From a virus, in IMG/VR virus record IMGVR_UViG_3300026532_000001: a stretch of 64,000 nt of DNA. One strand, 5' to 3'. Of the stretch, positions 1 to 64,000 are shown piece by piece. Within the stretch, counting starts at the first letter, position 1. Each line of letters begins with the position of its first letter. The notes beneath the pieces were generated by a model. That model was not told where the DNA came from. It did not search any database and saw nothing but the letters and a program-made list of their open reading frames with translations. The position numbers were made by a program, and so were the translations under genes.

Positions 1-389
1 CTGACACTCCCCTGGATAAATCCGAGGGGGTTCTTCCTTCACCCATGAGACTTGCCACTATCTCTTGCGAGGATAGCAGTAGAGGCCCGCATGTCCAGAA
101 GCGTTTTGCACTTCTCGCCAAGAGAGGCACCTGTTCCCGAGTGTCCCTCGGTACAGTCCTGTTCTGATTAGCAAAGCAAAAGGCGATCTGTCCGCTAGGA
201 GAGAATGGCGATCCTGTCAAACAAAACAGGATTTAACGCAGCCTCTTACTTATTATTAGCTAATCTTCCTTTTCAGGAATGAGCAATGCCGGACTCGAAC
301 TGGCTGTACGCCTTGTCGTATTGCCCTTGTTCTCTTGCTTTGTCTCGCTTTAGCCTCCGGTATCTTTCCGTCCGGTTGTCGCAATAAAG

Positions 390-677
390 CTAGTCCCGCC
401 CAAACAATTGCTCAAAGCTCACTGGGCTCTGTCCTCGCAATTTTCGCTCGTTATTCAACGCTTTCCAGATTGCCATGGCCGTTGACAACAGCACGTCACA
501 CCCTTTTTCGGCTTTCCGATATGTTTGCAGTACGACACCTGCGCGACGTGCCATGCTTTCTTGAGACAATTCTGGCAACTGCAAGCGAAACTGCTTTAGC
601 GGTGTTGTGCTACTTGTCACTGCCATATACACTCCTGTGTTCGCTGTTTGACTTGTCATTTCTGTTTGACTTGTCAT
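390..677 (-). CDS. XRE/Cro-CI-type HTH regulator (candidate repressor)
   Basis: 95-aa ORF with an HTH-like segment LSQESMARRAGVVLQTYRKAEKG. It is divergent from the + strand early genes. The N-terminus carries an MTSQTE/MTSQT tandem duplication. Confidence 0.6.
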   Translation of the reverse strand: MTSQTEMTSQTANTGVYMAVTSSTTPLKQFRLQLPELSQESMARRAGVVLQTYRKAEKGCDVLLSTAMAIWKALNNERKLRGQSPVSFEQLFGRD

Positions 678-679
678 TT
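644..679. repeat. perfect tandem duplication of 18 nt (ctgtttgacttgtcattt x2)
   Basis: 644-661 and 662-679 are identical. The repeat sits in the 5' end of the 390..677 ORF and carries TTGTCAT cores also present at 710-733. Confidence 0.9.
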
Positions 680-687
680 CTATATTT

Positions 688-716
688 AATATAGCACATC
701 AACATTCCGATGTCAA
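688..716 (-). promoter_or_regulatory. sigma70-like promoter for 390..677
   Basis: Minus strand TTGACA (711-716), 17-nt spacer, TATATT (688-693). Confidence 0.5.
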
Positions 717-745
717 TAGCAAAACCTGTCAATTTTGTCTATCCA

Positions 746-774
746 TTGAAACTTGCCCCAAAGTCGTCTATAAT
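746..774 (+). promoter_or_regulatory. sigma70-like promoter for the 795.. operon
   Basis: TTGAAA (746-751), 17-nt spacer, TATAAT (769-774). An AAGGAGG SD at 782-788 lies before ATG 795. Confidence 0.55.
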
Positions 775-794
775 TCAACAAAAGGAGGTGAGAT

Positions 795-1622
795 ATGATC
801 AATGAATCATACTATACCGCTTCTGAAGCAAGAAAGGCTTTAGGGCTAAATGACAATACATTTCAGACTTGGGTTAAAAAAGGCAGGATTACCCGTGTGA
901 TGCTTCCAGGACATGGAAAAGGGGTTTACTTGAGGAGTGAGATTGATCGAAAAGTTGCCTTAATGCACGCTGCACTTTTTTTTGATGAGTCCAGGGACCT
1001 AGAATATAGGCAAGCAACAATAAGCGACATGGATGCAGAAAACCATCTCTCACGTCTTGTCTTTGGTCAAAAGGTAGTTACACCGCAGGCAGTTGAGCTA
1101 ACTCGGCGCTTAGCAAGGATCAGTCCTGAAAGCACATATCATCTTTATGACCGTGGGGAGCTTGCTGCTTCAATTAACTTTGTACCGCTTAATCATGATG
1201 CTATTATTGAATTTATCGCAGGTAAACGAGGGTGGCTGTTTGGTCCTGAGTCAATCGAGGGATTCGAGTCAGGAAAGCCTTTAGAATGCATCATAATAGA
1301 TTTCATGTCAAGACCGGATGTCCCACCAACACAGAGAGGAGTTTATGGGCATATTCTCTTAAGAAAGTTCCTGAGCATCACAATGCGACAATGGGGAGAA
1401 AGAGGCGTTGAAATAGCAAAGATCTATGCGAATGGAGGATCTCCAATAGGCAGAAAACTATTAGAAAAGGCAGGTGGAAAGATCTTGAACGTGGCCTCCC
1501 ATGAGTTACACCCCGATATCAAGCGGACTATCTACGAAATCGATATTGCTTCATCGGATAAGATCTTCCTGGAATCCTACAAGCAAGCACTAGCAGAGTG
1601 GAAAGCAGCGGATAAGAGCTAA
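795..1622 (+). CDS. DNA-binding protein, N-terminal excisionase/MerR-type HTH with an uncharacterized C-terminal domain
   Basis: 275-aa ORF with a strong SD. N-terminus YYTASEARKALGLNDNTFQTWVKKGRI resembles excisionase-family HTH. Confidence 0.5.
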   Translation: MINESYYTASEARKALGLNDNTFQTWVKKGRITRVMLPGHGKGVYLRSEIDRKVALMHAALFFDESRDLEYRQATISDMDAENHLSRLVFGQKVVTPQAVELTRRLARISPESTYHLYDRGELAASINFVPLNHDAIIEFIAGKRGWLFGPESIEGFESGKPLECIIIDFMSRPDVPPTQRGVYGHILLRKFLSITMRQWGERGVEIAKIYANGGSPIGRKLLEKAGGKILNVASHELHPDIKRTIYEIDIASSDKIFLESYKQALAEWKAADKS

Positions 1623-1640
1623 TTGCAAGGCTTGCATCTC

Positions 1641-1685
1641 AATACAATACCCATCTTATTGACAAAGTAAGATGGGTATTGTATT
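1641..1685 (+). terminator. 18-bp perfect hairpin downstream of 795..1622
   Basis: aatacaatacccatctta (1641-1658) pairs with taagatgggtattgtatt (1668-1685). There is no clean U-tract. Confidence 0.4.
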
Positions 1686-1833
1686 ATGTATATGTCAGAC
1701 AGAATTAACAAGTCTGACGTGTCTGACAGATAAATTGCAGACAACAAAAAATCCCCCAGGTGCCTGGAACACACCCAAGGGATAGTTCGGAACCACACGG
1801 TTCCTAATCACTGGATAAGGAAAGTATACCATA

Positions 1834-2178
1834 ATGTCACGAACACCAAACCACGCCTATTGCATAGGCACCTCATCACAGCATCGTCATTTCATGGTCA
1901 ATCTCGACTCTCCAAGAGCTGTCGAGATACTGCGGATTGACCAGCCAGACTTCCAATTCTTCGCGACTGAGATCGATGTGCTCAACAGAGTCGAGATCAA
2001 GGAGCAGGTATTCCGGTTCAAGCTAGGTACGACGCTCTACCTCGTAGCCAGCCGCGAAGTCCTAGGCTGGTATTACATCATGATGGCAACAGAACAGGGT
2101 ATGGGGTGTACCTGTAAACGCCCTAACTGCCCACATTTGGAGATGCTGAGACAGCACCAGAACGAAGTAGCAGCTTAG
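1834..2178 (+). CDS. SWIM zinc-finger protein
   Basis: CxC-x(n)-CxH signature GCTCKRPNCPHLEM near the C-terminus. Confidence 0.55.
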   Translation: MSRTPNHAYCIGTSSQHRHFMVNLDSPRAVEILRIDQPDFQFFATEIDVLNRVEIKEQVFRFKLGTTLYLVASREVLGWYYIMMATEQGMGCTCKRPNCPHLEMLRQHQNEVAA

Positions 2179-2246
2179 TTTCATGGGAGTTGGCCTCTGT
2201 GCTGACTCCCACTCTTATTCTCCCTTTTACTAGACATGGAAGCGTT

Positions 2247-2921
2247 ATGGGCAACAACAGTATCATTGAACATCGTGGGAGTTATTACTATGTTGCACTT
2301 CGAGAGGAATATCTTACTATCTGCTTGAAGGCAACATACAAGAAACAGGTCAAGGCGAAATCTGGATGTAAAGCCTCACCACACTGTAAAGCTTTCATCC
2401 TAGATATCCTAGAGCACTGGACAAATACGAAAAGAGGCAGAGGAGAGGATTTAGCCGTGTTTATGACGTATCAGCAGTGGTCAGACTCCATGTATGGCAT
2501 GTTTGGGCGTACTGCCATAATCGATAGTCTTGATGAATTGATCGGTGAAGGGCTGGTCTTTAAAGAGCCTTATAAGATGCCAGGGAACAAAGATACTTAC
2601 CAATATCGACTCAACTATCAGGAACTTAATAGACGAATAAAGCAGCTTCCAGAGCGCAATCCCTATGATACACGTCCACAAATGAACGCGTCCACAAGTA
2701 AATCGGACCCGTCCACAAGTAAACGGGTCACCCGTCCACAAGTGGATGCATACCCGTCCACAAGTAAACGCAACATAGATACTACACAGACACCTTCCAC
2801 AAACTCGCATAGAAAAGAGCCCTCCTCATTTTCAAAAGCAGCACCAGGACAAGCTCGGTCATCCTATGATGACCCCGATTATGTAGATGACACCTTTTAT
2901 CCATCAAAAGGAGCAAATTAG
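2247..2921 (+). CDS. putative replication initiator (iteron-containing gene, lambda O-like arrangement)
   Basis: Lies directly upstream of, and overlapping, the DnaC-like loader. Its C-terminal third is encoded by the iteron array (PSTSK repeats). ATG 2247 is preferred over TTG 2190. Confidence 0.45.
   Translation: MGNNSIIEHRGSYYYVALREEYLTICLKATYKKQVKAKSGCKASPHCKAFILDILEHWTNTKRGRGEDLAVFMTYQQWSDSMYGMFGRTAIIDSLDELIGEGLVFKEPYKMPGNKDTYQYRLNYQELNRRIKQLPERNPYDTRPQMNASTSKSDPSTSKRVTRPQVDAYPSTSKRNIDTTQTPSTNSHRKEPSSFSKAAPGQARSSYDDPDYVDDTFYPSKGAN
2674..2803. repeat. iteron array, six copies of core TCCACAA (four as CCGTCCACAAGT[A/G])
   Basis: Cores at 2675, 2691, 2712, 2735, 2757 and 2796. The inner spacings are 21-23 nt, about two helical turns. 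Confidence 0.8.
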
Positions 2922-3760
2922 TGGAACACATAAACGAGACGCTTAACCGGATGGACATGAAACGGAAACTATTTATTGTTCCCCCGCCTCAACCTGAAGC
3001 CGAGTGCTCTGCCTGCCAGGACAAAGGATGGACACGCCGTGATGAGTACGGTCCTGAGACTGGCTATAGATCGGTGTTAGTCCCTTGCCCTAGCTGCACA
3101 CCAGAAAGGCGGGCTAAGCAATCTGAGATTATGCAAGCCAGGCTGGTAGATAGACTCTTTGGCGGTTCGCAGATCCCCTACAAAGCCCGTGATTGGGAGT
3201 TTGATACCTTTCCTGAGAACGGTGACCAGGACGCCCGTGCCCTGGTCGAGCACTTTGTCCAGACCCACAGGGATATGACAGATGAGACCAGCAAACGTGG
3301 TCTATGGCTAGCGGGTACCCTTGGCAGAGGCAAGACAGGGCTCTCAATTTGTACACTCAAAGAATTTATGCGAGCTGGTCATCTCTCGTTATTCGTCTCG
3401 ACTCCTCAACTGATGGATAGGCTACGGGCTACCTTTGAGAAGGACTCCGATGAGAGTCAAGACGAGCTGCTCAAGGTGATAACCGAGGTGCCTTTCCTCG
3501 TCCTAGACGATTTGGGAGTCGAGAAACCGACCGTCTATGTGTTGGAGCGTTTCTATCTGATTGTCGACAAGAGGCAAAGCAGAGGGCTTTATACGATATT
3601 CAGCAGCAATCTTAGCACAAAGGATCTAGAAGCCTACTGGCGACCGTCTGACGTGCTTCCCGGTGGCTTCCACCCGGGACTTCGGATTGTCGAGAGGATA
3701 CGCGAGTATTGTATGGGCGTGAGTATCAAAGGCGGGAATTTGAGGGAAACGAGATGGTAG
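2921..3760 (+). CDS. DnaC/IstB-like AAA+ helicase loader with an N-terminal Cys4 zinc ribbon
   Basis: Walker A GTLGRGKTGLS, Walker B FLVLDDLGVEK, sensor-1-like TIFSSN. N-terminal CSACQD...CPSC. GTG start overlaps the upstream stop. Confidence 0.8.
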   Translation: MEHINETLNRMDMKRKLFIVPPPQPEAECSACQDKGWTRRDEYGPETGYRSVLVPCPSCTPERRAKQSEIMQARLVDRLFGGSQIPYKARDWEFDTFPENGDQDARALVEHFVQTHRDMTDETSKRGLWLAGTLGRGKTGLSICTLKEFMRAGHLSLFVSTPQLMDRLRATFEKDSDESQDELLKVITEVPFLVLDDLGVEKPTVYVLERFYLIVDKRQSRGLYTIFSSNLSTKDLEAYWRPSDVLPGGFHPGLRIVERIREYCMGVSIKGGNLRETRW

Positions 3761-3891
3761 GCTGTAATGAGTAGGAAGGAAGGACATAGACAGCTTTTAT
3801 GATTGCCTTGAGGGATTACTGCAATTGCAGAGGGAAGAGCAAGTTTGAAGGTTGTTCAGTACGTCTTGAGGCACACTTGGGGCTATCGTGA

Positions 3892-3931
3892 GATAGTATA
3901 GCACGCTAAGTACCACCTCTGCTATACTATC
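3892..3931 (+). promoter_or_regulatory. 11-bp inverted repeat overlapping an extended -10 (TGcTATACT 3920-3928) just before ATG 3935
   Basis: gatagtatagc (3892-3902) pairs with gctatactatc (3921-3931). The -10 ends 6 nt before the start codon and no SD is present. Confidence 0.4.
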
Positions 3932-3934
3932 AGC

Positions 3935-5542
3935 ATGCTATCGAATTCTCAATTCCGTGCCCAGTGCCAAGAACAACTTCTGGCATATGGGGCAAAGCAC
4001 CAGTACACGTACACAGCATTTGAGATCATATTTCACTTCTCATCGGCCTACGCTGGCTACGATCTCTTACACTTGGATGGCATCATTCAAAAAGCTGTCG
4101 TAGATGACGTCATGGCAGGGATGAAGCTCCCGGAATCGAGTCATCCCTACGAGATCCCCATCCCGTTAGAAATCGTCTGGAAAAGCGAAAGTGGCGTTCC
4201 ACTCTACAATTCGACCAGCCTTTTCCCAGAGGGAAAGTTCCTCAAAAAGGTCTCCTGGTGGGTGAAACGTAACGATGAGCTAGGACCGCGTTTCGCCACT
4301 CGCAAGCGGGACGGGACATGGTGGCAACCGGATGGTGGAACGGGAACCTACAAAGAGTACCGTATGCCGCTACCAACAACGGGAACAAGGGCCATTGTCG
4401 GGTATGGCGTTGGGGACATTCTTGAGATACGTCGCCTGCTGAGCAGCTTTGTTGCACTTGGCAAGAAGATCGGGGTCGGTTTTGGGCAAGTAACCCATTT
4501 CGAGATCAACCCGTGCAACATGCAGCACCGCTATGCATTCTTGCGTGATGGGGAATTACTCCGACCTGTTCCGCTGGCTGCTATGGGAGATCTGCAATTA
4601 GCGCCTGCCCAGGGTGCAATGCCCAGGCAGATAGCTTTCAGTCCACCCTACTGGCTTGCATTTCATCAAGCCAAATGCTTTGATGAAAGGATATGCGTCA
4701 AATCCTCATCAGCATATGTTATGTTCCCCAAACAGGAGGAAACACAGAGCATTGCAGATTTCCTACATAAATGTGAAGGATATGAGTTTAGGCGCAACGC
4801 TGGAGATATCACGCTCGTTCATGCCAAAATGCAACGTGGGAAGGGCAGAGGAGAACTGTGTGCTCTTTCAGGATTGCCTATTGTCGCGAATGGGGCTGTT
4901 ACTGCTCGTGATATCCTCAGCAATAGCATGGGGAACGTCGTGGACTTTCTCAAAGCGCCTGATTCGCATTGGATAAGCAATGAGGCGGCGATTATCATGA
5001 GCCAGCCCAGGAAGTTTCATCGCAATCTTGTGGCACTCATCTCTCCAGATAGTACGGATGGCTGGTTACTTTGGCCGACAATCGCCCTCGATCCTGATCA
5101 CCCGCAACAGGCACGCCCATTGTGGCGTGAGATCGTTCTAGACTGCGTAGAGAAGTATTTAGGCTGGCAGTGCGTATTGATCTTCAAGGATGAGCCCAAA
5201 TCACGCACGTGGCCTAGAGCAAGGATAGGGACCATTGGAGATCGGACACCACTGCTCTTCTCTGATTTTGATAAGCGTGGATGGGGAATGAGTGATCTTC
5301 TCATGATCGATATACACGAAACCAAGCGTCAGATGCTCAAGATCGAGTCGTGGCTTGACGCTGGATATTCTCGCAGTGCTTTGCAAACAGGCAATATTTC
5401 GGCTTCTGCAGAAAACCTGATAGAAGCCGTTACCATTCAGAAACAGCTAGAAGTCATGCGACACACTCATGAATTTATTATTGCATGGCGCATTGCTCGC
5501 TCAAAAGAAGAGCGAGATCTCAGGGAAGGAAAGAAAGCCTAA
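3935..5542 (+). CDS. RAMP-like protein (Cas5/Cas6-like N-terminal domain) fused to an uncharacterized ~340-aa C-terminal region
   Basis: 535-aa ORF, first gene of a coupled operon. N-terminal domain ends in a glycine-rich loop ALGKKIGVGFGQV (nt 4454-4492) of the GxxxxxGFG type seen in Cas6/Cas5 RAMPs. The ORF itself is solid; the functional call is inference. Confidence 0.4.
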   Translation: MLSNSQFRAQCQEQLLAYGAKHQYTYTAFEIIFHFSSAYAGYDLLHLDGIIQKAVVDDVMAGMKLPESSHPYEIPIPLEIVWKSESGVPLYNSTSLFPEGKFLKKVSWWVKRNDELGPRFATRKRDGTWWQPDGGTGTYKEYRMPLPTTGTRAIVGYGVGDILEIRRLLSSFVALGKKIGVGFGQVTHFEINPCNMQHRYAFLRDGELLRPVPLAAMGDLQLAPAQGAMPRQIAFSPPYWLAFHQAKCFDERICVKSSSAYVMFPKQEETQSIADFLHKCEGYEFRRNAGDITLVHAKMQRGKGRGELCALSGLPIVANGAVTARDILSNSMGNVVDFLKAPDSHWISNEAAIIMSQPRKFHRNLVALISPDSTDGWLLWPTIALDPDHPQQARPLWREIVLDCVEKYLGWQCVLIFKDEPKSRTWPRARIGTIGDRTPLLFSDFDKRGWGMSDLLMIDIHETKRQMLKIESWLDAGYSRSALQTGNISASAENLIEAVTIQKQLEVMRHTHEFIIAWRIARSKEERDLREGKKA

Positions 5543-7053
5543 TGTCTATTTTTGCTCTATTAGTTGCCCAAACGCCCATATCACACGGTGATCCTGGTGT
5601 AAGCAACGCATCCAATGTCATGCCGTTTCGCATGCAAGAGAGCCTCTATGCACGTCCAACACCACAAACGCCAATAGAGGACGATGAGGATCGCATTGGA
5701 CTGGAACCCGCAGAGCTCCAGATAGCCAATTTGCGCAAGGCAGAGGCAGCACTCATCCGCATGGTGGCCAGTTATCCACTCCCCGCAAACTCAGCACTAG
5801 CGGATGCTTTGCAGCAGCTTTCAGCAGAGGAGTTTGTTGCCTCTGCTTTTGTGTACTCACTCATTGCCCAGTTGAACCCGATGAATAAGGGAGATGGCTC
5901 TGGGCTCTTTAGCGGCATAGATCGCTACAATATGCTGCTCAAGCGTCTGGGGATTGTCTCAAATCAGTTCAATACCTCATTCTTCACGCTCTATTCAAGC
6001 CTCCTGAATGAATTGCTCATCAATGAGACACTGCCGCATTTTGTTGATCAACTCTATCCGTTTGCAGGTCTTCCACGCGGCTTGCAACAGTCCGTGATTG
6101 CTACACTGGGCAAAGAGCGCCAATCTGTCATCAGCATAGCCAGAGCGTGGTACAACGCCATCAAAGAGGCAAAAGAGAACAATCCAGATTGGGAGAAATG
6201 GGAAAGCATCTATTATGATCCTACTGGCAAGGTCTCAGGGAGCAGCTTAGACGATGCAGAAGCGGCTATTCCGCATATCAGTGGCAATGCATTCAGACAC
6301 TCCATCTTTCGAGAGATATTGTGTACGCATCTCTTGCAGGTATTGGAGTTTGGGTCGGTTGCCGATGTCGTCAAGAGTAATCTCATGCCTCCATATGTGA
6401 TCATGCTGCTCTCCAATGGCGGCAATATGGCGGCAAAAAGCACAGCACCTGACAATAGCGAGGCTATCAGTGCTACGATCAAGCGCACGTTCCCGTCTCT
6501 CGAACTGGTCTCAGGTGTGCTTCCAACGCACATTATGGGAGAAGGGGCTTTAAGAGTCGCTAATTGGACACTATGCCTGCAGAATAATGCCAATACAGCG
6601 GCATACGGCTATACGCGTGATATAGAGGCTGCTGCAACCCTAACTATTGTCACACATGCACGTCATGTTCCTGACGGTATGGATCATTCGAAAGAGTCGG
6701 GTCAGGGGCTTTTTGCCTATACTGCCATGAAGCCCGGGGCTCGTATCCTGATGAAACTGGACTTTCATCCATTCACCAGCGAGTTGGCCCGTGGAGCTGC
6801 ATACTTTGCGTTCAAAGAGTGGATAGCACGCGGTGCTCAAGTTGGAGGTCGCGAAGGGAGCGGATCAGGTCATTTTCTTGTGCCGGAGATCTCTATCCGT
6901 CCGTCATCAACGTTTGAGGATGAGAGTCTTGAGCAGTATGAGGATTATGCGCAAGAATATCAAGAATATGTTCAAGCCAACAAAGAGGTGCTACGAGAGG
7001 CATTGATGTACGGAACACTTGGCTGGCGTGAGAGGCTTAAGGCATGGGGATAG
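5542..7053 (+). CDS. Cas7-group RAMP-like protein (Csf2/Csm3/Cmr4-like motifs) with a large internal insertion
   Basis: ATG 5542 overlaps the upstream TAA (TAATG). Motifs: ALLVAQTPISHGD, IPHISGNAFRHSIFRE (nt 6268-6315), and G-loop VGGREGSGSGHF (nt 6841-6876). The functional call is inference. Confidence 0.45.
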   Translation: MSIFALLVAQTPISHGDPGVSNASNVMPFRMQESLYARPTPQTPIEDDEDRIGLEPAELQIANLRKAEAALIRMVASYPLPANSALADALQQLSAEEFVASAFVYSLIAQLNPMNKGDGSGLFSGIDRYNMLLKRLGIVSNQFNTSFFTLYSSLLNELLINETLPHFVDQLYPFAGLPRGLQQSVIATLGKERQSVISIARAWYNAIKEAKENNPDWEKWESIYYDPTGKVSGSSLDDAEAAIPHISGNAFRHSIFREILCTHLLQVLEFGSVADVVKSNLMPPYVIMLLSNGGNMAAKSTAPDNSEAISATIKRTFPSLELVSGVLPTHIMGEGALRVANWTLCLQNNANTAAYGYTRDIEAAATLTIVTHARHVPDGMDHSKESGQGLFAYTAMKPGARILMKLDFHPFTSELARGAAYFAFKEWIARGAQVGGREGSGSGHFLVPEISIRPSSTFEDESLEQYEDYAQEYQEYVQANKEVLREALMYGTLGWRERLKAWG

Positions 7054-7646
7054 CACACGTTGTTGTCATTCCTACGGTAAGCGAGCGGTCTACATATTGC
7101 GAGCAGACCGCATATCAATGGCACAATCTCGGATACGATGTAACCGTGTCTTGTCAATCTGACAATATCCCATGTTCTCCTAAACAGCATGGGATAATCG
7201 CTATTGCATCTTTGCGCAAGTCTTACAACAAAGAGCCTCTTGTCTTCTGTGAAGACGATGTGAGCATTGATAGACGTATTGCAGATATACGAATACCTGA
7301 AGAAGTCCATGCACTTACATTCTATTTACCCGGCAAGCGATTTTATCCACGTCGTATACTAACTACTCCAATACTAGAGCCTGAAGTATTTCAAATCATT
7401 AATCTCAAAGAGTGGTTTGGCACACAATGTATCTGGTTATCTTCTTCAACTATTGAAGCTCTTCTAGAAGCGGATCATGCCCCAGCAGGCTTTGATACTA
7501 TCCTGAGAACCTATCTCCTACAACACAATCTCCTTATGCATAGTATTATCCCAAATCTTGTACAACACCTATCCCCACCTTCAATAACATCAAAGCGATA
7601 TCATCCACACAAAAGCATCACATTTGGAGTAGAGCACCATGCGTGA
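7044..7646 (+). CDS. GT-A-fold glycosyltransferase-like protein (GT2/GT25-like)
   Basis: N-terminal VVVIPTVSER strand and an FCEDDV (DxD-like) motif. Has a 10-nt overlap with the upstream gene. Weak motif-level call. Confidence 0.3.
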   Translation: MGIAHVVVIPTVSERSTYCEQTAYQWHNLGYDVTVSCQSDNIPCSPKQHGIIAIASLRKSYNKEPLVFCEDDVSIDRRIADIRIPEEVHALTFYLPGKRFYPRRILTTPILEPEVFQIINLKEWFGTQCIWLSSSTIEALLEADHAPAGFDTILRTYLLQHNLLMHSIIPNLVQHLSPPSITSKRYHPHKSITFGVEHHA

Positions 7647-8442
7647 TATAGAGCGTTTGCAATTTGAGATGCATGCCAAACTACCAGCATTCAAGAGAAA
7701 GGTCGAACGGGCACAAGCAATTATCGATGAAGCTCTAGCTTTAAATGTACCATTCTATATAGCCTTCAGTGGAGGCATTGACTCAACTTGTCTTTTAGAT
7801 CTCATATGGCAAGTAAAGCCTAATAGTGCCATCTATTGGATTGATGATGGTGCCGATTATCCTGAAACGTTACAATTCGTGCAAGATACCTCAATTCGGT
7901 ATAGATTTCCGCAAAAATACATTAGGGGGGTAAAAGCATGGAAACAGTGGTGCGTCGAGATGGGTAGACCGGATCTGCAATCTGGAGAAGCTATGGATAG
8001 CGCATGGATGAATCCTCTGGTCCCATGGCACGGATATTGGCTCTCTGACACACAATATGCGAAATGGCTGCAATCGGAAGGTATAGGGCTGGTCTTTCTT
8101 GGCACGCTAGCGTGTGAGAGCAGCAAAAGACGCATGATACTCAAAGGTGGGTACAGGCCACTCTATCAGGTCAAGACAGAATACGGCATGTGGCACTGTT
8201 CCCCTCTGGCATCGTGGGATAAAAAGGACATATGGGCATACGCTATATCTAACAATCTTCCATACAATCCTGTATACGATAAGCTTGCAGAGCTAGGTTT
8301 GCCATTAGAGAGAAGACGTGTTGCTCCTCTGACATGCTACAAGGTCACACAATTTGGTTCTGTAGCATTTTTACGTTCTGGATGGCCTGGACTGTATAAC
8401 ATGCTGAGTGCGACCTTCCCAAAGGTCCGGGAATATAGTTAG
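7639..8442 (+). CDS. PAPS reductase / CysH-family PP-loop protein
   Basis: FSGGIDSTCLLDL PP-loop, WIDDGADYPET, and C-terminal WHCSPLASWDKKDIWAY...LPYNPVYD. Has an 8-nt overlap with the upstream gene. Confidence 0.8.
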   Translation: MRDIERLQFEMHAKLPAFKRKVERAQAIIDEALALNVPFYIAFSGGIDSTCLLDLIWQVKPNSAIYWIDDGADYPETLQFVQDTSIRYRFPQKYIRGVKAWKQWCVEMGRPDLQSGEAMDSAWMNPLVPWHGYWLSDTQYAKWLQSEGIGLVFLGTLACESSKRRMILKGGYRPLYQVKTEYGMWHCSPLASWDKKDIWAYAISNNLPYNPVYDKLAELGLPLERRRVAPLTCYKVTQFGSVAFLRSGWPGLYNMLSATFPKVREYS

Positions 8443-8526
8443 AACGCCTGTTTCTTGACTCGTGGCCTAGACTCGGTTCGTAGTAGTGCGACTATTGTCG
8501 ACAGAGCCTAGACAGAGGTAGACACT

Positions 8527-9255
8527 ATGCGGTACTTTAATGCTGTGAAAGCAGGACGTGCACTTGGTATTTCAGACAAGACGATAAGGCGTTATATTGA
8601 GAAAGGTAGAATAAAGGCTATTCGGAAAGAGTCAGGGGAATTGGCTATAGCTGAGTCTGAAGTCGAGAAACTGAGGCGAGAGATAGAACAGGAGCGGCTT
8701 CAATTCGGAGAGTCTAGACTCGGTAGCTATGCTGCGGACAGTACAGGGTTGAACACTACCGAGATGTCTAGACAGGTGGAGACCTTGGAAGCTCGCATAG
8801 CCCAGCTTGAGCACCAACAACCAGAAATTACCGTACTCACGCGCGAGCTGGGCAAGCTTGCCGCTCGCTGTGATGTGCAGCAGGCCCACATCGAAGAGCT
8901 CGAACGTCGCATAGCATCCCTGGAGTCCAGAGACTATCCTGGCATCGCCCAGAACGTGCCTACACCACCTGCACCGTCTCCAACCACTCAGAATACTATT
9001 CCTCCCCAAGAGGCCCAGAAATCGAAGGTAGAGCCAAACAGAAAAGGTATGCTCTCGGCCTCAGACTTTGCCATGCAGCTCGGCATCAAGTACGACGATA
9101 TCAAGAATTACATGCGACGTGGTGTAAATGGTGAGATGCTAGACTTTACAGAGGTGCAGCATGCTACAAGGGCAGGATACAGCATGAAATATTTCACGGT
9201 AGATCAGCAGCAGAAGGCGCTAGAGGTGTTGAAGAGACATGGGAAAATAAAATAG
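8527..9255 (+). CDS. DNA-binding protein (excisionase/MerR-type HTH, coiled coil, C-terminal domain)
   Basis: N-terminus AGRALGISDKTIRRYIEKGRIKA, followed by a heptad-rich central region. Confidence 0.5.
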   Translation: MRYFNAVKAGRALGISDKTIRRYIEKGRIKAIRKESGELAIAESEVEKLRREIEQERLQFGESRLGSYAADSTGLNTTEMSRQVETLEARIAQLEHQQPEITVLTRELGKLAARCDVQQAHIEELERRIASLESRDYPGIAQNVPTPPAPSPTTQNTIPPQEAQKSKVEPNRKGMLSASDFAMQLGIKYDDIKNYMRRGVNGEMLDFTEVQHATRAGYSMKYFTVDQQQKALEVLKRHGKIK

Positions 9256-9269
9256 GAAAGGAGCAAAGT

Positions 9270-9443
9270 ATGTGGTGGTTTGTAGCAGTTTTGTGCTACA
9301 TGCTGTACTACGCTGGTATTGTAGCTATTGCCTATACGTGGTGGTTCAGCATGTGGTGGTGGTTCTGTATGGCTATTGTGTTGTGGATAGCTAATTTGCT
9401 TTTAGTGTGTTATATTAGGTCTAGCGATGTGCTAGACCTGTAA
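9270..9443 (+). CDS. small Trp-rich membrane protein (57 aa)
   Basis: AAGGAG (9258-9263) lies 6 nt before the ATG. Translation MWWFVAVLCYMLYYAGIVAIAYTWWFSMWWWFCMAIVLWIANLLLV suggests two hydrophobic helices. Below the ORF-track length cutoff. Confidence 0.45.
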   Translation: MWWFVAVLCYMLYYAGIVAIAYTWWFSMWWWFCMAIVLWIANLLLVCYIRSSDVLDL

Positions 9444-9465
9444 ATAAGAACAAGGAAGGTAAAAC

Positions 9466-9687
9466 ATGTTACAGTTTTTCAAACAGTTTGCAGAGTTATT
9501 AAGGGAAGCACTAGCGTATCTGGAATTAGACGAAGGATACGCACCTGAAGAGATACGGGAGGTAGAGATAGAAGGGCTCCAAAGAGGGCAGTGCATTGTG
9601 CGCTTTCCTGAGATCGGTGTGGAGTACTTTGCATCGAACTGGAGTCACATGTCAGGCAAGAATGCAGATTGGCTGTTTCTGAGATAG
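9466..9687 (+). CDS. hypothetical protein
   Basis: 73-aa ORF with GGAAGG upstream. No motif recognised. Confidence 0.4.
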   Translation: MLQFFKQFAELLREALAYLELDEGYAPEEIREVEIEGLQRGQCIVRFPEIGVEYFASNWSHMSGKNADWLFLR

Positions 9688-9723
9688 TTGAGGTTAGAGG
9701 GAGTGTGGGCTCCCTCTGCTATT

Positions 9724-10461
9724 CTAATACAATTGTCTCCTGTTATGAGCATCAATATCTCCTAATCTTGATACTGAGTACTCATGCTCGTAGTAGTCAG
9801 CATACTCGATACGCAGCCAACTACGAAATGTATCTAACAGATCATAGGGATAGATCCATACGCCTGTAGGTCGCTTCAAGTTGGGAACCCACAAAGGATG
9901 CTTAAAGCTTGCTGATACATCAACATCAGTATCTGTGCAGTATTCTCTCCATTTCCTACCACACGAACCATCAGGCAAAGCCCAATCCTTCAGTTCCTTC
10001 TGGAATGCTACAACGATCAATGCCTCTTTGTACATCTCGTTTACCACACACCAGTATCCTGCAGGAAGTAGTGACTCGTTCGCTATACAACGCTGCTGTA
10101 CATCTTTGTTGAACGGTATTGCCGATGGTTGCCCAATAGAGTAACTCCCTGTCTTGCGGATAGACGGGATGACTTCATCGGTTACCCAACGACGGAAACG
10201 TTTGGCGCTCTCTTTTCGGCTGGTAAAAACCAGATGATAGACGCCCGACTCATTGACACACCACATCTTCCTATTTTGACCTGACCCGTACACTACACGG
10301 GTCAGCTTTTCATCATCATCTAGTCTGCGAATTGCGACCTCAGTATCAGCAATCTCTAAAACTTGACACACATCAGCAGCTACCCACCAAGGCTCTCCAT
10401 CGACTAGGACAATGCGAAGATCTTGCTCCTCAAAACTAAAAAGTTGTAAACTCTCACCCAT
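9724..10461 (-). CDS. Bro-N domain protein (antirepressor-like)
   Basis: N-terminus FSFEEQDLRIVLVDGEPWWVAADVCQVLEI...ESGVYHLVFTSRKESAKRFRRWVTDEVIPSIRKTG is typical of Bro-N. Confidence 0.75.
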   Translation of the reverse strand: MGESLQLFSFEEQDLRIVLVDGEPWWVAADVCQVLEIADTEVAIRRLDDDEKLTRVVYGSGQNRKMWCVNESGVYHLVFTSRKESAKRFRRWVTDEVIPSIRKTGSYSIGQPSAIPFNKDVQQRCIANESLLPAGYWCVVNEMYKEALIVVAFQKELKDWALPDGSCGRKWREYCTDTDVDVSASFKHPLWVPNLKRPTGVWIYPYDLLDTFRSWLRIEYADYYEHEYSVSRLGDIDAHNRRQLY

Positions 10462-10490
10462 GGTAAGGCTAACTCCTTATCAACTGGCTA

Positions 10491-10570
10491 GCACACCTCT
10501 CCAAAGGTGTGCGAACAGTGGTTAGGGCATGCGCCGACTGTTCTTGGTCGGACACTCGCGGCGTATGCCC
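10491..10570 (-). promoter_or_regulatory. two tandem stem-loops in the spacer between 10573..10797 and the Bro-N gene
   Basis: 8-bp hairpin 10491-10512 (gcacacct/aggtgtgc) and a long imperfect hairpin 10525-10570 (gggcatgcgccg.../...cgcggcgtatgccc). No U-tract. Confidence 0.35.
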
Positions 10571-10572
10571 GG

Positions 10573-10797
10573 CTAGACTAATACTTCCTCTTCCTTTTCC
10601 TTCTCACCAGCAATCCAAGGCTTCTCAAAGACATTTCTCAGCTTTTCAACTTCTTGAGCAGATAAGTATGTCTTCCTATCACCTTTGAACTTATGGCCTT
10701 TCATGTCTATAATCTTCATTCGGTTATATACAGTTGCCCTATTTTTGCCTATAGCTCGTGCAACTTCCTCAAGAGTATAATACTCTTTTTCTTGCAT
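10573..10797 (-). CDS. excisionase/MerR-type HTH protein
   Basis: YYTLEEVARAIGKNRATVYNRMK HTH-like N-terminus; 74 aa. Confidence 0.55.
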   Translation of the reverse strand: MQEKEYYTLEEVARAIGKNRATVYNRMKIIDMKGHKFKGDRKTYLSAQEVEKLRNVFEKPWIAGEKEKEEEVLV

Positions 10798-10847
10798 TAT
10801 CCTCTCCTTTCAAAACTGTCTAGAAAGCGTCTTGCTTCCATGCCTTA

Positions 10848-10876
10848 AAGATACCATCTAAATAATGAATTGTCAA
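10848..10876 (-). promoter_or_regulatory. sigma70-like promoter (extended -10) for 10573..10797
   Basis: Minus strand TTGACA (10871-10876), 17 nt, TGgTATCTT (10848-10856). Confidence 0.45.
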
Positions 10877-10915
10877 GCAATTTTATCAAACTGTCTAAAT
10901 TGACATGAAAAACTG

Positions 10916-10944
10916 TTGACAAAGTGTCGAATTTGGGGTATACT
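10916..10944 (+). promoter_or_regulatory. sigma70-like promoter for the 10989.. operon
   Basis: TTGACA (10916-10921), 17 nt, TATACT (10939-10944). AAACTGT(CTAGA/CTAAA/TGAC) repeats lie at 10813, 10888 and 10910. Confidence 0.55.
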
Positions 10945-10988
10945 ACTTGTAGTTGAGAGAACACAAAACCAAATGGAGGGCAAGGACA

Positions 10989-11399
10989 ATGGTAGCAATC
11001 AATCAGAGAGAAATCACCATCATTCGCAGGTACTTCTGCAAGCAGGACTACGCTCCTAAAGGGCTTCATAAAGGCGACGTCGTTTTGATCGTTCGCAACG
11101 ACCAGGACAAAGAGTATGAAGTTATCCTGCGTAAGAATAGAGCTCATATCTGCTCGTGTCCTGCTGGCCAGCATGGTCGTAAATGCTACCACGTGTCCAC
11201 CCTGGTTCAAGTTGAGAATGCGAGAATAGAAGCTCGTAAGGCCGCTAGGGTTGTCGAGATGCCCGCGCAAAAGGTAGTCGAGCCTCTCGCGGAAAAAGTC
11301 ATCCAGTTCAAAAAGGACTGGGGCAAGCCAAATCGCCAAAAAGAGGACTGGGCTGAGACAGCAGCTCTCGCCAACAGTCGAGCGTTCAAAATCATTTAG
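10989..11399 (+). CDS. SWIM zinc-finger protein
   Basis: CSCPAGQHGRKCYH signature. GGAGG at 10975-10979 lies before ATG 10989. Confidence 0.55.
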   Translation: MVAINQREITIIRRYFCKQDYAPKGLHKGDVVLIVRNDQDKEYEVILRKNRAHICSCPAGQHGRKCYHVSTLVQVENARIEARKAARVVEMPAQKVVEPLAEKVIQFKKDWGKPNRQKEDWAETAALANSRAFKII

Positions 11400-11421
11400 T
11401 GGGAGAAAGGAGCATTTCGAG

Positions 11422-11772
11422 ATGGCAGCTCTCTTCCATGTCTCCGGGTGGACTGATCTCTCTGAGATGTCCGTGGGCTCCACGTTCATCCTCAGTCCAG
11501 GTCGGCAGTGCGCAGAGGGTCTGGGCGTGTACTTCGCAGAGGACGCGTCCCGGGTGAGTGCTGCGGAAGGGTGTCAGGGCAATCCCGCCGCCATCGTGGT
11601 GATCGAGGCCTCCGACAACGTGGGCTGGTGGCAATCGAAAGCTGCCAAAGCTCGCAAGTTTGGCAAAGCGAGAACGTGGCATAGCGATGGGAAGCGGGTT
11701 GAGTGCACAGTTGAGGCAATTGATTGTTTTAGTGAAATTCCAGTTCTGCATTGTGTGTGGGATTGGGCATAG
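11422..11772 (+). CDS. hypothetical protein, possible minimal ADP-ribosyltransferase-like fold (speculative)
   Basis: Conserved GAAAGGAGCA SD. LFHVSG (H6), GLGVYFAED (Y37) and VVIEASD (E62) resemble the spacing of an H-Y-E ART. The ORF is solid; the function is a guess. Confidence 0.25.
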   Translation: MAALFHVSGWTDLSEMSVGSTFILSPGRQCAEGLGVYFAEDASRVSAAEGCQGNPAAIVVIEASDNVGWWQSKAAKARKFGKARTWHSDGKRVECTVEAIDCFSEIPVLHCVWDWA

Positions 11773-11792
11773 TTTTCAAGAAAGGCATTATC

Positions 11793-12791
11793 ATGAGTGT
11801 ATTAGAAATAATAGAAGGGATATCTTCCCTTCAGGATTTTCAAATAACGGATGAACTTGGAGATAATCCATTTTTGATCCGATATGTCCACGATGGCGTG
11901 GACATCGAGATCGGAAGGTATACCGAAAGAGCTCAATCTTGGCTGACGCTTGAGTTCTTAAAAACCAAGTTAACTGAGCAGCTCAAAAAATATGAGAATG
12001 TCGTCAATGCTGTTCTATCCTTGCGATGCAAAGGTGTGGATGTCAAGATCCGGAAATTCCGTGATTGGACAATGGTCCATGCATTTGGAGGTGAGATTGA
12101 GGCAAGGTCATTTCTCCATCTTTCTTCAATAGAAGAAATAGAGGAGAAAATTCTTGAAATGTCCCCAGATCATGTATCAAAGTGGTTTTCATTCTGGAAA
12201 GGAGAATTCTCCAAGATTCAATCTTTGAAGTCTATCGAGATTGATACATTTCATAAGATCCATATTGACCTTGAAGGATTCGGGGAATTCTCTGTTCCCT
12301 ATGAGAAAAGGGAACATTGGAGTGTGGTGTTGGCAGAGTTAATCCAGATCTGCCAAGCGCATGAGCAGCAAAGCAGAAATCTTCGCGAAATCCTTGAATC
12401 CTCTCCTCTTCGTGTTCGAAAATTCTGTGAAAGAGGGATGACGTTTGTTGTTCCCGCAAGTGATGAATCTCGTTTGAAGGGGTTCAAGCGAGAGGCTTGG
12501 GATGGAACCCCCTATACCATCTATGGTATAGACGTTGAGCCATTCAGAGCAATGTTTCCCCCTGATCGTGTGTACAAGTTCAATCCATGGGGTGGATCAA
12601 TTTCTCCCATCGAATTCATCGCAGAAGTTGATGGGAAAGACCTGCGATTTGGGTATTCCTGGAGTAGAACAGAGAGTTGGGGTGATCATCTCTCTCCAGA
12701 TGAGTGGAGAGAGATACCAGCAGGCTCAGAAACCATCTCAGGATATGAGGAACTAGGGAGGTTTCCTGCTATCATTTTGACTGTCAATTGA
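11793..12791 (+). CDS. hypothetical protein
   Basis: 332-aa ORF from ATG 11793 (AGAAAGG upstream). No motif recognised. Confidence 0.5.
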   Translation: MSVLEIIEGISSLQDFQITDELGDNPFLIRYVHDGVDIEIGRYTERAQSWLTLEFLKTKLTEQLKKYENVVNAVLSLRCKGVDVKIRKFRDWTMVHAFGGEIEARSFLHLSSIEEIEEKILEMSPDHVSKWFSFWKGEFSKIQSLKSIEIDTFHKIHIDLEGFGEFSVPYEKREHWSVVLAELIQICQAHEQQSRNLREILESSPLRVRKFCERGMTFVVPASDESRLKGFKREAWDGTPYTIYGIDVEPFRAMFPPDRVYKFNPWGGSISPIEFIAEVDGKDLRFGYSWSRTESWGDHLSPDEWREIPAGSETISGYEELGRFPAIILTVN

Positions 12792-12876
12792 GGCAATTCA
12801 TGTATAAGAGAGTATCCCCGTCCTGCAATGCGCATGGATGTGGAAATAGTCCCGAAAGGGAGAAGGGACAAATCAA

Positions 12877-13152
12877 ATGAACTAGAAGAATGCAAAGAAT
12901 TCAGGTGAGGAGCGTGGTAAGCGCTTTCTCCGCCACAATCCAGATGTCTCGAAGGCAGAGTTCGAGTCCCACGGGCGCACTATCGCCCAAATGGAGACGC
13001 GGTGGATACCGACACAGGATCTCTTCATCGAAGGGTGGAATAGCGTCTGGAAGGAGCCAGAACAGCCCAAAGTCATCCCGATCAAGCGGGACGTGCTCGA
13101 CGCGCCACTGAACGGGAATAGGGGCTTCCCAAGTTTGAAGTTAGTATCATAG
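12877..13152 (+). pseudogene. small ORF with an in-frame TAG at codon 3 (amber allele, readthrough or reinitiation)
   Basis: The conserved junction/SD motif (12847-12862) precedes ATG 12877. Reading is ATG AAC TAG, then 88 open codons (KNAKNSGEERGKRFLRHNPDV...) ending at TAG 13150-13152. Confidence 0.35.
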
Positions 13153-13182
13153 TCCCGCAATGCGGGAAAGGAGCATTTTGTC

Positions 13183-13374
13183 ATGAAACTCACGAAACAT
13201 TATCGCGACTCCCTGGATAATCCCATCTGCACGGAGTGTGCAGGGATTTCAATCCTCAAGCTCACCACGCAAGAGGGCGTGGAAGAGCCCACACAAAACT
13301 ACGAGCCTCTTGAGTGTGCTGGGTGTTTCAATCTCATCCTGCTAGAGGACGAGGCAGAGGCTAATAGCCCCTAG
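13183..13374 (+). CDS. small zinc-ribbon protein
   Basis: 63 aa with CTEC...CAGC. Preceded by the junction motif. Confidence 0.5.
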   Translation: MKLTKHYRDSLDNPICTECAGISILKLTTQEGVEEPTQNYEPLECAGCFNLILLEDEAEANSP

Positions 13375-13393
13375 TCCTGAAAGGAGCAACATC

Positions 13394-13537
13394 ATGCAGA
13401 AAGTGTATGTTGTTCAAGTTGTTGGCAAGCCAGGCTACGGTGGTCGGTTTGTCAACCTGGACGATGCGCAACGTGCTCAGGGGATACTGAGTCGTATCCA
13501 CAAAAAAGTGCGTATCGTCCAAGAACGTAGAAAATAG
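13394..13537 (+). CDS. hypothetical small protein (47 aa)
   Basis: The junction motif supplies the SD. Translation is MQKVYVVQVVGKPGYGGRFVNLDDAQRAQGILSRIHKKVRIVQERRK. Below the ORF-track cutoff. Confidence 0.45.
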   Translation: MQKVYVVQVVGKPGYGGRFVNLDDAQRAQGILSRIHKKVRIVQERRK

Positions 13538-13556
13538 TCCCGAAAGGAGCATGCAA

Positions 13557-13787
13557 ATGTCACAAGAATATAGGGATATTCAGGAAGTATTGAATGTTGT
13601 TTCAGATCTCAGAAATGAGATTGCAGAGCTGAAACAGCGTGTCAGAGATCTAGAGCGGATTGAAGAGTCGAGAAGCGATAGGGAAGGATACGCAGAGCAC
13701 GGGGATAGATATGCAGGAAAGCATCCTAGATCGTGCGCATGTGATAGGTGTTTGCAGCGTCAATTTGGATCGTGGGGTTCGAGATGA
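13557..13787 (+). CDS. hypothetical protein (coiled-coil N-terminus)
   Basis: ATG 13557 has better SD spacing than ATG 13551. Confidence 0.5.
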   Translation: MSQEYRDIQEVLNVVSDLRNEIAELKQRVRDLERIEESRSDREGYAEHGDRYAGKHPRSCACDRCLQRQFGSWGSR

Positions 13788-14014
13788 GCAAACTACAAAC
13801 TGCTCTGGGGACTCTCATCGTCTTCAAGAGCGGCACAACCTTCGAGATCATCAAATTTGGTGATCTCAGCATGAAGATTGCAACGGGCTTTACAAGCATC
13901 AATGAGGTAGGTGAGTGGGTACGTGCTAGAGGCGGAACTATTGGAGCCAGAGGCAATCATCCATTTATCGGAGAGTATCGGGAGATCTATCTCCCGGGGA
14001 AGGAGCAATTTTAG
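13784..14014 (+). CDS. hypothetical protein
   Basis: ATGA overlap with the upstream stop; 76 aa. Confidence 0.45.
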   Translation: MSKLQTALGTLIVFKSGTTFEIIKFGDLSMKIATGFTSINEVGEWVRARGGTIGARGNHPFIGEYREIYLPGKEQF

Positions 14015-14296
14015 ATGTTTGAAACGCAAATAGCCAGAGGCGTCATGTTTCTGGATAAGGAACAAGGACGTGACTGGATTAAGTGCATTAGGATAGAGCA
14101 GTTGCACATGCAAAGTGCGTGCAACTGTGTACTAGGGCAATTATTCGGAGATTTTATGAATAGATTAGATATCAACAGTAGAGGGGAGATTTTCGGTTTC
14201 TATCTCCCAATAGAAAGGGAGAATGAGTATGCTTCTCTTACGCAAGAGTGGCGTGATAAGATTTTTCAGCTCAGAAAGGAGCGCGGGTATGCTTGA
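14015..14296 (+). CDS. hypothetical protein
   Basis: 93-aa ORF with a GGAGCA SD immediately upstream. Confidence 0.5.
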   Translation: MFETQIARGVMFLDKEQGRDWIKCIRIEQLHMQSACNCVLGQLFGDFMNRLDINSRGEIFGFYLPIERENEYASLTQEWRDKIFQLRKERGYA

Positions 14297-14582
14297 ATCA
14301 GAAATCGTGTCTGTGAAGTGTGAACGGTGTGAGCAGATGGTTCTTGCTCATGATGGACAAGAGCATCCATGCTGGAAAGAAGAGCAAGAGATGCAAGTCT
14401 TGGAAGATGCGATGTGGGAGAAGTATCAGGCAGAGCAGGCGATAGAGCCTGCAGAGATTATCGACAGCCTTGCTCAGGATGGCCGTCAGGTCTGCGGCGC
14501 GTATGATCCCCACGACGCGACAATCTGCGAGTGTGGGAATATCTTCTGCTTAGGATGTGATCCTAAGCAAGAGGAGTTCTGA
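14289..14582 (+). CDS. small zinc-ribbon protein
   Basis: CERCEQ...CECGNIFCLGC. Its start overlaps the upstream stop. Confidence 0.5.
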   Translation: MLESEIVSVKCERCEQMVLAHDGQEHPCWKEEQEMQVLEDAMWEKYQAEQAIEPAEIIDSLAQDGRQVCGAYDPHDATICECGNIFCLGCDPKQEEF

Positions 14583-14590
14583 GCGTGGTT

Positions 14591-14626
14591 GGGAAGGCCG
14601 ACAGGTTACACAGCCTTCCCCTTTGT
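14591..14626 (+). terminator. hairpin terminator candidate
   Basis: gggaaggc (14591-14598) pairs with gccttccc (14613-14620), followed by ctttgt. Confidence 0.4.
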
Positions 14627-14696
14627 ACGGTGGATCGGGACTGGTGTCGAGGTCAGTCCCATAGCAAATAATATATCATAGGGAGGAAATTTTATC

Positions 14697-15365
14697 ATGG
14701 CAAATCAAGCTCCTGAGAGAGTCGTCAATGGCATTAAAACGCGTGTCATCCATCAGAAAGATTATGTCGAGGTAAGTACGCGTGTCCATATCCTGCATGA
14801 GTTGCGCAAAGCGGGCGAAATCAAAGAGTTCGAGATGGTCGAGAGTGAGCCCCACGAGATTGCGGGATATGCGTACTGGCGGGTGAGCGCCCGCATCGAC
14901 GGAAAGCTCTACATAGGCGACGCGGAGATCAAATTTGATGCTCCCAAGAATACGCCTGACGGAACGAACCCCATCAGTTGCGCGGAGACCTCTGCATTTG
15001 GGCGCATGCTGGCTTTTGCAGGGCTGGGCACAGTTGACAGCATTGCGAGCTACGATGAGGTAGCAAGAGGTAAGCCGTTTACACAGATCGTAGAACATGT
15101 GTCGGATCGCGTTGTCGAGTCCTCAAATCGTCGGCAGCTCCCTCCTCAGACTGAAGAGGACAAGAGGAAAGCACGCCTCAATGAGATCTTCAAGTCTGGC
15201 AAGTCCAAGGGGCTCTTTGGCAACAAAGATGAGATGGCAGAATATATCAGTGCTGGGCTCAAAATGGAGATCAATCCAGAGGATATTGCAACGTTGGATG
15301 ATGAGCATTTGCTAGTCATAGAGCAGGATATTGAGACTGCTCAGGGGCTAGCAGAGGCATCCTAG
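14697..15365 (+). CDS. Rad52/Sak-like single-strand annealing protein (putative)
   Basis: AETSAFGRMLAFAGLG resembles the Rad52-family A-x-T-D-x-x-K-R-x-x-x-x-F-G-x-x-L-G segment. The gene sits in the early/recombination region. Confidence 0.4.
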   Translation: MANQAPERVVNGIKTRVIHQKDYVEVSTRVHILHELRKAGEIKEFEMVESEPHEIAGYAYWRVSARIDGKLYIGDAEIKFDAPKNTPDGTNPISCAETSAFGRMLAFAGLGTVDSIASYDEVARGKPFTQIVEHVSDRVVESSNRRQLPPQTEEDKRKARLNEIFKSGKSKGLFGNKDEMAEYISAGLKMEINPEDIATLDDEHLLVIEQDIETAQGLAEAS

Positions 15366-15379
15366 CTCTTGTGCGAGAA

Positions 15380-15412
15380 AGGGGCAGACCATCTGGGATC
15401 TGCCCCTTTTTG
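15380..15412. terminator. strong rho-independent terminator (potentially bidirectional)
   Basis: 9-bp GC-rich stem aggggcaga/tctgcccct, 10-nt loop, then TTTTTG. Lies between convergent genes. Confidence 0.8.
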
Positions 15413-15416
15413 TTGC

Positions 15417-15650
15417 CTATGCCTCCATCGCTTGCACCAGCAGCACATCCGCTTCTTCGCCAATGCGCTCCCGCAACTCCTCATGCAGCATTCCCACCTT
15501 CTCCATCTTTGCAGTGATGATCGCATGCTTTGCCACCTCTGCATAGCCGTGCATTGCTCTGCGTGCTGCCTCGCACTCGGCGTCGAGCTGCTCTCTTAGA
15601 CGCGCTACATCACTCTGGTTATGTAGAACATTGTTTCTAATCTCTTGCAT
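15417..15650 (-). CDS. hypothetical protein (77 aa, helical)
   Basis: Start placed at MQEIRNN with AAAGGA upstream. The longer 140-aa reading overlaps the divergent HTH gene. Confidence 0.45.
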   Translation of the reverse strand: MQEIRNNVLHNQSDVARLREQLDAECEAARRAMHGYAEVAKHAIITAKMEKVGMLHEELRERIGEEADVLLVQAMEA

Positions 15651-16011
15651 GTCCAATCCTTTCTCGTTATGCAAGAATGAAATACTCTTTGTGGAGAGTG
15701 TACCATACCAACAGGGAAAAGTAGCCAAAGTGGATACGCTGCTAGCCAAAACCTCTGCTATAGTTGGTCGAAACCGAACAAGGCAACCAGTGCTAGAAAA
15801 CCTCTTCCCAGTTCGTCTGAAGCAAATCCGCAAGAGCAAGAAGATGACACAACTTCAGCTCTCAATTGCTTTGGGAGTCCACATCAACACTGTCAAGCGA
15901 TGGGAAAAGGGCACAAGATACCCGGGACCTGGAGAAATGCAGGCACTAGCACAAGCCTTGGGCGTACCGATCAGGGACCTCGTGACCTTCCCTGAGCACC
16001 CAGAAATCTAA
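15631..16011 (+). CDS. XRE-family HTH regulator (start uncertain, possibly as late as GTG 15790)
   Basis: C-terminal 70 aa VRLKQIRKSKKMTQLQLSIALGVHINTVKRWEKGTRYP is a canonical XRE HTH. Confidence 0.6.
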   Translation: MFLISCMSNPFSLCKNEILFVESVPYQQGKVAKVDTLLAKTSAIVGRNRTRQPVLENLFPVRLKQIRKSKKMTQLQLSIALGVHINTVKRWEKGTRYPGPGEMQALAQALGVPIRDLVTFPEHPEI

Positions 16012-16579
16012 CAAACCAAAGAGCATGCGAGCAGCAGGTGAGTCGTGACCGCACGCTCCCACACAAGAAAACACCACACTCGGGCGAGAAATCGCACCGA
16101 GATTTTGTCGTGCAAACCTCTACCGGTAATACCAAATCTCAACCAATCTTTACCACATCTCAACCAGTGTCATGAGAAAAGAGTCCCCTTCTTAATGCAA
16201 AATTAACATATGCACTTTTTGTGCAATCTCATCCATATGTAGTTACACAAGCATATTACAGATACGGAAGGTTGGACTTCGCCAATGGACAATCTCATCC
16301 CGCCCTAGAGCCACTTCCTCTTGCCAGTCCTCTCTCAGGGTATCTTTGTCCCTTTTTTGCTTGCATAAAAAGAGCATAGGCATATCTAACATTCTCTCTG
16401 TGCTTGTCATTTACAAGCGATAATAGCGAGTCTACGGTGATCGTGTTCTACATATAGTGGAAACTGGCTTCTGCGTACGGCTCACGCGTACATATGTAAA
16501 TTTACACCTGTCAAAATCCACTTTCGGCTAGGTGGAGCGCCGAACCATACTATTTTTCATCTACCTCGGAGGCACAGCA

Positions 16580-16819
16580 ATGATCCTTATGCTGGAGAGA
16601 AACGGCACACCGCACTTTACGCCTCGCGAGCGGCAAATACTACATCTTGTCGCACATGCCTATACAAATAGAGAAATAGCGCAAATGCTTGGCATGAAAG
16701 AGAGTAACGTGCAAAACAAAATATACACTGTTATGCGTATAACAGGAGTACACAACAGAATTCAGATTATCCGCTATGCTATTGAGCATGGCTATGCAGA
16801 AGGAGATTATTCACCGTGA
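16580..16819 (+). CDS. LuxR/GerE-type HTH regulator
   Basis: FTPRERQILHLVAHAYTNREIAQMLGMKESNVQNKIYTVMRITGVHNR. GGAGG lies 7 nt before ATG 16580. Confidence 0.7.
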   Translation: MILMLERNGTPHFTPRERQILHLVAHAYTNREIAQMLGMKESNVQNKIYTVMRITGVHNRIQIIRYAIEHGYAEGDYSP

Positions 16820-17136
16820 CATACAGCCCCAGTTGCATCAGTGGCACTGATCATCTAAAAGCTCGCAAGATCTATCGAGCACTTGTCTCACACCACAAAC
16901 GGGCATCATGCCCAATATGCAACTCCTACCCCAAGTATGGCTCACTGATCATCAACGGTGATCTTTTCGAGCATATCGGGGATATTGCAGGGTTCAAGAT
17001 CGACGTATCCGACTTCTTCAAACTGAGGAAAGCTGGTCTGATCGAACTTGACGAGATCACACCTGCAAGACATCGGATTATCTTTGTGAAGCTCGTAAGA
17101 GAGGAAGAAACATCACCAGAGGAGGTACAAGTATGA
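16816..17136 (+). CDS. hypothetical protein
   Basis: 106-aa ORF overlapping both neighbours' stop and start codons. Confidence 0.45.
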   Translation: MTYSPSCISGTDHLKARKIYRALVSHHKRASCPICNSYPKYGSLIINGDLFEHIGDIAGFKIDVSDFFKLRKAGLIELDEITPARHRIIFVKLVREEETSPEEVQV

Positions 17137-18572
17137 ACCAACGACAACTTATTGAGGTAGACCCTCAGAGGATTAAATTCAATCCGCTTAATCCAAGAAA
17201 ACACCGTGGTACAGAGCTTATCCGTCTCAGGGAAAGCATTAAAAGCATAGGCATTGTTCAACTCCCAACAGTACGCATACTGTCAGGAGGTTTCTATGAG
17301 GTCATCGATGGGGAAGGCCGCGTGTCCATAGCGCAAGAGGAGAAGTTTGAGAAGATCTGGGTTGTCAGTGTTGGCATCATAGATGAGCAAGAGGCGCTCA
17401 TGATGCTTCAGTCTGCTAATACAACCCGGAGTTTCAATTTTCTTGCTGAGTGCAAAGGGCTGGCTAATCTTCATCGACAAGGCAGAACTAATCTTGAGTT
17501 GGCTAAACAGTTTGGCGCAAGCGAAAGCAAAGTAGCGAGCATGGTAGCCATTGGATACTTTCCGGCCCAGATGTTGGCCCGTATAGAGGAAGATATAGAG
17601 CATTCTGAGAAAAGAGCGGAGATATGGGGCTATAGCATACTTAACAATATGCTACTTATACGTGAGTTGTTGCCTGAAAAAGAGTATTCAATGGGAAGCA
17701 GGCAGATACCCCTTGATGGGATCTACGACTACAGGGAAGTAGGCAAAGCAATTAACAAGGTGATAAGCGGAGAAATCACTAATAGTGTGCAGATGCATAC
17801 ATATATTGTCAATCGCCAATATGAGATCTACCAAGCACGATTTGATCAAGATCTACAAAAGAGGCTACAGGATGAACTCGCTAAAACGAGGGAAGATCTT
17901 GAGAGGGTGAAAGAACAACAGGTCAACGAGGCTAAAGAGCAAACACAATTATTCTACGAAGGGCAAGTGAAGATACTAGAACTTCAACTCAAAGAACTTG
18001 AGGAACGCCACAATAAAATCATCAATGAGGTTGCCAAACGCCCAGAAATCGTAGCGAAACGTGAAGAAGAGCTAAAAGAGAAGATACAAGGGAGTGAGAT
18101 AGAGAGGAAGAAACTACAGGAAGCACGGTCTCAACTTGAAAAAGAGCAGGAAGAAGCACGCAAAGAAAGAGAGCGTCAAAAGCAAGAGTGGGAACGGCAA
18201 AAGCAAGCGATCCTTAGTGAGGAGCTACAAAGAGCACAGAAAAGGCAAGAGGCAGAACTTGATGAATACTACAGGATAAGAGATGAAGAGCGAGAATATA
18301 ATCTTCGCTTGAAAGCTGAAAACACTGTACGCGGGTTGCTTGCTAAGGGCATTCAGGATCTAGCAAAGGCACAACAAACAATTGAGCACATTATCTCAAG
18401 CAGCATCCTCCCGGGGGTACAGCAACTTGGGGGAACACAACAAGATAATTTGCTTGGGCAGATACGTGCTCTGCAAGACACGCTCGACCGTGCAGAGTCC
18501 AAACTAACACATGGGGATAATTTTGTATTAGCTGAAAGGAGTGGATCAAATGGTTACAAAACACAAAAGTAA
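17133..18572 (+). CDS. ParB/Srx-like N-terminal domain protein with a long coiled-coil C-terminus
   Basis: FNPLNPRKH...IVQLPTV...VIDGEGRVSIA matches ParB-like nuclease domain motifs. The E/K/Q-rich heptad region spans about 200 aa. Confidence 0.7.
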   Translation: MNQRQLIEVDPQRIKFNPLNPRKHRGTELIRLRESIKSIGIVQLPTVRILSGGFYEVIDGEGRVSIAQEEKFEKIWVVSVGIIDEQEALMMLQSANTTRSFNFLAECKGLANLHRQGRTNLELAKQFGASESKVASMVAIGYFPAQMLARIEEDIEHSEKRAEIWGYSILNNMLLIRELLPEKEYSMGSRQIPLDGIYDYREVGKAINKVISGEITNSVQMHTYIVNRQYEIYQARFDQDLQKRLQDELAKTREDLERVKEQQVNEAKEQTQLFYEGQVKILELQLKELEERHNKIINEVAKRPEIVAKREEELKEKIQGSEIERKKLQEARSQLEKEQEEARKERERQKQEWERQKQAILSEELQRAQKRQEAELDEYYRIRDEEREYNLRLKAENTVRGLLAKGIQDLAKAQQTIEHIISSSILPGVQQLGGTQQDNLLGQIRALQDTLDRAESKLTHGDNFVLAERSGSNGYKTQK

Positions 18573-19299
18573 GGCGACTCTCGACAAAGAGCGTAAGGAT
18601 CAAAAAAGGGCAAAGCTCTGCAATAATGAACAGGTTCAGCAGCTCTTACAATGCTATGGCATAAAACTCTATGGCGAATGGAACCCGAAATTTGGTGTAT
18701 ACCATCAGATAAAAACACCTATTGGTCAAGATATGATCACTCCCACTTTGGAGAACCTTTGTAAGTATCTGGGGTTTTATGCAAATCAAGGGGTTGATGA
18801 TATACAATCATACGGTAACTTGTCAGACAAGCACCGTACCCTTCTTGAAAAAGCCGCCGTAAATGAGGCAAAAAACGAGCTAAATAAGCTCCTAACTAAG
18901 ATCCGTCCCCTTCTCATAGAAATGGGTGCTTACCTCTACACTATTCCTCTAGGTTGCGTCGAAACAGTAGCAGAGACGGGGGAATTTAAAAGATCGGGGT
19001 CGGTACGGGTACTTTGCGCATTGCCAACAGCGAGGCAAATTGCTGAACAACACGGATACTCAGAGGAAGAGATAAAAAAGCTTGCCCCCCAACTTGCTTG
19101 GCTCATACCTCAACTTATTATCTATGGAAAGGTGAGAAATACAGATAAGTTAATTGTCGCTCTTGATGGATGGAGAGCTCTTCTGACACCTCAACAAAAT
19201 GAACAACTCCACACATCAGTAAAAAGACATGACCGTCATGTCATAAGCGAGCAAGTAACACAGTTACTTCTCTTTAAAGATGAGGACTTATCAGCATGA
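18550..19299 (+). CDS. hypothetical protein
   Basis: ATG 18550 is preceded by AAGGAG; 249 aa. Confidence 0.5.
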   Translation: MVTKHKSKATLDKERKDQKRAKLCNNEQVQQLLQCYGIKLYGEWNPKFGVYHQIKTPIGQDMITPTLENLCKYLGFYANQGVDDIQSYGNLSDKHRTLLEKAAVNEAKNELNKLLTKIRPLLIEMGAYLYTIPLGCVETVAETGEFKRSGSVRVLCALPTARQIAEQHGYSEEEIKKLAPQLAWLIPQLIIYGKVRNTDKLIVALDGWRALLTPQQNEQLHTSVKRHDRHVISEQVTQLLLFKDEDLSA

Positions 19300-19526
19300 G
19301 CAATGAACAAGAGAACATCTTTCTCAAGAACCACATAGACCTGACCGAAGAATACAAGAAGTACGGACTAGATGAACTCGACTCTATCGGAAGGGCTAAA
19401 GTATGGATTGAAGGTAGAAAGCGCATAGGAAACACTGACAGCGAAGAAGAGAAGCAGAAGATATTTGCTGATCTGAAACAGCAGTATCTAGAGTACGTGC
19501 AAATAATTAAGGAGTGGAAAGCATGA
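19296..19526 (+). CDS. hypothetical protein
   Basis: 76 aa; ATGA overlap with the upstream gene. Confidence 0.5.
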   Translation: MSNEQENIFLKNHIDLTEEYKKYGLDELDSIGRAKVWIEGRKRIGNTDSEEEKQKIFADLKQQYLEYVQIIKEWKA

Positions 19527-19876
19527 ATACGAACTTATCTCAGAAACTAGATGAGGCACTCAACAGGCTCACTAAATGGAGAAGTGTATTTGCTGGCTGG
19601 CAGCTAGGAACGCGCCCAAAGGGTGACCCGGAGTGTGACGCCGTGAGAGATCACAGGGAGGTCACTATCCTCTTGCGAGCTGAAGTCACAACTATTATTG
19701 GTCTATGCGTGAAGAAGGGACTATTCACTACAGAAGAATTTCAGCAAGCTCTCATGGAGGAAGCTGAGCAACTCTCAAAGGACTACGAGAGCAGGTTCCC
19801 GGGCATGAAAGCCACTGACATTGGCATCCAGTACGATATGCGAGCAGCAGAGACTATGAGGGGATGGAAGCCATGA
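19523..19876 (+). CDS. hypothetical protein
   Basis: ATGA overlap; AAGGAG upstream. Confidence 0.5.
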   Translation: MNTNLSQKLDEALNRLTKWRSVFAGWQLGTRPKGDPECDAVRDHREVTILLRAEVTTIIGLCVKKGLFTTEEFQQALMEEAEQLSKDYESRFPGMKATDIGIQYDMRAAETMRGWKP

Positions 19877-20061
19877 TCGCATTCTTCACCGCTCTCACCG
19901 CCTTCATCCTGTCCTTGCCGCCTGAACTGCGTGCACTCCTCTTCTTTGCCTATTGGATGATTGATGCATGGCTCTTCACCATGGCAATATTCGGGGACTA
20001 CAGCACAGCACAGGAAAGCGATGATGATGAGCACGAATACTGGCAGACACATACGTGGTAA
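19864..20061 (+). CDS. small membrane protein
   Basis: Hydrophobic N-terminal 45 aa and an acidic tail. Confidence 0.45.
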   Translation: MEAMIAFFTALTAFILSLPPELRALLFFAYWMIDAWLFTMAIFGDYSTAQESDDDEHEYWQTHTW

Positions 20062-20074
20062 AGGAAGGAGAAAT

Positions 20075-20263
20075 ATGGACAACAGAACGACAATATGGAA
20101 GCGTGCTATAAGAACTGCTGATAGCCTCATAGAGCTATACGAGCAGCGTATGAGCGAACGCCCAGAGGAAGAGGAGCACTACAAGCGCAAGATCGCAATG
20201 ACCATGTGCAAGCGCTTCTTGATCATACAAGCGATGGAAAATGCTATGGAGGTGGAAGCATGA
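20075..20263 (+). CDS. hypothetical protein
   Basis: AAGGAAGGAG SD before ATG 20075. Confidence 0.5.
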   Translation: MDNRTTIWKRAIRTADSLIELYEQRMSERPEEEEHYKRKIAMTMCKRFLIIQAMENAMEVEA

Positions 20264-20517
20264 AACATATTCTCATCCACATTCTTGCATTCATTCTTGC
20301 ACTATTGATGTGTATTGCGGTACACATCATCAACATAGTACTATTCGTGCTATTTGTGCCAATATTCCTGATATCCATCATATACAATCTTGCAGTGGTA
20401 TACAAGCGCTACATCACGAAATGCTTTGTATATGCAGCACTGAATGCAAGAGGATACGAGAGAATTTCGGATAGTACAGTAGTTGTGATGCTACAAGAAC
20501 AGGAGACAGCACAATGA
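20260..20517 (+). CDS. membrane protein (two hydrophobic helices)
   Basis: ATGA overlap. N-terminus MKHILIHILAFILALLMCIAVHIINIVLFVLFVPIFLISIIY. Confidence 0.5.
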   Translation: MKHILIHILAFILALLMCIAVHIINIVLFVLFVPIFLISIIYNLAVVYKRYITKCFVYAALNARGYERISDSTVVVMLQEQETAQ

Positions 20518-20750
20518 CAGACAATACGAGCGCAGGTCTCGTTGTACGAAAGCGGCGCTATCATGGCCAGTCATTGTGGTGGATTGGCAGAGGAAGCGGC
20601 AAGAGCTTTGTGCCCTACTTTGATATTTATGGCCCGACGGGCTATGGATATTTCAACAAAGACTTTGCCATCCAAGCGATCAAAGAAATTGAAGAGCGCG
20701 GCAGTGGCCTGTCATCCCCTAAAAGTGGGAGGGCGTTTGATGAACAATAG
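20514..20750 (+). CDS. hypothetical protein
   Basis: 78 aa; ATGA overlap. Confidence 0.5.
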   Translation: MTDNTSAGLVVRKRRYHGQSLWWIGRGSGKSFVPYFDIYGPTGYGYFNKDFAIQAIKEIEERGSGLSSPKSGRAFDEQ

Positions 20751-20967
20751 ATTGTTTTCCGCGCTCAAGATGCGCTATCCTGACATTCGCTACAGTCCTG
20801 CACCGGATTGCCCACGGTGCGAGGGCTGTGGAGAGCGGTACTACGCACATGGGATGTTCATCAGTGCTGGCTGGCGACCGTGCTTGTGCCTGTATACCGA
20901 GCATAGGCACTTGCAAGCAGCATCCAGGCTCAACGCGTGGAAGCGAGCAGAGTTTAGAGAGGAGTAA
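20740..20967 (+). CDS. Cys-rich small protein
   Basis: Contains CPRCEGCG...CLC. Start placed at MNNRLF. Confidence 0.45.
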   Translation: MNNRLFSALKMRYPDIRYSPAPDCPRCEGCGERYYAHGMFISAGWRPCLCLYTEHRHLQAASRLNAWKRAEFREE

Positions 20968-20968
20968 C

Positions 20969-21109
20969 ATGCTAGTTAATATACTTTGGATAGTATTTAC
21001 AGTTTGTCTGCTGCTCACATTCGTTGCGGTAGTTATGGCGAGATATAAGCAGAAGGAAGAGGAGACGCCTGGACTGGATAGAGTGCTGTTTAGAAGAAGG
21101 AGAAGATGA
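20969..21109 (+). CDS. small single-pass membrane protein
   Basis: MLVNILWIVFTVCLLLTFVAVVMARYK, followed by a basic tail. Confidence 0.4.
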   Translation: MLVNILWIVFTVCLLLTFVAVVMARYKQKEEETPGLDRVLFRRRRR

Positions 21110-21235
21110 TGAACAATAGAGAGATGTACGGATATACGGATATTATCATCAGCAATACTTGTGGCTACTTGCGTCTGTCTGCAAGTTATGCTACTATTCT
21201 AGATAGTAACGGTCAATCAAGAAAGGATCGAGGCC

Positions 21236-21436
21236 ATGATCAACATGCAGGAACGGTTCTTTACGCCAGAGCAGATTGCAGAAACGCTGCAAGTCTCAGA
21301 AGACACAATCATGCGTCTCTTGAGAGAGAAGATGCTCAAAGGAACCAAAGTCAGGAATCAGTGGCGCATCAAAGAGAGCGACCTGGAGAAGTTCCTGGAA
21401 GAAAACAGCAATATCCAAGAGGAACAGGACAAATAA
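21236..21436 (+). CDS. excisionase-family HTH protein
   Basis: FFTPEQIAETLQVSEDTIMRLLREKMLKGTKVRNQWRI. Confidence 0.6.
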   Translation: MINMQERFFTPEQIAETLQVSEDTIMRLLREKMLKGTKVRNQWRIKESDLEKFLEENSNIQEEQDK

Positions 21437-21624
21437 ATAAAGCCAGCGTATGCTGGCAGACAACAATTGAAAATTTTGTAGCATTCAGGTCATCAGCTCT
21501 GCTGTGGAAGGTTAAAGCTAATGACCCTAGGATTCGCTACCCTGTTTTTATAATACATAACCTTGCAAGAAAACGCAAGGTCTTGTATAGCAGAACATGG
21601 GTAGACGATAGAAAGTGTGTACCC

Positions 21625-22383
21625 ATGGAAGATGACAATTCAAGGATAATCCTCCTTAATCGCGGACAGGAAGTTATTGTAGACGAAAAATGGTTTAGAG
21701 AACTAAATCAACGCAGATGGCACATTCGCGATGGCTATGCAGCAGCAAATATTGACGGCGAGCGGACTTACATGCATCGTCACATCCTTCCTCCGCCAAA
21801 AGGCTACCTCGTTGACCATATCAACAGAAACAGGCTCGATAATCGCGAAGCAAATCTTCGGATAGTTACACATGTGCAAAATGCTCAAAACAGAGCATAC
21901 CACAAGAATAATAAAACTGGCTATAAGGGCGTGTTTTTCCATGAAAACACGCAAATATATACTGCTGCGATACGCCAAGGTGGCAAGCTCCGTTATCTTG
22001 GTCAATTTAATACCGCGATAGAAGCAGCAATAGCATACAATAAAGCGGCTATCGAAATTTGCGGAGAATATGCTTGGACCAATCCAATAGATGAAGCAGC
22101 GCCTTTGTTCACACAGCCCCCTGTAAGCACCTATACATCTTGCGATCCATGGGAATGCAAAAATGATGGTAGCTACAGTATGACCATAGGAAGTGCATAT
22201 GCTGATATATGCCCGTATATCTCCAGATCCAAGACATACTATCGGGCAACCGTGCAAGGCCCCAACACTCCTCGACTGCAAGAGAGTCTCTTTATTACTA
22301 TTGATGAGGCAAAGGGATGGTGTGAGCAGTGGATACACCACTTCGATGAATACCAACAACTCAAAAAAGCAGCAGAGCGATAG
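21625..22383 (+). CDS. free-standing HNH-AP2 homing endonuclease
   Basis: HRHIL...VDHINRNRLDNREANLRIVTHVQN (HNH_3 type), then AP2-like GYKGVFFHENTQIYTAAIRQGGKLRYLGQFNTAIEAAIAYNKAA. Start placed at MEDDNSR. Confidence 0.8.
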   Translation: MEDDNSRIILLNRGQEVIVDEKWFRELNQRRWHIRDGYAAANIDGERTYMHRHILPPPKGYLVDHINRNRLDNREANLRIVTHVQNAQNRAYHKNNKTGYKGVFFHENTQIYTAAIRQGGKLRYLGQFNTAIEAAIAYNKAAIEICGEYAWTNPIDEAAPLFTQPPVSTYTSCDPWECKNDGSYSMTIGSAYADICPYISRSKTYYRATVQGPNTPRLQESLFITIDEAKGWCEQWIHHFDEYQQLKKAAER

Positions 22384-22403
22384 ATAGAAGAAGGAGTGTG
22401 TCC

Positions 22404-24824
22404 ATGTATACCATCTCCTCTATTATCGATGTGGTAACGGGCCTCGGGTGGTCGGTTATCCCTGTCGGCCTCAACAAAAAGCCTCTGTTCTCTTGGAAGC
22501 AATACCAGCAGGAACGTGCTAGTGTTGAACAGATAAACCAGTGGCAAAAGCAATACAACCCGCCTGCGTGGGCGGTGATCACCGGGTCTATCAGCAACCT
22601 CATCATTCTTGATGGCGATGGGGAACCCGGGAGAAATACATTTGAGTTGCTAGGGCTCGATCCGCATAGGCGGACGGGCTCAGGCGGCTTGCATTGTGAT
22701 TTTGAGCACCCCGGCTGGTTTGTTCCCACTCTTAATAGCAAGTCAAAGATAGAGCTAGGGGAACGCTGGCCGGGGCTCGACATTCGTGGTGACGGTGGCT
22801 ATGCCGTCTTTTGTGGCAAGAACACCAGTGGCGAGTATGTCTGGTTGCGCGCCCCCGGCGAGTTGGATAGTTTAGACATACTACCTGATGACTTGCGTAT
22901 CTTCCTGGGTCTGCTCAATCCACCACAAGAGAAGACATCCCGACCAGTAGCAGATATCGCACTTGAGAGGGCGCTTCGCGATGTCTCCATAACAGGTCGC
23001 GATAATGCTTGCTTCAAGCTGGCTAAGCAACTGCATGATAATAGCTACTCCCAGGTGGAAGCGGAATCCATCTGCATGGAATTTGCTAGACGGGCTCCCA
23101 CCCATAACACTAAGGGCAAAGTTGAGCCATTCACTGAGGCCACCGCACGGGCTAAAGTCGCTTCTGCCTATTCCTATACCAAGCGCGACCCCTGGTCAAG
23201 CACTACTACCTACAGCCAGGAGCATCCTCAAAGTGGGAATGGCAGTAACCCACCAGAGTCTAACATCAATTTAGATAGTCTTCGTACTTACGTTGATGAG
23301 CGCAATACAGAACGCCTAATCGAACGGCATGGTAAGAACCTACGTTATTGCGCAAAGTGGAAAAAATGGCTTGTGTGGGATGGGAGACGGTGGTGTATAT
23401 CTGAAGCTGAGAAGGTTATTAGTCTTGCTAAAGAGACTATTAGGGCTATGTACGTAGAAGCATTAGATATTGACGATGATGAGAGAAAGCGTACTATGCT
23501 AAAGCATATTATGCGTTCTGATAAAATCAGCATGTTTGAAGCAATGGAGAGATCTGCACGTGCTGATTTACTCATATCGCCTGATGACCTGGATAAGAAC
23601 AACATGCTCTTTAACGTGCTAAACGGCACATTAGATCTAGGTACATACACCTTTCGCAAGCATAACCGAGCTGATCTCATCACACGCTTGGCTCCAGTTG
23701 TCTATGACCCTAATGCGACTTGTCCATTATGGACTGCCTTTTTTGATCGGTTCTTCCCAGAGAACCCAGACCTTCAAGCATTCATCCAGCGAATTGCAGG
23801 GTATTGCCTTACTGGTGATACCTCTGAAAAGGCAACCTTCATTGGTCATGGAGGTGGTAATAACGGGAAAAGCACGCTTCTCAACACACTGATGACCATG
23901 ATGGGAGACTATGCCGATCAAATCGCTACTGAGACTCTGATGGTTAAGCGATACGATAAGGCCATAGCCAACGATATAGCAAAGCTAAAAGGCTTGCGTC
24001 TGGTGATTGCCAGCGAGGGCGAAGAAGGCCAGCGACTAGCAGAGTCGAAAATCAAACAGATGTCAGGAGGTAGTGACCACCTCGTTGGTGAATTCAAGTA
24101 TGGAGAGGAATTTACGTTCATCCCTACGCACAAGATTTTTCTTGGCACTAACCACCTACCCCAAATACGAGGAACTGACCCAGCTATCTGGAATCGCTTG
24201 AAGCTCATCCCCTTTGCTGAGACAATCGACCCTAGCGAGGCAGATCTCCACTATATCGATAAGCTGAAAGCCGAGCTGTCAGGTATTCTTAACTGGGCTT
24301 TAGCTGGTAACAAGAACTGGAGAGCTCAGGGAATCGGGAGGAATCCCGATGTTGAGAAGTCAACCGCATCTCATAGAGCTGAGATGGACATTCTCAGACA
24401 TTTTCTAGAGGATCGCTGCGTCATCAAAAAGAATTGCCGTGTTGCCATAAGTGAACTGTATAAGGCATATGTGGAATGGTGTGATAAGAATACCGAGATT
24501 GCGTTTAATACACGACGGTTTCGCGCCGCTTTGCTTGAGCGGGGTTTTACACAGGATAAGGATGATAAAGAGCGTTTTTGGAGAGGGATTGGTCTCCTTG
24601 ATTCTGACAAAACTGACAATCCTGACACGAATTCAACAAAAGTCCCTTACGTAAAAAACGTTGAAAATAGTTTTAGTAAAACTCAGTCAGATTTGTCAGA
24701 AACGTCAGGAAAATCTGATAGATCTGCAGCTCCTGATCGTGCCTGCCTTCATTGCGGTACTAGAAACTGGCAGTGGGATAGCTTGCTAGAACGCTATACA
24801 TGTGGAAGTTGCAATCACGGATGA
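22404..24824 (+). CDS. bifunctional primase-polymerase / D5-N / SF3 (P4-type) helicase
   Basis: Prim-Pol N-terminus (VIPVGLNKKPLFSWKQYQ, LDIRGDGGYAV), D5_N-like RYCAKWKKWLVWDGRRW, Walker A GHGGGNNGKSTL, and a C-terminal Cys4 zinc ribbon. Confidence 0.85.
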   Translation: MYTISSIIDVVTGLGWSVIPVGLNKKPLFSWKQYQQERASVEQINQWQKQYNPPAWAVITGSISNLIILDGDGEPGRNTFELLGLDPHRRTGSGGLHCDFEHPGWFVPTLNSKSKIELGERWPGLDIRGDGGYAVFCGKNTSGEYVWLRAPGELDSLDILPDDLRIFLGLLNPPQEKTSRPVADIALERALRDVSITGRDNACFKLAKQLHDNSYSQVEAESICMEFARRAPTHNTKGKVEPFTEATARAKVASAYSYTKRDPWSSTTTYSQEHPQSGNGSNPPESNINLDSLRTYVDERNTERLIERHGKNLRYCAKWKKWLVWDGRRWCISEAEKVISLAKETIRAMYVEALDIDDDERKRTMLKHIMRSDKISMFEAMERSARADLLISPDDLDKNNMLFNVLNGTLDLGTYTFRKHNRADLITRLAPVVYDPNATCPLWTAFFDRFFPENPDLQAFIQRIAGYCLTGDTSEKATFIGHGGGNNGKSTLLNTLMTMMGDYADQIATETLMVKRYDKAIANDIAKLKGLRLVIASEGEEGQRLAESKIKQMSGGSDHLVGEFKYGEEFTFIPTHKIFLGTNHLPQIRGTDPAIWNRLKLIPFAETIDPSEADLHYIDKLKAELSGILNWALAGNKNWRAQGIGRNPDVEKSTASHRAEMDILRHFLEDRCVIKKNCRVAISELYKAYVEWCDKNTEIAFNTRRFRAALLERGFTQDKDDKERFWRGIGLLDSDKTDNPDTNSTKVPYVKNVENSFSKTQSDLSETSGKSDRSAAPDRACLHCGTRNWQWDSLLERYTCGSCNHG

Positions 24825-24884
24825 GTAAGGACACAATAGTATATTGTTCACATAGTCATTGACTATAAGACGAAAGAGGATAAG

Positions 24885-25211
24885 ATGGAACAAAATGGAG
24901 AAAGACTTTACATGGTTGATGGTCAACCAAAAGCTGAAATTGATGTGTACCTCACAGATGAGAGGGAAGCACCGTCTATCAAAGAGTGCCGTCATGCGGT
25001 TCTATGTATCAAAACAAAGGATACAAAAGGGGAAGATACGGATGGGTACGTTGTTTATGATCGGCTTCTCAATAGGATTGTAAACGGTGTTTTTGCTGAA
25101 GACTCTGAAAGTGCTCTGTACGTCGCGAAGCTGTACAACGAAGGACAAGGGAGATTAGATATGGCACCAAATGGATATGCACTTGGATTGATTTATCCAG
25201 AGAAAGAGTAG
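24885..25211 (+). CDS. hypothetical protein
   Basis: 108-aa ORF. Confidence 0.45.
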   Translation: MEQNGERLYMVDGQPKAEIDVYLTDEREAPSIKECRHAVLCIKTKDTKGEDTDGYVVYDRLLNRIVNGVFAEDSESALYVAKLYNEGQGRLDMAPNGYALGLIYPEKE

Positions 25212-25299
25212 CGCGTTCACATAGTGAGATGAGAAAGAAGCAAGGAAGGCGAGATGAGAAAAGTGTGTGTAGATGAGCTGAGAAAGAGCGCGGATTATT

Positions 25300-25734
25300 A
25301 TGATTAGAAAAGCATCTCTTGATGATATAGATGCAGTAAAATGTATTGCAGACGCAAATAGGGACAGTATCGGGTTTGTTCTGCGTCCAGCGCTCATTGA
25401 AGCCATAGAACGAAGCTGGCTCATAATTTCTGAGTATGATGGCGAGATTGTCGGATTCTGCAATTATCGGCATTGCAGAAATGGACGCACGACAATCTAT
25501 GAAATCTGTGTACGAGCAGATATGAGAAGACACGGGATAGGATATCAGCTCATTGAATATCTTATCCTGGAATCATATGAGAAAAACCAAATATACATTC
25601 AATTAAAGTGTACTCTAGAAAATCCTGCAAATGCCTTTTATCAGAGACTAACTTTTCAATTGGAAGGTCGAGATGAAGGAAGGAAGAGACCGCTCAATAT
25701 ATGGCGATTTGTACTAAGAGAGGTACTAGTATGA
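25300..25734 (+). CDS. GNAT-family N-acetyltransferase
   Basis: Motif A ICVRADMRRHGIGYQLIEYL. The size is typical (144 aa). Confidence 0.75.
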   Translation: MIRKASLDDIDAVKCIADANRDSIGFVLRPALIEAIERSWLIISEYDGEIVGFCNYRHCRNGRTTIYEICVRADMRRHGIGYQLIEYLILESYEKNQIYIQLKCTLENPANAFYQRLTFQLEGRDEGRKRPLNIWRFVLREVLV

Positions 25735-26414
25735 TCGATCTCATCTACACCAGCGGGAACAACCGAAGATACGCTCAAATGACACTAGATGCAGGATGGC
25801 TTGTCGGCATGAGATCAGACAAACATGCATATGTACCTATATCCTTTATAGATATAGACTATAAGCATCCAGACTTCGAGAGGCATATGAGAGTAGTCCA
25901 GGAACACAACCCGCAGTACGCTATTGTGCCTGATATGAGTGATCAGTATGTGGACAAAGATGACGTGATGCGAGCACTAAAACAAGCAGAGCAGCTCTCG
26001 GCTGTCTTCTGCGGATTAGTATTCGTAGTTCCTAAGCTGCCCAGGCAACTCGCCATGATCCCGCGTGATTTTGCCATAGCATTCTCGGTTCCGACCAGCT
26101 ACGGAGGTGCGATGTTCATGCTGTGGGACAAGGATGTGCAGGACGGTCTCGCAGATCGCCGTATTCATCTGCTCGGTGGCAATCCTCACATACAAATGCA
26201 GTATTGTATGCACCTCTCATCCTTTGCAAATGTTGTTTCTGCCGACGGTAATATGTTTCAGTTCATGAGTGGTGTGCAGAAGTATTGGCAGCATGGATCA
26301 TGGAAGAAACACCCAAGAGCAGGGAAAGGCGACAAGGAAGTAACACATGAATGTATACAGTGGTCTTTGCAAAATGTTAGTGAAGCGTGGAACGAAGCAA
26401 GGAAGGCGAGATAG
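25731..26414 (+). CDS. hypothetical protein (between the GNAT and the C5-MTase)
   Basis: ATGA overlap with the GNAT stop; 227 aa. No motif I can assign. Confidence 0.5.
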   Translation: MIDLIYTSGNNRRYAQMTLDAGWLVGMRSDKHAYVPISFIDIDYKHPDFERHMRVVQEHNPQYAIVPDMSDQYVDKDDVMRALKQAEQLSAVFCGLVFVVPKLPRQLAMIPRDFAIAFSVPTSYGGAMFMLWDKDVQDGLADRRIHLLGGNPHIQMQYCMHLSSFANVVSADGNMFQFMSGVQKYWQHGSWKKHPRAGKGDKEVTHECIQWSLQNVSEAWNEARKAR

Positions 26415-27406
26415 TGAGTTACGCATACTACAATGATATAGATGCATTTTGTTGTAAAGTACTCAGGAAGAACATTGCACTAGGGAATTTGCCAGGAGGC
26501 AAAGTTGATGAAAGAGACATCAGAGACGTTAAAGCAGCAGACTTTATGGGATATCAGCATGTCCATTTGTTCGCAGGAATCGGAGCCTTTGCTCTTGGGA
26601 TGCGATGGGCAGGGTATCCAAGCAGCATCAGAACCTTTACGGGAGGTTTTCCCTGCCAAGATGTGTCTAATGCAGGGAAACGAGCGGGAATTGAAGGAGA
26701 GCATAGCGGACTCTGGAAAGAGATGTGCCGTCTCATTCAGGAAGCGATGGATAGCGGCATGGGACCGGATATCATCATCTTGGAAAACGTCTCAGCTCTT
26801 ATTCACAGGGGACTATCAACAGTACTCGGGGATTTGGCCGAAATCGGGATGGATGCAAGATGGTTCTGTCTACGAGCTTCAGATGTCGGAGCGCCCCACC
26901 AGCGAGAGCGAATATTCATTGTGGCCCACTCCGAGAGCAGAGAAGATCGGCGGGTACTCGAGCCCGGACTATCGGCCAACCTTAGCGCAGAAAGTCCAGA
27001 TGTGGCCGACGCCCGCAGCACAGGACGGCAAGAATGCAACGTGTCCGCCATCGCAGGCAGACAGGGACACATTGCCGGGCTCAATGTGGAGGACCCCACA
27101 GGCGGACGAAAACGGCAGCATCAAGCCACCAGAGGAGAGAAAGGGACACAATCTCTCAATCTCCAATCAAGTCCAAGGCAACTTGAACCCGGAGTGGGTC
27201 GAAATGCTGCAAGGTTTTCCAGTGGGCTACACGGACATCAGTGGCCCGCAGGTCCAGGGGAGTCACAGCATGAATGGGAGCCTCCAAGAACCGTTGTTGG
27301 CAAGCAACCCGATAGGGCAAAGCGCTTAAAGGCGTTGGGAAATGCAATAGTGCCGCAATGTGTGCAATATGTTGTAGAGCACATACTAGCGAACATGGGG
27401 AAATGA
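26387..27406 (+). CDS. DNA (cytosine-5)-methyltransferase
   Basis: Frame A motifs: FAGIGAF (26570-26584), GGFPCQDVSNAGKR (PCQ 26651-26659), ENV (26783-26791), QRERIFIVA (26900-26926), and LGNAIVPQ (27338-27358). Confidence 0.8.
   Translation: MERSKEGEIVSYAYYNDIDAFCCKVLRKNIALGNLPGGKVDERDIRDVKAADFMGYQHVHLFAGIGAFALGMRWAGYPSSIRTFTGGFPCQDVSNAGKRAGIEGEHSGLWKEMCRLIQEAMDSGMGPDIIILENVSALIHRGLSTVLGDLAEIGMDARWFCLRASDVGAPHQRERIFIVAHSESREDRRVLEPGLSANLSAESPDVADARSTGRQECNVSAIAGRQGHIAGLNVEDPTGGRKRQHQATRGEKGTQSLNLQSSPRQLEPGVGRNAARFSSGLHGHQWPAGPGESQHEWEPPRTVVGKQPDRAKRLKALGNAIVPQCVQYVVEHILANMGK
26505..27329 (+). CDS. candidate overlapping +1-frame ORF inside the MTase gene, carrying MTase TRD/motif-IX-like sequence
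   Basis: 274 codons are open in frame B. Contains SGIWPKSGWMQDGSVYEL; LWPTP (26919-26933), MWPTP and MWRTP; and NPEWVEMLQGFPVGYTD (27186-27236). Expression is unproven. Confidence 0.3.
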   Translation: MMKETSETLKQQTLWDISMSICSQESEPLLLGCDGQGIQAASEPLREVFPAKMCLMQGNERELKESIADSGKRCAVSFRKRWIAAWDRISSSWKTSQLLFTGDYQQYSGIWPKSGWMQDGSVYELQMSERPTSESEYSLWPTPRAEKIGGYSSPDYRPTLAQKVQMWPTPAAQDGKNATCPPSQADRDTLPGSMWRTPQADENGSIKPPEERKGHNLSISNQVQGNLNPEWVEMLQGFPVGYTDISGPQVQGSHSMNGSLQEPLLASNPIGQSA

Positions 27407-27407
27407 A

Positions 27408-27650
27408 ATGCTACAAGTAGAACAAAATGTACCAAGTGAATATAGTACATTGTACAATAATTATGTAGCAGCGTTGAAAGACAAGCTAGAGTACATCATG
27501 TGGGTAGTACTCGATAGAGGTCACAAGACAATGATAGTTGAGAAAGAGAAGCACCAGAGAATGATAGAGCAGTTATTGAGAAGTGGTGATGTGCAGCGTG
27601 TGAAGGTGGCAGAAGAGGTGATGAGAAGGAGTATAGGAACATGGGAATAA
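27408..27650 (+). CDS. hypothetical protein
   Basis: 80-aa ORF, tightly packed. Confidence 0.45.
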   Translation: MLQVEQNVPSEYSTLYNNYVAALKDKLEYIMWVVLDRGHKTMIVEKEKHQRMIEQLLRSGDVQRVKVAEEVMRRSIGTWE

Positions 27651-27889
27651 ATGAGTTCGAAAAGCTCATCTCGCAAGCAGGCCTCAACCTGCTCTCGAAA
27701 TACGCACCTCGGTTCGTGGTGTCGCTCCGGGTACCTCAGCAAATTGGCACCCGCTACCTGTGTGAGACGATCAGTTACGCGCCTGCTGAATTTGCCATGC
27801 TTACACCAGAACAGGCAAAGCAGCAAATTGCAGCATGCAGGGCAAAGCTTGAGCGTGCTGCGAAGACGAAACGGGGGATGCTGAGATGA
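27641..27889 (+). CDS. hypothetical protein
   Basis: 82-aa ORF overlapping its neighbours. Confidence 0.45.
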   Translation: MGINEFEKLISQAGLNLLSKYAPRFVVSLRVPQQIGTRYLCETISYAPAEFAMLTPEQAKQQIAACRAKLERAAKTKRGMLR

Positions 27890-28092
27890 ACAATGAGCTC
27901 ATAAGAGAGGTCATCACTAGAAACGACAATAGTAACGTTCTTGCAACAATGGATAGAATTGAGTCAGAAGGATGGAAATTTGTAAAAGAGGAGAAAGTGC
28001 ATGGACAGGATGATGTAACACAGCCAAACGGTTTTGTTTTCACATCTTATGTAAAGTTGTGTTTTACGAAAAGAGGCAATAGTGAAATGTAA
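27886..28092 (+). CDS. hypothetical protein
   Basis: 68 aa; ATGA overlap. Confidence 0.45.
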   Translation: MNNELIREVITRNDNSNVLATMDRIESEGWKFVKEEKVHGQDDVTQPNGFVFTSYVKLCFTKRGNSEM

Positions 28093-28363
28093 CCACAAGA
28101 ATGTGCTGATAACAGAGCACATCTTGAGTAGATATACCTACACCATACTTGATGGACACTTGGCAGGGACGTACTCATCAGGTGCTCCATTGCCTCGGCA
28201 GTTCAATGTCAGTTGCCAGGACTGCGGTCTCAATAAGACATACCGCTATGAACCTGGCGAGTTCGGGCCTCATTCTAGCCCTGGGTGGCTGTACGACTGC
28301 ATAGAGCAAGTGGTGTGCAAAAATTGGAGATTGCAACCAGCACCGGAAAGGAGGAAGGCATGA
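28082..28363 (+). CDS. hypothetical Cys-containing protein
   Basis: 93 aa; GTG start. Confidence 0.4.
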   Translation: MKCNHKNVLITEHILSRYTYTILDGHLAGTYSSGAPLPRQFNVSCQDCGLNKTYRYEPGEFGPHSSPGWLYDCIEQVVCKNWRLQPAPERRKA

Positions 28364-28488
28364 ACGAATACCAGCAACGAGCACTCAAGCATCATTGTCG
28401 CTTGGCAATTGAAACAGCGCATCCAAGATTTGGATACAAGAAAGGCACATATAGTATAGTTCTGACAATAAACTCAGGATATGAGTGA
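28360..28488 (+). CDS. small ORF ending at an in-frame TGA that is contiguous in frame with 28534..28791
   Basis: ATGA overlap with the upstream gene and a GGAGGAAGG SD. The same reading frame stays open after TGA 28486-28488. Confidence 0.35.
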   Translation: MNEYQQRALKHHCRLAIETAHPRFGYKKGTYSIVLTINSGYE

Positions 28489-28533
28489 ATAGAAGAAGGA
28501 TATGGAGGACCAGTTTGGCACTCCTCAGCGGCT

Positions 28534-28791
28534 ATGGCACCCGGATATGTGCCTAATGAACAGTTCTTACAGCATGCAGCTCTTGACGCTCTACAGGGAA
28601 TTGGCAATAAAGCGTTAGGAGAGTGGCATGAGTGGACAGGGACGTACTACCACATCAGAAGACGGCTATCGAAAGACGAGCAAAAGAAAGTAGGCGACAT
28701 GGTAGACGTGCGAGGTACAGATGAAGGCATCAGGAGAGCAGAAGCTGTACAGCGGTTTCTGCCTTCATATATGAGAGGGAGGATTGAATGA
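28534..28791 (+). CDS. hypothetical protein (may begin upstream by readthrough)
   Basis: 85 aa from the first ATG, with no SD. The in-frame upstream codons read IEEGYGGPVWHSSAA. Confidence 0.4.
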   Translation: MAPGYVPNEQFLQHAALDALQGIGNKALGEWHEWTGTYYHIRRRLSKDEQKKVGDMVDVRGTDEGIRRAEAVQRFLPSYMRGRIE

Positions 28792-29013
28792 ATGAATGAA
28801 GGAGAAAAGCTGCTCACCTTCAAAGAAGCGTACAAGTACCTCAGGGTGAGCAGATCAACACTCATACGCTTTATGAAGCGGGGTGATATAGCATATCACA
28901 AAGTGGGGCATAGCCTACGCTTCTATAAAAAAGATCTGAGGGAGGTAGTAAAGGCAGTGGATGTAAATGGTATGGGAAATCAGGTGGAACCGATTGACAC
29001 TGAGGGGGACTGA
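28792..29013 (+). CDS. excisionase-family HTH protein
   Basis: LLTFKEAYKYLRVSRSTLIRFMKRGDIAYHKVGHSLRFYKKDL. Lies immediately upstream of the integrase. Confidence 0.65.
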   Translation: MNEGEKLLTFKEAYKYLRVSRSTLIRFMKRGDIAYHKVGHSLRFYKKDLREVVKAVDVNGMGNQVEPIDTEGD

Positions 29014-29027
29014 GTGGTACCGATTTG

Positions 29028-29056
29028 TTGACTCCTGTTCTATTTCTTGCTAGAAT
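29028..29056 (+). promoter_or_regulatory. sigma70-like promoter for the integrase
   Basis: TTGACT (29028-29033), 17 nt, TAGAAT (29051-29056). Confidence 0.55.
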
Positions 29057-29115
29057 AGTATTCGACTAATCATCGTTAGTGCTAATTGAACCAAAGTTCA
29101 AAGCAGGAGAAGAAT

Positions 29116-30099
29116 ATGAGCACGGAAGTTACAAGCATCGTTGAGAGTACACAGCTTGATTTATGGATAATGGGATGGTTGCACGAAAAGGGGACGATAT
29201 CTGGTAGTAAAAAGACATTAAAGGCATATAGGGATACAATTGATAGATTTCGTCTTATGCTAAAACAGGCAAATCTAGACCTTGATAGTATCTCTAGTGA
29301 TGAATATGGGTCTGGTATCACTATGAGGCAAGCTCTAAGGTTAAAGGCTCAAGAGTTCTCTACCTACTCAGAAAGAGGCATACAAGTAAAGCCTGCAACA
29401 GTGGAACAAAGACTTGCGGTTATCAGTAGCTTCTATGAGTATGCTATCAGACAAGAATATCTCTTGATCAATCCGATTAAGATGATAGAACGTCCAAAGG
29501 TGCAAGACTATCAAACATCTCGAGCACTCACGCAGGAGCAAACTATGCAGGGCCTGGAAAGCATTGATCGAGAGACACCTAGAGGTAAGCGTGACTATGC
29601 TATGATTTGTGTCCTTCTCTCTACCGGCCGCCGCGTCTCTGAAGTCGCAAACCTTGAGAGAAAGGATCTGCGTATTGACTCAAGAGGCAATATCACTGTT
29701 ACCTTTCTCTGCAAAGGGAATAAGATACTCACAGATGACCTACCAGAAGACACCTCTAAAGCTGTTCTTGAGTGGCTTCAAGCATACTATGAAGCCGATG
29801 TAAACAAGATCGATCCTCATGCAGCCCTCTGGATTAATCTTTCTCCCAGGAAGCATGGAAGCAAGCTTGATATGCGTAGCTTCTCCAATGTGTGTGAGAA
29901 ATACTTCGGAACTGGCAAAGTTCATGCTATGCGCCATACATGGACTGTCAACATGCTCAAGGAAGGCGCAAATCTACAGCTCATCAGGCAGAAGCTTGGG
30001 CATAGCTCACTAGAAACTACTGGCATCTATGCCGCTTCATTGGAGCAAAACGAAAACCCGTTCGCTGAGAGGATAGCGAAAAGAGCAGGAATTAAGTAG
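29116..30099 (+). CDS. tyrosine recombinase / phage integrase (XerC/D-like)
   Basis: RVSEVANL (Arg), HAMRHTWTVNML (HxxR), and LGHSSLETTGIYA (catalytic Tyr). AGGAGA SD lies before ATG 29116. Confidence 0.9.
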   Translation: MSTEVTSIVESTQLDLWIMGWLHEKGTISGSKKTLKAYRDTIDRFRLMLKQANLDLDSISSDEYGSGITMRQALRLKAQEFSTYSERGIQVKPATVEQRLAVISSFYEYAIRQEYLLINPIKMIERPKVQDYQTSRALTQEQTMQGLESIDRETPRGKRDYAMICVLLSTGRRVSEVANLERKDLRIDSRGNITVTFLCKGNKILTDDLPEDTSKAVLEWLQAYYEADVNKIDPHAALWINLSPRKHGSKLDMRSFSNVCEKYFGTGKVHAMRHTWTVNMLKEGANLQLIRQKLGHSSLETTGIYAASLEQNENPFAERIAKRAGIK

Positions 30100-30111
30100 G
30101 AAAGGACACCC

Positions 30112-30348
30112 ATGAACTCTGAAGAAGCGGTCACCAACATGCAGGCGAATATGGCAGCACTGGAAGCCACAAAGCCAACGATGCAAGAGGCTACTGATGC
30201 ACTGGCTACACTTGGCCCAGCTATGCATGTCGCTTGGGAGCATTGCCTGTCCGACGATGCACTATGGGCAATGAGAGCAAAGCATTATGGCAAACTGCGG
30301 ACATGGTGGCTACGTCGGCAATTGAGAAGGGAAGGACACCACCCATGA
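30112..30348 (+). CDS. hypothetical protein
   Basis: 78 aa. Confidence 0.45.
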   Translation: MNSEEAVTNMQANMAALEATKPTMQEATDALATLGPAMHVAWEHCLSDDALWAMRAKHYGKLRTWWLRRQLRREGHHP

Positions 30349-30551
30349 ACCAACTTGAAGCAGCACGCCTAGCAAAGTCAATCGTCAGATTAGAACAATT
30401 TACCGTCGAGATCAAAGGCGAAGACGACGAGTGCTGGCTCGTCCTCACTCCTACTATCGCCGATCCCGAGCACCCATGGCTCTGGCATGAGATTAGGAAG
30501 CCAGTCGACTGGGCAAAGATAGCGATGTCAGAAAGGTCCAACGCACAATGA
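30345..30551 (+). CDS. hypothetical protein
   Basis: ATGA overlap; start placed at MNQLEAARL. Confidence 0.45.
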   Translation: MNQLEAARLAKSIVRLEQFTVEIKGEDDECWLVLTPTIADPEHPWLWHEIRKPVDWAKIAMSERSNAQ

Positions 30552-30868
30552 ACCAACCCAACGATGACCACTCACCAGACCTTGAAGAGCGCGTCAAAGA
30601 CCTCGAGCAACTCTTTGGAAAGATCATCAAGAACGAGGAAGATCTGATCAAATTGTCGAAAAGGCAGACCTTTAACGTGCGAGAGATCAGCGGCAGCGTT
30701 GGCAACTTGCAACTCGACGTCGGCGACCTGCGCGAGCGCTTCGATACCGTCGAAAGAAAGCTCGACAAGATTGATACGGCACAAGGCGAGCATACGAAGC
30801 GCTTCGATCGGATAGAGACGATAATGCTGCAGATTTTAGACCGATTGCCACAGCCAGAGGGGGAATAG
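30548..30868 (+). CDS. coiled-coil protein
   Basis: 106 aa with a heptad-rich sequence. Confidence 0.5.
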   Translation: MNQPNDDHSPDLEERVKDLEQLFGKIIKNEEDLIKLSKRQTFNVREISGSVGNLQLDVGDLRERFDTVERKLDKIDTAQGEHTKRFDRIETIMLQILDRLPQPEGE

Positions 30869-30892
30869 CCACAACTCGGAACAGAAACTTGG

Positions 30893-30922
30893 AATAGTCC
30901 TAGCCACCACGCTAGGGCTATT
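30893..30922 (+). terminator. hairpin terminator candidate after the early/integration block
   Basis: 12-bp stem aatagtcctagc/gctagggctatt (one G-U pair), loop caccac. Confidence 0.45.
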
Positions 30923-30981
30923 TCATGCCCACAATACATTCCTCACACGTATACAAAAGTGTAGAACTATTCCCCACGGCA

Positions 30982-30990
30982 TGGTATACT
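30982..30990 (+). promoter_or_regulatory. extended -10 element TGGTATACT upstream of the packaging/structural operon
   Basis: The same TGGTATA(A/C)T element precedes four endonuclease genes in this window. Confidence 0.4.
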
Positions 30991-31111
30991 TTCCACAGAG
31001 GCAAGCCCGCTCCTCTCGATTATGATTGCAGGCACGGCTTGAATATTGATCGTCTACCTCCTTTTGGAGAATGTATTGTTTTTCTACCTTAGTTCTCCTA
31101 GTTCTGGGAAG

Positions 31112-31139
31112 AGACGCTACTATTCGGCTAGTAGCGTCT
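31112..31139 (+). promoter_or_regulatory. 11-bp perfect hairpin plus TTT in the leader of the late operon
   Basis: agacgctacta (31112-31122) pairs with tagtagcgtct (31129-31139), followed by ttt. It lies 23 nt before ATG 31162. Confidence 0.4.
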
Positions 31140-31161
31140 TTCCACAATAGAGAGCGAATGA

Positions 31162-31488
31162 ATGAAAGAAAAGACAGAAGAGCATACACCACCATATGGT
31201 CTAGGTGGAGTTGTTCTAGATGTAGCAGTTGATCCTATAGAAGAAGAGCAACCCTGTACACATCAGGGGCACTATCGTCTTGCAGGTGGCTCCTACTGTG
31301 CTATTCGCATGTGTGTCAATTGCGGTAAATCATGGCGTATATGGATGAAGGGCGACTTTCCGGGTGAGTGTCCTGTAGCAGAGTGGGAGCCGATCAAAGA
31401 AGGTCTGGAAGTCGAAGAGCGTGTTGTAGGGAACTATGATGAAGCTGAGATTTATACTGAAGATGATGAGATAGAGCAGGAAGGATAA
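31162..31488 (+). CDS. hypothetical Cys-rich protein with an N-terminal PPYGLGG motif
   Basis: 108 aa; the motif is shared with 33612..33908. Confidence 0.5.
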   Translation: MKEKTEEHTPPYGLGGVVLDVAVDPIEEEQPCTHQGHYRLAGGSYCAIRMCVNCGKSWRIWMKGDFPGECPVAEWEPIKEGLEVEERVVGNYDEAEIYTEDDEIEQEG

Positions 31489-31491
31489 GTT

Positions 31492-31602
31492 ATGACTATC
31501 ACGGGTGATATGCTCATGACAGCACTGATCACTGCTATACTTGTGGTGATACTTGAAGCGGTTGTGTCGTTGCTGTTTGGTCGAATGTGGCCTCCTCGAT
31601 AG
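31492..31602 (+). CDS. small hydrophobic peptide (36 aa)
   Basis: GGAAGGA SD. Translation is MTITGDMLMTALITAILVVILEAVVSLLFGRMWPPR. Below the ORF-track cutoff. Confidence 0.3.
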   Translation: MTITGDMLMTALITAILVVILEAVVSLLFGRMWPPR

Positions 31603-31609
31603 GATTGCT

Positions 31610-32107
31610 ATGTCAAGAGTTTGTACGATTTGTTCGCACGAAAAACGAGCTGAAATTGAAGCGGCAATCGTCACAGGGGGATCATATCGTCACATAGCGT
31701 CACAATTCGGGGTAGGGTACAAGTCGGTAGAAAGACATGCTACTGAGCATATCCAATCATCAGTCAAGCAGTCTCAAGAGGCAAAAGAAGAGGCTAGAGG
31801 TCTAGACGTTGTAAAACAGCTCAAGGATATAAACACAGTAACACTTGCTATCCTGCAAAAAGCAAAGGATACAAAGGATAAAGAGTGGTTAGCACTTCAA
31901 GCTATCGATAGAGTATGTAAGCAATTAGAGCTACAAGCCAAGCTGTTAAGCAATATAGATGATAATAAAGACGAGACGATTAACCCAAGCTTAATGCCGT
32001 ATGTAACAGAAGAAGAGATGACAACCATTAAGAATGTTGTAGAACGAGCGAAAGAACGAAAAGCGAAAGCAGAAGAGAACATTATACCGATGAGGAAACA
32101 CGCGTGA
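31610..32107 (+). CDS. terminase small subunit (putative)
   Basis: Lies immediately upstream of and overlapping TerL. N-terminal CTICSH plus HTH-like SYRHIASQFGVGYKSVERH. Confidence 0.55.
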   Translation: MSRVCTICSHEKRAEIEAAIVTGGSYRHIASQFGVGYKSVERHATEHIQSSVKQSQEAKEEARGLDVVKQLKDINTVTLAILQKAKDTKDKEWLALQAIDRVCKQLELQAKLLSNIDDNKDETINPSLMPYVTEEEMTTIKNVVERAKERKAKAEENIIPMRKHA

Positions 32108-33621
32108 TTATCACAGAGTCCCTTTTGACTATGATGGAAGCTGAAGAGGCCAGGCGCAACTTCACACTCTTTGTGAAGCATGCCTGGCATGAGCTAGAGC
32201 CAGACACGCCACTGCTGTGGAACTGGCATCTCGACGCGCTCTGCATTCATCTCCAGGCACTCTACACCCGCGAAATCACCCGTCTCCTGATCGGTATAGG
32301 CCCGGGCCACGCAAAATCCACCATTGTCTCTGTGATGTTCCCGGTCTGGTGTTGGGTAAATGATCCCTATTCTCGCTGGCTCTGTGCCTCGCATAGCCTC
32401 GATCTGGCTATTCGTGATAATCGCTATCGTCGTCGGTTGATCGAGTCTGAATGGTTTCAAGAGCGTTACGGGCATCTGTTTAAGTTCGCGCATGATCAGA
32501 GATTGAAGTCCTACTATGAGAACGATAAAAAAGGGTATCATATGGCTTTAGCGGTCCGTGGATCTGGAACTGGAAAAAGAGCATCGCATTTATTGATAGA
32601 TGACGCGCATAATGCGATGGAAGGGGAAGCCGATCAAAAAGCGGTGATAGAGTGGTTTGGCAAGACTTGGATTAGTCGCCTCAATGATCAGCAGCATGGG
32701 CCTATGGTCGTCGTCGGTCAGCGGTTGCGTGCAACTGATTTAATTGGACATCTGCTTGAATTAGGTGGCTGGGAACATCTTTGCCTGCCAGAGGAGTTTG
32801 AACCTGATCGACGGAGTGTGACCAAGATTGGATGGCAAGATCCTCGCACACAAGAGGGAGAATTGCTCTGGCCAGAGAAGTTTTCCAGGGAAGTCCTTGA
32901 TAGTCTGAAGAAATCGATGGGAAGCCTGGATTATGCTGCACAGTTTCAGCAGCGTCCGGTACCTGCTGGCGGCGGACAATTCAAAAAGCAATGGTTCCGG
33001 TACTTTACTGCCGAAAATGACTATTACCAGCTAGAAACCGATGCTGGCTTCAAGCGGTTCCTCACAAAAGATTGCTGGCTGTTCATGACTCTCGATCTGG
33101 CTATCTCGACCAAGCAAACCGCGGATTATACCGTGATGTGCACCTGGGCTGTGACTCCTGATCGTGACTTGCTCCTCATAGGCCGACTTCGTGACCGCCT
33201 GGACAACCCTGCTCAGCAGCAGCAGACATCAGTGCTCTACCAACGATATCGCCCCAGCTTCATAAAAATTGAAAGCGTGGCCTATCAGCTTGCTCTTGTG
33301 CAACAACTTCGTAGACAAGGCTTGCCAGTCAAGGAATACAAGCCAGTCAAGGACAAGGTGGCTCGCGCGACAACGGCTGCTGTCTACTACGAGTCAAGCA
33401 AGGTGTTTCATCCCAAACAGGCATCATGGCTCCATGAGTGGGAAGATGAGCTTCTGTTATTCCCTCTGGGTGCTCATGATGACCAGGTAGATAATGCATC
33501 AATGGCTTGTGAAGAGCTGGGCATGCCTCGCAGTGTAGGTGGTATGGTCGTCGACAAACCAACTGAAGAAGAGAAAGAGCGACAGCAGTATGAAGAGGAG
33601 GATGAATTAGCATGGCGATGA
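32104..33621 (+). CDS. terminase large subunit
   Basis: ATPase motifs GIGPGHAKST and HLLIDDAHN. C-terminal nuclease motifs include LDLAIS...ADYTV and GAHDDQVDNASMA. Confidence 0.9.
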   Translation: MIITESLLTMMEAEEARRNFTLFVKHAWHELEPDTPLLWNWHLDALCIHLQALYTREITRLLIGIGPGHAKSTIVSVMFPVWCWVNDPYSRWLCASHSLDLAIRDNRYRRRLIESEWFQERYGHLFKFAHDQRLKSYYENDKKGYHMALAVRGSGTGKRASHLLIDDAHNAMEGEADQKAVIEWFGKTWISRLNDQQHGPMVVVGQRLRATDLIGHLLELGGWEHLCLPEEFEPDRRSVTKIGWQDPRTQEGELLWPEKFSREVLDSLKKSMGSLDYAAQFQQRPVPAGGGQFKKQWFRYFTAENDYYQLETDAGFKRFLTKDCWLFMTLDLAISTKQTADYTVMCTWAVTPDRDLLLIGRLRDRLDNPAQQQQTSVLYQRYRPSFIKIESVAYQLALVQQLRRQGLPVKEYKPVKDKVARATTAAVYYESSKVFHPKQASWLHEWEDELLLFPLGAHDDQVDNASMACEELGMPRSVGGMVVDKPTEEEKERQQYEEEDELAWR

Positions 33622-33908
33622 ATGAAGAAGATAATTTTATCCCGCCTTATGGGCTAGGTGGCTATGCTGCTGACATTCCTTCAGTTGTGCATCCTGTACC
33701 ACCTATAGAAGTATGGAATGCGCTAGTAGCAGAAGTTGAAAGCAAAAGCACACATCCGTATAAGAACATAGCTATGAATGTTCTAAGTGAGATGCGTAAA
33801 TATGTAGGATATAGTTATGCTATAGACTTTAAGACACCCAGGGATGTAGAACGCCTTGCCATTGCTATACAAAGATTTGTAGATACGAGAGAAAAGGAGC
33901 AAGAATAG
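33612..33908 (+). CDS. hypothetical protein with an N-terminal PPYGLGG motif
   Basis: 98 aa, located between TerL and the portal. Confidence 0.5.
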   Translation: MAMNEEDNFIPPYGLGGYAADIPSVVHPVPPIEVWNALVAEVESKSTHPYKNIAMNVLSEMRKYVGYSYAIDFKTPRDVERLAIAIQRFVDTREKEQE

Positions 33909-33909
33909 C

Positions 33910-35424
33910 ATGGCGATAAACTTTCCAAACTGGATACGCACAAAGAAGCGGCGTTCCCGTGTAATAGAACGTCCATTCCAAGCGCCTACCTACCCCGCAG
34001 ACTCGCATACCTCAGAGATGTTCGAACGCAACGTGGGCATCATCAATCTGGAAGCCGCAACGAAGCGCAGTGCGAAAGTTCCACAGCCCAGGGGACCCAA
34101 GAACCTCTCCATGGCATGGGATGACACCTCGTTAGGACTGGGTAGTGTTCAGACGCGGGAGGGCTTCCTGGATGACAGGCAGAAGAAGGATACGTACTAT
34201 CAGGTGTACTGCGGGAACCAGTGGGTTTCAGGCTGTGTAGATACCACCGCAGAACGCATGATCTCCGGTGGGTGGGAGACTGTCGAGATTGAGCAAGGGA
34301 AAGGCAATGCTGCCAATGAAGCGAAAGTAAAAGCGTTATTTGACTTTGAAGATGTAGAAGAAGATTTCTTGCAGTTTTTTAACTCAATTGCAACTGATTT
34401 ACTTATTTTTGGTGAAGCCTTCTGCGAAATGGTCTACGGGCCTGATGGTCTTGTGAGAAACTTATATACTATTGACTCTATCACGATGAATACGCAATTT
34501 GACATGCATGGAGTGATCACAGGGTATACCCAACGCTTGGAGAAGAGTACCGATGTTGTGGATTTTGAACCTCGCGAGATTATCCGCTGGTGGCTACCAG
34601 ACCCACGTGCGAAGAAAAAAGCGCTATCCCCTATCGAGAAGCTCAAGGACCCGGTATTCCTGGATCGATCTATGGTTACCTGGGGTGAGAAGTTCTTTAG
34701 GCAAGGTGGCAAGCCGTCCTATTGGGTCGAGATGGGGCCTGACTCCAATGAAGACGATGCCGAACGATACCGTAAGTGGTACTCTGAAAACTATACTGGC
34801 ATACAGAACGCGCATATACCGCCTATCATGTATGGAGGTGGCAAGATCCATGAGTTTGGTACGGGCTCTATTGAGATAGATTTCGATAAGAGTCAGGACA
34901 AGCAGCGGGATAGGGCGCTGGTCGTCTATGGGGTGCCACCTGCTATGCTCGGTATTATTGAAAGCGGCAATATAGGCGGTGGTACGGGTGAGAGTCAGAA
35001 CAAGTCATTTATCTATAATAAAGTCTTCCCATTAGAAAACAAGATACTTGAAAAGCTAAATTATAGAGCAGTCAAAACGGGACTGAATGTAGAAGACTGG
35101 CGGGTCCAAACGCGTCACGCAGATTACCGACAGGATGTAGATATCGCTACTATTGAGGATAAATCAATCAGAAATGGTACTCTCACTATCAACGAAGCTA
35201 GACAAGAACGCGGACGTACCGATGTCCCGGGCGGCGACACACCTATTCTCATCTCTGCTACCACTATCACACCCGTATCTCATTTGGAGAGTCTAGAGCA
35301 AGAACAACAGCAGCAATCCGCTCAGGACGACCAGAATAATCCCGATGATCAACAAGGTGACCAATCGCCACAGAACAACCAACAGCCTCCTCATAAGGAT
35401 AAACAAGAGGAGGCTGAGCAGTGA
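33910..35424 (+). CDS. portal protein
   Basis: 504 aa, follows TerL, with an acidic/Q-rich C-terminus. Confidence 0.8.
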   Translation: MAINFPNWIRTKKRRSRVIERPFQAPTYPADSHTSEMFERNVGIINLEAATKRSAKVPQPRGPKNLSMAWDDTSLGLGSVQTREGFLDDRQKKDTYYQVYCGNQWVSGCVDTTAERMISGGWETVEIEQGKGNAANEAKVKALFDFEDVEEDFLQFFNSIATDLLIFGEAFCEMVYGPDGLVRNLYTIDSITMNTQFDMHGVITGYTQRLEKSTDVVDFEPREIIRWWLPDPRAKKKALSPIEKLKDPVFLDRSMVTWGEKFFRQGGKPSYWVEMGPDSNEDDAERYRKWYSENYTGIQNAHIPPIMYGGGKIHEFGTGSIEIDFDKSQDKQRDRALVVYGVPPAMLGIIESGNIGGGTGESQNKSFIYNKVFPLENKILEKLNYRAVKTGLNVEDWRVQTRHADYRQDVDIATIEDKSIRNGTLTINEARQERGRTDVPGGDTPILISATTITPVSHLESLEQEQQQQSAQDDQNNPDDQQGDQSPQNNQQPPHKDKQEEAEQ

Positions 35425-35426
35425 TT

Positions 35427-36419
35427 TTAGAGCAGGCGTCCTCCCTCGGGCCATTCCCAGGGGAATTTATTCCCTTTGCTGAGGTTGCAAGTAGGGCAAG
35501 TCAATACCAAGTAGTCAATACTGTTAGCAGGAATATCGCTGCCAGTAACTCTGCTGAGTGGAAAGGTGTGTTCGATGTGGTAGATATACTTGCCCCTAGT
35601 CTTCTGGAATTTAGCATGTCCACAAGCAGCATAATAGCATCTGCCTTTCTGCCGCTTCAGTTGCTCTTGGATTTGAGCACTGGTATGTTTGCCTTCGATG
35701 CCCTTTTTTCTTGCTCTGTAGGCATGGCCTATTGTTTGATACATTACCTTGTTCTGCTGGTAATGTCTCTTATGGCGATCCTTAGTGTATTCTTTGTGTG
35801 CTTGATAGTATCGTTTGCTTCGTTTAGAAACGTGGTCTTTGTTAATCTCATTGTACTCCTTACAGTACTCTTTGTGCTCTTCTTTATGTGTATCGTTCCA
35901 GATTTTTTGACGTGCAAGGCGCTTGCCTCTGATTGTGGGTCGCATGCTATACTCTTTGCCTCTTTTGCTCTTGCATCCCTTGCATTGATAGTCAAACCTT
36001 ATTTCTTGCGCTGCACTACGATGAAAAAACTCTTCAGTCAATGGGTAGATGCTCTTGCATGTAGGACATCGCCTGTGCCCTTCAGGGACATCTGTGGTTT
36101 TAGGAGGTCTGGCAAGGCACTTCTTGCAATAAGGGTACAATCCGTCACTCCTCCCTTTGGCTCTAGAGAAGAAATCTACAGTAGCAGGCTTGATTTCTTT
36201 ACATTTGCTGCATCGCTTATGACCTTCTGGTATAGCAATGTGGGGCTTTTCCTTATTTTCTTTGTTGGATATCATTACACAGCTTTTGCACTGAGTATTG
36301 AGCCCATCTTTTTGGCGTTTATGGGAGAAAAAATGTTCTTTGGTAGCAGGAAAGAATTGGTTACATTTCCTGCATTGCTTGAGGGGAACATTGACGTTCT
36401 GGGGTACAATATCACTCAT
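35427..36419 (-). CDS. free-standing HNH homing endonuclease with four tandem Zn-ribbon modules
   Basis: Repeats of the form KxCxKCxxxxPxxxxxFxxxxxxxDGLxxxCKxC. HNH core YHIEHTFPLSR...CPTCNLSKGNK. Own promoter. Antisense to the late operon. Confidence 0.85.
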   Translation of the reverse strand: MSDIVPQNVNVPLKQCRKCNQFFPATKEHFFSHKRQKDGLNTQCKSCVMISNKENKEKPHIAIPEGHKRCSKCKEIKPATVDFFSRAKGRSDGLYPYCKKCLARPPKTTDVPEGHRRCPTCKSIYPLTEEFFHRSAAQEIRFDYQCKGCKSKRGKEYSMRPTIRGKRLARQKIWNDTHKEEHKEYCKEYNEINKDHVSKRSKRYYQAHKEYTKDRHKRHYQQNKVMYQTIGHAYRARKKGIEGKHTSAQIQEQLKRQKGRCYYAACGHAKFQKTRGKYIYHIEHTFPLSRVTGSDIPANSIDYLVLTCPTCNLSKGNKFPWEWPEGGRLL

Positions 36420-36499
36420 GGAAAGGCTAACTCCTTTTCATCACGCCTCCAGATGTTGACTGCATCGTGGGGGCAAAAACATGTTCAATTTATGAGATT

Positions 36500-36508
36500 A
36501 TTATACCA
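36500..36508 (-). promoter_or_regulatory. extended -10 TGGTATAAT for HNH 35427..36419
   Basis: Minus strand TGGTATAAT. Followed by a 5'-UTR hairpin (36445-36474) and GGCGTGATGA (36438-36447). Confidence 0.55.
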
Positions 36509-36532
36509 TAAATTGGCTTGGAGGGCTAGCCT

Positions 36533-36727
36533 GTGAATAATCCTAACGAGCATCAGAAAGTACGTTGCAGGAACAACCATACTATCCTGCATTATGATGC
36601 ACAAGGGTTGCATCTCCGTTGTAGGCATTGTAAGACAATCGAGATAAAACCCTGGGCAGAAGTATTGCAGATGTACACATCCATTGCATCTTCACCAGAA
36701 TTTGATGCTCGTATCTTGCATTCCTAA
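36533..36727 (+). CDS. small zinc-ribbon protein (Com-like layout)
   Basis: VRCRNNH...LRCRHCK. The GTG start overlaps the stop of the + strand bridging ORF. Confidence 0.4.
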   Translation: MNNPNEHQKVRCRNNHTILHYDAQGLHLRCRHCKTIEIKPWAEVLQMYTSIASSPEFDARILHS

Positions 36728-36747
36728 TTGCTTCTCAAGCCGATTTA

Positions 36748-36756
36748 TGGTATACT
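36748..36756 (+). promoter_or_regulatory. extended -10 TGGTATACT for the EndoVII gene
   Basis: Followed by a hairpin (36776-36804) and GGCGTGATGA (36802-36811), 18 nt before ATG 36830. Confidence 0.55.
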
Positions 36757-36829
36757 AAGCTCATAAATATTGTGTGCCCCGGCGTTGCTGAAACAACCCG
36801 AGGCGTGATGACAGAAAGGAACTTCCGTC

Positions 36830-37429
36830 ATGAGTATCAGTATACCATCTTCAAAAATATGCATCCATTGCCACCAAGAAAAGTCCCCCGATGATTTCTA
36901 CTATCCCTACAAAAATGTCTGCAAGCAATGTAATCTGGCCTATCAAAAAAGAGAGAGGCAAAGAATAAAGCTTCAGCAGCAGTCATTTCCACCTCCTGAT
37001 GTTAATCAGACAAAACAGTGCAGAGCATGCAAAGAGATCAAAAATGTTGAGGCCTTTAAAAAGGATAAAGGGACGCGTGGGGGGTACATATCTCTTTGTA
37101 AGGCGTGTCATGTTAAGGAAGAGTATAAGAGGTCAACGACGAACCCCAATAGAACGCCCTCACGTCGATGGAAAAAGATAAATTTTACATACAAGGAGTA
37201 CTGCCGAATGCTAGAAGAGCAAGGCGGTGTGTGTGCTATCTGTAAACAGTCGGAAACTATTGTCAATCGTGCTCATAATACGCCTCTTCAGCTTGCAGTT
37301 GATCACAATCACGATACCGGACAGGTTCGCTCATTACTTTGCAGTGCCTGTAATTTAGCTGTAGAGAGAGTAGAAAGAGATATAGAGTATCATAAAAGCT
37401 TGCTTGCATACCTGGAACTTCACTCATGA
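36830..37429 (+). CDS. Zn-ribbon / endonuclease VII-family homing endonuclease
   Basis: Two Zn-ribbon modules like the HNH paralogs. The C-terminus QGGVCAICKQ...LAVDHNHDTGQVRSLLCSACNLAVE is EndoVII type. Confidence 0.8.
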   Translation: MSISIPSSKICIHCHQEKSPDDFYYPYKNVCKQCNLAYQKRERQRIKLQQQSFPPPDVNQTKQCRACKEIKNVEAFKKDKGTRGGYISLCKACHVKEEYKRSTTNPNRTPSRRWKKINFTYKEYCRMLEEQGGVCAICKQSETIVNRAHNTPLQLAVDHNHDTGQVRSLLCSACNLAVERVERDIEYHKSLLAYLELHS

Positions 37430-37552
37430 TGGATACACAGCGCGTTGACAGGATAGCAGAATACATGCTATCCTTATTCTATATTCGATTGAAATAAAGA
37501 GCTTTAGTCCAGAGAGACATAGGCCCATACCGAAGAGGTAAGGGCCTATTTT

Positions 37553-38980
37553 ATGATTGAAACGAAATGGACACAAGCAGCAAGAGATGCATATTATGCT
37601 GAGCATCCTGAGAACTTTGCTGACCCTAAGAATAAAGCGTACCCCATAAAAGATGCGAACGACGTAAAAGACGCGTGGAACCTTGCTGGTCATGCTGCTA
37701 ATCCTGATGCTGTACGCTCCAAGATCAAGAGTATCGCCGCACGCCTGGGGCTTACCTCTGCCCTTCCTGACACCGCCAAGGATGGCAAGAAAGAGGCGTC
37801 ATCTGAGGCGACAAACCGCATAGCACGCGTCAAATCCGTTTTCTTGGAGGATGACACCACCTCTCTGAATGGCAGAAAGTACCCTGCACAGACTGTCAAT
37901 CGTCTCATCCAGGCTGCTCAAGTCCAACTCTCCGATCCCAACGCCCTTCCTCTCACGGTCTACCTTTCCCATAATGCTGCATTCGATGATGCTACTCAGG
38001 AGATTGTCGGCAAGGTTGCAGCTATCGGCAAGGAAGGTACCCAAGCTTTTGCGCTTATCGATGTACCCGATACGCAGGCAGGCCGTGAAGTGGTCAATCT
38101 GGTCAAAGGTGGCTACATCAAGTCGCAGAGCCTACGAGCCGTCAATGCTGAAATGTACATCGACCAGAACGAGCCATATCCCCTAGTTGGCGGCGAAAAT
38201 ATCCGCCTCACTGGCATTGATTTCACCTCATCCCCAGGCATACCTAATGCACGCGTTGAATACGTCTCCGAATCATCTGAATTTAAAGAACCTCAAAATA
38301 TACGCGAAATCTTCCATACTTCTAAAGATACTTTACTTATTGAGGAACTATCTACTACACATCAGGAGAGCAAGGATATTCCTGCATCTCCAGAAACAAA
38401 GGAGCCATTAATGACAGAAGAAGAAAAAGCTCAGCTCCTGAAGGAGTTCAGGGAGACTCTCCTGGCTGAACAGCAAGCTCAGCAGAAGGAAACTGAGAAG
38501 CAGCAAGATCCGCCTAAGCCTACTGCTGAAGATGCATTGAAGCTCTTGCAAGAGGCTGGCTACACCGTCCAAGCACCAAAGACGCAAGAGCAACTTATGC
38601 AGGAAGCTCTTGATGCGAAGCTCTCTTCCATGCAAACCTCGGTTGAGCAGAAGCTTACCGAAATGCAATCTGTCTTTGAGCAGAAGGCTGTTGAAATGCA
38701 ACAGAAGTTCAATCCTCGCTTCATTCCACAGCGCAAGAGTATGGTAGAAGGCTCAAATGCTGATGAGAAACCAGCAAAGAAGAACTACTATCGCAATGGG
38801 GATTATATGCGTGAGAAGATGAGAGATGTGAATGCACGTCTTGAGCTGATGGATCGCTCTCGGCCTAAGCCAGAGTGGTACAACGCCGAGCGGTTCTTGA
38901 AAGAACTTGAAATTGAGCTGATGGGATGGATGGATGCACAACATAGTTTTGATAATAAGTTAGAAGTAGGAGAGGTATAA
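37553..38980 (+). CDS. prohead protease (HK97 S78-like) fused to a coiled-coil scaffold
   Basis: YLSHNAAFDDATQEIVGKV...GYIKSQSLRA (His/Ser spacing as in S78). C-terminal E/Q/K-rich coiled coil. Lies directly upstream of the capsid gene. Confidence 0.6.
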   Translation: MIETKWTQAARDAYYAEHPENFADPKNKAYPIKDANDVKDAWNLAGHAANPDAVRSKIKSIAARLGLTSALPDTAKDGKKEASSEATNRIARVKSVFLEDDTTSLNGRKYPAQTVNRLIQAAQVQLSDPNALPLTVYLSHNAAFDDATQEIVGKVAAIGKEGTQAFALIDVPDTQAGREVVNLVKGGYIKSQSLRAVNAEMYIDQNEPYPLVGGENIRLTGIDFTSSPGIPNARVEYVSESSEFKEPQNIREIFHTSKDTLLIEELSTTHQESKDIPASPETKEPLMTEEEKAQLLKEFRETLLAEQQAQQKETEKQQDPPKPTAEDALKLLQEAGYTVQAPKTQEQLMQEALDAKLSSMQTSVEQKLTEMQSVFEQKAVEMQQKFNPRFIPQRKSMVEGSNADEKPAKKNYYRNGDYMREKMRDVNARLELMDRSRPKPEWYNAERFLKELEIELMGWMDAQHSFDNKLEVGEV

Positions 38981-38981
38981 C

Positions 38982-40418
38982 ATGCCCGCTAGTCTAAGAG
39001 AGATAAGAGAGAGCTTTTCGCTTTCTTCAACAGGTGGCTCCCTCAATCTTATCCTGAAACAAATCGACAGCACGCTCACTGAGTTGCAACGCAAGTGGGG
39101 ACCGCTAGGCAGAGCTATCCCGCGTCAGACGTGGGAGACTGACATCTTTTACTTCAACACAAGGTCAGCACTTCCCCAGCCACAGCACTCGCTAGAAGCA
39201 CCTCCGAACTCCGGAGTGGGCTCGGTAGCAGCAAGCAACTCGACCTACAAGCAGGGACAATTTCCAATCAAGCATACCGAGTCCATTGGCGACTTGTCCA
39301 AATTCATGGTACAGGTCGCACGTGCCAACGGGAACCTGTTCGACCTGGAGCTTGGGGCTCATGCCAAAGCGATGACGTGGCTGGAGGAAACCACGCACAT
39401 ATATGGCTCAGCTCAGGCCACACTCAATACGAAGCGCCCTCAGTGGGATGGGATCGATATGATGGTTGCCAATGCCAATAAGATCGACGCCGGGACTCAA
39501 CTTCTCGCATTTCAGATGATGGACAACGCCATTGACGCCGTTCGCGGTCGATATGCTCAAGAGCTTGGCATGGACTACTTCTGGATGATGTCCCCAAAGA
39601 TGCAATCTTACATCAACGGGTTGCACGTCCAGAACGCGCGTTACAATCAAGTGATGAAGCGCATGTTCTTGCGTGATGACTATGGTGATCCGAGTGCACC
39701 TGTAGCAGATAATGCTATAGATGCAGGCGTTGAGGTTGAGTCGTATCGCAATATCCCCATCATCATTTCAAGTTTCATGGGCAATCAGGGCACCATGGGA
39801 ACCATTAGCACAACTGGCAATACAGGGACTGGCTCCTCACTTGCTACCAGTCCTTACTACTACCGGGTGGAAGCGGTTACACGATATGGCTTGATGGCGG
39901 CCTCTGCTGAAGCTTCCCAAACGCCAGGAAGCGGGAATAACATTGTCTTGAGTTGGACAACACCAGCTCCAACGGACGCCGACGGCAATGTGATCGACAT
40001 CCTTGGCTACCGCATATTCCGCAGTACGGTAAGTGGCGCAGAGAGCCTGTATGCGCTGGTCGCAGCCTATGACATCAATGACGCTGCGGTAACCTCCTTC
40101 ACTGATACCGGGCTCATCCAAAACCCAGCAGTCACCAGTACGCTCTATTGGGCTACCGTTGCCTCCTCTGGTGCCAATGCCATTTCTGATGGCGTGACCT
40201 TCCCTCGTGTCCAGACTGGCACCCAGGTCACTGAGGATATCTACCTCATCCCACGTGATCCGGACATTCTCGTTTGCCCAGAAGTCAACCCGATTCAGAC
40301 CGAGCTTCTCGCTGTCATCAATGCCAGATCGCGTCAATTTGCCTTGAATGCTGATAAGACGCTGGCGCTACGAGCACCTGCGTTTGCTGCAAAAATTGGA
40401 AGAGTGAGGGCCGCATAA
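38982..40418 (+). CDS. major capsid protein with an inserted FN3/Ig-like domain
   Basis: Position after protease-scaffold and size (478 aa). The insertion YYYRVEAVTRYG...LSWTTPAPTDADGN...GYRIFRS spans nt 39855-40075. Confidence 0.7.
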   Translation: MPASLREIRESFSLSSTGGSLNLILKQIDSTLTELQRKWGPLGRAIPRQTWETDIFYFNTRSALPQPQHSLEAPPNSGVGSVAASNSTYKQGQFPIKHTESIGDLSKFMVQVARANGNLFDLELGAHAKAMTWLEETTHIYGSAQATLNTKRPQWDGIDMMVANANKIDAGTQLLAFQMMDNAIDAVRGRYAQELGMDYFWMMSPKMQSYINGLHVQNARYNQVMKRMFLRDDYGDPSAPVADNAIDAGVEVESYRNIPIIISSFMGNQGTMGTISTTGNTGTGSSLATSPYYYRVEAVTRYGLMAASAEASQTPGSGNNIVLSWTTPAPTDADGNVIDILGYRIFRSTVSGAESLYALVAAYDINDAAVTSFTDTGLIQNPAVTSTLYWATVASSGANAISDGVTFPRVQTGTQVTEDIYLIPRDPDILVCPEVNPIQTELLAVINARSRQFALNADKTLALRAPAFAAKIGRVRAA

Positions 40419-40690
40419 TGTCAATTCTCATGTACCACGAACAGAATAGCGATGGGCATGTTGCTCTTAATGAAAAGATCATAGCAGGAGTGCACACGCC
40501 TGTAAGGAACTACCAGCAGAAAGGTCATTTTCTGGAGATAGATCCACCTGCTCATGCCAGAGAGCATGATGTTGAAGAGCTTCAAAAGTTGGGGCATCGT
40601 CTCGCCTCGCCAACTGAGCAGAATGCATATATGAAGCAGGAAAGAGGCAATCTTAGGGAACGGAAAACGCCAGGATCATTGGAGGAATAG
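40418..40690 (+). CDS. hypothetical head-module protein
   Basis: 90 aa; start overlaps the capsid stop. Confidence 0.45.
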   Translation: MSILMYHEQNSDGHVALNEKIIAGVHTPVRNYQQKGHFLEIDPPAHAREHDVEELQKLGHRLASPTEQNAYMKQERGNLRERKTPGSLEE

Positions 40691-41263
40691 ATGCCAGTAC
40701 AACAGCTTGATACCAATTATCGAACCATAGGCGGGCCAACTGATGGACAAAAAGCAACGTATTCTGTCGCAAAGGTTGGGCTGGTGCCTGCAAACAGTGC
40801 AACCGATATCTTCACAATCACAGCAGGCGGGCTACTTGTCAGAGTTACCCGTATCGAGATCGTAGGCACGAGCACGGCTGCTACTGCTGCTGCTCTTGAT
40901 GTACTATTGCTCAAGAGGAGTACTGCAAATACAGGAGGTACCTCAAAAGGTAGTCCCACATCTGTAGCCCATGACAGCCAGAATGCACCTCCCAGTGCTA
41001 CGGTACTCGCCTACACTGCTAATCCATCGGCCTTGGGAACACTTGTTGGCACTGCCATTCGTAACCAGAAGCTCATGCTGGCGCTTGCCACCTACACTGC
41101 TACGGATTTCCCGCCAATGGATCGGGTGAACTGGGAATTTGGCAACCGACCAGCACAGGCGCTTGTCCTGCGACCTGGAGAGGTCCTTGCAATCAACTTG
41201 AATGGCGTCACACCTACGGCAACCGCGTCCCTGAATGTTGCAGCGGAATTTTCCGAGGAGTAA
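40691..41263 (+). CDS. hypothetical beta-rich structural protein
   Basis: 190 aa with T/A/S/G-rich composition, located in the head module. Confidence 0.45.
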   Translation: MPVQQLDTNYRTIGGPTDGQKATYSVAKVGLVPANSATDIFTITAGGLLVRVTRIEIVGTSTAATAAALDVLLLKRSTANTGGTSKGSPTSVAHDSQNAPPSATVLAYTANPSALGTLVGTAIRNQKLMLALATYTATDFPPMDRVNWEFGNRPAQALVLRPGEVLAINLNGVTPTATASLNVAAEFSEE

Positions 41264-41357
41264 AGTAGAAGAAGCGTGAGAGGAAGTATAAGAAAGGAGG
41301 TGTGCTACGCCATACAGATTATCAATTGCATGCTGGCATAACTTGCTGTCTTTTAGG

Positions 41358-42554
41358 TTAGAGGAGACGTCCACCTTCTGGAAATTCCCAAGGGCACTTG
41401 TTTCCTTTGCTTTGATTGCAGTGAGGGCAAGTGAGAACAAGGTGAGAAATCTCATTACGAGGTTGAAGGTCTGTTCGTGTGATAGGGATGGTATGGTCAA
41501 CGTGATAAACGTATTTCCCTTTGATCCTCTTGATCTTGGATCTGCAATAGTAGCAATAGTAACGTTGCCTCTTCAACTGCTCTCGAATCTGTGCAGGGGT
41601 ATGAGAGCCTGGAATGTTTTTAATACGAGCCCGACGATTGCGCGTGTAAATCCTAAGGTACTCTATGTACCATTCTTTGTGTGCTTGTCTATACTCCTTG
41701 CTATATTGCAGGCGCTTACCCTTATTGGCTGCATAATACATCTTTTGACGTTTGAGTATATCTTCCTTATGCAAGGCATAATGCTGTCGTTTCTTCTCTA
41801 TGATCCATTCTCTGTTTTTATGCCAGTACTGTCTATCTCTTTGGGCTATACGTTCTCTCAGCAAGGGACGCCGCTCTCTTCGTCTTTGGTTTACTGCTTC
41901 TCTGTTTTGTTGCAAGTATTGTCTCTTTTCGTTTTGAGTACAAGCTTTGCATCGAGAGTACAATCCATCTTTAGAAGTTTTGCGTGCTCCAAAGTATTCA
42001 CTAGTAGATGGCTTAATTTCTCGGCAACTCGAGCAGCGTTTTTGTCCTTCTGGAAGTTTCTCTATGGGCTTTCTTTTGAGCCTTCTCCTGTTACGGGTAT
42101 ATTCGTTTGCGCATTTTTTGCATCGAGACATAACTCCGTAAGCATACTCCTTGGCAGGATAAAAGAACTCGGTGGTTGCTGGAAGAATTTCTTGGCATTT
42201 AGAACACTGTCTATGTCCTTCAGGGATAGGATTAGGATTGGGCTGTTTCTTGCTTTCGCTATAAGCTCTACAGCAGATTTTGCACCAGGAATGCAGTCCA
42301 CTTTTTTCCGTTCTACATGCATGAAAGTGTTGCATAGTGGCTGGTTTAACCTCTGTGCAATTTGGACAACGTTTGTATCCATCGGGCACAACAGGAGTTT
42401 TCCTTGGTTGAGGTTTCTTCCGCGCTTTGCAACATTTCTTGCAAAGCGTCCTGAGGTGATCTTGTTTGCTCCTATCGGATTGAAAGTACTCAAGGGTGGC
42501 AGGATATTCTTGTTTGCACCCGTTGCAGCGTTTCTGTGGTATAGTATCACTCAT
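41358..42554 (-). CDS. free-standing HNH homing endonuclease with five or six tandem Zn-ribbon modules
   Basis: Same repeat architecture as 35427..36419. HNH core YHVDHTIPITR...CPHCNQSKGNK. Confidence 0.85.
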   Translation of the reverse strand: MSDTIPQKRCNGCKQEYPATLEYFQSDRSKQDHLRTLCKKCCKARKKPQPRKTPVVPDGYKRCPNCTEVKPATMQHFHACRTEKSGLHSWCKICCRAYSESKKQPNPNPIPEGHRQCSKCQEILPATTEFFYPAKEYAYGVMSRCKKCANEYTRNRRRLKRKPIEKLPEGQKRCSSCREIKPSTSEYFGARKTSKDGLYSRCKACTQNEKRQYLQQNREAVNQRRRERRPLLRERIAQRDRQYWHKNREWIIEKKRQHYALHKEDILKRQKMYYAANKGKRLQYSKEYRQAHKEWYIEYLRIYTRNRRARIKNIPGSHTPAQIREQLKRQRYYCYYCRSKIKRIKGKYVYHVDHTIPITRTDLQPRNEISHLVLTCPHCNQSKGNKCPWEFPEGGRLL

Positions 42555-42636
42555 GGTACGTCTCCTTTAAGTTGCGTATCATCACGCCAGCGGTTGTTAG
42601 AGCAACGCGCTGGCAAACCCATATTTAGATGGGTTA

Positions 42637-42645
42637 ATTATACCA
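42637..42645 (-). promoter_or_regulatory. extended -10 TGGTATAAT for HNH 41358..42554
   Basis: Followed by a 5'-UTR hairpin (42586-42614) and GGCGTGATGA (42579-42588). Confidence 0.55.
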
Positions 42646-42703
42646 CAAAGCCGCCTCCAATGCCAGTTTACAGGGAGGAGGTGGTACTATCCCTCGCTTC
42701 TAC

Positions 42704-43609
42704 ATGACCCCCCAAGAAATTCAGGATACCCCACTCGGGCAAGGGTTGAGTGCTTCCATTTCTGCCTTACCAACAGGGCAAATAGATCGAATGCTAGCGA
42801 AAGCCTCAGCACGCTGTGACTCTGAGTGTAGACGCCGCTTGCAGGCCCCGGGCTCTACTACACTCTCACAGAACGCTAGTCCAGGGGCTACACAGCTCTC
42901 GCTTGCCTCTACAGTCACCTTGGATGAGCTTGACGAACAGGCTGTACAGATCGGTAGCGGATCGACACAGGAGACGATCCTAGTCAAGTCTGGAGGTGTG
43001 AATGTCACGAATTGGGCATCTCCCTACCCAGGCACAATCAATCTTGCAAGTGCTACACAGTTCTCTCACAGCTCAGGAGATCCTGTAGTCTTTCTCTACA
43101 AAGAGACAACAGAGGCCGGTGGCGCGTCTAGCTCAGACCCATATGCAGAGGCAGCCCTTACACAAGAGGCTCAAATTGCAGCGTCTCACATGCCATCCTT
43201 GCATAGTGGCCTGACACGTGTAGTTTTCTTGCGCAATTATCCCATTATCACTATATTAGCTATAGAACATGCATTTTCATTTACAACGCAATTTAATACA
43301 GTTGATGTAACTGCACAAATACCTGTACCTACAGAAGGATGGTACCGTTTCAGCCCCGGGAGCATGATATTGCGTGAAGGGATTATGCGCACAACGTACA
43401 CGGGAGGTTTCCAGAATATACCAGATGACATAAAGGAGGCTACAAGCAAATTCTTTGCAGTGGCTATGAGGCAGATGATTAACCCATATGGAACGATTGA
43501 ACTGCATTTGGGTAAGCGTAAGCAGAAGTGGGCAGCAAGAGGTGGAGAGAAAGATCCTCTGGTAGAAGAAGCATGCCGTATTTTGAAGAAGTATAAGAGG
43601 ACGGTATAG
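42704..43609 (+). CDS. head-tail adaptor/connector (gp6-like, extended)
   Basis: C-terminal NYPIITILAIEH...TTYTGGFQNIPDDIKEATSKFFAVAMRQ resembles head-tail connector family endings. Confidence 0.5.
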   Translation: MTPQEIQDTPLGQGLSASISALPTGQIDRMLAKASARCDSECRRRLQAPGSTTLSQNASPGATQLSLASTVTLDELDEQAVQIGSGSTQETILVKSGGVNVTNWASPYPGTINLASATQFSHSSGDPVVFLYKETTEAGGASSSDPYAEAALTQEAQIAASHMPSLHSGLTRVVFLRNYPIITILAIEHAFSFTTQFNTVDVTAQIPVPTEGWYRFSPGSMILREGIMRTTYTGGFQNIPDDIKEATSKFFAVAMRQMINPYGTIELHLGKRKQKWAARGGEKDPLVEEACRILKKYKRTV

Positions 43610-43612
43610 ATT

Positions 43613-44155
43613 ATGGTGTATGGCGCTACTCAAAAAGGTCAAGATGATACATTGTTAAGTAGTGTTATTGTACCTGGAAACATCAATCCTATACCAATAC
43701 AGGGTGGATACCAGATAACAGACTCAAATGACAATGTTTTGGCTCAAGTGTTGCTCAGTCTTGGCACGACTATTGCAGGCGAGGATATACCGAATGATCG
43801 GCTCAAGACCTCTAACGAAGTGGTCATGAGCAACACGAATACCCATAATGCTGTTTCAATCCTGAATGGTAGCCAAGGAACGACAAATAATGCAGTGTAC
43901 TCAAATCCAATCAATAGTGCAAATTATCGGAAATATGCTATTGCAGGATGGGGAGCAAATGGCAACATTCAGCTTCTCTTACAGGTATCCTATGATGCCG
44001 GAAATACATGGTTATGGCATGTGAACGGTTTTGTAAATGCAGGTCAGTTTATCATGCAGCAAGGTGATATTATTGCACCGCTAGCTCGTTTAGTTGCAAT
44101 AAATGTGAGTGGATCGACACAAAGCGTGACGGCTTATTTGTGCTTAGCGAGGTAA
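43613..44155 (+). CDS. hypothetical structural protein
   Basis: 180 aa, beta-rich. Confidence 0.45.
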   Translation: MVYGATQKGQDDTLLSSVIVPGNINPIPIQGGYQITDSNDNVLAQVLLSLGTTIAGEDIPNDRLKTSNEVVMSNTNTHNAVSILNGSQGTTNNAVYSNPINSANYRKYAIAGWGANGNIQLLLQVSYDAGNTWLWHVNGFVNAGQFIMQQGDIIAPLARLVAINVSGSTQSVTAYLCLAR

Positions 44156-44158
44156 GAA

Positions 44159-45265
44159 ATGGCAAGATTAGCAGCGACGGGGCGCACTCCATTGCAATGG
44201 TATGCGAATCGATCTGCCTACACGCCTCAAAACCTGGGCATGAACTATCCTTGGCTCAACAACCATGCTGGGGGATCTGTCATCAACTATCTCACGACGC
44301 AATACAACTCGACACTGGTCGAGAATGATCTTGCGCTTATTGCGAGCTGGGGCGTCAAAATCATCCGGGCTTGGGGACAACTTGAGAGCGTGATGGACTG
44401 GACTGGAAACGCCTATACAATCAATACTACTTATGCAGCTAATCTAGATGATTTCCTTACAAGATGTGCTAATCATAACTTACAGGTCATACTTGTTATT
44501 GGCGATGGCAAGTCAAGTGGTGGCTATTCCAATCTAGATGGTAAATTCCGATGGACATTCGTAAACTCATCTAGTACATATTTAAGTGCATTATATACTT
44601 ATGTAAATCATTTTAAGGCTCATGCTAATATTCTCATGTGGGAATTGCAAAACGAACCGTATGCAAATCTAACCTGGAGTGACAATGCTATCACATCAGG
44701 AGTGACCCAAGCGCAGTTACATGAATTTCTTGTTTCATGCTATAGCGTGGTCAAAGTTATCGTTGGAAGTACTTATGTTGGATTTTCGGATTATGAGGAA
44801 GAACAGCAGAACGTCTATCAATTATTCTCTAATGCGACAAAACGAACAAATCTCGTTGATGACTGTACTGATGTGTACAGCATGCATATCTATCGAGCTG
44901 ACCAGTGGCAAATTGCTGATTTTCGCAATCTAACTGGAAAGCCAAAGTGGTGCTCAGAAGTTGGTTCCTACAACTACAGCGATCCGACTGGCGTGTCTCA
45001 CGGGAACCAGCCAGGCTATAACGAGCTGATGAGTGATGGCCCGAATGGCATTTCAGGTATCAGTAATCCGTATTCCACAAGAAGTATCGCTGCAAAACTC
45101 ATTAATTCAGGCTTTTCGCTTATCTTGCCATGGTCTATTGGGGACAATGATAGCGTCGTGAGGCATCTTTCAGACGGCTCTCACATCGTAGGCTCATTGG
45201 GAGCGTGGATACAGGCGCAATTCAATGCTACACGCACTCTAGCAAGTGGGCGTCAACTAGTATGA
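44159..45265 (+). CDS. glycoside hydrolase family 5-like enzyme
   Basis: GH5 signature ILMWELQNEPY (acid/base Glu) and KPKWCSEVGSY (nucleophile Glu context). Confidence 0.7.
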   Translation: MARLAATGRTPLQWYANRSAYTPQNLGMNYPWLNNHAGGSVINYLTTQYNSTLVENDLALIASWGVKIIRAWGQLESVMDWTGNAYTINTTYAANLDDFLTRCANHNLQVILVIGDGKSSGGYSNLDGKFRWTFVNSSSTYLSALYTYVNHFKAHANILMWELQNEPYANLTWSDNAITSGVTQAQLHEFLVSCYSVVKVIVGSTYVGFSDYEEEQQNVYQLFSNATKRTNLVDDCTDVYSMHIYRADQWQIADFRNLTGKPKWCSEVGSYNYSDPTGVSHGNQPGYNELMSDGPNGISGISNPYSTRSIAAKLINSGFSLILPWSIGDNDSVVRHLSDGSHIVGSLGAWIQAQFNATRTLASGRQLV

Positions 45266-45430
45266 GGCCAAAGTATAATAGCTAATGCGCATATGTAGAA
45301 GATAAGTGCATATATGAAGCCTTCAAGCAGCGGCTTTTGTGTAAGCCAAGCACCTACGATGCCAGCAGTGCAGAAGAGGGCTGCGAGGCTTGTCAGAATG
45401 TAGATTTTCATGGCAACAGTCTAACGTACT

Positions 45431-45811
45431 ATGTCAAGGGAGATAATCATGGCAAGATACGCTTTAAGAACATTTGGAGCACCTGTACTATTACCTCCTG
45501 CAATAAGAATAGGTCCATATAGGTATATGACACAGAAGAGAGCTAATACTAGTATCAAAACAAATATCTACATGCAAATCGATGAAAACGAAGATATGCG
45601 CATTAAAAGCAATATGGGAGGTGCAGAACCTTCATTCTCGCATTGGGGCTATACCATTGGAGGTGTAGTGGACATACGGCTGGGTGATCTCTTAGTAGAT
45701 CAAAATGCCGATATTGCAGGTCAAATTAATTCGTATCGTGTCGCTGGTAGACCTGAGCATTTTGATCTTGATCACACAGAGGTCCCGATTGACCTGATAG
45801 TCAAAACATAG
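45431..45811 (+). CDS. head-closure / head-tail joining protein (putative)
   Basis: 126 aa, positioned before the gp10-like gene. Confidence 0.4.
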   Translation: MSREIIMARYALRTFGAPVLLPPAIRIGPYRYMTQKRANTSIKTNIYMQIDENEDMRIKSNMGGAEPSFSHWGYTIGGVVDIRLGDLLVDQNADIAGQINSYRVAGRPEHFDLDHTEVPIDLIVKT

Positions 45812-45818
45812 AGGGAAT

Positions 45819-46232
45819 ATGCTTGAATTCTCATACACAATCGATCCTAGCGCACTTGACAAGATCAAGCAGTTTGCAGGATGGAAGCTCATCCTTGAAG
45901 AGGAACTGCTCAGAGCTCACAAGAAGAGTACCGATGCTCTCCAAGATGCGGCTAGAGCGAATATGCACTGGAAGAATCCATCAGGCAAGCTTGAAGGCAG
46001 CCTGCAATCTCAGATTATGAACCCGTATGCCAGTTGGATGGGGACGGACCTCAAATATAGCCGTCGCAGGGAGTACGGTTTTACGGGCATGACAGATAGT
46101 ATAGGCAGGTACTATGCTCATGACCCGGGCCAATTTTACATGACGGATGCACTTAAGCAGAAGACGGGTGATATTGACGCGAACTTTACTGAAGCTGTCA
46201 ATGCTGCTCTTACAAGATTAGGTGGCGCATGA
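45819..46232 (+). CDS. HK97 gp10-like tail component
   Basis: Size, position, and the ALQDAARANMHWKNPSGKLEGSLQ segment. Confidence 0.45.
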   Translation: MLEFSYTIDPSALDKIKQFAGWKLILEEELLRAHKKSTDALQDAARANMHWKNPSGKLEGSLQSQIMNPYASWMGTDLKYSRRREYGFTGMTDSIGRYYAHDPGQFYMTDALKQKTGDIDANFTEAVNAALTRLGGA

Positions 46233-46489
46233 AGTACTTCAAGATGAGTCTTAGCGATTCAGGTAAAGCGCAAAGCGAGGTATGGCGTCGTCAAGCCTTG
46301 GTCGGTCTCAAGGCATCAAGCTTTCATACCAGTGGAAGCCTAGAGGTCTCTACCTGGACTGCAGATGTAGTTGGTGAGGCAATCTTTCGCCAAGTGCTCG
46401 TAGATATGCAAATTCAGCATGAGGAAGGTAACGAACAGCAGATTTTTACTTTCCTGGATAAACACTTTTCGTTAGATGAAAGGAAGTAA
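46229..46489 (+). CDS. hypothetical tail-module protein
   Basis: 86 aa; ATGA overlap. Confidence 0.4.
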   Translation: MKYFKMSLSDSGKAQSEVWRRQALVGLKASSFHTSGSLEVSTWTADVVGEAIFRQVLVDMQIQHEEGNEQQIFTFLDKHFSLDERK

Positions 46490-46491
46490 AC

Positions 46492-46986
46492 TTGCCTTCT
46501 GGCCCTAATACACCAGCAATCTTGCAACAAATTAAGACCATGGCGCAAGGTGTCCAGGTTGGATCCTCCAACTTCTTCCAGTCTGCGAACTGCAAAGTGG
46601 GGCGCTTCAAGGATATTCGGGACAATCTGCCAGCATTCGAAGTCGTCCTGGGTCCTAAGGATGAGACCAAGCGGCAAACCAGCGGGGGCGCTCCTGTCGT
46701 AGGGGGAAGGATCGATGACTCGCAAGACTACACCTTTGAGGTCACGTTGGCATATTCGGATGCGGACTCTGAAATAGTGGAAAGCACAACCTTGCCAGGC
46801 ATCAGAGACGCACTCACACAGATGTTCCACGCCTCTGCAAATCTTGGCATGCCTGGGCAAGTACAGAGTAGCCAGCTCACCGGAATTGGTGAGTATTTGT
46901 ATCTCATGAGAAGCGGTGAGATCTACCGCATGTATCGCAATGTGTTGCGTGTGCAATATCAATATAACGTTTTGATGGTTCCATAG
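46492..46986 (+). CDS. tail completion/terminator-like protein (putative)
   Basis: 164 aa, TTG start, positioned before the tube gene. Confidence 0.4.
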   Translation: MPSGPNTPAILQQIKTMAQGVQVGSSNFFQSANCKVGRFKDIRDNLPAFEVVLGPKDETKRQTSGGAPVVGGRIDDSQDYTFEVTLAYSDADSEIVESTTLPGIRDALTQMFHASANLGMPGQVQSSQLTGIGEYLYLMRSGEIYRMYRNVLRVQYQYNVLMVP

Positions 46987-46996
46987 GAGAAAATGT

Positions 46997-47179
46997 ATGG
47001 AGACAAAGATAGCAGATGCCGATGGCAAGGTGGATCAAAACGGACATGAGGCGACGTATCCACCGGGTACAAAAGTCTTCTTTGAAGCGGGTGCCTACGC
47101 AGGCCACGTCTCGCCAGAAGTCCCAGAAGAAGAGAAACCAGCTAAGATACAAAAGAAGCAAATAGAGTCGAAAGAATGA
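46997..47179 (+). CDS. hypothetical small protein
   Basis: 60-aa ORF. Confidence 0.35.
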   Translation: METKIADADGKVDQNGHEATYPPGTKVFFEAGAYAGHVSPEVPEEEKPAKIQKKQIESKE

Positions 47180-47196
47180 AAGAAAGAAGGTAAGGC

Positions 47197-48915
47197 ATGA
47201 GTGGCAATTCGAGTCTGGGCAGGGTCGGTATTACGTTAGAAAGCCTCACCAATCCTGGGATGCAATTGGTGTTTGGACCGACGTCTGTATCATCCTTACC
47301 GGCGTCCCTCACCACGCAACCGAACGCCGTCCCGGGTCGGTCTGTCTTTTCCGGTGCCCGTCTGCTCATTGATGTGCGAGGTAACTTTGCGACGGGAACC
47401 ATCACCATCACTGGCAAAGACTTTACTCAAGCTCAGAATGCAGCGACATCTACCACGCCTACGATACCTGTTGCCAGTACAGCGGCTAATACACAACCAT
47501 ATGAGTATGTAACACCTGAGATATATAGTACTGTTAATGCCTCTGGTGTGACAGTAACAGGTCTCACGGGTGGTATTGTGCGTATCTGGGCAATACCAGT
47601 GGCAAGTACGCTGGTGCCTGCAATGCTTGAGGCACCAGAAGAGAAGATTGGCAAGCATTCACCACAAGAGCAACGAGGCACACTTTCCAGAAATACGAAC
47701 TACAAGAACCTCAATAAGCTGGTTGAGATTGGGAAGTTTGAGCAGGATTTCTATCTAGACAATTGTGCTCAGTGGTTTGGACGCTCGGTTGTGGGCAGTA
47801 ATCCGACCCAGGTGACCATACCCGCCTCTCCTGCCGTGCTCAAGACTATCACGGCTATTGCATCTTTTCCCGTTACCCTTACCACGCAACCTAATACTAT
47901 AGGCCCTGGAAACATCATACAGCTTGTGGTGACCGGATCGGCAGCAGTCGGTACAGTGACCGTTGCTGGCACCAATATCTTCGGTCAGGCTATAACAGAA
48001 ACTGTCATTTGTGGCATGCCGGGTGCAGCCAATGGCGATGGTACCTACTACACTGAACAGCTCTTTGCCAGTGTAAATGCAGCTGGCATCACTGCGACTG
48101 GTCTTACTTCTGGCTCCGTCGCTTTCAATGGCATTCTCGGTATCCAGGAGACCTATCAGGTTGGTCTTGCTGGTACAGGCGCTGGCGATAAGCTCCAATC
48201 AGTCTCACTTGAGCAGTACACAGGTGTTGACGCACTTACGCATCCGCTTACGTTCTGGGAAGAGGTCACGATTGAGGGGAGCACTGAGAAGGAGAACAAA
48301 ATCACCTGCAAGGGCGGTGCTCAAGATCAATTCGCCATAGGGGATAGAACCGTTCTCAACATGGAGAATACCGCTGGTAACGTGCCATTCGGCTCTATTG
48401 GCGCACTCTCTGCGCTCTGGCAACCGCAAGAAGTTGGGATAGGTGGCTGGCAAACTGCATGGTTCATCGACCCACTTTCAGGCACGGCAGGCACTACCGC
48501 ATACAATCAGGTCCTGGACTGGAAGATCATCTTTAAGATCCCTCGCACGAGAAACTTCCCGGCAGTCAACAGCCAACGCTTGCAATCGGTCACACGGAAG
48601 CAGCGTGAAACTGAGATTGAGCTTACCATTCTCTTCGAAGATCTTGTACAGTATGAGAAGTACCGGCAGAATGTCAAACAGCTTCTTCAAGCGCAATTCC
48701 TGAGTAACATCTATATGGGTACTACAGGAGGTACTACCTACTTTAAGAACTGGACATTTACTTTTCCTGCAAAGATTATAGAAGCGAAACGAGACCCAAC
48801 GAAGCTTGAAAGGGTAGAAGCAAAGATCAAATTCTCGACAGAGTACACAGATACTTTAGGCTACGAATTCAAGTTTGTATCACAGAACCAGTTACCTGCA
48901 AATTATGCTGCATAA
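47197..48915 (+). CDS. major tail (tube) protein with an internally duplicated ~65-aa module
   Basis: Lies directly before the frameshifting chaperone and tape measure. Repeat modules are at nt 47395-47590 and 47950-48126. Confidence 0.55.
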   Translation: MSGNSSLGRVGITLESLTNPGMQLVFGPTSVSSLPASLTTQPNAVPGRSVFSGARLLIDVRGNFATGTITITGKDFTQAQNAATSTTPTIPVASTAANTQPYEYVTPEIYSTVNASGVTVTGLTGGIVRIWAIPVASTLVPAMLEAPEEKIGKHSPQEQRGTLSRNTNYKNLNKLVEIGKFEQDFYLDNCAQWFGRSVVGSNPTQVTIPASPAVLKTITAIASFPVTLTTQPNTIGPGNIIQLVVTGSAAVGTVTVAGTNIFGQAITETVICGMPGAANGDGTYYTEQLFASVNAAGITATGLTSGSVAFNGILGIQETYQVGLAGTGAGDKLQSVSLEQYTGVDALTHPLTFWEEVTIEGSTEKENKITCKGGAQDQFAIGDRTVLNMENTAGNVPFGSIGALSALWQPQEVGIGGWQTAWFIDPLSGTAGTTAYNQVLDWKIIFKIPRTRNFPAVNSQRLQSVTRKQRETEIELTILFEDLVQYEKYRQNVKQLLQAQFLSNIYMGTTGGTTYFKNWTFTFPAKIIEAKRDPTKLERVEAKIKFSTEYTDTLGYEFKFVSQNQLPANYAA

Positions 48916-48953
48916 TGAACATTTTATGCAAGATATTTAGTAAGAGGAAGAAT

Positions 48954-49391
48954 ATGAATGGATTTAATCCGAATGAAGTAGAGAGCATACGAGCTCCATG
49001 GTTCAAGCCTGGAGAGTACGTCATCATTCAAACTGAGATGACAGCAGGGGATGACGCGTGGATACAGGATCAACTCGTTCGCACTGAGATCGGCAAGCAG
49101 CTTGCCAAGCAAAACATGAACCTCAAGATCCAAGTGGGGTCTGTCAAGCTGGCTACTCTGAAGAGGATGGTCAAAGGTTGGAACGTTCTCAAAACCGTTC
49201 GTCAAGCTGATGGAACATCTGTAGAAATGCCTTTAGTTTTCTCACCTGAAAATATCGAAAAGCTTCCCAAAACCTACTATGACTTTATCGCGAAAGAGAT
49301 ATCAGACCGCAATCCTGATATGGATGAGCAGGAACAGCAGGATTTTTTACCACCTGCCTCAGGAGTTATAGAGGCACATCAGGAGAACTGA
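48954..49391 (+). CDS. tail assembly chaperone (G-like, 0-frame product)
   Basis: Located between the tube and tape-measure genes. AGAGGAAG SD lies before ATG 48954. Confidence 0.7.
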   Translation: MNGFNPNEVESIRAPWFKPGEYVIIQTEMTAGDDAWIQDQLVRTEIGKQLAKQNMNLKIQVGSVKLATLKRMVKGWNVLKTVRQADGTSVEMPLVFSPENIEKLPKTYYDFIAKEISDRNPDMDEQEQQDFLPPASGVIEAHQEN

Positions 49392-49573
49392 TACCTGAGA
49401 TCAAGGATGCAACCATGTGGAACATTTACGGAAGTAAGAGCGACTACATGAGAGCACCTAGATTAGAAGCACATAGGCAGTGGATACGCTACCAAGCTGA
49501 ACAACAGTATGAGCAAGAGAAGCAGAAGCAGATAGAGCAGCAGCAAAGAGAGGAGATAAATCGTGGCCGATGA
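48954..49573 (+). CDS. tail assembly chaperone GT-like product via -1 frameshift, join(48954..49349,49349..49573)
   Basis: The -1 frame is open from the slippery site to TGA 49571-49573, overlapping the tape-measure GTG 49563. Confidence 0.65.
49343..49349 (+). promoter_or_regulatory. -1 programmed ribosomal frameshift slippery heptamer T TTT TTA
   Basis: The zero-frame codons gaT TTT TTA fit X XXY YYZ. The site lies 40 nt before the 0-frame stop. Confidence 0.7.
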
Positions 49574-52500
49574 TCTCTACTTGCGTATTGCTCTAGAGGC
49601 GCGTGACCTCGCTTCAAATATCGTCAAGAATGTTGGCAAATCTCTTGCCGATCTGAGTGGATCGGGAGCTCTTGCAGGCTCAGGACTTCTCCTTGCAGCA
49701 GGAGGAGCGGCACTTGTAGCGGGTGCTATTGCCTCAACTATCAAACCAGCAGCGGATTTTCAATCTCAGTTGACCAGCTTGGTTACGGGCGCGGGTGAAC
49801 TTCCCCGAAATCTCAAGATGGTAGGGGCTGGTATTCAAGATATCGCTGTCGAGACGGGTACTGCAACCAAAGACCTGACCTCAGCTATGTTCATGATCAA
49901 TTCGAGCGGCAAAATAGGCGCGGATGGCTTGCTGGTACTGCGAGCAGCGGCACAGGGGGCCAAGACTGACAATGCCGACTTAACCACGGTCACCAAAGCC
50001 TTAACCACCATCATGACGGACTATCATCTTCCAGCTTCACAAGCAGCTGCTGCAACTAATGAGCTGATAGCAGCGGCTAAAGCAGGAAAGATGCATATGC
50101 AGGATCTTGCAGGTTCAATGGGTATGGTTCTGCCAATTGCTCATAGCGCTCATGTCTCTTTTGCCGATGTTGGTGGCGCACTTGCCATGATGACCAATGC
50201 AGGCATGACGGCCCAGCGCGCTTCTCAAAATCTGGCATTTGCTCTTCGTGCTCTTGAAGCCCCCTCTGGCATCGCACAGAGCTCTATGACGGATATCGGG
50301 CTAAAAGCTCAGGACCTCAAAGATACACTTTCCACAAAAGGTCTGCCTGCCGCTCTCCAACTTATTGAGGATCATATTGGCTCAAAGTTCCCAGCAGGAA
50401 GCATAGAAGCGACGACAGCACTCAAGAACATCATGGGAGGTGCAGCAGGTTTAAATGTCGCCTTACAGATTGGCGGCGAGAATATGGACGCTTATAGGAA
50501 GAATGTATCATCCATCACAGCAGCACTCAAAGCAGGTGGAACCTCGGTTGAGGGTTGGGATCTTGTTCAGCAGAACCTGAATACAAGAATGCAGCAAGCG
50601 CAAGAGGTAGTAGAAGTACTCAGGATCAAGATCGGGACTGCTCTTCTGCCGATGGTGACCGCAATTGCAGGGGCTATTATTCCCGTGATTACTGGTTTCT
50701 CCAACTTTATTAGCTGGTTGGATAAAGCAAATATGCTCGTCCCTATCCTCAGCGGCGTGCTAGCTGGCTGTGCAGCTCTCATCCTGGCAGTGGTAATTCC
50801 TGCGTTGGTGAGCCTGGCTGTAGCTGTCATAGGCGCTACATTGCCTTTCTATCTGGTAGCAGCGGCTATAGCAGCAGTTGTTGCAGCTTTCATCTACTTC
50901 TATAACAATTCCAAGCCATTTAAGGTATTCGTTGATAATTCAATTGTGTCTGTTAAATCATTTGCTGCAACGCTTGTGAATGATCTGAAGCCTGCGATGA
51001 AAACTGCTGAAAATGCCTTCCATAGTCTCCAGAATGAAGCACAGCTCGCTATGTTCTCTATCGTTGATGTGGTACAGCAGAGTACATCAAAAGCAAAAGT
51101 TAGCGCACTCAGCAATACTATAGAGCAGAAGCAGAAACTGATTGCATCCTATGAAGAGCAAAGAGCACATATTCAAAGTGAGATGATCTATTTCCATGAT
51201 GCTGTGCATATCAATACTCTTAAGGCAAAGCTCACAGCTATCAAAAATGCTCAAGATCAGGCACAGGGCGTTGTTACGGCTGCTGCATGGCAGAGAATAA
51301 GCATTGAAGATGAGATGAAACGGCTTGACCCTGCCGTGAGGATGCACACACTCCAGATGAAGGATGTCAGTATTAGCCATTCCCTTGCTCAAGCTGAAGG
51401 CACTGTGAAAAACATTGCAAAGCAGCGAGCAGGCATCATAAACGAGATGCATCACGCTCATACTGAAGGTGCTATGGAAGCATTGCAACTAAAGCTCAAG
51501 TCGATTGATCATGCACAGAAACAAGCCGATGGTGTTGTTGCTGCTATCACAAGGCAGAAGAATGGCGTAGAGCAACTTATACAGCAACAAGGCTCTATTC
51601 TCATAAATGAGGCTATTATCAACGGCGCTATTGCGATGTGGCAAAACCTGCAAACTGGCACTATTTCAGCAGTTCGCGGCATAATGCCGGTGCTTCTCTG
51701 GCTATGGTCTGGTATGCAGATGCTTGGCTCCTTCATCGCCACACAATTCAAGCCCGTTTGGGATGAGCTTGTCCATGTCTGGCAAACACAGATCGTTCCT
51801 GCCTTTTCGGGTCTTGCTCCAGTAGTTGAACCACTCAAAATGCTGCTTGGGGCACTGGCAATGGTTGTGGGGGTTGTTCTTGTTATCGCGTTGGGCGTGC
51901 TAGTCGGGGCTATCACGGGCGTTGCTAAAGGACTGGCCGGTCTCCTTATTGGAGTTGCACAAGTTGTGGGTGGCGTTATTCAGATATTTGGCGGGTTGGT
52001 TCAGTTTTTCTCTGGTATTGTGGCTTTTGTCGTTGATCTGGTAACAGGACAGTGGGGAAAGCTCATTCCTGATTTGCTTGTTATTTGGTATGGTATAGAG
52101 AATACTGTTGCTGGGCTGGTAAATGTTGTGACAGGACTGTTCTGGGCACTTGTCTGGGGAGTATGGGGACTTGTTTCCGGTTTTGTCATGGGCATTATCG
52201 GCTTTTTCATACATCTCTACAACGCGCTTGTGGGACATTCCATCATACCGGATCTTGTAAACGGTGCAATTGCCTTGTTCATGCAGCTCAATATCCGAGC
52301 TGTTCAACTAGTAATGCAGCTAGTAATGGGTGTCATTGGCTGGTTTGCTCAACTCCCGGGGCGTGCCGTTAGCTTCCTCTGGTCCTTGCCTGGAATGATC
52401 CAAAGTGTTTGGAATACTGTCATCGCAGATGCAACAAATGCAGGAGCAAATATTGTCAATGGAATAGCGAATGGGATTAGAGGTGCAATAGGAGCTGTAG

Positions 52501-52916
52501 GAGGTGCTATTAGTGATGTCGGCAGTTTCATTTCCTCTCATCTGCCGCATTCTCCAGCCAAACTCGGACCTTTGCGAGATCTTGAGCTGCAAGGATCGAT
52601 GATACCTAAGCAGATCTCAGAAGGTATTAAGGCAGGCAAACCAGTCCTGGACGCAACAATTAACTCTGAAATGCTCCATTCCTTCCGCTCACCCGGGCTC
52701 AATACCAGCATGGCAAGCTCATTTGTCGATAAAAGTCCATCCACCAGCAGCAGCTCGGTCGTGGTGAACAACAACACCATCAACGTTACCGTCAATGCTC
52801 CAGGTCGATCTCGCAATGAGGCGCAAGACATTGCAGACAAGGTAAAAGACGAACTAACAAAAGAACTGAATAGAAGTGGTGTTCTGGTATCGTGGGCGTC
52901 AGGAGGTAGAACTTGA
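49563..52916 (+). CDS. tail tape measure protein
   Basis: 1117 aa with a TP901-type core (ETGTATKDLTSAMFMINSSG) and long helical and hydrophobic segments. Confidence 0.9.
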   Translation: MADDLYLRIALEARDLASNIVKNVGKSLADLSGSGALAGSGLLLAAGGAALVAGAIASTIKPAADFQSQLTSLVTGAGELPRNLKMVGAGIQDIAVETGTATKDLTSAMFMINSSGKIGADGLLVLRAAAQGAKTDNADLTTVTKALTTIMTDYHLPASQAAAATNELIAAAKAGKMHMQDLAGSMGMVLPIAHSAHVSFADVGGALAMMTNAGMTAQRASQNLAFALRALEAPSGIAQSSMTDIGLKAQDLKDTLSTKGLPAALQLIEDHIGSKFPAGSIEATTALKNIMGGAAGLNVALQIGGENMDAYRKNVSSITAALKAGGTSVEGWDLVQQNLNTRMQQAQEVVEVLRIKIGTALLPMVTAIAGAIIPVITGFSNFISWLDKANMLVPILSGVLAGCAALILAVVIPALVSLAVAVIGATLPFYLVAAAIAAVVAAFIYFYNNSKPFKVFVDNSIVSVKSFAATLVNDLKPAMKTAENAFHSLQNEAQLAMFSIVDVVQQSTSKAKVSALSNTIEQKQKLIASYEEQRAHIQSEMIYFHDAVHINTLKAKLTAIKNAQDQAQGVVTAAAWQRISIEDEMKRLDPAVRMHTLQMKDVSISHSLAQAEGTVKNIAKQRAGIINEMHHAHTEGAMEALQLKLKSIDHAQKQADGVVAAITRQKNGVEQLIQQQGSILINEAIINGAIAMWQNLQTGTISAVRGIMPVLLWLWSGMQMLGSFIATQFKPVWDELVHVWQTQIVPAFSGLAPVVEPLKMLLGALAMVVGVVLVIALGVLVGAITGVAKGLAGLLIGVAQVVGGVIQIFGGLVQFFSGIVAFVVDLVTGQWGKLIPDLLVIWYGIENTVAGLVNVVTGLFWALVWGVWGLVSGFVMGIIGFFIHLYNALVGHSIIPDLVNGAIALFMQLNIRAVQLVMQLVMGVIGWFAQLPGRAVSFLWSLPGMIQSVWNTVIADATNAGANIVNGIANGIRGAIGAVGGAISDVGSFISSHLPHSPAKLGPLRDLELQGSMIPKQISEGIKAGKPVLDATINSEMLHSFRSPGLNTSMASSFVDKSPSTSSSSVVVNNNTINVTVNAPGRSRNEAQDIADKVKDELTKELNRSGVLVSWASGGRT

Positions 52917-55075
52917 CTTTAACGGTAGTGAATGGCAAGGACGTTACCAAATATGTACAAAACACGATAAACTTTGATCAAGCAATTAATGATCAGCTTC
53001 CAAAAGCTAATTTTGATGTGATAGACGACGGATGCTTGCTCTCATTTGATTGGGGTATGGAGTGTATACTCTGGGATGAGAATGCACCAAATGCACCTAC
53101 GTTCAATCCCGCTGTAACTGTACCAACAGTACCATCGCACAATATTCTACAGAATGCCATGACCATAAGCGGCTCTCCATGGTCAACATCTGGTGCACAC
53201 GCGGGGCTTATTTCGTACACGCAAGCATTCGAAATGCAGATGATCTTCAATAATAACGTGCTCGGAGCGGGACTACTCCAACAGACAACGCTTAATGGCT
53301 ATGTCCATCCCGGACAGAACTACATGCTCTCTGCTTACATCAACATCGCAACCGCACTGGTCAATTGCCGCACCGTGATGATAATTGAGTTCCTGGATAG
53401 CTCAGGCAATACGATCATAGGCAATTATGCCTTACGCGCATTTGGGGCACCAGTAGAGTATAGCAATAACGGCATCACGATCAACAATCAGGATGGAGTA
53501 CTCTCCAACACACGCGTCTCTCTTCAGGCGACTGCACCCCCGGGAGCTGCAAACATCCGGGTATCACTTGGTGGCGAAACCATGGTGGCTGGTAGCAACT
53601 CAGGTACGTTCAAAATTGCCACCTTCCAGTTAGAGCCGATGTATTTCTCCGACCCCTCTGTGGATTGGAATGTCAGCTACCCCACGCCTGACTGCAACTA
53701 CAACCAAGTGAACTGCTCGCAGATGCCAGACTTCACGGTCTCGCGCACCTGCCGTATCTTCTCAGGCTACATTGATGACTTCAATGTGGATTATGATGGC
53801 CCGAATCGCACATGGCACATCTCTTGTGCAGGACCTGGTGCGCAATTGGAGAATGGCAATATTAACGCGGTGTTCACTGGTCAGACCGATGCTACTATCC
53901 TCACCACACTGGTCAGCACCTATTTTGCTGGTCAGCTCTCGACTGTTGCGCCCAATAGCAGTAGCGCGGCTCCTATCCAAACAGGCATCACAGAGGATAA
54001 CATCACTTATGGTGACAATTCACTCAGAGAAGTAGCCAACGGTCTTACTGATAAATCTGGGTTTGTCTCTTTTGTAGACATGTACTACACTTTGCGTTAT
54101 CAACCTTCATTCTACAATGTCGCCTCTTTCACTCTTGTTGAAGCACCGGATGAATCAGCCTCTTTTCCCTACTCTGTGTACAACTACAAGAAAGATGGAA
54201 CACAGGTAAAGAGGCGCATTAAGATCACGGGTGGCAAATTCATTGCAACGGCTTTTGAGCAATTCAGCGGAAATGGCACAAATAAGATATTTACATTGGC
54301 AAACACACCATATTCAATGAATTCGCTTGTGTCGGCTGGTGTAACTCAGAGGGTGGGTATTGCAGGCAGGGATGGATTTACAGGTCAGTACGATGTATTG
54401 ATGAATAAGACTGCCAGGACGTTGCAATTTAACGCTGCACCGCCCAGCGGTACGAACAACATCACTGCGGTCTATGGCTATGAAGCCCCGGTGAGCACGC
54501 AGGCTATTATGCAAGGCTCAGGGCTGCCTTCGCTACCTGCCTATGCTATCCCGCTCTTTGACAGCAAAGTCAACGACACGAACATTATCAGCTTGACCAG
54601 TGCGACCCAGCGAGGTCTAGCGGAAATTGCCAAGAGCGGGAACCCAAGGGAGATCATCAAGGCAACTTCTGAGGTGTTCGCACCAGCAGGCGTAGCAGTC
54701 TACATCACGCATCAGAGGAACGGCATTATCAATAAGCCATATGTCATTCAGAGCGTGCACGGGCGCTACCTTGGGAACGGTATCAATGAGTATGATTATG
54801 TATTAGGCTCATTCAATCCTTCCATCATAGATCATCTGAGAAATGCTAACAAAGCCATGAATAGGAGCATAACGGTTAGCGGGGTAACAGCTCCTCAACA
54901 GGTGGATGTGGTAGCAATCGAAACTATATCCTATCGAGACTCTATTAGTGCTGTACCAGTGGCAAATTATGCAGTAGGGGTTTATGGGACTGGTTTATAT
55001 GGTCAGTGTAGTTATGGTGGGCAAACAGGTGTTTACGGAGTTGCGCAATATGGTAGATCGACAATTTACGGGTAG
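52913..55075 (+). CDS. distal tail / tail fibre-like protein
   Basis: 720 aa, immediately after the tape measure, beta-rich. Confidence 0.55.
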   Translation: MTLTVVNGKDVTKYVQNTINFDQAINDQLPKANFDVIDDGCLLSFDWGMECILWDENAPNAPTFNPAVTVPTVPSHNILQNAMTISGSPWSTSGAHAGLISYTQAFEMQMIFNNNVLGAGLLQQTTLNGYVHPGQNYMLSAYINIATALVNCRTVMIIEFLDSSGNTIIGNYALRAFGAPVEYSNNGITINNQDGVLSNTRVSLQATAPPGAANIRVSLGGETMVAGSNSGTFKIATFQLEPMYFSDPSVDWNVSYPTPDCNYNQVNCSQMPDFTVSRTCRIFSGYIDDFNVDYDGPNRTWHISCAGPGAQLENGNINAVFTGQTDATILTTLVSTYFAGQLSTVAPNSSSAAPIQTGITEDNITYGDNSLREVANGLTDKSGFVSFVDMYYTLRYQPSFYNVASFTLVEAPDESASFPYSVYNYKKDGTQVKRRIKITGGKFIATAFEQFSGNGTNKIFTLANTPYSMNSLVSAGVTQRVGIAGRDGFTGQYDVLMNKTARTLQFNAAPPSGTNNITAVYGYEAPVSTQAIMQGSGLPSLPAYAIPLFDSKVNDTNIISLTSATQRGLAEIAKSGNPREIIKATSEVFAPAGVAVYITHQRNGIINKPYVIQSVHGRYLGNGINEYDYVLGSFNPSIIDHLRNANKAMNRSITVSGVTAPQQVDVVAIETISYRDSISAVPVANYAVGVYGTGLYGQCSYGGQTGVYGVAQYGRSTIYG

Positions 55076-55077
55076 CT

Positions 55078-55614
55078 ATGTTTAAGAGAAGAAAATACAC
55101 AATAGAAGAGCATATCAAGTTCACAGGCATCGTTAAGGCGCGTGAGTTGCCCGCTGGCTGTACGCGGGAAGACTTCCTAGGCTGGTGGCCTAGACTTTCT
55201 GAAAAGGAGAGGGAGCGCTATACCGCTTATGAGCATAAAAATATTTTAACAAATAGTGGCAGAAATCAGCTATTAAATTTCATAGCATCAAATAATGTCG
55301 TTGTTGGCGCATTTGCTCAATACTTTGCGGTGGGAACCTTCCCCATCACGTCGGTTAGTCCTGGGGATACTCAGGTCCAAACCGAGATTTTCAGAGCCGT
55401 GCCGACATTGATCACGCTTACAGGTCAGCAAGTGAACATCTCGACCTATTTCGGCCCCAGTCAGGCTAACGGGAACTATACAAATTGTGGATTGTGGGGA
55501 ATTAATGCAAGTGCCACTTTGAGCAGCGGTACGCTCATGACGCACGCGTTATACACATACAGTAAAATTAACAATCAGGCCATAACTAATGATTACCTTC
55601 ATGTCGTGCAATAG
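55078..55614 (+). CDS. tail-associated protein
   Basis: 178 aa in the tail module. Confidence 0.45.
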   Translation: MFKRRKYTIEEHIKFTGIVKARELPAGCTREDFLGWWPRLSEKERERYTAYEHKNILTNSGRNQLLNFIASNNVVVGAFAQYFAVGTFPITSVSPGDTQVQTEIFRAVPTLITLTGQQVNISTYFGPSQANGNYTNCGLWGINASATLSSGTLMTHALYTYSKINNQAITNDYLHVVQ

Positions 55615-55713
55615 GAAGCAAAAGGTGGCATTATATTGTCAAGTCAACTAAAAGTAAAAAATATAGCTCAAACATTTTATTTGTTTGAGCTATCACATAG
55701 GGAAATTGAGAGA

Positions 55714-56670
55714 TTAGACACCTCTACGTTGACGAGCTGTCATTTCAGAGGGCAGCTTCTTGCCCTTTCTCCTATTACAGACATGGTGAGTTGCTGCAAG
55801 GTTCTCCTCGCTATGAGGTCCTCCGCGAACAATGGGGATCACGTGGTCAAAATCAATCTTATGATGAGGGAGAATAGGCTTTTCGCAGATATAGCAAATG
55901 CCGTTACTCTTTGCAAGAACGCTTCTGTAATTTACTTTGCCAGTAGTGACTCTCTTCTTGAATGCATATCTCCTTCTGCTATATTCTATTACTTTCAAAG
56001 AGTTTTCTTTTCTCCAATTCTTTGTGTACTCAGACATCAACAGCGGATTCTCTGCTTTCCACCTTTCGTTGAGAGCGCGATGCGCATCCTTGTTATTCCT
56101 GTACCATCTCTTCCCTGTTTCAAGTCTACGTTGCCTGTTAGCAGGAATTGCATAAGAATCACGGTTATGCGTTTGTGTGCACTCTTTGCACCAGATATTA
56201 TAACCAGATTTATTGCGATTGTCCTTGGTAAATTCGCTAAATGGCTTCTCAGCCCGACATTGGGAACAAACCTTCCCACCATTCAATGCTGCAGGCAAAG
56301 GCTGTATTTTCCTTCCCTCCCTATCAGCACGGACCTGTCCTGCCTCGCTAATACATGTTTTGCAATGAGACGTATACCCACCTGTGTCTTTACGCTTGTG
56401 GAATTCCGTGATCGGTTGCTCTATAAGGCATCTGGAACAAACCTTCCCACCAGCCACAGCTTTAGGTTTGTTTCTAACAGGCACATAGTGTTCTTGGTGA
56501 TACTCTTTACTATTTGCCCGAATGCAGTCTTTGCAGCGAGCCGAGCATCCATGCTTACCACGGATATCCGCATAGAAGTCTTCAAGGGGCTTTTCTATCT
56601 GGCATTGCTTACAAACCTTGCCAGTAACAAAAAGAGGGAGTTGTTGAGCAGTATGATATGCTTCATTCAT
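55714..56670 (-). CDS. free-standing HNH homing endonuclease with tandem Zn-ribbon modules
   Basis: GKVCxxCxxEKPxxxF repeats. HNH core IDFDHVIPIVRGGPHSEENLAATHHVCNRRKGKK. Confidence 0.85.
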   Translation of the reverse strand: MNEAYHTAQQLPLFVTGKVCKQCQIEKPLEDFYADIRGKHGCSARCKDCIRANSKEYHQEHYVPVRNKPKAVAGGKVCSRCLIEQPITEFHKRKDTGGYTSHCKTCISEAGQVRADREGRKIQPLPAALNGGKVCSQCRAEKPFSEFTKDNRNKSGYNIWCKECTQTHNRDSYAIPANRQRRLETGKRWYRNNKDAHRALNERWKAENPLLMSEYTKNWRKENSLKVIEYSRRRYAFKKRVTTGKVNYRSVLAKSNGICYICEKPILPHHKIDFDHVIPIVRGGPHSEENLAATHHVCNRRKGKKLPSEMTARQRRGV

Positions 56671-56754
56671 GACGAAAAATCTCCAATCAGATTTAGTAGT
56701 CTAGGGCCTAGAGCGTGCTACCAACATGTTCTAGGGCCATTTTGTTGTGCCTCC

Positions 56755-56763
56755 ATTATACCT
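56755..56763 (-). promoter_or_regulatory. -10 element AGGTATAAT for HNH 55714..56670
   Basis: Minus strand GAGGTATAAT. Followed by a 5'-UTR hairpin ggccctaga...tctaggccc. Confidence 0.45.
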
Positions 56764-56798
56764 CATCAATCCCCATTTGTCTATCAAGGAGGTGCTTT

Positions 56799-57355
56799 TT
56801 GGCCCTAAATACCGTAACTACCGGAAACACCGTGCTCGCCGCTGACGTTAGGTTTGGCGTCCCTTGTCGGTAACGACATTGCAAAATCCTGGCTAAACGG
56901 GGAACGCTGAGATGCCAATCCCGTGCTAAATCAAATGCCGAGAGACTATACACCAGGCTCCCTAACGGGATGAAGATAGAGTCCGATCTTACAGGAAATG
57001 AACTGTAAGAGTGTAGCAGAAATGACTACATCCATCTCACATGAGATGAGTAACAAGAAGCAATCAATTGGTGCAAGTTTTGCAACGTGGTTCAGGACAG
57101 ACAGAGGCTGGTAAATGGTTTCTTTTCAGTGGGGGCTATCAAAACGGGTGGATTGTGAGCCAGTACATTGTTTCGCTCTCCAGAAACAGTACACCAAGCT
57201 CTGTAACTGTCGATACTGCCGATCAGGCTCCTACCCAGGCAGCAGGGACAGTTGCAACACAAAATCTTACTGCAAATGGCTTTGTAGTAGATTATGGCGT
57301 CAACGGGCTTACAAACACATCACGGGCAGGTGGGAATTACACCATACAATATTAA
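56799..57355 (+). CDS. intron-interrupted tail fibre-like gene, join(56799..56848,57061..57355), 114 aa
   Basis: AAGGAGG (56786-56792) lies 6 nt before TTG 56799. Exon 1 reads MALNTVTTGNTVLAADV. Splicing gives ...AADV|NQLVQVLQRGSG... in frame. Confidence 0.6.
56849..57060 (+). ncRNA. group I self-splicing intron (IA2, T4 td-like core), 212 nt, no ORF
   Basis: Core strings CTAAACGGGGAAC, CAATCCCGTGCTAAAT, AAATGCC and GACTAT...GATAGAGTC match what I recall of the T4 td intron. Pairings: P1 56844-48/56857-61 with a U-G wobble at the splice site; P3 56888-92/56953-57; P4 56897-902/56919-24; P9 hairpins. The last nucleotide is G 57060. Confidence 0.75.
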
Positions 57356-57370
57356 TTTTGGAGGTGATAC

Positions 57371-57460
57371 ATGAGAAGAATAGTTGTACACGCTATATGG
57401 ATTGCAGCACTTCTATTGTTCGCTTTTGAGCTATTTCACGGCTTATCACTCTTAGGATAG
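57371..57460 (+). CDS. small hydrophobic peptide (29 aa)
   Basis: GGAGGTGA SD. Translation is MRRIVVHAIWIAALLLFAFELFHGLSLLG. Below the ORF-track cutoff. Confidence 0.3.
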   Translation: MRRIVVHAIWIAALLLFAFELFHGLSLLG

Positions 57461-57465
57461 GAAAC

Positions 57466-58002
57466 ATGACAATACAAGCAATAACACAAGAAGGAATGCT
57501 GCACTGGACATGCATGGGGATGCAAATGGAGTGCCAGGAGCCTCTTTCAGCACACGTGTCAGAAGCTCGGTATGTTGGAGAAGCACAAGGGGCTGTAATC
57601 CACCTTCCACCTTGTTCAGCATGTGGTGGTGTATGCCAACTCAAAGCAGACTACAGCTTAAAAGAGCTGTTCAAGGAAACATTAACGATTGTAGACAATA
57701 TGGGCAATATCAAAGGGTATGCTATGCCGCTGCAATATTCTCGCAATCTGCTCATACACCACATGCTCTATCAGATGGGCAAAGCTGAGCATGCTCCAGT
57801 GTTGCCGATGCCAAACGAGGGATTTCTTGAGATGATGGTGCCGCTAGGGAATGCGGATCTGGCTTATTCCCTCTGGTTTTCGTGGGCGTTGCTGAGGGAG
57901 CGAGGGCAGATGGTAGCAAGCTTCGATCAATTCTTTTTAGGCTTCTCCGAGGGACTGGCTTTGCCGAAAGGAGGTTCTCATGCCAATCAAATCGATACAT
58001 GA
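57466..58002 (+). CDS. hypothetical Cys-containing protein
   Basis: 178 aa with CSACGGVC. Confidence 0.45.
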   Translation: MTIQAITQEGMLHWTCMGMQMECQEPLSAHVSEARYVGEAQGAVIHLPPCSACGGVCQLKADYSLKELFKETLTIVDNMGNIKGYAMPLQYSRNLLIHHMLYQMGKAEHAPVLPMPNEGFLEMMVPLGNADLAYSLWFSWALLRERGQMVASFDQFFLGFSEGLALPKGGSHANQIDT

Positions 58003-58369
58003 TGATGGGCACATATACAACAAATGTGTGAAATGTGGAAAGGATGTAACTCTGCACATATCTGATACACAATTGCAATATGTAGAAGGTTCAGATATGG
58101 TACAGCTTCCACCATGCCCGGGGTGTGGCTCTATCACCTCGCTCAGGACAGAGTTCACCGAGGAGGAAATGCAGGCCGACAACTTGATCACCTACGGCAT
58201 GATCCCGGAGCAACAGGTCCTGCCTCACGCGATCACTGGAGAGCCCATTCCTGTCATGATACCAGCCTACAAGCCCATTGGGGCGAATCCAATTGTAGAG
58301 CAGGCTGGGGAGCTGAAGAGGCAATTGGAGAAGGTAAACAAGAAGTCGCAGAGAGATAAGGACAAGTAG
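57980..58369 (+). CDS. zinc-ribbon protein
   Basis: AAAGGAGG SD. Contains KCVKCGK...CPGCGS. Confidence 0.5.
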   Translation: MPIKSIHDDGHIYNKCVKCGKDVTLHISDTQLQYVEGSDMVQLPPCPGCGSITSLRTEFTEEEMQADNLITYGMIPEQQVLPHAITGEPIPVMIPAYKPIGANPIVEQAGELKRQLEKVNKKSQRDKDK

Positions 58370-58371
58370 AT

Positions 58372-58995
58372 ATGGCATTCTCAGGACAATTAGTAGATCA
58401 GAGTGGGAGACCTATCAGCACCGGATACCTTCCCGATGGCGGCTTCACGGCGGTTGCATCCTCGCGAATGAAATTCACGGATGGTCAGCCTAACATCTCT
58501 GCTGGCGTCGTGACTGCTGACCAGATCAAAGAAGCAATCATGAACGGGCAAGGCTATAGCGCTACAACGGATAGTGTAAGTAACGCGGGTAACAGTGCTA
58601 CCGCTGGTTTCTCGATATTCAATGGCTCAGGAAGCGGAAAGAGCATCTTCATCTACAGCCTGACCTTCTTTGATAACGCTTTTAACGGGTCTCACCTTTT
58701 GAAGCTTGTTACCTCTAACCCTGCATTAGCAACAACAATCACGCCAAGAAACCGCAAGGCTGGCGGGGCTGCGTCGGCAATAGCGACTACTGTTACATTC
58801 CTGAACACTGGCTATACCCCGACCGGGACAACCATAGATATCTTTGCCTGTAGCGATACAGGTATGAATGATTTCTTGCAGGATAAAGGTATCCTTTTGC
58901 CACAGGGGAGTAACAACGGGCTGGTATTCGCTCCGTTCTTTTTTGCGACACAAACGCACTTCTTTGGTATCACAGCTCATTGGATTGAGTTCTAG
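58372..58995 (+). CDS. hypothetical beta-rich structural protein
   Basis: 207 aa. Composition and layout resemble 40691..41263. Confidence 0.45.
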   Translation: MAFSGQLVDQSGRPISTGYLPDGGFTAVASSRMKFTDGQPNISAGVVTADQIKEAIMNGQGYSATTDSVSNAGNSATAGFSIFNGSGSGKSIFIYSLTFFDNAFNGSHLLKLVTSNPALATTITPRNRKAGGAASAIATTVTFLNTGYTPTGTTIDIFACSDTGMNDFLQDKGILLPQGSNNGLVFAPFFFATQTHFFGITAHWIEF

Positions 58996-59014
58996 TTTAG
59001 AAAGGAAAATAACC

Positions 59015-59374
59015 ATGAAATCAGTTACACGAACAGTTTTAGACGACACTTTAACAAGTGTCACATCCTATTCTTCAGGGCCTCTCTTTGTAGGAGATCT
59101 TTATGAGTTGGCTATGGATGTCAACATGACAGGAGCAGTTGGCGCAGGTGGATATGGCTTTAGTGTCTATAGAATAGCAGCAGATGGGTCGCTCTATCCT
59201 GTAGGATCGTGCAATTTCCAGTTTGGAGGCACTGGCATTTCATCAATAAGTATCGGCGCTGGGCTTCAAACGAACAATGTCCCCGGAGTAGCCTTTGGAG
59301 ATCAGATACAAATTGATTTGCTGAACGCAAGCGGGGTAACCCTCACTGGCAGAATTTCTGTCCTAGGGAAATAG
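59015..59374 (+). CDS. hypothetical protein
   Basis: Start placed at MKSVTRT with AAAGGAAAA upstream. Confidence 0.45.
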   Translation: MKSVTRTVLDDTLTSVTSYSSGPLFVGDLYELAMDVNMTGAVGAGGYGFSVYRIAADGSLYPVGSCNFQFGGTGISSISIGAGLQTNNVPGVAFGDQIQIDLLNASGVTLTGRISVLGK

Positions 59375-59430
59375 CAAGCTTTACGGGTAAATCATTAAAT
59401 GGGTTGAATACTAGATAGGAGGTGATCTTA

Positions 59431-60558
59431 GTGACAACAGCTCAGTTTTGTGACCTATCGCAATTCCAACCTGTAAATATAGACTGGCAGGCATATAAGG
59501 CTTGGTCAGCATCTGGGGATGGTGTGAGTCGCGTTGCACTGCGCTCTTCATATGGAGTTGGCTACAAAGATCAGCATTTTGATGTATATAGGGCAGGGGC
59601 TTTGTCAGCAGGCATTGATATACTCATACTGTATCATTATGCGTACTCTCAATACAATAATCCTGTAGATGAAGCAAATTGGCAGAAGCAAGTTGTGGGA
59701 GACATCAGAGGAGAGGACATGCTTGTCTTGGACTTTGAGGAGAATGTCATACAAGCTACAGCATATTGGGCGCATATGTGGCTCCAGACACAAGAGGCTA
59801 ATTATGGCGGCAAGCTTCCGGGGATCTATGCGAGCAGTGCCTATATACAGGATAGATTACAAGATACCCGACTTGCCCGTTACCCGCTCTGGCTCGCAAA
59901 CTGGCGATTTACCCCAGATGAGAGGCCACCTGTCCCAGCTCCCTGGACATCGTACGAATTTGTCCAGTATAGCGACCGTGAGACTAGCATCCCCGGGGTC
60001 CCAGGAACCGTTGACGCCAACATTTTCTTAGGCGTCAAGCCACAACAACCACAGGAGGAACAACCTATGATGATTGGATTGGATAATTCAGTAGTCTCGC
60101 AATTTTTTGATGGCGATGATACTGCGTGGCGATGTAAGCAAACAGGCTACACTATCGACCACGGGGGGCTCACGTTCTACCGGACATTCGGCAATAGCGG
60201 GCTATGCGGATTGACGCATATGGGACTGCCGACAAGCGGGCCTATTGGAGTTGCCAACAAGCCTGGAGTAGTCTACCAGAGGTTCGAAAGGGTTGTGCTC
60301 GTTTTTGATGAGACGCGCGCAAATGACCATCCCCCGGGGGCTGCAGGACAGTTCTACCTCGGTCATATCGACCAGGGGCCATTTCAGGACCCCCGGATGG
60401 CGCCTTTGCAAAAGCAGGTCAACGACTTAATAGATGAGAATGCCGCGCTGCAGAAGCAACTTGAGTCAGGGCAGACCATACCGCAGGATGTCATAGATGA
60501 TATCAAGATCTTGATTGGAAATGCGCAGAAGCTTCAGAAAGATGCAGGCGTGGTATGA
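59431..60558 (+). CDS. GH25 muramidase endolysin with C-terminal binding and coiled-coil regions
   Basis: DLSQFQPVNIDW...RVALRSSYG...DQHF...AGIDILILYHYAY fits the GH25 pattern. GTG 59431 has better SD spacing than GTG 59422. Confidence 0.7.
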   Translation: MTTAQFCDLSQFQPVNIDWQAYKAWSASGDGVSRVALRSSYGVGYKDQHFDVYRAGALSAGIDILILYHYAYSQYNNPVDEANWQKQVVGDIRGEDMLVLDFEENVIQATAYWAHMWLQTQEANYGGKLPGIYASSAYIQDRLQDTRLARYPLWLANWRFTPDERPPVPAPWTSYEFVQYSDRETSIPGVPGTVDANIFLGVKPQQPQEEQPMMIGLDNSVVSQFFDGDDTAWRCKQTGYTIDHGGLTFYRTFGNSGLCGLTHMGLPTSGPIGVANKPGVVYQRFERVVLVFDETRANDHPPGAAGQFYLGHIDQGPFQDPRMAPLQKQVNDLIDENAALQKQLESGQTIPQDVIDDIKILIGNAQKLQKDAGVV

Positions 60559-60893
60559 ATGCTCAAACAATCAATACAATCATCTTCATCTTTGGGGTAT
60601 TCATTGCTGTTTTCGCTGCTCTCTACATTATCTTCATCGTTAAGCAGCGACTCCCTGAGCATACGCGGGTCGCGCTCGAGCAATTTGCACGTCAGGCTGT
60701 ATGGCAAGTTGAGCAACAGTCAGGCTCTCTTTCCGGTCCAGCCAAGAAGGAGCTCGCAGTTGCCTCTGCAGCCAAGCTCTTCGCTGCATTTGGACTACCA
60801 GCTCCACCCGCCATAGCTGTGGATATTGCTATTGAGGCTGCTGTGTACCTGCTAAGAAAGAGTAATAATCCAACTCCCAAGCAAAGCGGGTAA
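60555..60893 (+). CDS. holin-like membrane protein
   Basis: N-terminal TM helix IIFIFGVFIAVFAALYIIFIV; follows the endolysin with an ATGA overlap. Confidence 0.5.
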   Translation: MNAQTINTIIFIFGVFIAVFAALYIIFIVKQRLPEHTRVALEQFARQAVWQVEQQSGSLSGPAKKELAVASAAKLFAAFGLPAPPAIAVDIAIEAAVYLLRKSNNPTPKQSG

Positions 60894-60898
60894 CACAC

Positions 60899-61243
60899 AT
60901 GCAAGCAATCGCCCAGGGCCTCAACGCCTATGCTGGTTTCTTCAGCATGCTCATTGTCTGCATTGGCGCATACTTTGCGAGCAAGTCGCTCTCCAGGAGC
61001 AAGAACAATGAGGATGCAAATAACGCACAACAACGCGCAATCAATGCAATGAATGTAGAGATCAGCATGCTCACCAGAAGAGTAGATGATACTGCAAAGG
61101 AGAATGCACATTTGAAGCGTACCATAGATACAGTGCGCATTGCATTAGAGAAAAGGGGATTTGTCATCACAATATCTGACGATGCCGTAGATATTGAGGA
61201 TAGCAAGAGGAGTACAACTATTCGCATACAAGAGGATATCTGA
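60899..61243 (+). CDS. membrane-anchored coiled-coil protein (holin/spanin-like)
   Basis: N-terminal TM helix FFSMLIVCIGAYFA followed by a helical region. Confidence 0.4.
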   Translation: MQAIAQGLNAYAGFFSMLIVCIGAYFASKSLSRSKNNEDANNAQQRAINAMNVEISMLTRRVDDTAKENAHLKRTIDTVRIALEKRGFVITISDDAVDIEDSKRSTTIRIQEDI

Positions 61244-61992
61244 TGAATAACAGAGAACACTACGGGTGGATACCCGATCTTCCCGACCAGCGTGATCGCG
61301 TCTACGGGGCACCATATGCCACGCTGCAAGCTTTGCCACCAAGTGTAGATCTTCGCGACGGGTGCCCTCCAGTGGAAGACCAGTTGGCACTCGGGAGCTG
61401 CACAAGCTTCGCTGCAGGGGCGGCTATCCGGTTCGCTCGCAAGAAACAGGGGCTGCCAGACTTTGTGACCTCGCATCTCTTTCTGTATTACAATTCTCGC
61501 AGGCAGAAGACTGTGGATAGCGGGGCGTATCTCAGAGATGTCATGAAATCGGCTTCCAGGCTTGGCGACTGTCCTGAGCTAGAGTGGCCTTATGTCATTG
61601 ACCATTTTGACGTGCATCCACCTATCCTGTGCTACCAGGACGCGCTCAAGGATAGAGTGCTCTCCTACCAGCGTGTGATACGCAGCCTTGATCAGATGAA
61701 AGGCTGCCTGGCGTCTGGATGGCCCTTTGTCCTGGGATTTAGTGTGTACGAAAGCTTTGAAAGTGCACAAGTAGCTCAAACTGGCGTGGTACCAATGCCA
61801 GGGCCAAATGAGGCAGTTTTGGGAGGCCATGCAATCGTATGCGTAGGATACATGGATGACAAGCAACAGTTCATTTTTAGGAACAGTTGGGGCAACTGGG
61901 CAGATAAAGGATATGGATACATACCTTATGCATACCTTATGAACAAAGGACTTTCTAGCGATTTCTGGACTATTCGTACAATTAGTGCATGA
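61243..61992 (+). CDS. papain-like (C1 family) cysteine peptidase
   Basis: VEDQLALGSCTSFAAG (Cys), GGHAIVCVGY (His), and FRNSWGNWADKGYGYIPY (Asn-Ser-Trp). Confidence 0.8.
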   Translation: MNNREHYGWIPDLPDQRDRVYGAPYATLQALPPSVDLRDGCPPVEDQLALGSCTSFAAGAAIRFARKKQGLPDFVTSHLFLYYNSRRQKTVDSGAYLRDVMKSASRLGDCPELEWPYVIDHFDVHPPILCYQDALKDRVLSYQRVIRSLDQMKGCLASGWPFVLGFSVYESFESAQVAQTGVVPMPGPNEAVLGGHAIVCVGYMDDKQQFIFRNSWGNWADKGYGYIPYAYLMNKGLSSDFWTIRTISA

Positions 61993-62001
61993 TAAGAGAA
62001 G

Positions 62002-62031
62002 GGCTCCGATCTTGACAACCGGAGCCTTATT
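62002..62031. terminator. hairpin terminator after the lysis cassette
   Basis: ggctccg (62002-62008) pairs with cggagcc (62020-62026), followed by ttattg. Lies between convergent transcription units. Confidence 0.5.
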
Positions 62032-62218
62032 GAAACTGACTACTCAGGATTAGCTAAACGCTCTGCTTCTCGATTGAGGAAACGCTGCCATGTAGCATCA
62101 TGACCGTGTTGCTCACAGTTCATTCGGAAGCTCAAATCGCTATCGTACAACTGCCTGCCATTGCGGATACTCAGGAGAATCGTACTTCTCATCGCGAATG
62201 GATACACTGCTCTCGCTA

Positions 62219-62497
62219 CTATTTTGCATTTCTCTTTGCCTTTCTCTTTTTGCTATCGATATATTGGACAATAGCATGACTCATCACGAGGTCTGCAACT
62301 CTCATATAATCGGACTCTTGGACTTCACTCCCAAGTGGGACAATGGTCTGCGAAGCAGCTTGTTTGAACTCTTCCCAAAGTTGTTCTGGAAGACCGATAG
62401 AGAACCATTTGAAGCCGGCCTTGACAGGAACCTCTATCGTTTCAGGTTTGCGAGGGCGGCCAGCTCCAGTCCGAGCACCCCCGCGATTGCTACTCAC
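62219..62497 (-). CDS. hypothetical DNA-binding-like protein (start uncertain)
   Basis: GTG 62497 overlaps the upstream TAG. Basic N-terminus GAGRPRKPETIEVPVK. Confidence 0.35.
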   Translation of the reverse strand: MSSNRGGARTGAGRPRKPETIEVPVKAGFKWFSIGLPEQLWEEFKQAASQTIVPLGSEVQESDYMRVADLVMSHAIVQYIDSKKRKAKRNAK

Positions 62498-62984
62498 GGA
62501 CCAACTCGACTTTCGTATACCAGCCTGAATTGATCCCAGGTTGAAGATCCTCAAGCGAGTCTGCCTCTGCTGGAGAAACGTAATTCGGTTTCTCAGTAAC
62601 GCGATACTGGAGAATTCCACTCCAGACGATCTCACCAACACGATACTGCTCTTCTAGAATAAATGTGGCGACTGGCTTGGCATGCTCACGCTCCCTCGCC
62701 TCTCTATCGGCATCCAGGCTGTCAAGATACTCACTCTTGCCACCTTGGCGGCGAATATCCACCTCAGACTCAAAACTGCCAAAGAGATCATCATCATCTT
62801 CAACAACTGGCATCAAGACTCGCTTGGCATCTCTCTGGCAGGCCAGGAAATCTTCTGCTTTACCTTGAGATGAGAAGACTGCTGGCTCCTTGCTGAATTT
62901 GAGCAGAGGCTGCTCATTCTTCATGCAGTGGAATTGTCCTTCAATCTCGACAATTGCATATCCATTCTCGTATGTAGGGATCAT
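62490..62984 (-). CDS. hypothetical protein
   Basis: 164-aa ORF, first gene behind the operator-rich promoter. Confidence 0.5.
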   Translation of the reverse strand: MIPTYENGYAIVEIEGQFHCMKNEQPLLKFSKEPAVFSSQGKAEDFLACQRDAKRVLMPVVEDDDDLFGSFESEVDIRRQGGKSEYLDSLDADREAREREHAKPVATFILEEQYRVGEIVWSGILQYRVTEKPNYVSPAEADSLEDLQPGINSGWYTKVELVRE

Positions 62985-63033
62985 TTTGAAATCTCGCTTT
63001 CTTCTTTGCCAGAGAACTGTTTCTCTATATTTG

Positions 63034-63062
63034 AATTATGTCATATTTCAAAATATTGTCAA
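63034..63062 (-). promoter_or_regulatory. sigma70-like promoter overlapped by ATATTT(G/C)AA repeats
   Basis: Minus strand TTGACA (63057-63062), 17 nt, ATAATT (63034-63039). Repeats lie at 63027, 63044, 63076 and 63097. Confidence 0.4.
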
Positions 63063-63103
63063 GGGCATATCGCGGTATTTTGAATGAATTTCTATGATAT
63101 TTC

Positions 63104-63133
63104 AAACAAAAGAAAAACTCGTCCGAAGACGAG
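63104..63133 (-). terminator. rho-independent terminator (minus strand)
   Basis: ctcgtc/gacgag stem with a cgaa loop (63118-63133), followed on the minus strand by TTTTTCTTTTGTTT. Confidence 0.7.
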
Positions 63134-63160
63134 CCTGTTGATACGCTTTTGTCTGTATTG

Positions 63161-63310
63161 TTACTTCATAAGCCTACTCCCAACCAGCACTATGACATAC
63201 AAGAGCATATTCACGCCTTGCAGTAGCAATAGCGCATAAAATGCGAATATGCCAAAGAAGATTAGCAGAGGCACACGTGCAAAGATAGGCCCCTCTTTCC
63301 ATCTGCTCAT
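63161..63310 (-). CDS. small membrane protein (49 aa, start uncertain)
   Basis: Start placed at MSRWKEG, 4 nt after the upstream stop. C-terminal hydrophobic helix. Confidence 0.35.
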   Translation of the reverse strand: MSRWKEGPIFARVPLLIFFGIFAFYALLLLQGVNMLLYVIVLVGSRLMK

Positions 63311-63314
63311 CTTC

Positions 63315-63536
63315 TCAGTGCATATTCTCTCTTTGCGCATATTCTTCCTCACCATAGCCGACATACGTATAGTTGGTATACGGTCTGTTGGAGAAGTCAG
63401 GAATTCTAGATCTTCGTGGAATCTGAACTGTGGATTGTGCATCTTCAATACCTGAAAGCATATAAATAAGAGGAATAACAGCTATCACCCCTAAGAACCA
63501 GAACACAAGAATAATATATAGCAATGCATCTATCAT
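63315..63536 (-). CDS. small membrane protein
   Basis: ATGA overlap with the upstream gene. N-terminal TM helix LLYIILVFWFLGVIAVIPLIYML. Confidence 0.45.
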   Translation of the reverse strand: MIDALLYIILVFWFLGVIAVIPLIYMLSGIEDAQSTVQIPRRSRIPDFSNRPYTNYTYVGYGEEEYAQRENMH

Positions 63537-64000
63537 ATCTTGCTGCCCCAGACTTTCACATCAAAGTTGCACGGCCCGTCACTGGGCACGATTGGAATAC
63601 GCACGCCATGGCAGTGGTACCGTATGCGCCTCAGAAGCTTCTCAGAGGCCATGTGGCGCAAATTGGACACGACTATGAGTGTCGGCATGCTACCGAGCTC
63701 TTCAACGGCTTGGTGGATGAGATCTAGCGTGTGGTACTCAGCAGATGCGCTAATTTGTACACACGGATCTTCCTCTTCAGGCTCCTCTATCGGAATAGTC
63801 AGGATCTGCACAGCCAGTTCGTTCGTTTCAAGCGGCGGACTCTTGGGGATAGCTGGCAGGTACATCGTCGGCATCTCAGCAGTGTCTAGAGGCTGCGCTC
63901 TCTTGCGTTCTTGCTCTTCTTTGATGCCTTTCAGTACTTCTGCTCTGCTTATGCTGGTAGCACTGCTTTCTTGCAGTGTCTCTCTCGTCCACTCTTTCAC
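63533..64000 (-). CDS. hypothetical protein (5' end outside the window)
   Basis: ORF is open to the window edge. Confidence 0.45.
   Translation of the reverse strand: MKEWTRETLQESSATSISRAEVLKGIKEEQERKRAQPLDTAEMPTMYLPAIPKSPPLETNELAVQILTIPIEEPEEEDPCVQISASAEYHTLDLIHQAVEELGSMPTLIVVSNLRHMASEKLLRRIRYHCHGVRIPIVPSDGPCNFDVKVWGSKI

What the first reader, a model, noticed from the sequence alone, without database searches (positions are those of the whole stretch)
3935..8442. Array-less RAMP operon (Cas5/6-like fusion + Cas7-like) coupled to a GT-A protein and a CysH-like PAPS reductase: candidate divergent type IV-B-like CRISPR-Cas derivative on a phage
Seen: ORFs 3935..5542, 5542..7053, 7044..7646 and 7639..8442 are joined by overlapping stops and starts (TAATG at 5540-5544, then 10-nt and 8-nt overlaps), so they form one operon. 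ORF2 has the three hallmarks of Cas7-group RAMPs in the expected order. These are an N-terminal strand ALLVAQTPISHGD, IPHISGNAFRHSIFRE (nt 6268-6315, compare the xPGSSxKGxxR / ISGxxxRH element of Csm3/Cmr4/Csf2/Cas7), and a C-terminal glycine-rich loop VGGREGSGSGHF (nt 6841-6876). About 200 aa of helical-looking insertion separate the first two hallmarks. ORF1 residues ~25-190 end in a Cas6/Cas5-style G-loop ALGKKIGVGFGQV (nt 4454-4492) and are fused to ~340 aa I cannot assign. ORF4 is a clear PAPS-reductase/CysH-family PP-loop protein (FSGGIDS, DDGADYPET). Established: type IV-B CRISPR-Cas loci (csf1, cas11, csf2, csf3) lack Cas6 and adaptation genes, usually lack an array, and are characteristically linked to a cysH-like gene of unknown role. 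Type IV systems are carried by mobile elements. Inference: this is a RAMP effector-like module plus a CysH-like enzyme. Its layout (fusion protein, inserted Cas7-like protein, extra GT-A-like gene, no recognisable Cas11/Csf1, next to a phage replication module) is not one I recognise as a described subtype. I found no CRISPR repeats in the window.
Basis: partly seen in the sequence, partly recalled or inferred. Interest (0 to 1): 0.9.

Follow-up and report, generated by a model that had tools for sequence, protein, structure and literature searches.

The report
Compact phage-borne type IV-B CRISPR derivative
A temperate phage carries a stripped-down, array-less type IV-B CRISPR-Cas module: a Cas5-Cas8 fusion, a Cas7 with a built-in helical domain, a CysH-like enzyme and a swappable extra enzyme. 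It is a new layout of a system whose function is still unknown.

Summary

- **ORF1 (3935-5542)** is a Csf3 (Cas5)-Csf1 (large subunit) fusion. Its "unassignable" C-terminal half is Csf1, which is a separate gene in two divergent relatives.
- **ORF2 (5542-7053)** is Csf2 (Cas7) with a ~200-aa helical domain inserted after the first beta-hairpin. The insert is conserved and under purifying selection.
- **ORF4 (7639-8442)** is a CasCysH-type PP-loop protein. It has SGGIDS and no catalytic Cys, and it groups with CysH-like proteins from type IV-B loci.
- **ORF3 (7044-7646)** belongs to a rare family with GT-A-like motifs (invariant EDD, C-terminal His). The same family sits between csf3 and cysH in more canonical IV-B loci. 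The fold is unproven.

No CRISPR array, cas6, separate cas11, helicase or nuclease lies in the operon.

The window is a tailed temperate phage. Only about 17 ORF2-family and 10 ORF1-family proteins exist among 5.8 billion clusters. All come from metagenomes and sit mostly in phage-like contexts.

The third gene is modular: GT-like, AAA_33 kinase, or absent. A CysH-like gene follows in 9 of 11 loci.

The mechanism is inferred, not shown: an RNA-bound Csf filament acting with an AMPylating enzyme, probably in counter-defence.

Verdict: a new variant of a known kind, of moderately high interest.

The parts
3892..3931 (.). Perfect 12-bp inverted repeat (GATAGTATAGCA / TGCTATACTATC, 16-nt loop) ending 3 nt before the ORF1 start codon. 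It may be an operator or a hairpin that occludes translation initiation. Whether it belongs to the system is uncertain.
   Evidence: The RNA fold is -18 kcal/mol with z = -1.4, which is not exceptional. The 12-mer is over-represented in the window: 17 matches with up to 2 mismatches against 5.6 expected. The sequence is not conserved upstream of relatives.
3935..5542 (+). ORF1: csf3-csf1 fusion gene (535 aa; Cas5-like plus large-subunit-like).
   Evidence: The full-length fusion is conserved in 10 proteins of 532-568 aa at 42-52% identity. It carries Pfam PF27782 Csf3.
4007..4678 (+). Csf3 (Cas5) domain of ORF1, aa ~25-248, including the G-rich loop ALGKKIGVGFGQV.
   Evidence: PADLOC Csf3_0_IV E 3.3e-30 covering model positions 3-214 of 222. 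TIGR03116 E 1.4e-9. PDB phmmer 7xfz_B Csf3 E 2.6e-4. The Foldseek top 3 hits are Csf3 chains (8rc3_F E 1.8e-6). BLASTP to the standalone Csf3 of L005 gives E 1e-20.
4820..5509 (+). Csf1 (Cas8-like large subunit) domain of ORF1, aa ~296-525. Its zinc finger is degenerate: CxxC has become CALS and the second CxxC is lost.
   Evidence: hhalign of the domain profile A3 against the standalone 229-aa gene of L010 gives Prob 99.2, E 9e-20. Against the 241-aa gene of L005 it gives Prob 98.9, E 4e-17. The L010 protein matches PADLOC Csf1_0_IV at E 2.8e-10 over model positions 8-212 of 227. The domain has no direct hit to Csf1 models or PDB chains. The AF2 model is moderate for aa 400-530 and poor for aa 259-396.
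5542..7053 (+). ORF2: csf2 (Cas7) with an inserted helical domain (503 aa).
   Evidence: PADLOC type IV Cas7 E 2.7e-16 over aa 236-485. AF2 pLDDT 75.6. The Foldseek top 21 hits are all type IV-A Csf2 (7xg1_F E 8.5e-7, TMt 0.61), and type IV-B 7jhy_a scores E 3.7e-4. There are 17 homologues. dN/dS against L026 is 0.075.
5653..6249 (+). Insertion in Csf2 of ~200 aa and about 8 helices (aa 38-236), placed between the N-terminal beta-hairpin and the ISGNAFRH helix. It is a candidate built-in small-subunit (Cas11) surrogate.
   Evidence: AF2 helices span 58-213, mostly at pLDDT 70-90. The insertion is conserved in all relatives, including the unfused L005 and L010. Its dN/dS is 0.083 against 0.071 for the core. 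No cas11 gene occurs in any locus that has the insertion. A cas11 gene is present, or likely present, in loci with Csf2 of 287-400 aa that lack it. Sequence similarity to Cas11 is not significant: hhalign Prob 1.6%, and the only PDB profile hit is Cas11c at E 0.36.
7044..7646 (+). ORF3: accessory enzyme of a rare family with GT-A-like motifs (VVIPTVSER, invariant EDD, PNLVQH). It occupies the variable 'slot 3' between the csf genes and cysH.
   Evidence: No hit in Pfam, PHROGs, PADLOC or NCBIfam. Five close homologues exist, and 192 representative clusters by exhaustive HMMER. Invariant residues are E70 and D71; nearly invariant are D72, H175 and R15. One of 56 members hits GT25 (E 0.0019) and two also match Pfam Glyphos_transf. 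The same family lies between a standalone csf3 and cysH in L021 and L019/L020. dN/dS against L021 is 0.165, with dS saturated.
7639..8442 (+). ORF4: CasCysH-like PP-loop ATP pyrophosphatase-family protein (267 aa).
   Evidence: PF01507 E 3.5e-17. It scores far below the NCBIfam CysH cut-offs (54 bits against 154). It has the PP-motif SGGIDS and no C-terminal ECGLH Cys. It shares the C-terminal motif LR.GWP...FP.IREY with type IV-B CysH-like proteins, and an NJ tree groups it with them, away from IbrA/DUF3440 and E. coli CysH. Best tblastn hits are Rhodococcus, Mycobacterium and Gloeobacter plasmids and Skermania phage SPI1. The SPI1, Gloeobacter, Rhodovastum and one Rhodococcus loci I examined are type IV-B; another Rhodococcus hit lies next to CBASS genes.

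Best explanation
**What it is**

**Shown by homology and fold**
- ORF1 is a Csf3(Cas5)-Csf1(large subunit) fusion.
- ORF2 is Csf2(Cas7) carrying a conserved ~200-aa helical insertion.
- ORF4 is a CasCysH-type PP-loop enzyme without the PAPS-reductase catalytic cysteine.
- ORF3 is a member of a small enzyme family with GT-A-like motifs that recurs next to cysH in other IV-B loci.
- There is no array, Cas6, adaptation gene, helicase or nuclease in the operon.

**Inferred by analogy with the Mycobacterium IV-B complex (PMC7937560)**
- Several ORF2 copies polymerise on an RNA.
- One ORF1 caps the filament.
- The helical insertion of ORF2 takes the place of the missing Cas11 minor filament, so that two polypeptides build the whole ribonucleoprotein.
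- Because the phage has no array, the RNA is either non-CRISPR RNA or a guide taken from the host.

**Inferred from family chemistry (ATP alpha-hydrolase/AMPylation, PMC8175902)**
- ORF4 adenylates a substrate held or selected by the complex, most likely a nucleic acid.
- The variable slot-3 enzyme (GT-like here, AAA_33 P-loop kinase in most relatives, absent in the closest one) adds or prepares a further group on a hydroxyl acceptor.

**Likely biological role**
Counter-defence or inter-element competition early in infection or during lysogeny.
For: **Identity of the parts**
- Profile and fold matches.
- Csf1 assignment through unfused relatives.
- The Csf2 insertion is a confident helical domain, conserved across the clade, and as constrained as the core (dN/dS 0.083 against 0.071).

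**Cas11 distribution**
- No cas11 gene occurs in 8 insertion-bearing loci: the window, L001, L003, L004, L006, L026, L005 and L010.
- Cas11 is confirmed in the L015 and L016 loci, whose Csf2 lacks the insertion.
- Cas11 is likely in L021.
- Cas11 is assigned only by position and size in L012 and L017.

**CasCysH features and grouping**
-.

**Operon conservation**
- A CysH-like gene follows in 9 of 11 loci with enough downstream sequence.
- The ORF3 family lies between csf3 and cysH in L021 and L019/L020, at 59% and 50% identity.
- Translational coupling is seen at all three junctions.

**Context and absences**
- Phage context and early-region position.
- No array.
Against: - No biochemical function is known for any type IV-B system or CasCysH (PMC8175902; PMC11656645). 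All mechanistic steps are therefore by analogy.
- The insertion shows no significant sequence similarity to Cas11. hhalign gives Prob 1.6%, while the same Cas11 profile detects a divergent Cas11 in L021 at Prob 80%.
- The isolated insertion could not be searched by structure.
- ORF1's Csf1 domain is linked to Csf1 only transitively. It has lost three of four zinc ligands.
- Two relatives lack an adjacent CysH-like gene: L028, and L030, where a PAS/HisKA kinase follows AAA_33.
- The ORF3 fold is unproven.
- The host is unknown. No relative occurs in 185,579 reference species genomes.
Confidence: 0.6

Rival explanations
1. It is a guide-RNA sponge acting as an anti-CRISPR. The Csf filament soaks up host crRNAs or other small guide RNAs and neutralises them. 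CysH-like and ORF3 are peripheral, or merely mark the captured RNA.
For: - The type IV-B complex binds heterogeneous small RNAs rather than defined crRNAs (PMC7937560, as summarised).
- The sponge idea is proposed in the literature (PMC7038947; PMC8175902).
- The locus has no array and sits on a phage, in the early region.
- Relatives lie close to an ArdC-N-like gene.
Against: - It does not explain the near-constant CysH-like partner or the swappable enzyme slot.
- Reviewers consider such a complex anti-CRISPR unlikely.
- Nothing here tests RNA capture.
Confidence: 0.17
2. It is a conventional crRNA-guided type IV interference or silencing system. It uses an array located elsewhere, either in the unseen ~14 kb of the 84-kb phage contig or on the host chromosome.
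For: - All core Csf subunits are present.
- An archaeal virus IV-B locus carries a mini-array (PMC10848311).
- A Gloeobacter plasmid IV-B locus includes Cas6.
Against: - No array occurs in 64 kb plus 6 kb upstream.
- There is no Cas6 and no DinG/RecD helicase in the operon.
- None of the related loci examined shows an annotated array or a cas6. Arrays were not searched for systematically in those loci.
Confidence: 0.12
3. The enzymes are the point. ORF3 and ORF4 (kinase and CysH-like in relatives) form a nucleic-acid modification pathway for the phage's own genome, used to evade host restriction. The Csf proteins act only as a DNA- or RNA-binding scaffold.
For: - PP-loop enzymes of this superfamily modify DNA (DndC; weak local DndC and BrxP hits).
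- The slot-3 enzymes are a GT-like protein or a P-loop kinase.
- The ORF3-ORF4 cassette is closer to that of L021 than to the cassette of the backbone relative L001. This suggests a mobile enzyme module.
Against: - The catalytic Cys used by DndC and CysH is absent (PMC8175902).
- No other Dnd or BREX components were found.
- Slot 3 is empty in the closest relative.
- No evidence of modified bases can be obtained from sequence alone.
Confidence: 0.08
4. It is a decaying, non-functional remnant of a type IV system.
For: - Several parts are missing: the array, a separate cas11, and most Csf1 zinc ligands.
- In L029 the genes are called as split ORFs.
Against: - Intact, overlapping ORFs are conserved over 42-85% identity in more than 10 independent contigs.
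- dN/dS is 0.07-0.17.
- The identical locus was recovered from at least 4 assemblies.
Confidence: 0.03

Closest known systems
Subtype IV-B CRISPR-Cas (csf1-cas11-csf2-csf3 plus cysH-like; e.g. Mycobacterium sp. JS623, PDB 7JHY)
   Same: - It has Csf1, Csf2 and Csf3 homologues and an adjacent CasCysH-type gene.
- It has no array, Cas6, adaptation genes, helicase or nuclease.
- It is carried by a mobile element (PMC7038947).
   Different: - Csf3 and Csf1 are one polypeptide, encoded upstream of csf2.
- There is no cas11 gene. Csf2 instead carries a ~200-aa helical insertion.
- The Csf1 zinc finger is degenerate.
- An extra, exchangeable enzyme gene lies between csf2 and cysH.
Putative subtype IV-E (Csf1 fused to Csf3, DinG, CRISPR array; Campylobacter/Bacteroides; PMC7038947)
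   Same: It has a Csf3-Csf1 fusion in the same order. ORF1 gives a weak hit to the PADLOC Csf3-Csf1_0_IVE model (E 0.0027, aa 136-350).
   Different: - It has no DinG, no array and no Cas6, and it is linked to CysH instead.
- Its closest unfused relatives (L005, L010) have the order csf1-csf2-csf3-cysH. The fusion therefore probably arose independently within a IV-B-like lineage (inference).
Virus-borne type IV-B loci: Bathyarchaeia 'Fuxiviridae' (PMC10848311) and Skermania phage SPI1 Orf40-44 (shown here)
   Same: Both are IV-B effector genes plus a CysH-like gene on viral genomes. The SPI1 CysH-like protein is ORF4's best match among 50,697 phage records.
   Different: - Both have separate csf1, cas11, csf2 and csf3 genes.
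- SPI1's Csf2 is 339 aa with no insertion.
- Fuxivirus also has a mini-array.
- Neither has the ORF3-like or AAA_33 slot gene, as far as seen.
Unfused metagenomic relatives L005 and L010 (csf1 | csf2 with insertion | csf3 | cysH-like)
   Same: They have the same inserted Csf2 (27-29% identity; hhalign Prob 97.7 for the insertion) and the same Csf1 and Csf3 families. They have a CysH-like gene, lack cas11, and sit on phage contigs.
   Different: - Csf3 and Csf1 are separate genes in the canonical order.
- L010's Csf1 keeps both CxxC motifs.
- A small 95-aa gene (L005) or no gene (L010) occupies slot 3.
PAPS reductase superfamily enzymes: assimilatory CysH, DndC, BrxP, IbrA/DUF3440
   Same: ORF4 shares the PAPS_reduct fold family and the nucleotide-binding loop.
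   Different: - It has a true SGGxDS PP-motif and no catalytic Cys.
- It scores below all curated cut-offs.
- It lacks the DUF3440 C-terminal extension.
- It groups with CasCysH rather than with these enzymes.

Membership tests
[quoted passage not shown] | Csf2 (type IV Cas7) present | tested here: met
   PADLOC type IV Cas7 models score E 2.7e-16 to 7e-13. The Foldseek top 21 hits are Csf2 chains, and 7jhy_a scores E 3.7e-4.
[quoted passage not shown] | Csf3 (type IV Cas5) present | tested here: met
   PADLOC Csf3_0_IV E 3.3e-30. TIGR03116 E 1.4e-9, below the curated cut-off. PDB sequence hit to Csf3 and fold hits to Csf3.
[quoted passage not shown] | Csf1 (small Cas8-like large subunit with zinc finger) present | tested here: inconclusive
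   Homology is established transitively. ORF1's C-terminal domain matches L010's standalone protein by hhalign (Prob 99.2), and that protein matches Csf1_0_IV at E 2.8e-10. The domain itself has no direct model or PDB hit. Three of the four zinc-ligand cysteines are lost.
[quoted passage not shown] | No adaptation module and no effector nuclease in the locus | tested here: met
   The four-gene operon and its flanking genes carry no cas1, cas2, cas4 or nuclease hits. The rest of the window was scanned only for larger ORFs.
Subtype IV-B | Adjacent cysH-like (CasCysH) gene | tested here: met
   ORF4 overlaps ORF3 by 8 nt. For its CasCysH features, see the CasCysH rows.
Subtype IV-B | No CRISPR array, no Cas6, no DinG/RecD helicase | tested here: met
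   No arrays were found. There are no Cas6 or helicase hits in the operon. The only helicase seen is the phage primase/helicase at 22398-24824.
Subtype IV-B | Separate cas11 (small subunit) gene between csf1 and csf2 | tested here: not met
   There is no ORF between or beside the csf genes, and no Cas11 model hit. The insertion compared with a IV-B Cas11 profile gives hhalign Prob 1.6%. The same profile finds a Cas11 in L021 at Prob 80%.
Subtype IV-B | Separate csf1, csf2 and csf3 genes in that order | tested here: not met
   The order here is csf3-csf1 (fused) followed by csf2.
Subtype IV-E (putative) | Csf1-Csf3 fusion | tested here: met
   Described in PMC7038947.
Subtype IV-E (putative) | DinG helicase and associated CRISPR array | tested here: not met
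CasCysH (type IV-B CysH-like; PMC8175902) | PP-motif SGGxDS/T in place of the CysH loop | tested here: met
   FSGGIDS lies at aa 43-49. It aligns with SGGKDS of IV-B CysH-like proteins and with SSFGIQA of E. coli CysH. The E. coli sequence was recalled from memory.
CasCysH (type IV-B CysH-like; PMC8175902) | Catalytic C-terminal cysteine (ECGLH) absent | tested here: met
   The protein ends ...FPKVREYS. The Cys in APLTCY is not conserved in L005, L010 or canonical IV-B proteins.
CasCysH (type IV-B CysH-like; PMC8175902) | Clusters with IV-B-linked CysH-like proteins, apart from housekeeping CysH | tested here: met
   BLASTP gives 88-115 bits to IV-B-linked proteins, against 67 (IbrA), 44 (E. 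coli CysH) and 40-43 (DUF3440). A rough NJ tree of 16 sequences, without bootstrap, groups it with them. Contexts were verified. One close Rhodococcus homologue lies next to CBASS rather than csf genes.
Assimilatory PAPS/APS reductase (CysH) | Reaches the curated family score and has the catalytic Cys | tested here: not met
   NF002537 scores 54 bits against a cut-off of 154. TIGR00434 scores 48 bits against a cut-off of 165. There is no ECGLH.
GT-A fold glycosyltransferase (ORF3) | N-terminal Rossmann-like strand, DxD-type acidic motif and a distal His metal ligand | tested here: inconclusive
   VVIPTVSER, invariant E70 and D71 (D72 nearly invariant) and nearly invariant H175 are present across 56 family members. 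These are motif resemblances only.
GT-A fold glycosyltransferase (ORF3) | Significant profile or structural match to a GT-A family | tested here: inconclusive
   ORF3 has no Pfam, NCBIfam, PHROG or PADLOC hit. One of 56 relatives hits Glyco_transf_25 at E 0.0019, and two also match Pfam Glyphos_transf. The PDB profile search gives only a mimivirus GT R655 at E 0.054. No structure prediction quota was left.
Dnd / BREX DNA-modification systems | DndC or BrxP orthologue with partner genes (DndA/B/D/E; BrxC, PglX and others) | tested here: not met
   Only short local hits around the PP-loop were found (BrxP E 4e-10, DndC E 2e-7, aa 31-102). No partner genes occur in the operon or among the flanking ORFs scanned.

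The most novel reading that the evidence does not exclude
**Two-polypeptide effector.** In this reading, the Csf3-Csf1 fusion plus a Csf2 whose inserted helical domain replaces the Cas11 filament build the entire ribonucleoprotein.

**Plug-in enzyme delivery.** This array-less phage machine delivers a plug-in enzyme set to RNA-selected targets. The set is a CasCysH AMPylase plus either a glycosyltransferase-like enzyme or a P-loop kinase. It would amount to a programmable or guide-scavenging nucleic-acid modification system used for counter-defence.

**Why it helps.** The swappable slot-3 enzymes would point to the acceptor chemistry of the long-mysterious CasCysH reaction.
Probability: 0.25. 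Interest if true: 0.85.

Novelty: new variant of a known kind. Interest (0 to 1): 0.62.

Why it matters
Type IV-B is the least understood CRISPR-Cas subtype. Reviews up to December 2024 still call its function, and that of CasCysH, uncharacterised (PMC8175902; PMC11656645).

This clade offers three things:
1. **A minimal effector.** It needs only two proteins, which should be easier to reconstitute and image than the four-protein complex. In that complex Csf1 and Csf3 were not resolved (PMC7937560).
2. **A natural experiment on Cas11.** The separate Cas11 gene is lost wherever Csf2 has gained a helical domain.
3. **A modular enzyme slot next to CasCysH.** The slot holds a GT-like enzyme, an AAA_33 kinase, or nothing. 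The GT-like family also occurs in canonical IV-B loci. This narrows hypotheses about what CasCysH acts on.

The locus also adds phage-borne examples, including an unannotated canonical IV-B locus in the cultured Skermania phage SPI1. That phage could serve as an experimental entry point.

Tried and rejected
**Searches that found nothing**
- blastn and tblastn of the operon and of ORF1 and ORF2 against 50,697 GenBank phages gave no match.
- A scan of GTDB species genomes for ORF1 relatives found none, so there is no host assignment.
- IMG/VR held only two related contigs. The JGI metagenome scan added one truncated locus.
- TerL tblastn matched unrelated phages at 37% identity or less, so no host could be inferred.
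- Foldseek of the ORF2 model against BFVD gave nothing significant.

**Direct assignment of ORF1's C-terminal half**
- There were no hits in PADLOC or by PDB profile search.
- hhalign against the Rhodovastum putative Csf1 was not significant.
- The assignment was solved only through the unfused relatives.

**Test of the Csf2 insertion as Cas11**
- PADLOC gave no Cas11 hit.
- The PDB profile search returned only Cas11c, at E 0.36.
- hhalign against a single IV-B Cas11 gave E 0.11. Against a 4-sequence Cas11 profile it gave Prob 1.6%.
- Cas11 homology is therefore rejected as a demonstrated fact and kept only as a positional and functional hypothesis.

**ORF3 and other accessory genes**
- ORF3 is not a kinase. 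It has no Walker A motif, unlike the AAA_33 proteins of relatives.
- ORF3's GT-A membership could not be confirmed.
- The small genes between csf3 and cysH in L005 and L012 are not similar to each other.

**Other leads**
- The upstream hairpin was considered as a structured RNA handle. Its fold is unexceptional (z = -1.4) and it is not conserved in relatives.
- The ParB-like gene at 17133 was considered as an IbrB partner of an IbrA-like enzyme, but no IbrA-like neighbour was found.

ORF3, ORF4 and the isolated insertion were not modelled.

Full report
**1. The observation**

Four + strand ORFs lie at 3935-5542 (535 aa), 5542-7053 (503 aa), 7044-7646 (200 aa) and 7639-8442 (267 aa).
- The junctions are TAATG, a 10-nt overlap and an 8-nt overlap.
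- The longest version of ORF2 starts at 5485. The 5542 start is preceded by a purine-rich SD-like run and matches the conserved N-terminus of all homologues.
- The 64-kb window has no CRISPR-like array, no tRNA and no Rfam match.
- The 6 kb further upstream on the 84,246-bp source scaffold also has no direct-repeat array.

**2. What the window is**

The window is a tailed temperate phage.
- Upstream of the operon are an O-like replication initiator with internal iterons and a DnaC-like loader.
- Downstream are an HTH/MerR-like gene and an Ant/Bro-N-BstA_C gene.
- Further along are a ParB-like protein, an HNH endonuclease, a primase/helicase, an integrase, TerL, portal, protease, major capsid protein, tape measure protein and endolysin.
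- The identical operon was assembled independently from at least four metagenomes, one of them in a soil catalogue.
- No relative of ORF1 exists in one genome each of 185,579 bacterial and archaeal species. No relative of ORF1 or ORF2 exists in 50,697 GenBank phages. The host is unknown, and TerL is uninformative.

**3. ORF1 is a Csf3-Csf1 fusion**

Residues ~25-248 are Csf3 (Cas5):
- PADLOC Csf3_0_IV gives E 3.3e-30.
- TIGR03116 gives E 1.4e-9.
- phmmer against Csf3 of the type IV-A structures 7xfz and 8rc3 is significant.
- The only significant Foldseek matches of the AF2 model are three Csf3 chains.

The C-terminal ~290 aa gave no hit on their own. Two divergent viral contigs resolve them.
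- Both contigs, L005 and L010, have the unfused layout gene X | Csf2-with-insertion | Csf3 | CysH-like.
- The ORF1 C-terminal profile matches gene X with hhalign Prob 98.9 (E 4e-17) in L005 and Prob 99.2 (E 9e-20) in L010.
- Gene X of L010 matches PADLOC Csf1_0_IV at E 2.8e-10 over nearly the whole model.
- ORF1's second half is therefore Csf1.

The zinc finger has decayed. L010's CSIC...CRYC corresponds to CALS and a Cys-free stretch in the fusion clade.

A Csf1-Csf3 fusion is otherwise known from the putative subtype IV-E (PMC7038947). ORF1 gives a weak hit to that model (E 0.0027).

The fusion is conserved at full length in 10 proteins out of 5.8 billion clusters.

**4. ORF2 is Csf2 with an inserted helical domain**

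- Type IV Cas7 models match aa 236-488 (E 2.7e-16).
- The AF2 model has pLDDT 75.6. Its top 21 PDB matches are all type IV-A Csf2 chains. These are followed by the IV-B Csf2 7jhy_a, then type I-A Cas7 and Csm3.
- The N-terminal hairpin (strands 2-9 and 30-37) belongs to the Cas7 core.
- Between that hairpin and the ISGNAFRH helix lies a confidently predicted domain of about eight helices, spanning residues 58-213.
- The domain is conserved in all 17 family members, including the unfused L005 and L010.
- It is as constrained as the core. dN/dS is 0.083 for the insertion and 0.071 for the core against the 85%-identical relative L026, with dS 1.35.

**5. Where is Cas11?**

- No cas11 gene occurs in any of the eight insertion-bearing loci: the window, L001, L003, L004, L006, L026, L005 and L010.
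- I fetched five comparator IV-B loci whose Csf2 (287-400 aa) lacks the insertion. Each has a gene in the cas11 position.
  - PADLOC confirms Cas11 in Skermania phage SPI1 and the Gloeobacter plasmid.
  - In L021 hhalign supports Cas11 at Prob 80%.
  - In the Rhodovastum and Rhodococcus loci it is assigned only by position and size.
- This complementary distribution suggests the insertion substitutes for the small subunit.
- Sequence does not demonstrate homology:
  - PADLOC gives no Cas11 hit.
  - The only PDB profile hit at E <= 10 is Cas11c, at a non-significant E of 0.36.
  - hhalign against a IV-B Cas11 profile gives Prob 1.6%.
- I therefore treat 'built-in Cas11 surrogate' as an inference (about 40% likely), not a finding.

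**6. ORF4 is a CasCysH-type protein**

- It matches PF01507 at E 3.5e-17. It scores far below the curated CysH cut-offs.
- It has the two features said to define CasCysH (PMC8175902): a true PP-motif (SGGIDS) and no catalytic C-terminal cysteine.
- Its best tblastn matches among 72,556 plasmids are in Rhodococcus, Mycobacterium, Gordonia and Gloeobacter plasmids. Among phages the best match is Skermania phage SPI1.
- The SPI1, Gloeobacter, Rhodovastum and one Rhodococcus locus are type IV-B. One other Rhodococcus copy lies next to CBASS genes.
- BLASTP bit scores are as follows:

| Comparator | Bits |
|---|---|
| Fusion clade | 179-284 |
| L005 | 115 |
| Rhodococcus copy next to CBASS | 105 |
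| IV-B-linked (Rhodococcus, Gloeobacter, SPI1) | 88-93 |
| IbrA | 67 |
| Rhodovastum IV-B | 59 |
| L010 | 57 |
| E. coli CysH | 44 |
| DUF3440 | 40-43 |

- A rough NJ tree groups ORF4 with the IV-B-linked proteins.
- ORF4 and those proteins share the C-terminal motif LR.GWP...FP.IREY, which CysH and DUF3440 lack.
- The tree is small and has no bootstrap support.

**7. ORF3 and the variable slot**

ORF3 has no hit in four profile libraries and only five close relatives.
- Exhaustive HMMER finds 192 representative clusters of ~200-230-aa proteins.
- Across 56 of them, E70 and D71 are invariant, and D72, H175 and R15 are nearly invariant.
- One member hits Glyco_transf_25 (E 0.0019) and two also match Pfam Glyphos_transf.
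- The PDB profile search gives nothing significant.
- The GT-A reading is therefore plausible (about 55%) but unproven.

The same family sits between a standalone csf3 and a CysH-like gene elsewhere.
- In L021 the layout is Csf1 with CxxC motifs | cas11-like | Csf2 of 317 aa without insertion | Csf3 | ORF3-like (59% identity) | CysH-like (58% identity).
- It also occurs in L019 and L020.

Within the fusion clade the slot varies:
- It holds an AAA_33 P-loop kinase in L001, L003, L004, L006 and L030.
- It is empty in the closest relative, L026.

The window's backbone (ORF1 and ORF2) is closest to L026 and L001. Its ORF3 is closest to the L021 cassette. ORF4 is nearly equidistant from L026 (64% identity) and L021 (58%), and closer to both than to L001 (48%). 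The enzyme cassette therefore looks modular. Shmakov et al. had noted ADP-ribosyltransferases in some IV-B loci (10.1101/270033).

**8. Conservation of the module**

- ORF1 and ORF2 homologues co-occur on every contig long enough to tell.
- A CysH-like gene lies within a few genes downstream in 9 of 11 loci.
- The exceptions are L028, where none lies within 3 kb of the contig end, and L030, where AAA_33 is followed by a PAS/HisKA sensor kinase.
- Where enough sequence is available, contexts are mostly phage-like. They include VRR_NUC, Endonuclease_7, terminase, HTH_17, resolvase and ArdC-N genes.

**9. How it most likely works**

Shown:
- The parts list and its homology.
- Purifying selection and translational coupling.
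- The absence of an array, Cas6, helicase and nuclease.
- Phage carriage.

Inferred by analogy with the IV-B cryo-EM structure (PMC7937560):
- ORF2 polymerises on RNA.
- ORF1 caps the filament.
- The insertion lines the target-facing side in place of Cas11.

Inferred from family chemistry (PMC8175902):
- ORF4 uses ATP to AMPylate a substrate presented by the complex.
- The slot-3 enzyme, a GT-like protein or a kinase, acts on a hydroxyl acceptor in the same pathway.

The biological role is probably counter-defence or inter-element competition. This rests on the early-region location and the mobile-element distribution.

The rivals are a pure guide-RNA sponge, conventional guided interference with a distant array, self-DNA modification, and a dead remnant. 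They are weighed in the structured fields. The dead-remnant reading is essentially excluded by conservation and dN/dS.

**10. Comparison with the known, and novelty**

- The locus is a type IV system of the IV-B kind. It is CysH-linked, array-less and helicase-less.
- It fails two IV-B layout features: a separate cas11 gene, and separate csf1 and csf3 genes in canonical order.
- It shares the fusion with IV-E without IV-E's DinG and array.
- Viral carriage of IV-B is already published (PMC10848311).
- I found no description of four things: the inserted Csf2, the loss of cas11 that goes with it, the CysH-linked fusion, or the ORF3-like and AAA_33 accessory slot.
- I classify it as a new variant of a known kind.
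- Interest is 0.62. It is not categorically new. It gives a minimal, phage-borne form of the most enigmatic CRISPR subtype and new handles on the CasCysH question.

Noticed in passing
window 2670-2772: Four iteron-like direct repeats of ~21-23 nt (ACCCGTCCACAAGT...) lie inside the O-like replication initiator gene (2190-2921). This is probably the phage origin, as in lambda O.
   Followed up: no
window 3892-3931 and 15 other sites: A perfect 12-bp inverted repeat ends 3 nt before the ORF1 ATG. The 12-mer GATAGTATAGCA has 17 matches with up to 2 mismatches in the window, against 5.6 expected (maximum 10 in shuffles). One match lies directly before the ATG at 1834. It may be a phage regulatory motif.
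   Followed up: partly
L003 13921-15732: The CysH-like gene of this relative is interrupted by a 330-aa intein-like insert (C...HN|S) directly after the conserved KRDVW motif. A HicB-like antitoxin gene sits between csf2 and the AAA_33 gene.
   Followed up: partly
L016 (Skermania phage SPI1, KR011061, Orf40-44; locus 2093-5726): A cultured lytic actinophage carries a complete canonical type IV-B locus: Csf1, Cas11, Csf2, Csf3 and a CysH-like gene. All five are annotated as hypothetical proteins.
   Followed up: yes
L015 (Gloeobacter morelensis plasmid pGMOR1; locus 2766-6708): A cyanobacterial plasmid has a IV-B-like locus with Cas11 | Csf2 (400 aa) | Cas6 | Csf3 | CysH-like, followed by a cupin gene. 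This is one of the rare IV-B loci with Cas6.
   Followed up: partly
L010 9508-11453; L012 9118-11889: A second, DUF3440/IbrA-like PAPS-reductase homologue paired with a ParB-N-like gene lies right next to the IV-B-like locus in two unrelated elements. L012 also has a GNAT gene there.
   Followed up: no
L030 8626-11233; L026 3563-3934: In L030 the AAA_33 gene is followed by a 677-aa PAS/HisKA sensor kinase instead of a CysH-like gene. L026 has a response-regulator receiver gene two genes after its CysH-like gene. This hints at a signalling link.
   Followed up: no
L029 3054-6212: In this forest-soil contig the csf3/csf1 and csf2 genes are each called as two ORFs (282+281 aa and 116+403 aa). This could be assembly error, pseudogenisation or a genuinely split form. 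A HAD-like hydrolase follows the CysH-like gene.
   Followed up: no
window 9724-10461 (- strand): This gene encodes a Bro-N/Ant anti-repressor domain fused to a BstA_C-like C-terminus. It hits the PHROG for the BstA abortive-infection system at E 3.6e-12.
   Followed up: no
L022 1849-2490 and 4542-4976 (upstream of the window on the 84-kb scaffold): An HD_4 (RelA/SpoT-type HD) gene and a GNAT acetyltransferase lie on the opposite strand a few kb upstream of the replication module. GNAT genes also lie near the module in L001 and L004.
   Followed up: no

Follow-up and report, generated by a model that had tools for sequence, protein, structure and literature searches.

Two long open reading frames, on the same strand and over the same bases, both carry motifs of DNA (cytosine-5) methyltransferases in a viral sequence of 64,000 nucleotides (IMG/VR record IMGVR_UViG_3300026532_000001; hereafter the window), and raise the question of whether this locus specifies one protein or two. 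Frame A runs from 26387 to 27406 on the + strand (339 aa, with GTG as the start of the longest ORF), and frame B, which is A+1, from 26505 to 27329 (274 aa from a TTG, with an ATG at 26508). A sequence-only reading had drawn attention to about 825 nt free of stops in both frames. The ORF list and our own reading of the sequence bear out both frames, open from 26387 or 26414 to 27406 and from 26505 or 26508 to 27329, together with their motifs, and all of the peptides quoted were found in the frames assigned to them. LENVSAL (A) and WKTSQL (B) both lie on 26780-26800, as had been proposed; of the pair placed at 26912-26933, YSLWPTP (B) is found at 26913-26933, and the position of RIFIVAH (A) has to be corrected to 26909-26929. 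We consider it very probable that the locus encodes a two-polypeptide phage DNA (cytosine-5) methyltransferase, its chains independently translated from overlapping frames of one mRNA. The alpha gene (26414..27406, +; 330 aa from GTG 26414) covers the catalytic domain, a linker and motif X, and the beta gene (26508..27329, +; 273 aa), lying entirely within it in the +1 frame, covers the target-recognition modules and a motif IX-like segment.

Both frames are under purifying selection

Permutation of synonymous frame-A codons, which retains the frame-A protein and its codon usage, was applied to the window alone and gave a mean of 5.4 frame-B stops over 26508..26932 (141 codons); since frame B was open in 0 of 5000 permutations, its openness is not due to chance. 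The same test on 18 non-redundant loci, over the overlap with motifs VI-VIII, yielded a frame-B BLOSUM62 score of 0.73 observed vs 0.12 permuted (z=14.8) and 0.00 vs 1.82 frame-B stops per sequence, with z=0.6 in a control region. For frame A across the B-coded middle, the window alone (103 codons, P(open)=0.45, not significant) is uninformative and the evidence is decisive at the family level only: frame A is stop-free across this middle (mean 105 codons) in 112 of 112 loci vs 7.6 expected, with a summed log10 P of -25 over 17 non-redundant loci, and as a background, just 5.9% of 105-codon windows in the genes that flank the same loci have an open -1 frame. Both frames are thus under purifying selection over the same bases, for about 170 nt of the nested span, and frame A is held free of stops through the B-coded middle.

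The frame that is conserved changes along the gene. Over the middle region (26930..27238), identity to one related locus (L004) is 32% in frame A and 57% in frame B, and over 27239..27403 identity to relatives is 75-80% in frame A vs 34-48% in the tail of beta. The sequence-only reading had regarded the middle of frame A as off-frame sequence, and rightly so; it is nevertheless kept open, and is most likely translated as a linker.

The layout is family-wide. Among 164 viral and metagenomic loci the N, B and C pieces lie in frames f, f+1 and f in 103, and 25 more show frames f and f+1 without a detectable C piece; the corresponding figures for 80 loci on genome contigs are 42 and 10. Throughout these 164 and 80 loci the recognition region was never in frame with motifs I-VIII. 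Loci with the A-B-A layout are only 30-60% identical, and the layout is also found in finished isolate replicons such as a Leptospira interrogans plasmid. The window itself is 100% identical from 25008 to 28829 to an independent ENA contig of 43.6 kb (ERZ27286380:k141_3294363), and the exact frame-B protein (P0121) is recorded on 6 contigs. By blastn against phages no close relative of the window was found, only 113-163 nt of the dual-coding core being matched, and a search of genome contigs with the single alpha protein returned no relative.

Architecture of the alpha and beta chains

The alpha chain matches PF00145 in Pfam (E=6.5e-31) and, over its whole length, phrog_363 in PHROG (E=1.2e-65). 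Its start is probably the GTG at 26414, where alpha homologues begin (MSYAYYN..), which shares bases with the TAG that ends the upstream DUF6610 gene (taGTG) and 7 nt before which lies a putative Shine-Dalgarno-like element, AAGGAAGG (26399..26406, +). Motifs I (FxGxG), IV (PCQ), VI (ENV), VIII (QxRxR) and X (GNxxxxP) of the C5-methyltransferases are all in frame A. The AF2 model of alpha has pLDDT above 90 for residues 1-175 and of 81-93 for residues 300-330; its best Foldseek match is M.HhaI (E=1.2e-9), with M.HaeIII matched too, and the alignment with M.HhaI spans motifs I, IV-VIII and X.

The order of these motifs is unusual, a point that had already been raised from the sequence and that holds. 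A motif II-like segment (AYYNDIDAFCCKVLRKNI) and a motif III-like segment (RDIRDV), together at 26423..26530 (+; alpha residues 4-39), stand ahead of motif I, HLFAGIGAF (26564-26590, +; residues 51-59), which is followed by motif IV, GGFPCQDVS, with the catalytic Cys (26642-26668, +). The motif I helix and motif IV are just some 8 residues apart, vs 43 in M.HhaI. Alpha residues 5-179 are aligned with positions 25-167 of the TIGR00675 profile, and in the AF2 model a strand-helix-strand precedes the motif I strand. By sequence alignment the order is therefore II-III-I-IV-VI-VIII, linker, X, and not the canonical I-II-III-IV.

The middle of alpha is an unconserved linker of 103 residues, rich in G, S, R and A (26930..27238 in frame A), which is predicted to be disordered (AF2 pLDDT below 50 over residues 185-273, about 35), and alpha is without a structured or conserved small domain of its own. 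Conservation returns in the C-terminal part (27239..27403), which opens with a clade-specific segment, QWPAGPGESQHEWEPPR (27239-27289, +), has invariant columns from W286 to Q324 in the alignment of alpha homologues, is modeled as a helix at residues 301-329, and contains motif X, RLKALGNAIVPQ (27323-27358, +, frame A). The beta stop TAA (27327-27329) is built from alpha R-L-K codons (cgc tta aag) within those of motif X.

The beta chain matches phrog_1008, 'DNA methyltransferase', in PHROG (E=2.6e-23). It probably starts at the ATG at 26508, 8 nt behind an AGGAGG Shine-Dalgarno sequence (26494..26499, +) that is set inside alpha P-G-G codons (cca gga ggc); AGGAGG and ATG stand at the same place in loci L004 and L084, and the beta proteins P0122, P0124 and P0150 likewise begin M(K/S)ETS. 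A promoter and terminator scan of 25200-27800 gave nothing above shuffled expectation and no sign of an internal beta promoter. The N-terminus of beta is unconserved and predicted to be disordered. It leads into the dual-coding core (26760..26933, +), where frame A reads GPDIIILENV...QRERIFIVAH (motifs VI-VIII) and frame B reads WDRISSSWKTSQ...SGIWPKSGWMQDGSVYEL...EYSLWPTP; for this part AF2 predicts five strands at beta residues 81-123 with pLDDT 75-80. Three (L/M)W(P/R)TP recognition modules are present in beta, two of them, MWPTP (27000-27014, +) and MWRTP (27084-27098, +), in the frame-B middle region. They are followed by a motif IX-like segment, LNPEWVEMLQGFPVGYTD (27183-27236, +, frame B), an assignment suggested by consensus resemblance and by a Pfam alignment: joined virtually to alpha motif X, the segment aligns to PF00145 positions 269-322 (E=0.0015) at 18.5 bits, below the gathering score of 22. 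The AF2 model of beta is of low confidence (mean pLDDT 60, pTM 0.29) and gave no Foldseek match in the PDB at E<=0.001; searches of PDB sequences with the beta sequence and the beta profile returned nothing relevant, and neither Pfam nor NCBIfam holds a model for beta.

Two chains or one

The most probable arrangement is the one in which both frames are translated, as suggested by strong comparative evidence of selection in each and by the Shine-Dalgarno sequence and ATG of beta. Alpha (26414..27406) would supply the whole large domain, in which the motif II/III-like segments and motif I would bind AdoMet, motif IV would provide the catalytic Cys, and motifs VI, VIII and X are also included; its linker of about 100 residues, stop-free and unconstrained in sequence, would occupy the place of the small domain of a single-chain enzyme. 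Beta, from its own AGGAGG-N8-ATG, would supply that small domain, made up of the strand-rich module over alpha motifs VI-VIII, the three (L/M)W(P/R)TP modules and the motif IX-like segment. On the model of M.EcoHK31I, alpha and beta would associate non-covalently into an active heterodimer, which could methylate the phage DNA at a specific site and so, presumably, allow escape from host restriction. A true overlapping gene pair of catalytic and recognition subunits, one of the options put forward from the sequence alone, is the one favored by family-level selection and layout: the conservation of frame B, the openness of frame A and the lack of a conserved slippery site argue for separately translated overlapping genes.

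Three other readings have to be weighed against this. It is very unlikely that a single chain arises through two programmed frameshifts, A to B (+1) after motif VIII and back from B to A (-1) after motif IX, even though the frame-B motif IX ends at 27236 and the conserved frame-A segment begins at 27239, so that the two abut within 2 nt, and even though the frame-A motif X of most family members begins some 5 codon-equivalents after the frame-B GFPxxW, much as in a co-linear IX-X pair; for phage Corndog, moreover, frameshifting was left open (Cresawn et al., 2015; PMC4351075). Upstream of the only site at which a shift could occur, some 57 codons of frame B are conserved and free of stops, and they overlie motifs VI-VIII, for which frame A has to be read. 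A ribosome that changed frame would not need frame A to be open through the middle, as it is at every one of the 112 loci, only 5 of 88 loci have a canonical -1 slippery heptamer in the interval from motif IX to the frame-B stop, and beta has a strong Shine-Dalgarno sequence and ATG of its own. Neither a conserved slippery site nor an unconstrained second frame upstream, the marks of programmed frameshifting, was found, and the double frameshift that had been considered for this locus is rejected on these grounds. Somewhat less improbable, though still unlikely, is that alpha is as described and beta gains motif X by a -1 shift near 27237, so that an M.AquI-like product (TRD-IX-X) is made in place of the plain beta or alongside it: relatives with TRD, IX and X in a single frame do exist, and the boundary between B and A conservation is sharp. 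Against it stand the lack of a conserved shift signal, the selection that keeps frame A open through the middle, which indicates that motif X is reached through alpha read-through, and the fact that M.EcoHK31I functions with motif X in alpha (PMC2836561, PMC3404938). A minor frameshift product may be made in addition to the two chains.

Least credible of all is that only alpha is functional, frame B being either an untranslated shadow or the trace of a decaying pseudogene or of an assembly error with compensating indels. Some frame-B motifs are indeed +1 readings of frame-A motifs (ENV giving KTS, LGDLA giving SGxWP), and annotation pipelines mostly call alpha alone, but a shadow is rejected by the permutation tests (z=14.8; 0 vs 1.82 stops), the conserved frame in the middle region is B and not A, and alpha by itself lacks a structured or conserved small domain. 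Pseudogene decay and assembly error are contradicted by the identical independent contig and by the finished replicons with the same layout; compensating indels or read errors, which the sequence-only reading had listed, are excluded by that contig together with the recurrence of the layout in more than 180 diverged loci.

Relatives and implications

M.AquI, whose two ORFs overlap according to the sequence-only reading, had been named there as the precedent for the locus. It is of the wrong subtype, as motif X here stays in the alpha frame and M.EcoHK31I provides the match. M.AquI (Synechococcus sp. PCC 7002; Karreman & de Waard 1990) consists of an alpha and a beta chain split in the variable region (PMC3404938), alpha with motifs I-VIII and beta with IX and X; here beta is fully nested and stops at 27329, and frame A reaches motif X. 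In M.EcoHK31I (E. coli HK31, YGGCCR; Lee, Kam & Shaw 1995) the beta gene lies inside alpha in a different frame, alpha carries motifs I-VIII as well as X, and beta carries motif IX, both chains are needed for activity, the first 42 or so residues of beta can be dispensed with, and use is made of alternative internal starts (PMC2836561, PMC3404938). This locus has the M.EcoHK31I layout and not that of M.AquI, a likeness that rests on gene layout and published descriptions: it too would be a two-polypeptide C5-methyltransferase, with the beta ORF wholly inside alpha in another frame, motifs I-VIII and X in alpha and motif IX in beta, the last by a sub-threshold 18.5 bits, and the dispensable N-terminus of the M.EcoHK31I beta parallels the unconserved, predicted disordered one seen here. 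The two differ in that the literature predicts the TRD of M.EcoHK31I in alpha, whereas here the recognition modules are in beta and the inter-motif stretch of alpha is an unconserved linker; in that the locus lies in a phage context, with no restriction enzyme gene identified next to it; and in that alpha motifs II/III precede motif I. A plasmid search with beta gave no E. coli match. The layout has been known since 1995, and the locus adds another such two-frame methyltransferase.

Phage homologues show related arrangements. Both frames match gp7/gp6 of mycobacteriophage Corndog over the same bases (73.5% nucleotide identity, 113 nt), and gp6 is a member of phrog_1008. Like beta, gp6 is a recognition ORF in the +1 frame; it overlaps the end of the catalytic ORF and, unlike at this locus, frame A ends directly behind motif VIII, with TRD, IX and X all read in the single frame of gp6, which is the M.AquI layout. 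For Corndog, as for the other phages of Cluster O, it was left undecided whether there are two products or whether a frameshift, a ribosome hop or an intron is involved, and mass spectrometry did not detect the gp7/gp6 products (Cresawn et al., 2015; PMC4351075). On this question of two products or recoding, the comparative evidence favors two products. In Streptococcus phage MM1, orf13/orf14 are annotated 'C5 methyltransferase alpha/beta subunit', and as here motifs IV-VIII of a phage C5-methyltransferase gene are overlain by a nested +1 ORF, whose frame-B sequence (RWMNWGMMWNGKCL...) resembles the strand module of beta. The MM1 alpha, however, is canonical and complete, having a TRD and motifs IX and X of its own in frame, and the nested ORF (141 aa) is without WPTP modules and without motif IX.

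At the level of the family, beta has 52,404 representatives of clusters at 50% identity (E<=1e-3). None of the best 146 of these is a complete single-chain enzyme, and four of the same 146 have TRD, IX and X in one frame; this AquI/Corndog-type arrangement is also that of six relatives (L001, L092, L175, L218, L219 and L221). Among the 120 listed of 165 beta homologues a Pfam domain occurs only in P0065, a hybrid frame-A-to-frame-B protein with several extra substitutions that looks error-laden and was set aside.

That the same bases encode two proteins over a nested span of about 820 nt is statistically well supported, and has consequences for annotation. As a rule, just one of the two frames is given by gene callers and curated pipelines: alpha alone is annotated in the BcepC6B and Leptospira plasmid examples, and in the examples inspected beta homologues, if called, are mostly named 'hypothetical protein'. 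Because beta usually goes unannotated, specificity predictions for phage methyltransferases made from alpha only would miss the recognition subunit. The absence of so large a family (more than 52,000 clusters) from Pfam and NCBIfam is the wider point. Natural alpha/beta pairs are, as with M.EcoHK31I, useful scaffolds for split-methyltransferase engineering. More tentatively, and at slightly less than an even chance, the two-chain layout, nested or overlapping, could be ancestral and obligatory in a very large clade of C5-methyltransferases from phages and bacteria instead of the rarity that M.AquI and M.EcoHK31I would suggest. If so, the strand-rich N-terminal module of beta would have arisen by overprinting of alpha motifs VI-VIII, the alpha 'variable region' would serve only as a tether free of stops, the TRD assigned to the alpha chain of M.EcoHK31I would really lie in its beta, and most database annotations would describe an enzyme without its recognition subunit.

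Dual-frame selection in the methyltransferase gene

The C5-methyltransferase gene carries two open frames on the same strand, as the sequence-only reading had described: both frame A (26387..27406, +, 339 aa) and frame B in the +1 frame (26505..27329, +, 274 aa, with an ATG at 26508) are evident in the ORF list and the sequence, and every peptide quoted from them was found. The same bases do encode motifs in both frames, with RIFIVAH (frame A, 26909-26929) lying over YSLWPTP (frame B, 26913-26933), and LENVSAL (frame A) sharing 26780-26800 with WKTSQL (frame B). Pfam searches matched PF00145 to frame A only (residues 78-188), while PHROGs searches placed frame A over its full length in phrog_363 (E=1e-65) and frame B in phrog_1008, likewise named 'DNA methyltransferase' (E=3e-23). 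An assembly accident can be ruled out, since an ENA metagenome contig is identical to window 25008-28829 and six contigs on record encode precisely the frame-B protein (P0121). A homologous protein, P0065 (source-labelled, 260 aa), is a hybrid switching from frame A to frame B within the overlap (between LGDLAE and SGWMQDGS); it also differs from the window by several further substitutions and resembles an error-ridden copy of the window gene.

We use alpha for the frame-A chain (26414..27406, +) and beta for the nested frame-B chain (26508..27329, +). For the overlap (alpha residues 126-181, ENV to motif VIII), synonymous frame-A codons were permuted within each gene in 18 loci of mutual identity below 55%. 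Frame-B BLOSUM62 was 0.73 against a null of 0.12 (z=14.8), and frame-B stops numbered 0.00 per sequence against 1.82 expected (z=-8.3), ruling out frame B as a shadow of frame A; a control stretch (alpha residues 58-123) gave z=0.6, with stops at expectation. Across the B-coded middle (mean 105 codons), frame A is stop-free in 112 of 112 loci, where permutation of synonymous frame-B codons gave 2.98 stops, a probability of 0.068 per locus of being open and thus 7.6 open loci expected; log10 P summed over 17 non-redundant loci comes to -25. The third frame over this middle has a mean of 7.6 stops and is never open, and the genes that flank these loci have the corresponding -1 frame open in 5.9% of windows. 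Taken alone, the window has frame B open over 26508-26932 in 0 of 5000 permutations, and its frame-A openness across the middle is not significant (P=0.45). Identity to the homologous locus L004 is 76% in frame A and 52% in frame B for the N-terminal segment, 83% and 52% for the overlap, 32% and 57% for the middle, and 75% and 45% for the C-terminal part (A) and tail (B). Alignment of homologues had been proposed as a check for constraint in both frames, and both prove to be under selection.

Conservation of the layout and extent of the beta family

Frame-A homologues (40-62% identity, covering 95-97% of the 339 residues) have in common the N-terminal part as far as motif VIII as well as the C-terminal part (WPAGPGE...RLKALGNAIVPQ), and their middles are unalignable, length-variable and of low complexity. 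Sensitive blastn against phage genomes matched only 113-163 nt, precisely where frames A and B overlap; 47 mycobacteriophage records match there, and in those Cluster O (Corndog-like) genomes that were listed, two annotated overlapping 'DNA methylase' genes occupy the matched site. Three window pieces (N, frame A to motif VIII; B, frame B from WDRISSSW to GYTDI; C, the frame-A C-terminus) were compared by tblastn with 164 viral/metagenomic loci. The frame pattern f, f+1, f was seen in 103 loci, and f, f+1 without a detectable C piece in 25 more; B was in frame with N in 0 of the 164, and the B match begins about 170 nt ahead of the end of the N match. Among 80 further loci, drawn independently from bacterial assemblies with one genome per species and including Nostoc isolates, these layouts were seen in 42 and 10, respectively, with B in frame with N in none. 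The arrangement recurs in a finished Leptospira interrogans plasmid and in Burkholderia phage BcepC6B, in both of which the annotation includes alpha alone.

A minority layout, that of Corndog and M.AquI, places TRD, IX and X together in frame B (e.g., L001, L092 and Herpetosiphon L219). Two metagenome contigs (L088, L107) and a genome contig (L226) use three frames (N = f, B = f+2, C = f+1), frame A closing right after motif VIII, and may represent a third layout or sequencing errors. Other loci (L040, L067, L075, L024, L053 and others) lack a tblastn match to the window beta and yet retain an open +1 frame that extends 260-366 codons from the VDERDI position, which suggests more divergent beta/TRD types, nested likewise. 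In the window, the conserved frame changes from B to A within 2 nt (27237-27239), motif IX ending at 27236 in frame B and WPAGPGE.. starting at 27239 in frame A; on the 5' side, unlike at this boundary, about 170 nt are shared by the two conserved frames. Derivation from an AquI/Corndog-type gene via a 1-nt indel after motif IX would fit.

With a beta profile built from 83 homologues, the cluster representatives retrieved number 52,404 for E<=1e-3, of which 14,987 reach E<=1e-30. NCBIfam has no model for beta, and no Pfam domain was found in 142 of the best 146 representatives. A motif-pattern scan of these 146 showed four with motif I (one also with IV) and without VI and VIII; these look like N-terminal frame-A/frame-B hybrids and are probably the four PF00145-matching members, which the Pfam scan does not name. 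In four others the C-terminus bears motif X (AquI type), and none of the 146 is a complete single-chain enzyme.

Probable translation and predicted structure of the two chains

Motifs VI-VIII in frame A and a conserved frame-B module occupy the same bases, which is impossible in one polypeptide, and two products would therefore be required; that frame A is kept open where it is unconserved argues for uninterrupted translation of alpha as far as motif X. From these coding patterns we consider a two-chain mechanism quite probable, in which alpha would be translated in frame A through the unconserved middle to motif X, and beta separately in the +1 frame from ATG 26508. Were ribosomal frameshifting the source of the product, the ribosome would not need an open frame A across the unconserved middle. 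Of 88 loci searched for a canonical -1 slippery heptamer in the stretch from motif IX to the frame-B stop, just 5 have one. An overlapping pair of catalytic and recognition subunits, the first option of the sequence-only reading, is supported by both the dual-frame selection and the family-wide layout.

The predicted beta start signal is textbook (AGGAGG at 26494-26499, an 8-nt gap, ATG 26508) and lies at the same position in L004 and L084; M(K/S)ETS also begins the beta proteins P0122, P0124 and P0150. Alpha most likely starts at GTG 26414, which has AAGGAAGG 7 nt upstream, agrees in position with homologues beginning MSYAYYN, and overlaps the TAG stop of the upstream DUF6610 gene (taGTG). 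The gene lies within a rightward phage operon: primase-polymerase/D5 helicase (22398-24824), GNAT acetyltransferase (25300-25734, overlapping the DUF6610 gene start by 34 nt), DUF6610 (25701-26414; PF20314, E=1.5e-48) directly upstream of alpha, then alpha and beta, small ORFs, integrase (29086-30099), terminase (32104-33621) and portal (33910-35424). Just upstream of the primase-polymerase/helicase gene, ORF 21106-22383 is a homing-endonuclease-like gene with HNH_3 endonuclease and AP2 DNA-binding domains. Among genomes, the closest relative is a Ktedonobacterales MAG (49% identity).

The AlphaFold2 model of alpha (67-sequence alignment) has pLDDT >90 for residues 1-175, 81-93 for 300-330 and <50 for 185-273, exactly the B-coded middle, and matches M.HhaI and M.HaeIII with E about 1e-9. 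The beta model is weaker (mean pLDDT 60; <50 for residues 1-66), with a five-strand module at residues 81-123 (75-80) and a mean of 84 for residues 231-240, most of the motif IX-like segment, next to blocks of 72 and 66. Neither the fold of this low-confidence model nor the beta sequence had a PDB match. Joined to alpha motif X, the C-terminal part of beta is co-linear with the PF00145 profile end (positions 269-322) at a sub-threshold 18.5 bits. Within alpha residues 4-59 (26423-26590), a motif II/III-like segment precedes motif I (order II-III-I-IV), with AYYNDIDAFCCKVLRKNI similar to M.HhaI VYSNEWDKYAQEVYEMNF and RDIRDV similar to GDITQV; in family members further removed, motifs I and IV are instead separated by an insertion, fitting the canonical order. 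The arrangement has the appearance of a local circular permutation, common to the window's clade, that affects the AdoMet-binding half.

Relation to known two-chain systems

Characterised C5-methyltransferases are monomeric except M.AquI and M.EcoHK31I (PMC3404938), and in M.EcoHK31I beta the first 42 residues are dispensable and internal starts usable (PMC2836561). The window gene has the topology of the EcoHK31I type, with beta nested in alpha and motif X in alpha, and not that of the AquI type, with IX and X in beta; by its layout, we assign it to the nested heterodimeric C5-methyltransferases of EcoHK31I type. There are two differences from EcoHK31I as published: the recognition modules lie in beta, and motifs II/III come ahead of motif I. 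Streptococcus phage MM1 (L165, DQ113772) has an annotated nested 'beta subunit', but its alpha (1198-2355) is a complete canonical enzyme; the nested +1 ORF (1349-1774) lies over motifs IV-VIII, and its WGMMWNG is the +1 reading of alpha LGYDVEW with AT-rich codons; it may be a working gene, a relic or a shadow.

For the Corndog gp7/gp6 overlap, Cresawn et al. (2015) reported coding potential in both frames, left two products, a frameshift, a ribosome hop and an intron undecided, and detected no splicing by RT-PCR and neither product by mass spectrometry (PMC4351075). Corndog gp7 ends in ...APHRRQRIFVVAHARRR followed by its stop and resembles window frame A, and gp6, in the +1 frame, reads ...FSGTWPTSGSMRNGKLYQRPTRERPTDANEYSLLPTP... 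and resembles frame B, the likeness spanning the same nucleotides. With a precedent 30 years old, the phenomenon is not categorically new; what goes beyond the literature searched is how strong the dual-frame selection is, how large the unannotated beta family is, and the bearing on the Corndog question.

Follow-up and report, generated by a model that had tools for sequence, protein, structure and literature searches.

Inverted HNH endonuclease genes in a phage late operon lack TTA, CTA and TCA codons and leave an open frame on the operon strand

The closest precedent for the locus described here is the same-strand, out-of-frame HNH insertion of ShiLan, reported among "hidden" insertions in actinophage DNA methylase genes (Arsenault, Gosselin and Gogarten 2025, Genes 16:178, PMC11855218). 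There, a mobile HNH gene lies in phage coding DNA, inside the host ORF and on the same strand in the +3 frame; the host-strand frame is stop-free over the whole insert, host translation is uninterrupted, and the read-through forms an insertion within the methylase (PMC11855218). Free-standing homing endonuclease genes of the seg and mob types are known from T4-like phages (Edgell, Gibb and Belfort 2010, PMC2988022), where an invading endonuclease must suit the transcriptional programme of its host and minimise harm to its neighbours. The same review notes the antisense orientation of segD; the controls that it describes (promoters, terminators, RNA hairpins sequestering the ribosome-binding site, autorepression) act on the endonuclease, and a read-through ORF on the operon strand is not among them (PMC2988022).

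Here we report three minus-strand HNH endonuclease genes (HNH#1 to HNH#3) in the late operon of a phage, found in a window of 64,000 nucleotides (IMG/VR record IMGVR_UViG_3300026532_000001). Like the HNH or GIY-YIG genes of T4-like phages they are intergenic and patchily distributed among related phages (PMC2988022), and with ShiLan they share a mobile HNH gene in another frame of DNA that is stop-free on the host strand. The endonuclease here is, however, on the opposite strand and codon-aligned, and the insert is intergenic. Read-through would occur in a separate ORF, which joins each neighbour through a stop/start overlap and often carries a Shine-Dalgarno (SD) sequence of its own; that frame was opened purely through avoidance of three synonymous codons. 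The first-pass annotation had known of no description of such an arrangement; a same-strand analogue exists in ShiLan, and it is the antisense case that goes unmentioned in that paper and its follow-ups (PMC11855218).

With coupled operon genes the locus shares ATGA/GTGA overlaps, SD sequences inside the end of the preceding ORF and, as proposed below, an mRNA kept covered by ribosomes. Translational coupling and suppression of polarity are general features of bacterial operons, and leader peptides are ORFs that matter for being translated rather than for what they encode. ORFs of that kind are short and belong to the operon itself, whereas the frames considered here comprise 250-450 codons and lie antisense to a mobile gene. 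Codon bias is also said to yield shadow ORFs in the codon-aligned antisense frame, a point reportedly made by Silke in 1997 and taken up in the antisense-protein debate of Ardern, Neuhaus and Scherer. The frame geometry is the same, lack of TTA, CTA and TCA opening the antisense frame; the cause in shadow ORFs is the genome-wide rarity of these codons, whereas here they are common and their absence is specific to gene and orientation and reaches into non-coding flanks.

The features of the three cassettes are listed in Table 1. The first-pass annotation had described a plus-strand frame open over 371 codons, aligned with HNH#1 and joined to both flanking late genes by GTGA overlaps. Both ORFs were recovered, and both overlaps are present in the sequence: the GTG of the bridging ORF (35421-35423) overlaps the portal TGA (35422-35424), and its TGA (36534-36536) overlaps the GTG (36533-36535) of the zinc-ribbon gene, which is also kept in relative L017 (12355..12549). 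The stop codons of HNH#1 and the portal gene are 2 nt apart. Bridge 2 is without a canonical pair of SD and start codon: its first canonical start, TTG 41343, has no SD, and an SD (AAAGGAGGTG, 41293-41302) lies 6 nt ahead of an in-frame ACG (41307). The promoter of HNH#2 is the top sigma-70-like match within 33.5-43.8 kb. By comparison with the empty sites of L021, L022 and L023, the ancestral start position of the downstream gene is now ATC 42689, which is preceded by an SD (GGGAGGAGGTGG, 42673-42684) brought by the cassette. The N-terminus of this gene is recoded (PRFYMTPQE vs PRLYLTPTE), the sole hint of site-specific cleavage and repair copying. Bridge 3 opens directly past the stop of the upstream gene (55078..55614); at its other end, the bridge's TAA and the start region of the following gene, in exon 1, overlap.

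Table 1. Positions of cassette features in the window
Feature	Position	Strand	Basis or remark
Portal gene, upstream late gene of cassette 1	33910..35424	+	phrog_12 portal, E = 8e-44
SD GAGGAGG, 7 nt before GTG 35421 of bridge 1	35407..35413	+	Sequence, SD scan
Bridging (mirror) ORF 1, 371 codons, GTG start, codon-aligned antisense to HNH#1	35421..36536	+	
HNH endonuclease gene #1, 330 aa, 0 TTA/CTA/TCA	35427..36419	-	
SD of HNH#1, AAGGAG	36431..36436	-	Sequence
Extended -10 promoter element TGGTATAAT of HNH#1, within 3' part of bridge 1	36500..36508	-	
SD GGAGGG of zinc-ribbon gene, inside end of bridge 1	36520..36525	+	Sequence
64-aa zinc-ribbon protein, late gene downstream of cassette 1	36533..36727	+	
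Bridging frame 2, open from 41292	41292..42707	+	TGA overlaps ATG 42704 of next gene
HNH endonuclease gene #2, 398 aa, 0 TTA/CTA/TCA	41358..42554	-	Pfam HNH 1e-6, phrog_1035 1e-39
HNH#2 promoter, CTGGCA-18-TATAAT with TG	42637..42666	-	
Head-module gene downstream of cassette 2	42704..43609	+	Compared with empty sites in L021/L022/L023
Bridging ORF 3, 390 codons	55636..56808	+	Frame open from 55615
HNH endonuclease gene #3, 318 aa, 0 TTA/CTA/TCA	55714..56670	-	Pfam HNH 5e-9, phrog_1035 8e-44
Gene downstream of cassette 3, split: exon 1 56799..56849, exon 2 57061..57355	56799..57355	+	Intact homologues L187/L188
Probable group I intron, 211 nt	56850..57060		Rfam RF00028

The minus-strand ORF of cassette 1 is a real HNH/EndoVII-like endonuclease gene (Pfam HNH_4/HNH weak, 8e-4; phrog_1035 1e-28), and all three genes match phrog_1035 "endonuclease VII" at 1e-28 to 8e-44. 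The C, H and N columns are invariant in two HNH alignments, in keeping with the beta-beta-alpha-metal motif (PF01844/PF13395), which is marked by conserved His/Asn and CxxC zinc-ribbon pairs on its flanks. Presence/absence polymorphism at one intergenic site, the mark of free-standing homing endonucleases, was also found: site #2 is empty, with abutting flanking genes, in L018, L021, L022 and L023, as is site #3 in L187 and L188; at site #1 the relatives have other DNA. DNA nearly identical to 33-45 kb was not found among GenBank phages, no tRNAs were found, the portal had no prophage relatives in 185,579 species genomes, and the HNH profile search matched only two MAG contigs. A tblastn search of HNH#2 and HNH#3 against cultured phages yielded no laboratory model or cultured relative; only homologues of 25-33% identity occurred among the 37 listed matches, and the four of these whose context was inspected are all same-strand.

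The first-pass annotation had counted no TTA, CTA or TCA codon in HNH#1 and none in the three antisense genes together, and both counts are exact (0/0/0 in 330 codons; 0 in 1046 codons), as are those for its control, the plus-strand EndoVII gene at 36830..37429 (2 TTA, 1 CTA and 6 TCA in 199 codons). The two other frames of HNH#1 contain 21 and 19 of these trinucleotides. A genome-wide check found these codons ordinary rather than rare in the phage, with 113 TTA, 129 CTA and 184 TCA among the 13,374 codons of plus-strand genes (3.2%). Every plus-strand gene of at least 300 codons (n = 18) contains at least 7 of them (7-30 per gene), and the best mirror-frame coverage in this group is 0.53. Under a model conditioned on the amino acids of each gene and the codon usage of the window, the probability of zero such codons is 7e-4 for HNH#1, 7e-5 for HNH#2 and 7e-4 for HNH#3, jointly about 4e-11; the codon purge is correctly observed and far beyond chance. 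Two short plus-strand genes of the window, 148 and 164 codons long, are likewise free of these codons. Among the 12 minus-strand ORFs examined in the window, the sole other real gene is Ant (9724..10461, minus strand), which is not purged (12 of 245 codons); it was rejected as a counterexample as it sits at a divergent promoter between transcription units and not within an operon. The minus-strand ORFs 46414..47028 and 10845..11489 were rejected as further antisense genes, being shadows of real plus-strand genes.

The homologue set comprised 151 distinct genes from viral and metagenomic contigs; flanking genes at metagenomic loci were called from long ORFs rather than from annotation. The mirror frame is stop-free over at least 88% of the gene in all 14 homologues embedded antisense between operon genes and in none of the 45 same-strand homologues (Fisher P = 1.3e-9); among background ORFs of 200-420 codons, 10 of 226 (4.4%) reach this coverage. 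Eleven of the 14 have no mirror stop at all, and the 6 residual stops all fall at the 5' end of the bridge, within the final 15-35 codons of the HNH gene. Observed and expected numbers of TTA/CTA/TCA codons are 6 and 55.6 in the antisense-embedded genes, whereas in the 45 same-strand genes, none of which has zero, the codons are at or above expectation (419 vs 328). Normal codon rates also hold for same-strand homologues with 60-72% C-terminal identity (L041 over 96 residues; L002 over residues 121-330). The antisense-open genes have mutual identities below 55% and are interleaved with same-strand closed ones in a neighbour-joining tree; they appear to be independent cases.

A fourth cassette with an open mirror frame lies at another site in relative L019, and an unrelated HNH_3 endonuclease in L127 has the same antisense-open architecture. 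The L127 case was the one useful yield of a generic scan for antisense-embedded ORFs, which mainly picked up shadows of real genes and becomes circular unless homology supports it. A counterexample is the short antisense-embedded HNH_3 gene of L175 (145 aa, 4 mirror stops); a scan of the HNH_3 family, which is too GC-rich and has too few antisense cases to be informative, gave some ambiguous boundary cases besides L175. Several "closed" antisense cases, each with one known flank, were set aside because they lie at strand-switch boundaries (L001, L038, L027, L055, L059, L152) or at contig ends (L122, L147).

The open frame extends beyond the endonuclease genes. In 17 of 19 cassettes it crosses the HNH promoter and 5'UTR and comes within 35 nt of where the downstream gene starts, against a mean chance expectation of 0.31, and 17 was reached in 0 of 200,000 simulations; the exceptions are L110 and L148, where the frame ends 84 nt and 190 nt before the next gene. 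Stop/start overlaps of 4 nt occur in seven cassettes (window #1, window #2, L039, L123, L042, L064 and L069). At the 5' edge of the bridge, 8 of 23 cassettes have a 6-mer SD and an in-frame start, where 0.18 are expected from shuffles and 0.5 from the two other frames; roughly half of the cassettes have 60-300 nt between the upstream stop and the first start. The downstream genes often have an SD of their own, so that strict coupling is not obviously needed. The extended -10 element TGGTATAAT is conserved upstream of many antisense homologues.

We propose that the three minus-strand genes are free-standing homing-endonuclease cassettes inserted backwards within the structural (late) operon. 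Each cassette would supply the promoter, 5'UTR and ribosome-binding site of its endonuclease and would be shaped so that the operon strand has one uninterrupted frame across the insert, a "translational bridge". Ribosomes would arrive from the upstream gene or initiate at the SD and start codon on the cassette edge, translate about 1.1-1.4 kb of hydrophobic sequence that has no meaning otherwise, and end on or beside the codon at which the next operon gene starts. The frame used for the bridge is the codon-aligned antisense frame. Its stops lie opposite the Leu and Ser codons TTA, CTA and TCA, of which they are the reverse complements, so that synonymous changes can clear this frame fully, and no other. 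At the level of comparative sequence, the data establish orientation-dependent selection for an open frame, exact docking to the flanks and in-frame initiation signals. Both codon checks favour the earlier suggestion that bridging is under selection, and further predictions of that reading hold as well: openness of the HNH upstream region, frequent 4-nt overlaps, SD and start signals specific to the bridging frame, and a bridge protein that is not conserved. We infer that ribosomes would pass along the bridge and that the benefit would be a late mRNA kept covered by ribosomes. Rho-type polarity or endonucleolytic decay might thereby be reduced and termination-reinitiation coupling kept; RNA polymerase might also be aided through head-on traffic from the HNH promoter. 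Selection for an operon strand that remains translatable over the cassette is the best explanation, and probably the right one. It also seems on balance rather likely that antisense-embedded cassettes are a recurrent, organised type of element, with the endonuclease promoter and a conserved 5'UTR on one strand and a translational bridge on the other.

The open frames could instead be passive shadow ORFs that result from codon bias, strand-asymmetric mutation, foreign codon usage of the HNH genes, or chance. Long ORFs do arise by accident most readily in codon-aligned antisense frames, 4.4% of the background ORFs have 88% coverage, and the two short plus-strand genes also lack the three codons. 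Such an origin is nevertheless effectively refuted and scarcely credible, given a codon frequency of 3.2% in the phage, the abundance of the trinucleotides in the other frames of the HNH genes, their normal rates in same-strand homologues even at 60-72% C-terminal identity, the split by orientation (14/14 vs 0/45) and the continuation of the open frame into non-coding flanks. It also seems quite improbable that the plus-strand ORF is a genuine antisense overlapping gene whose membrane-like product serves the cassette or the phage. The bridges are long, several have an SD and a start, their junctions with the neighbours are operon-like, and their predicted products (370-450 aa) are hydrophobic with 4-6 TM-like segments. 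Their C-terminal tails, which derive from the HNH upstream region, look alike in window #2 and L019, but this likeness is explained by the conserved DNA of the HNH promoter and 5'UTR. The point at which the bridge starts varies widely, leaving the first 12-18% of the HNH span outside it in some cassettes, and the bridging ORFs had no match in Pfam or PHROGs. The product of bridge 1 (13.7% L, 10.8% S, 10.8% F, 8.4% V; GRAVY +0.77) merely mirrors a K/R/E-rich protein, in agreement with the first-pass annotation, which had also judged it unlikely to be a conserved protein. The synonymous sites of the HNH genes, which are the first codon positions of the bridge, are equally free: codon identity at identical HNH residues is 0.429 in antisense-antisense pairs vs 0.411 in sense-sense pairs. 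This measure replaced dN/dS, which is impossible on close pairs, given that identity between antisense-open genes never exceeds 55%. As far as these comparisons indicate, the amino-acid sequence of the bridge is without constraint of its own.

Hydrophobic polypeptides of this kind would plausibly be a cost, which counts against the bridge model. An unlikely alternative, yet one that cannot be separated from that model by sequence alone, is that the open frame serves the endonuclease and not the operon: its translation would stabilise a long antisense RNA that silences the endonuclease late in infection, or would block RNase III cleavage of the duplex between HNH mRNA and late mRNA. The cassette has a strong promoter of its own (TGGTATAAT) facing the operon, so that pairs of sense and antisense RNA must form, and the orientation dependence, SD signals and openness are predicted equally well. 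What this alternative leaves unexplained is the run of the frame through promoter and 5'UTR up to the exact next start (17/19, with 4-nt overlaps).

If selection for translatability of the operon strand is confirmed, ribosome continuity on late mRNAs would be a hard constraint on mobile DNA, and the bridges would form a class of ORFs that is neither ordinary protein-coding nor noise, selected for openness and docking and not for their product. Selfish endonuclease genes would limit their cost by making their wrong strand translatable through synonymous codon choice alone, a concrete and testable proposition. The antisense-open pattern recurs in many unrelated phages and offers comparative evidence that selection disfavours some 1 kb of RNA left untranslated within a structural operon of a phage, with a bearing on polarity and on the coupling of transcription to translation when phage genes are expressed. 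Long ORFs selected for openness rather than sequence would matter to the debate over antisense and overlapping genes, and a design rule for antisense payloads in operons is suggested for synthetic biology. The loss of TTA, CTA and TCA from one gene would be a signature, readable from sequence, by which such elements could be found and annotations corrected where the endonuclease is masked by its bridge; gene callers may prefer the bridging ORFs because these are longer than the endonuclease genes and on the operon strand.

The gene downstream of cassette 3 is interrupted by a probable group I intron. RF00028 matches 56850..57060 over its full length at 37.1 bits (gathering score 50; E = 8e-8 in a 701-nt scan), and the element was not reported by the whole-window scan at the gathering threshold. 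Its removal restores the sequence ...ADVNQLVQV... as found in L187 and L188. Exon 1 ends in U and the putative intron ends in G.

Each of the three antisense HNH endonuclease genes in the window, a segment of a temperate tailed-phage genome with a GC content of ~47%, is covered by a plus-strand open reading frame in the codon-aligned antisense frame, here called the bridge. The features are listed in the table below. Bridge 1 is closely fitted to its neighbours: its GTG overlaps the TGA of the portal gene (GTGA), and its own TGA likewise overlaps the start codon (GTG) of the next plus-strand gene, which is considered real because it is conserved in the phage relative L017. Potential ribosome-binding sites lie 7 nt upstream of both start codons (GAGGAGG for the bridge, GGAGGG for the next gene). 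HNH#2 and HNH#3 are covered by plus-strand ORFs of 454 and 390 codons.

Features of the window, with strand and length where assigned
Feature	Position	Strand	Remarks
Integrase			encoded in window
Ant anti-repressor	9724..10461	-	245 codons
Primase			encoded in window
Fifth endonuclease gene	21106..22383	+	replication module; HNH_3 + AP2 domain, phrog_99 E = 5e-40
Large terminase	32104
Portal	33910..35424	+	504 aa
Bridge 1	35421..36536	+	371 codons; spans all of HNH#1
HNH#1 (HNH/EndoVII-like)	35427..36419	-	330 codons
Conserved upstream module	36440..36510, 42560..42670	-	also L019, L026, L035, L039, L054, L108, L123, L127, L141
Gene downstream of cassette 1	36533..36727	+
Protease	37553
Major head protein	38982
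HNH#2	41358..42554	-
Tape-measure protein	49563
HNH#3	55714..56670	-
Split gene downstream of cassette 3	56799..57355	+	exon 1, 17 codons, LALNTVTTGNTVLAADV; exon 2, NQLVQVLQR...NYTIQY
Intervening 211 nt	56850..57060	+	between exon 1 and exon 2

The relatives of the phage (portal identity 52-83%) lack the window's cassettes, and the genes flanking the empty sites abut (site #2 in L018, L021, L022 and L023; site #3 in L187 and L188). One relative, L019, carries a fourth antisense HNH gene at a different site, again with zero mirror stops and with a bridge of 375 codons. The portal ORF of four relatives is longer, with ~685-731 aa (L017 10001..12163, L018 2340..4535, L019 9964..12042, L021 49..2106), and has a C-terminal extension with two HxTL-type motifs (HCTLVFLG ... 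HITLSY) that resembles a putative 2H phosphoesterase/LigT-like domain joined to the end of the protein. The portal of the window has no such extension, and cassette 1 occupies the corresponding position.

The codons that would place stops in the bridge (TTA, CTA and TCA) are absent from HNH#1 and likewise from HNH#2 and HNH#3. The count given in the first-pass annotation for the plus-strand EndoVII gene used as a control (2 TTA, 1 CTA and 6 TCA in 199 codons) was reproduced exactly, and the genome-wide tabulation that it called for gave a frequency of 3.2% among 13,374 codons of plus-strand genes, so these codons are not rare in the phage. All 18 plus-strand genes of at least 300 codons contain 7-30 of them, with a best mirror-frame coverage of 0.53. 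Based on the Leu/Ser content of each HNH protein and the synonymous usage of the phage, the probability of finding none is 7e-4, 7e-5 and 7e-4 for the three genes (joint probability ~4e-11). The depletion is frame-specific: every HNH gene has 14-24 TTA, CTA or TCA trinucleotides in each of its other two frames, which rules out oligonucleotide avoidance and strand-asymmetric mutation as causes. Since protein identity to HNH#1 is only 25-41% among the three genes, the shared openness does not reflect recent inheritance. That the open frames are a passive artefact is hardly credible.

Homologues were gathered from IMG/VR and metagenomes, and HNH-family ORFs were identified with a profile built from these four genes (the three of the window and that of L019), yielding 151 distinct proteins that were classified according to the strand on which the closest neighbouring ORFs of at least 110 aa lie. 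Mirror coverage was at least 88% in all 14 genes that are antisense to both neighbours, 11 of which had zero TTA, CTA or TCA codons (6 observed vs. 55.6 expected in the class); the remaining three had two such codons each, all within the last 15-35 HNH codons, which correspond to the 5' end of the bridge. None of the 45 genes on the same strand as both neighbours was free of these codons (coverage at most 0.84, typically 0.2-0.4); as the first-pass annotation had suggested checking, same-strand homologues do carry them (419 observed vs. 328 expected). Openness was associated with orientation (Fisher's exact test, P = 1.3e-9), and the baseline was low: 10 of 226 unrelated ORFs (200-420 codons, loci with 44-60% GC) reached 88% coverage, most of them being shadows themselves. 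No two antisense-open genes reach 55% identity, and in a neighbour-joining tree they are interspersed among closed genes of the same-strand class. They have at least four types of promoter and 5'UTR; therefore, the association arose or was maintained many times. Apparent exceptions with one known flank were discounted, being located at strand-switch boundaries or contig ends. No such cassette was found in the cultured phages searched. Altogether, the bridge finding rests on about 25 independent instances.

The bridges do not end at the HNH start codon but extend across the promoter and 5'UTR of the HNH gene (about 110-170 nt), and their first stop lies at most 35 nt from the start of the downstream gene in 17 of 19 cassettes. 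Composition-matched shuffles gave a mean per-case probability of 0.31 for this proximity, and 17 cases were reached in none of 200,000 simulations. Seven cassettes have the canonical 4-nt overlap (ATGA/GTGA); in L110 and L148, 84 and 190 nt, respectively, separate the end of the bridge from the next gene. In 8 of 23 cassettes, the 5' edge shows AAGGAG, AGGAGG or GGAGGT located 4-12 nt ahead of an in-frame start codon, vs. 0.18 expected from shuffles and 0.5 per frame in the other two frames, and in ten cassettes the first start is within ~30 nt of the upstream stop or overlaps the upstream gene.

Cassette 2 is inserted exactly between the original Shine-Dalgarno (SD) sequence of the downstream gene and its original start codon, and supplies a new SD sequence (GGGAGGAGGTGG). 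ATC (42689) stands where the ATG used to be, and the gene now begins at ATG 42704, which overlaps the bridge TGA. Bridge 2 has no canonical start; its SD sequence (41293-41302) precedes an ACG in the bridge frame. The opening codons of the gene downstream of the cassette in the window (42689..42720, ATC CCT CGC TTC TAC ATG ACC CCC CAA, I-PRFYMTPQ) differ from those at the empty-site junctions of L021, L022 and L023 (ATG CCT AGA CTG TAT CTG ACC CCT ACG, MPRLYLTPT), a recoding that would fit either a co-conversion tract or target-site immunity beside a homing endonuclease.

The bridge ORFs have no domain or PHROG matches, and their products mirror K/R/E-rich proteins and are hydrophobic (GRAVY +0.4 to +0.8, 4-6 TM-like stretches). 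At residues common to two HNH proteins, the same codon is used at a frequency of 0.429 in antisense-open pairs and 0.411 in same-strand pairs, and the first codon positions of the bridge are therefore unconstrained. Judging from these codons, selection acts on openness only, and a functional antisense protein is very unlikely, in agreement with the first-pass annotation, which had doubted that the bridge is a conserved protein. It is also improbable, if somewhat less so, that the open frame benefits the regulation of the HNH gene. The best-supported reading, and probably the correct one, is the translational bridge proposed by the first-pass annotation: the reversed cassette would be tolerated because ribosomes on the operon mRNA can traverse it. 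The bridge is always in the codon-aligned frame because this is the only antisense frame that can be fully cleared by synonymous changes (Leu TTA/CTA, Ser TCA). Candidate benefits are that Rho would not load on ~1 kb of naked RNA, that the transcript would be protected from RNase attack or from pairing with the HNH mRNA, that ribosomes would be delivered to the next start codon, and that RNA polymerase would be helped past head-on transcription from the HNH promoter.

The first-pass annotation knew of no description of such bridging. This holds for the antisense form, as a full-text literature search found no account of an antisense frame that is free of stops across an endonuclease gene, but not for the same strand. 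The closest precedent is the "hidden" HNH gene of ShiLan, which lies out of frame on the same strand inside a mycobacteriophage methylase gene whose frame is stop-free across the insert (PMC11855218). In both cases a mobile HNH gene would leave host translation uninterrupted; however, the window cassettes are on the opposite strand and intergenic rather than intragenic, have a separate docked ORF, and owe their openness to synonymous codons. The finding is thus a variant on a known theme and not wholly new. The T4 literature states that endonuclease genes must suit the expression programme of the host, and mentions the antisense segD, but describes no bridge-like device (PMC2988022).

The minus-strand gene Ant contains 12 TTA, CTA or TCA codons; it has a convergent end on one side and a strong pair of divergent promoters (10848-10944) on the other, and is therefore not inside an operon. 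An unrelated endonuclease gene of the HNH_3 family (L127 7698..8303, Pfam E = 3e-9), antisense to its flanks and on a contig that also carries an A2-family cassette (A2, an HNH protein alignment), has zero mirror stops and is covered by a 284-codon ORF (7590..8444). A shorter antisense HNH_3 gene (L175 4944..5381, 145 aa) has four, and the openness rule may vary with the length of the insert or from phage to phage. The fifth endonuclease gene of the window has seven such codons, but its final 218 codons (shadow ORF 21703..22359) are free of them.

Cassette 3 is followed by a split gene whose 211-nt insert is absent from L187 and L188, which have an intact 115-aa gene and no HNH. The insert is probably a group I intron: the Rfam model gave a full-length match (56839..57005, E = 8e-8) whose 37.1 bits fall short of the gathering score of 50, and the last bases of exon 1 and the insert are U and G, respectively. 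A free-standing endonuclease beside an ORF-less intron resembles the arrangements of "collaborative homing", which is known from cyanophage psbA (F-CphI) and Aeh1 nrdB (mobE).

Many antisense HNH cassettes share an upstream module consisting of a -35-like element (AAACTTGC), 17 nt, an extended -10 element (TGGTATAAT), a 5'UTR hairpin (e.g. GCCAGCGCG...CGCTGGC), GTGATGA and an SD sequence. The hairpin may serve in autoregulation; a scan of the window at Rfam gathering scores gave no match. Other cassettes (L110/L120/L138; L042/L064; L045/L047) have at least three further types of promoter/UTR. In the cultured phages LPSTLL (Salmonella; L166 1528..2481) and ZCKp20p (Klebsiella; L189 1391..2284), a CDS annotated as "DNA primase/helicase" is opposite to all neighbours and directly upstream of a same-strand HNH gene (strand as annotated).
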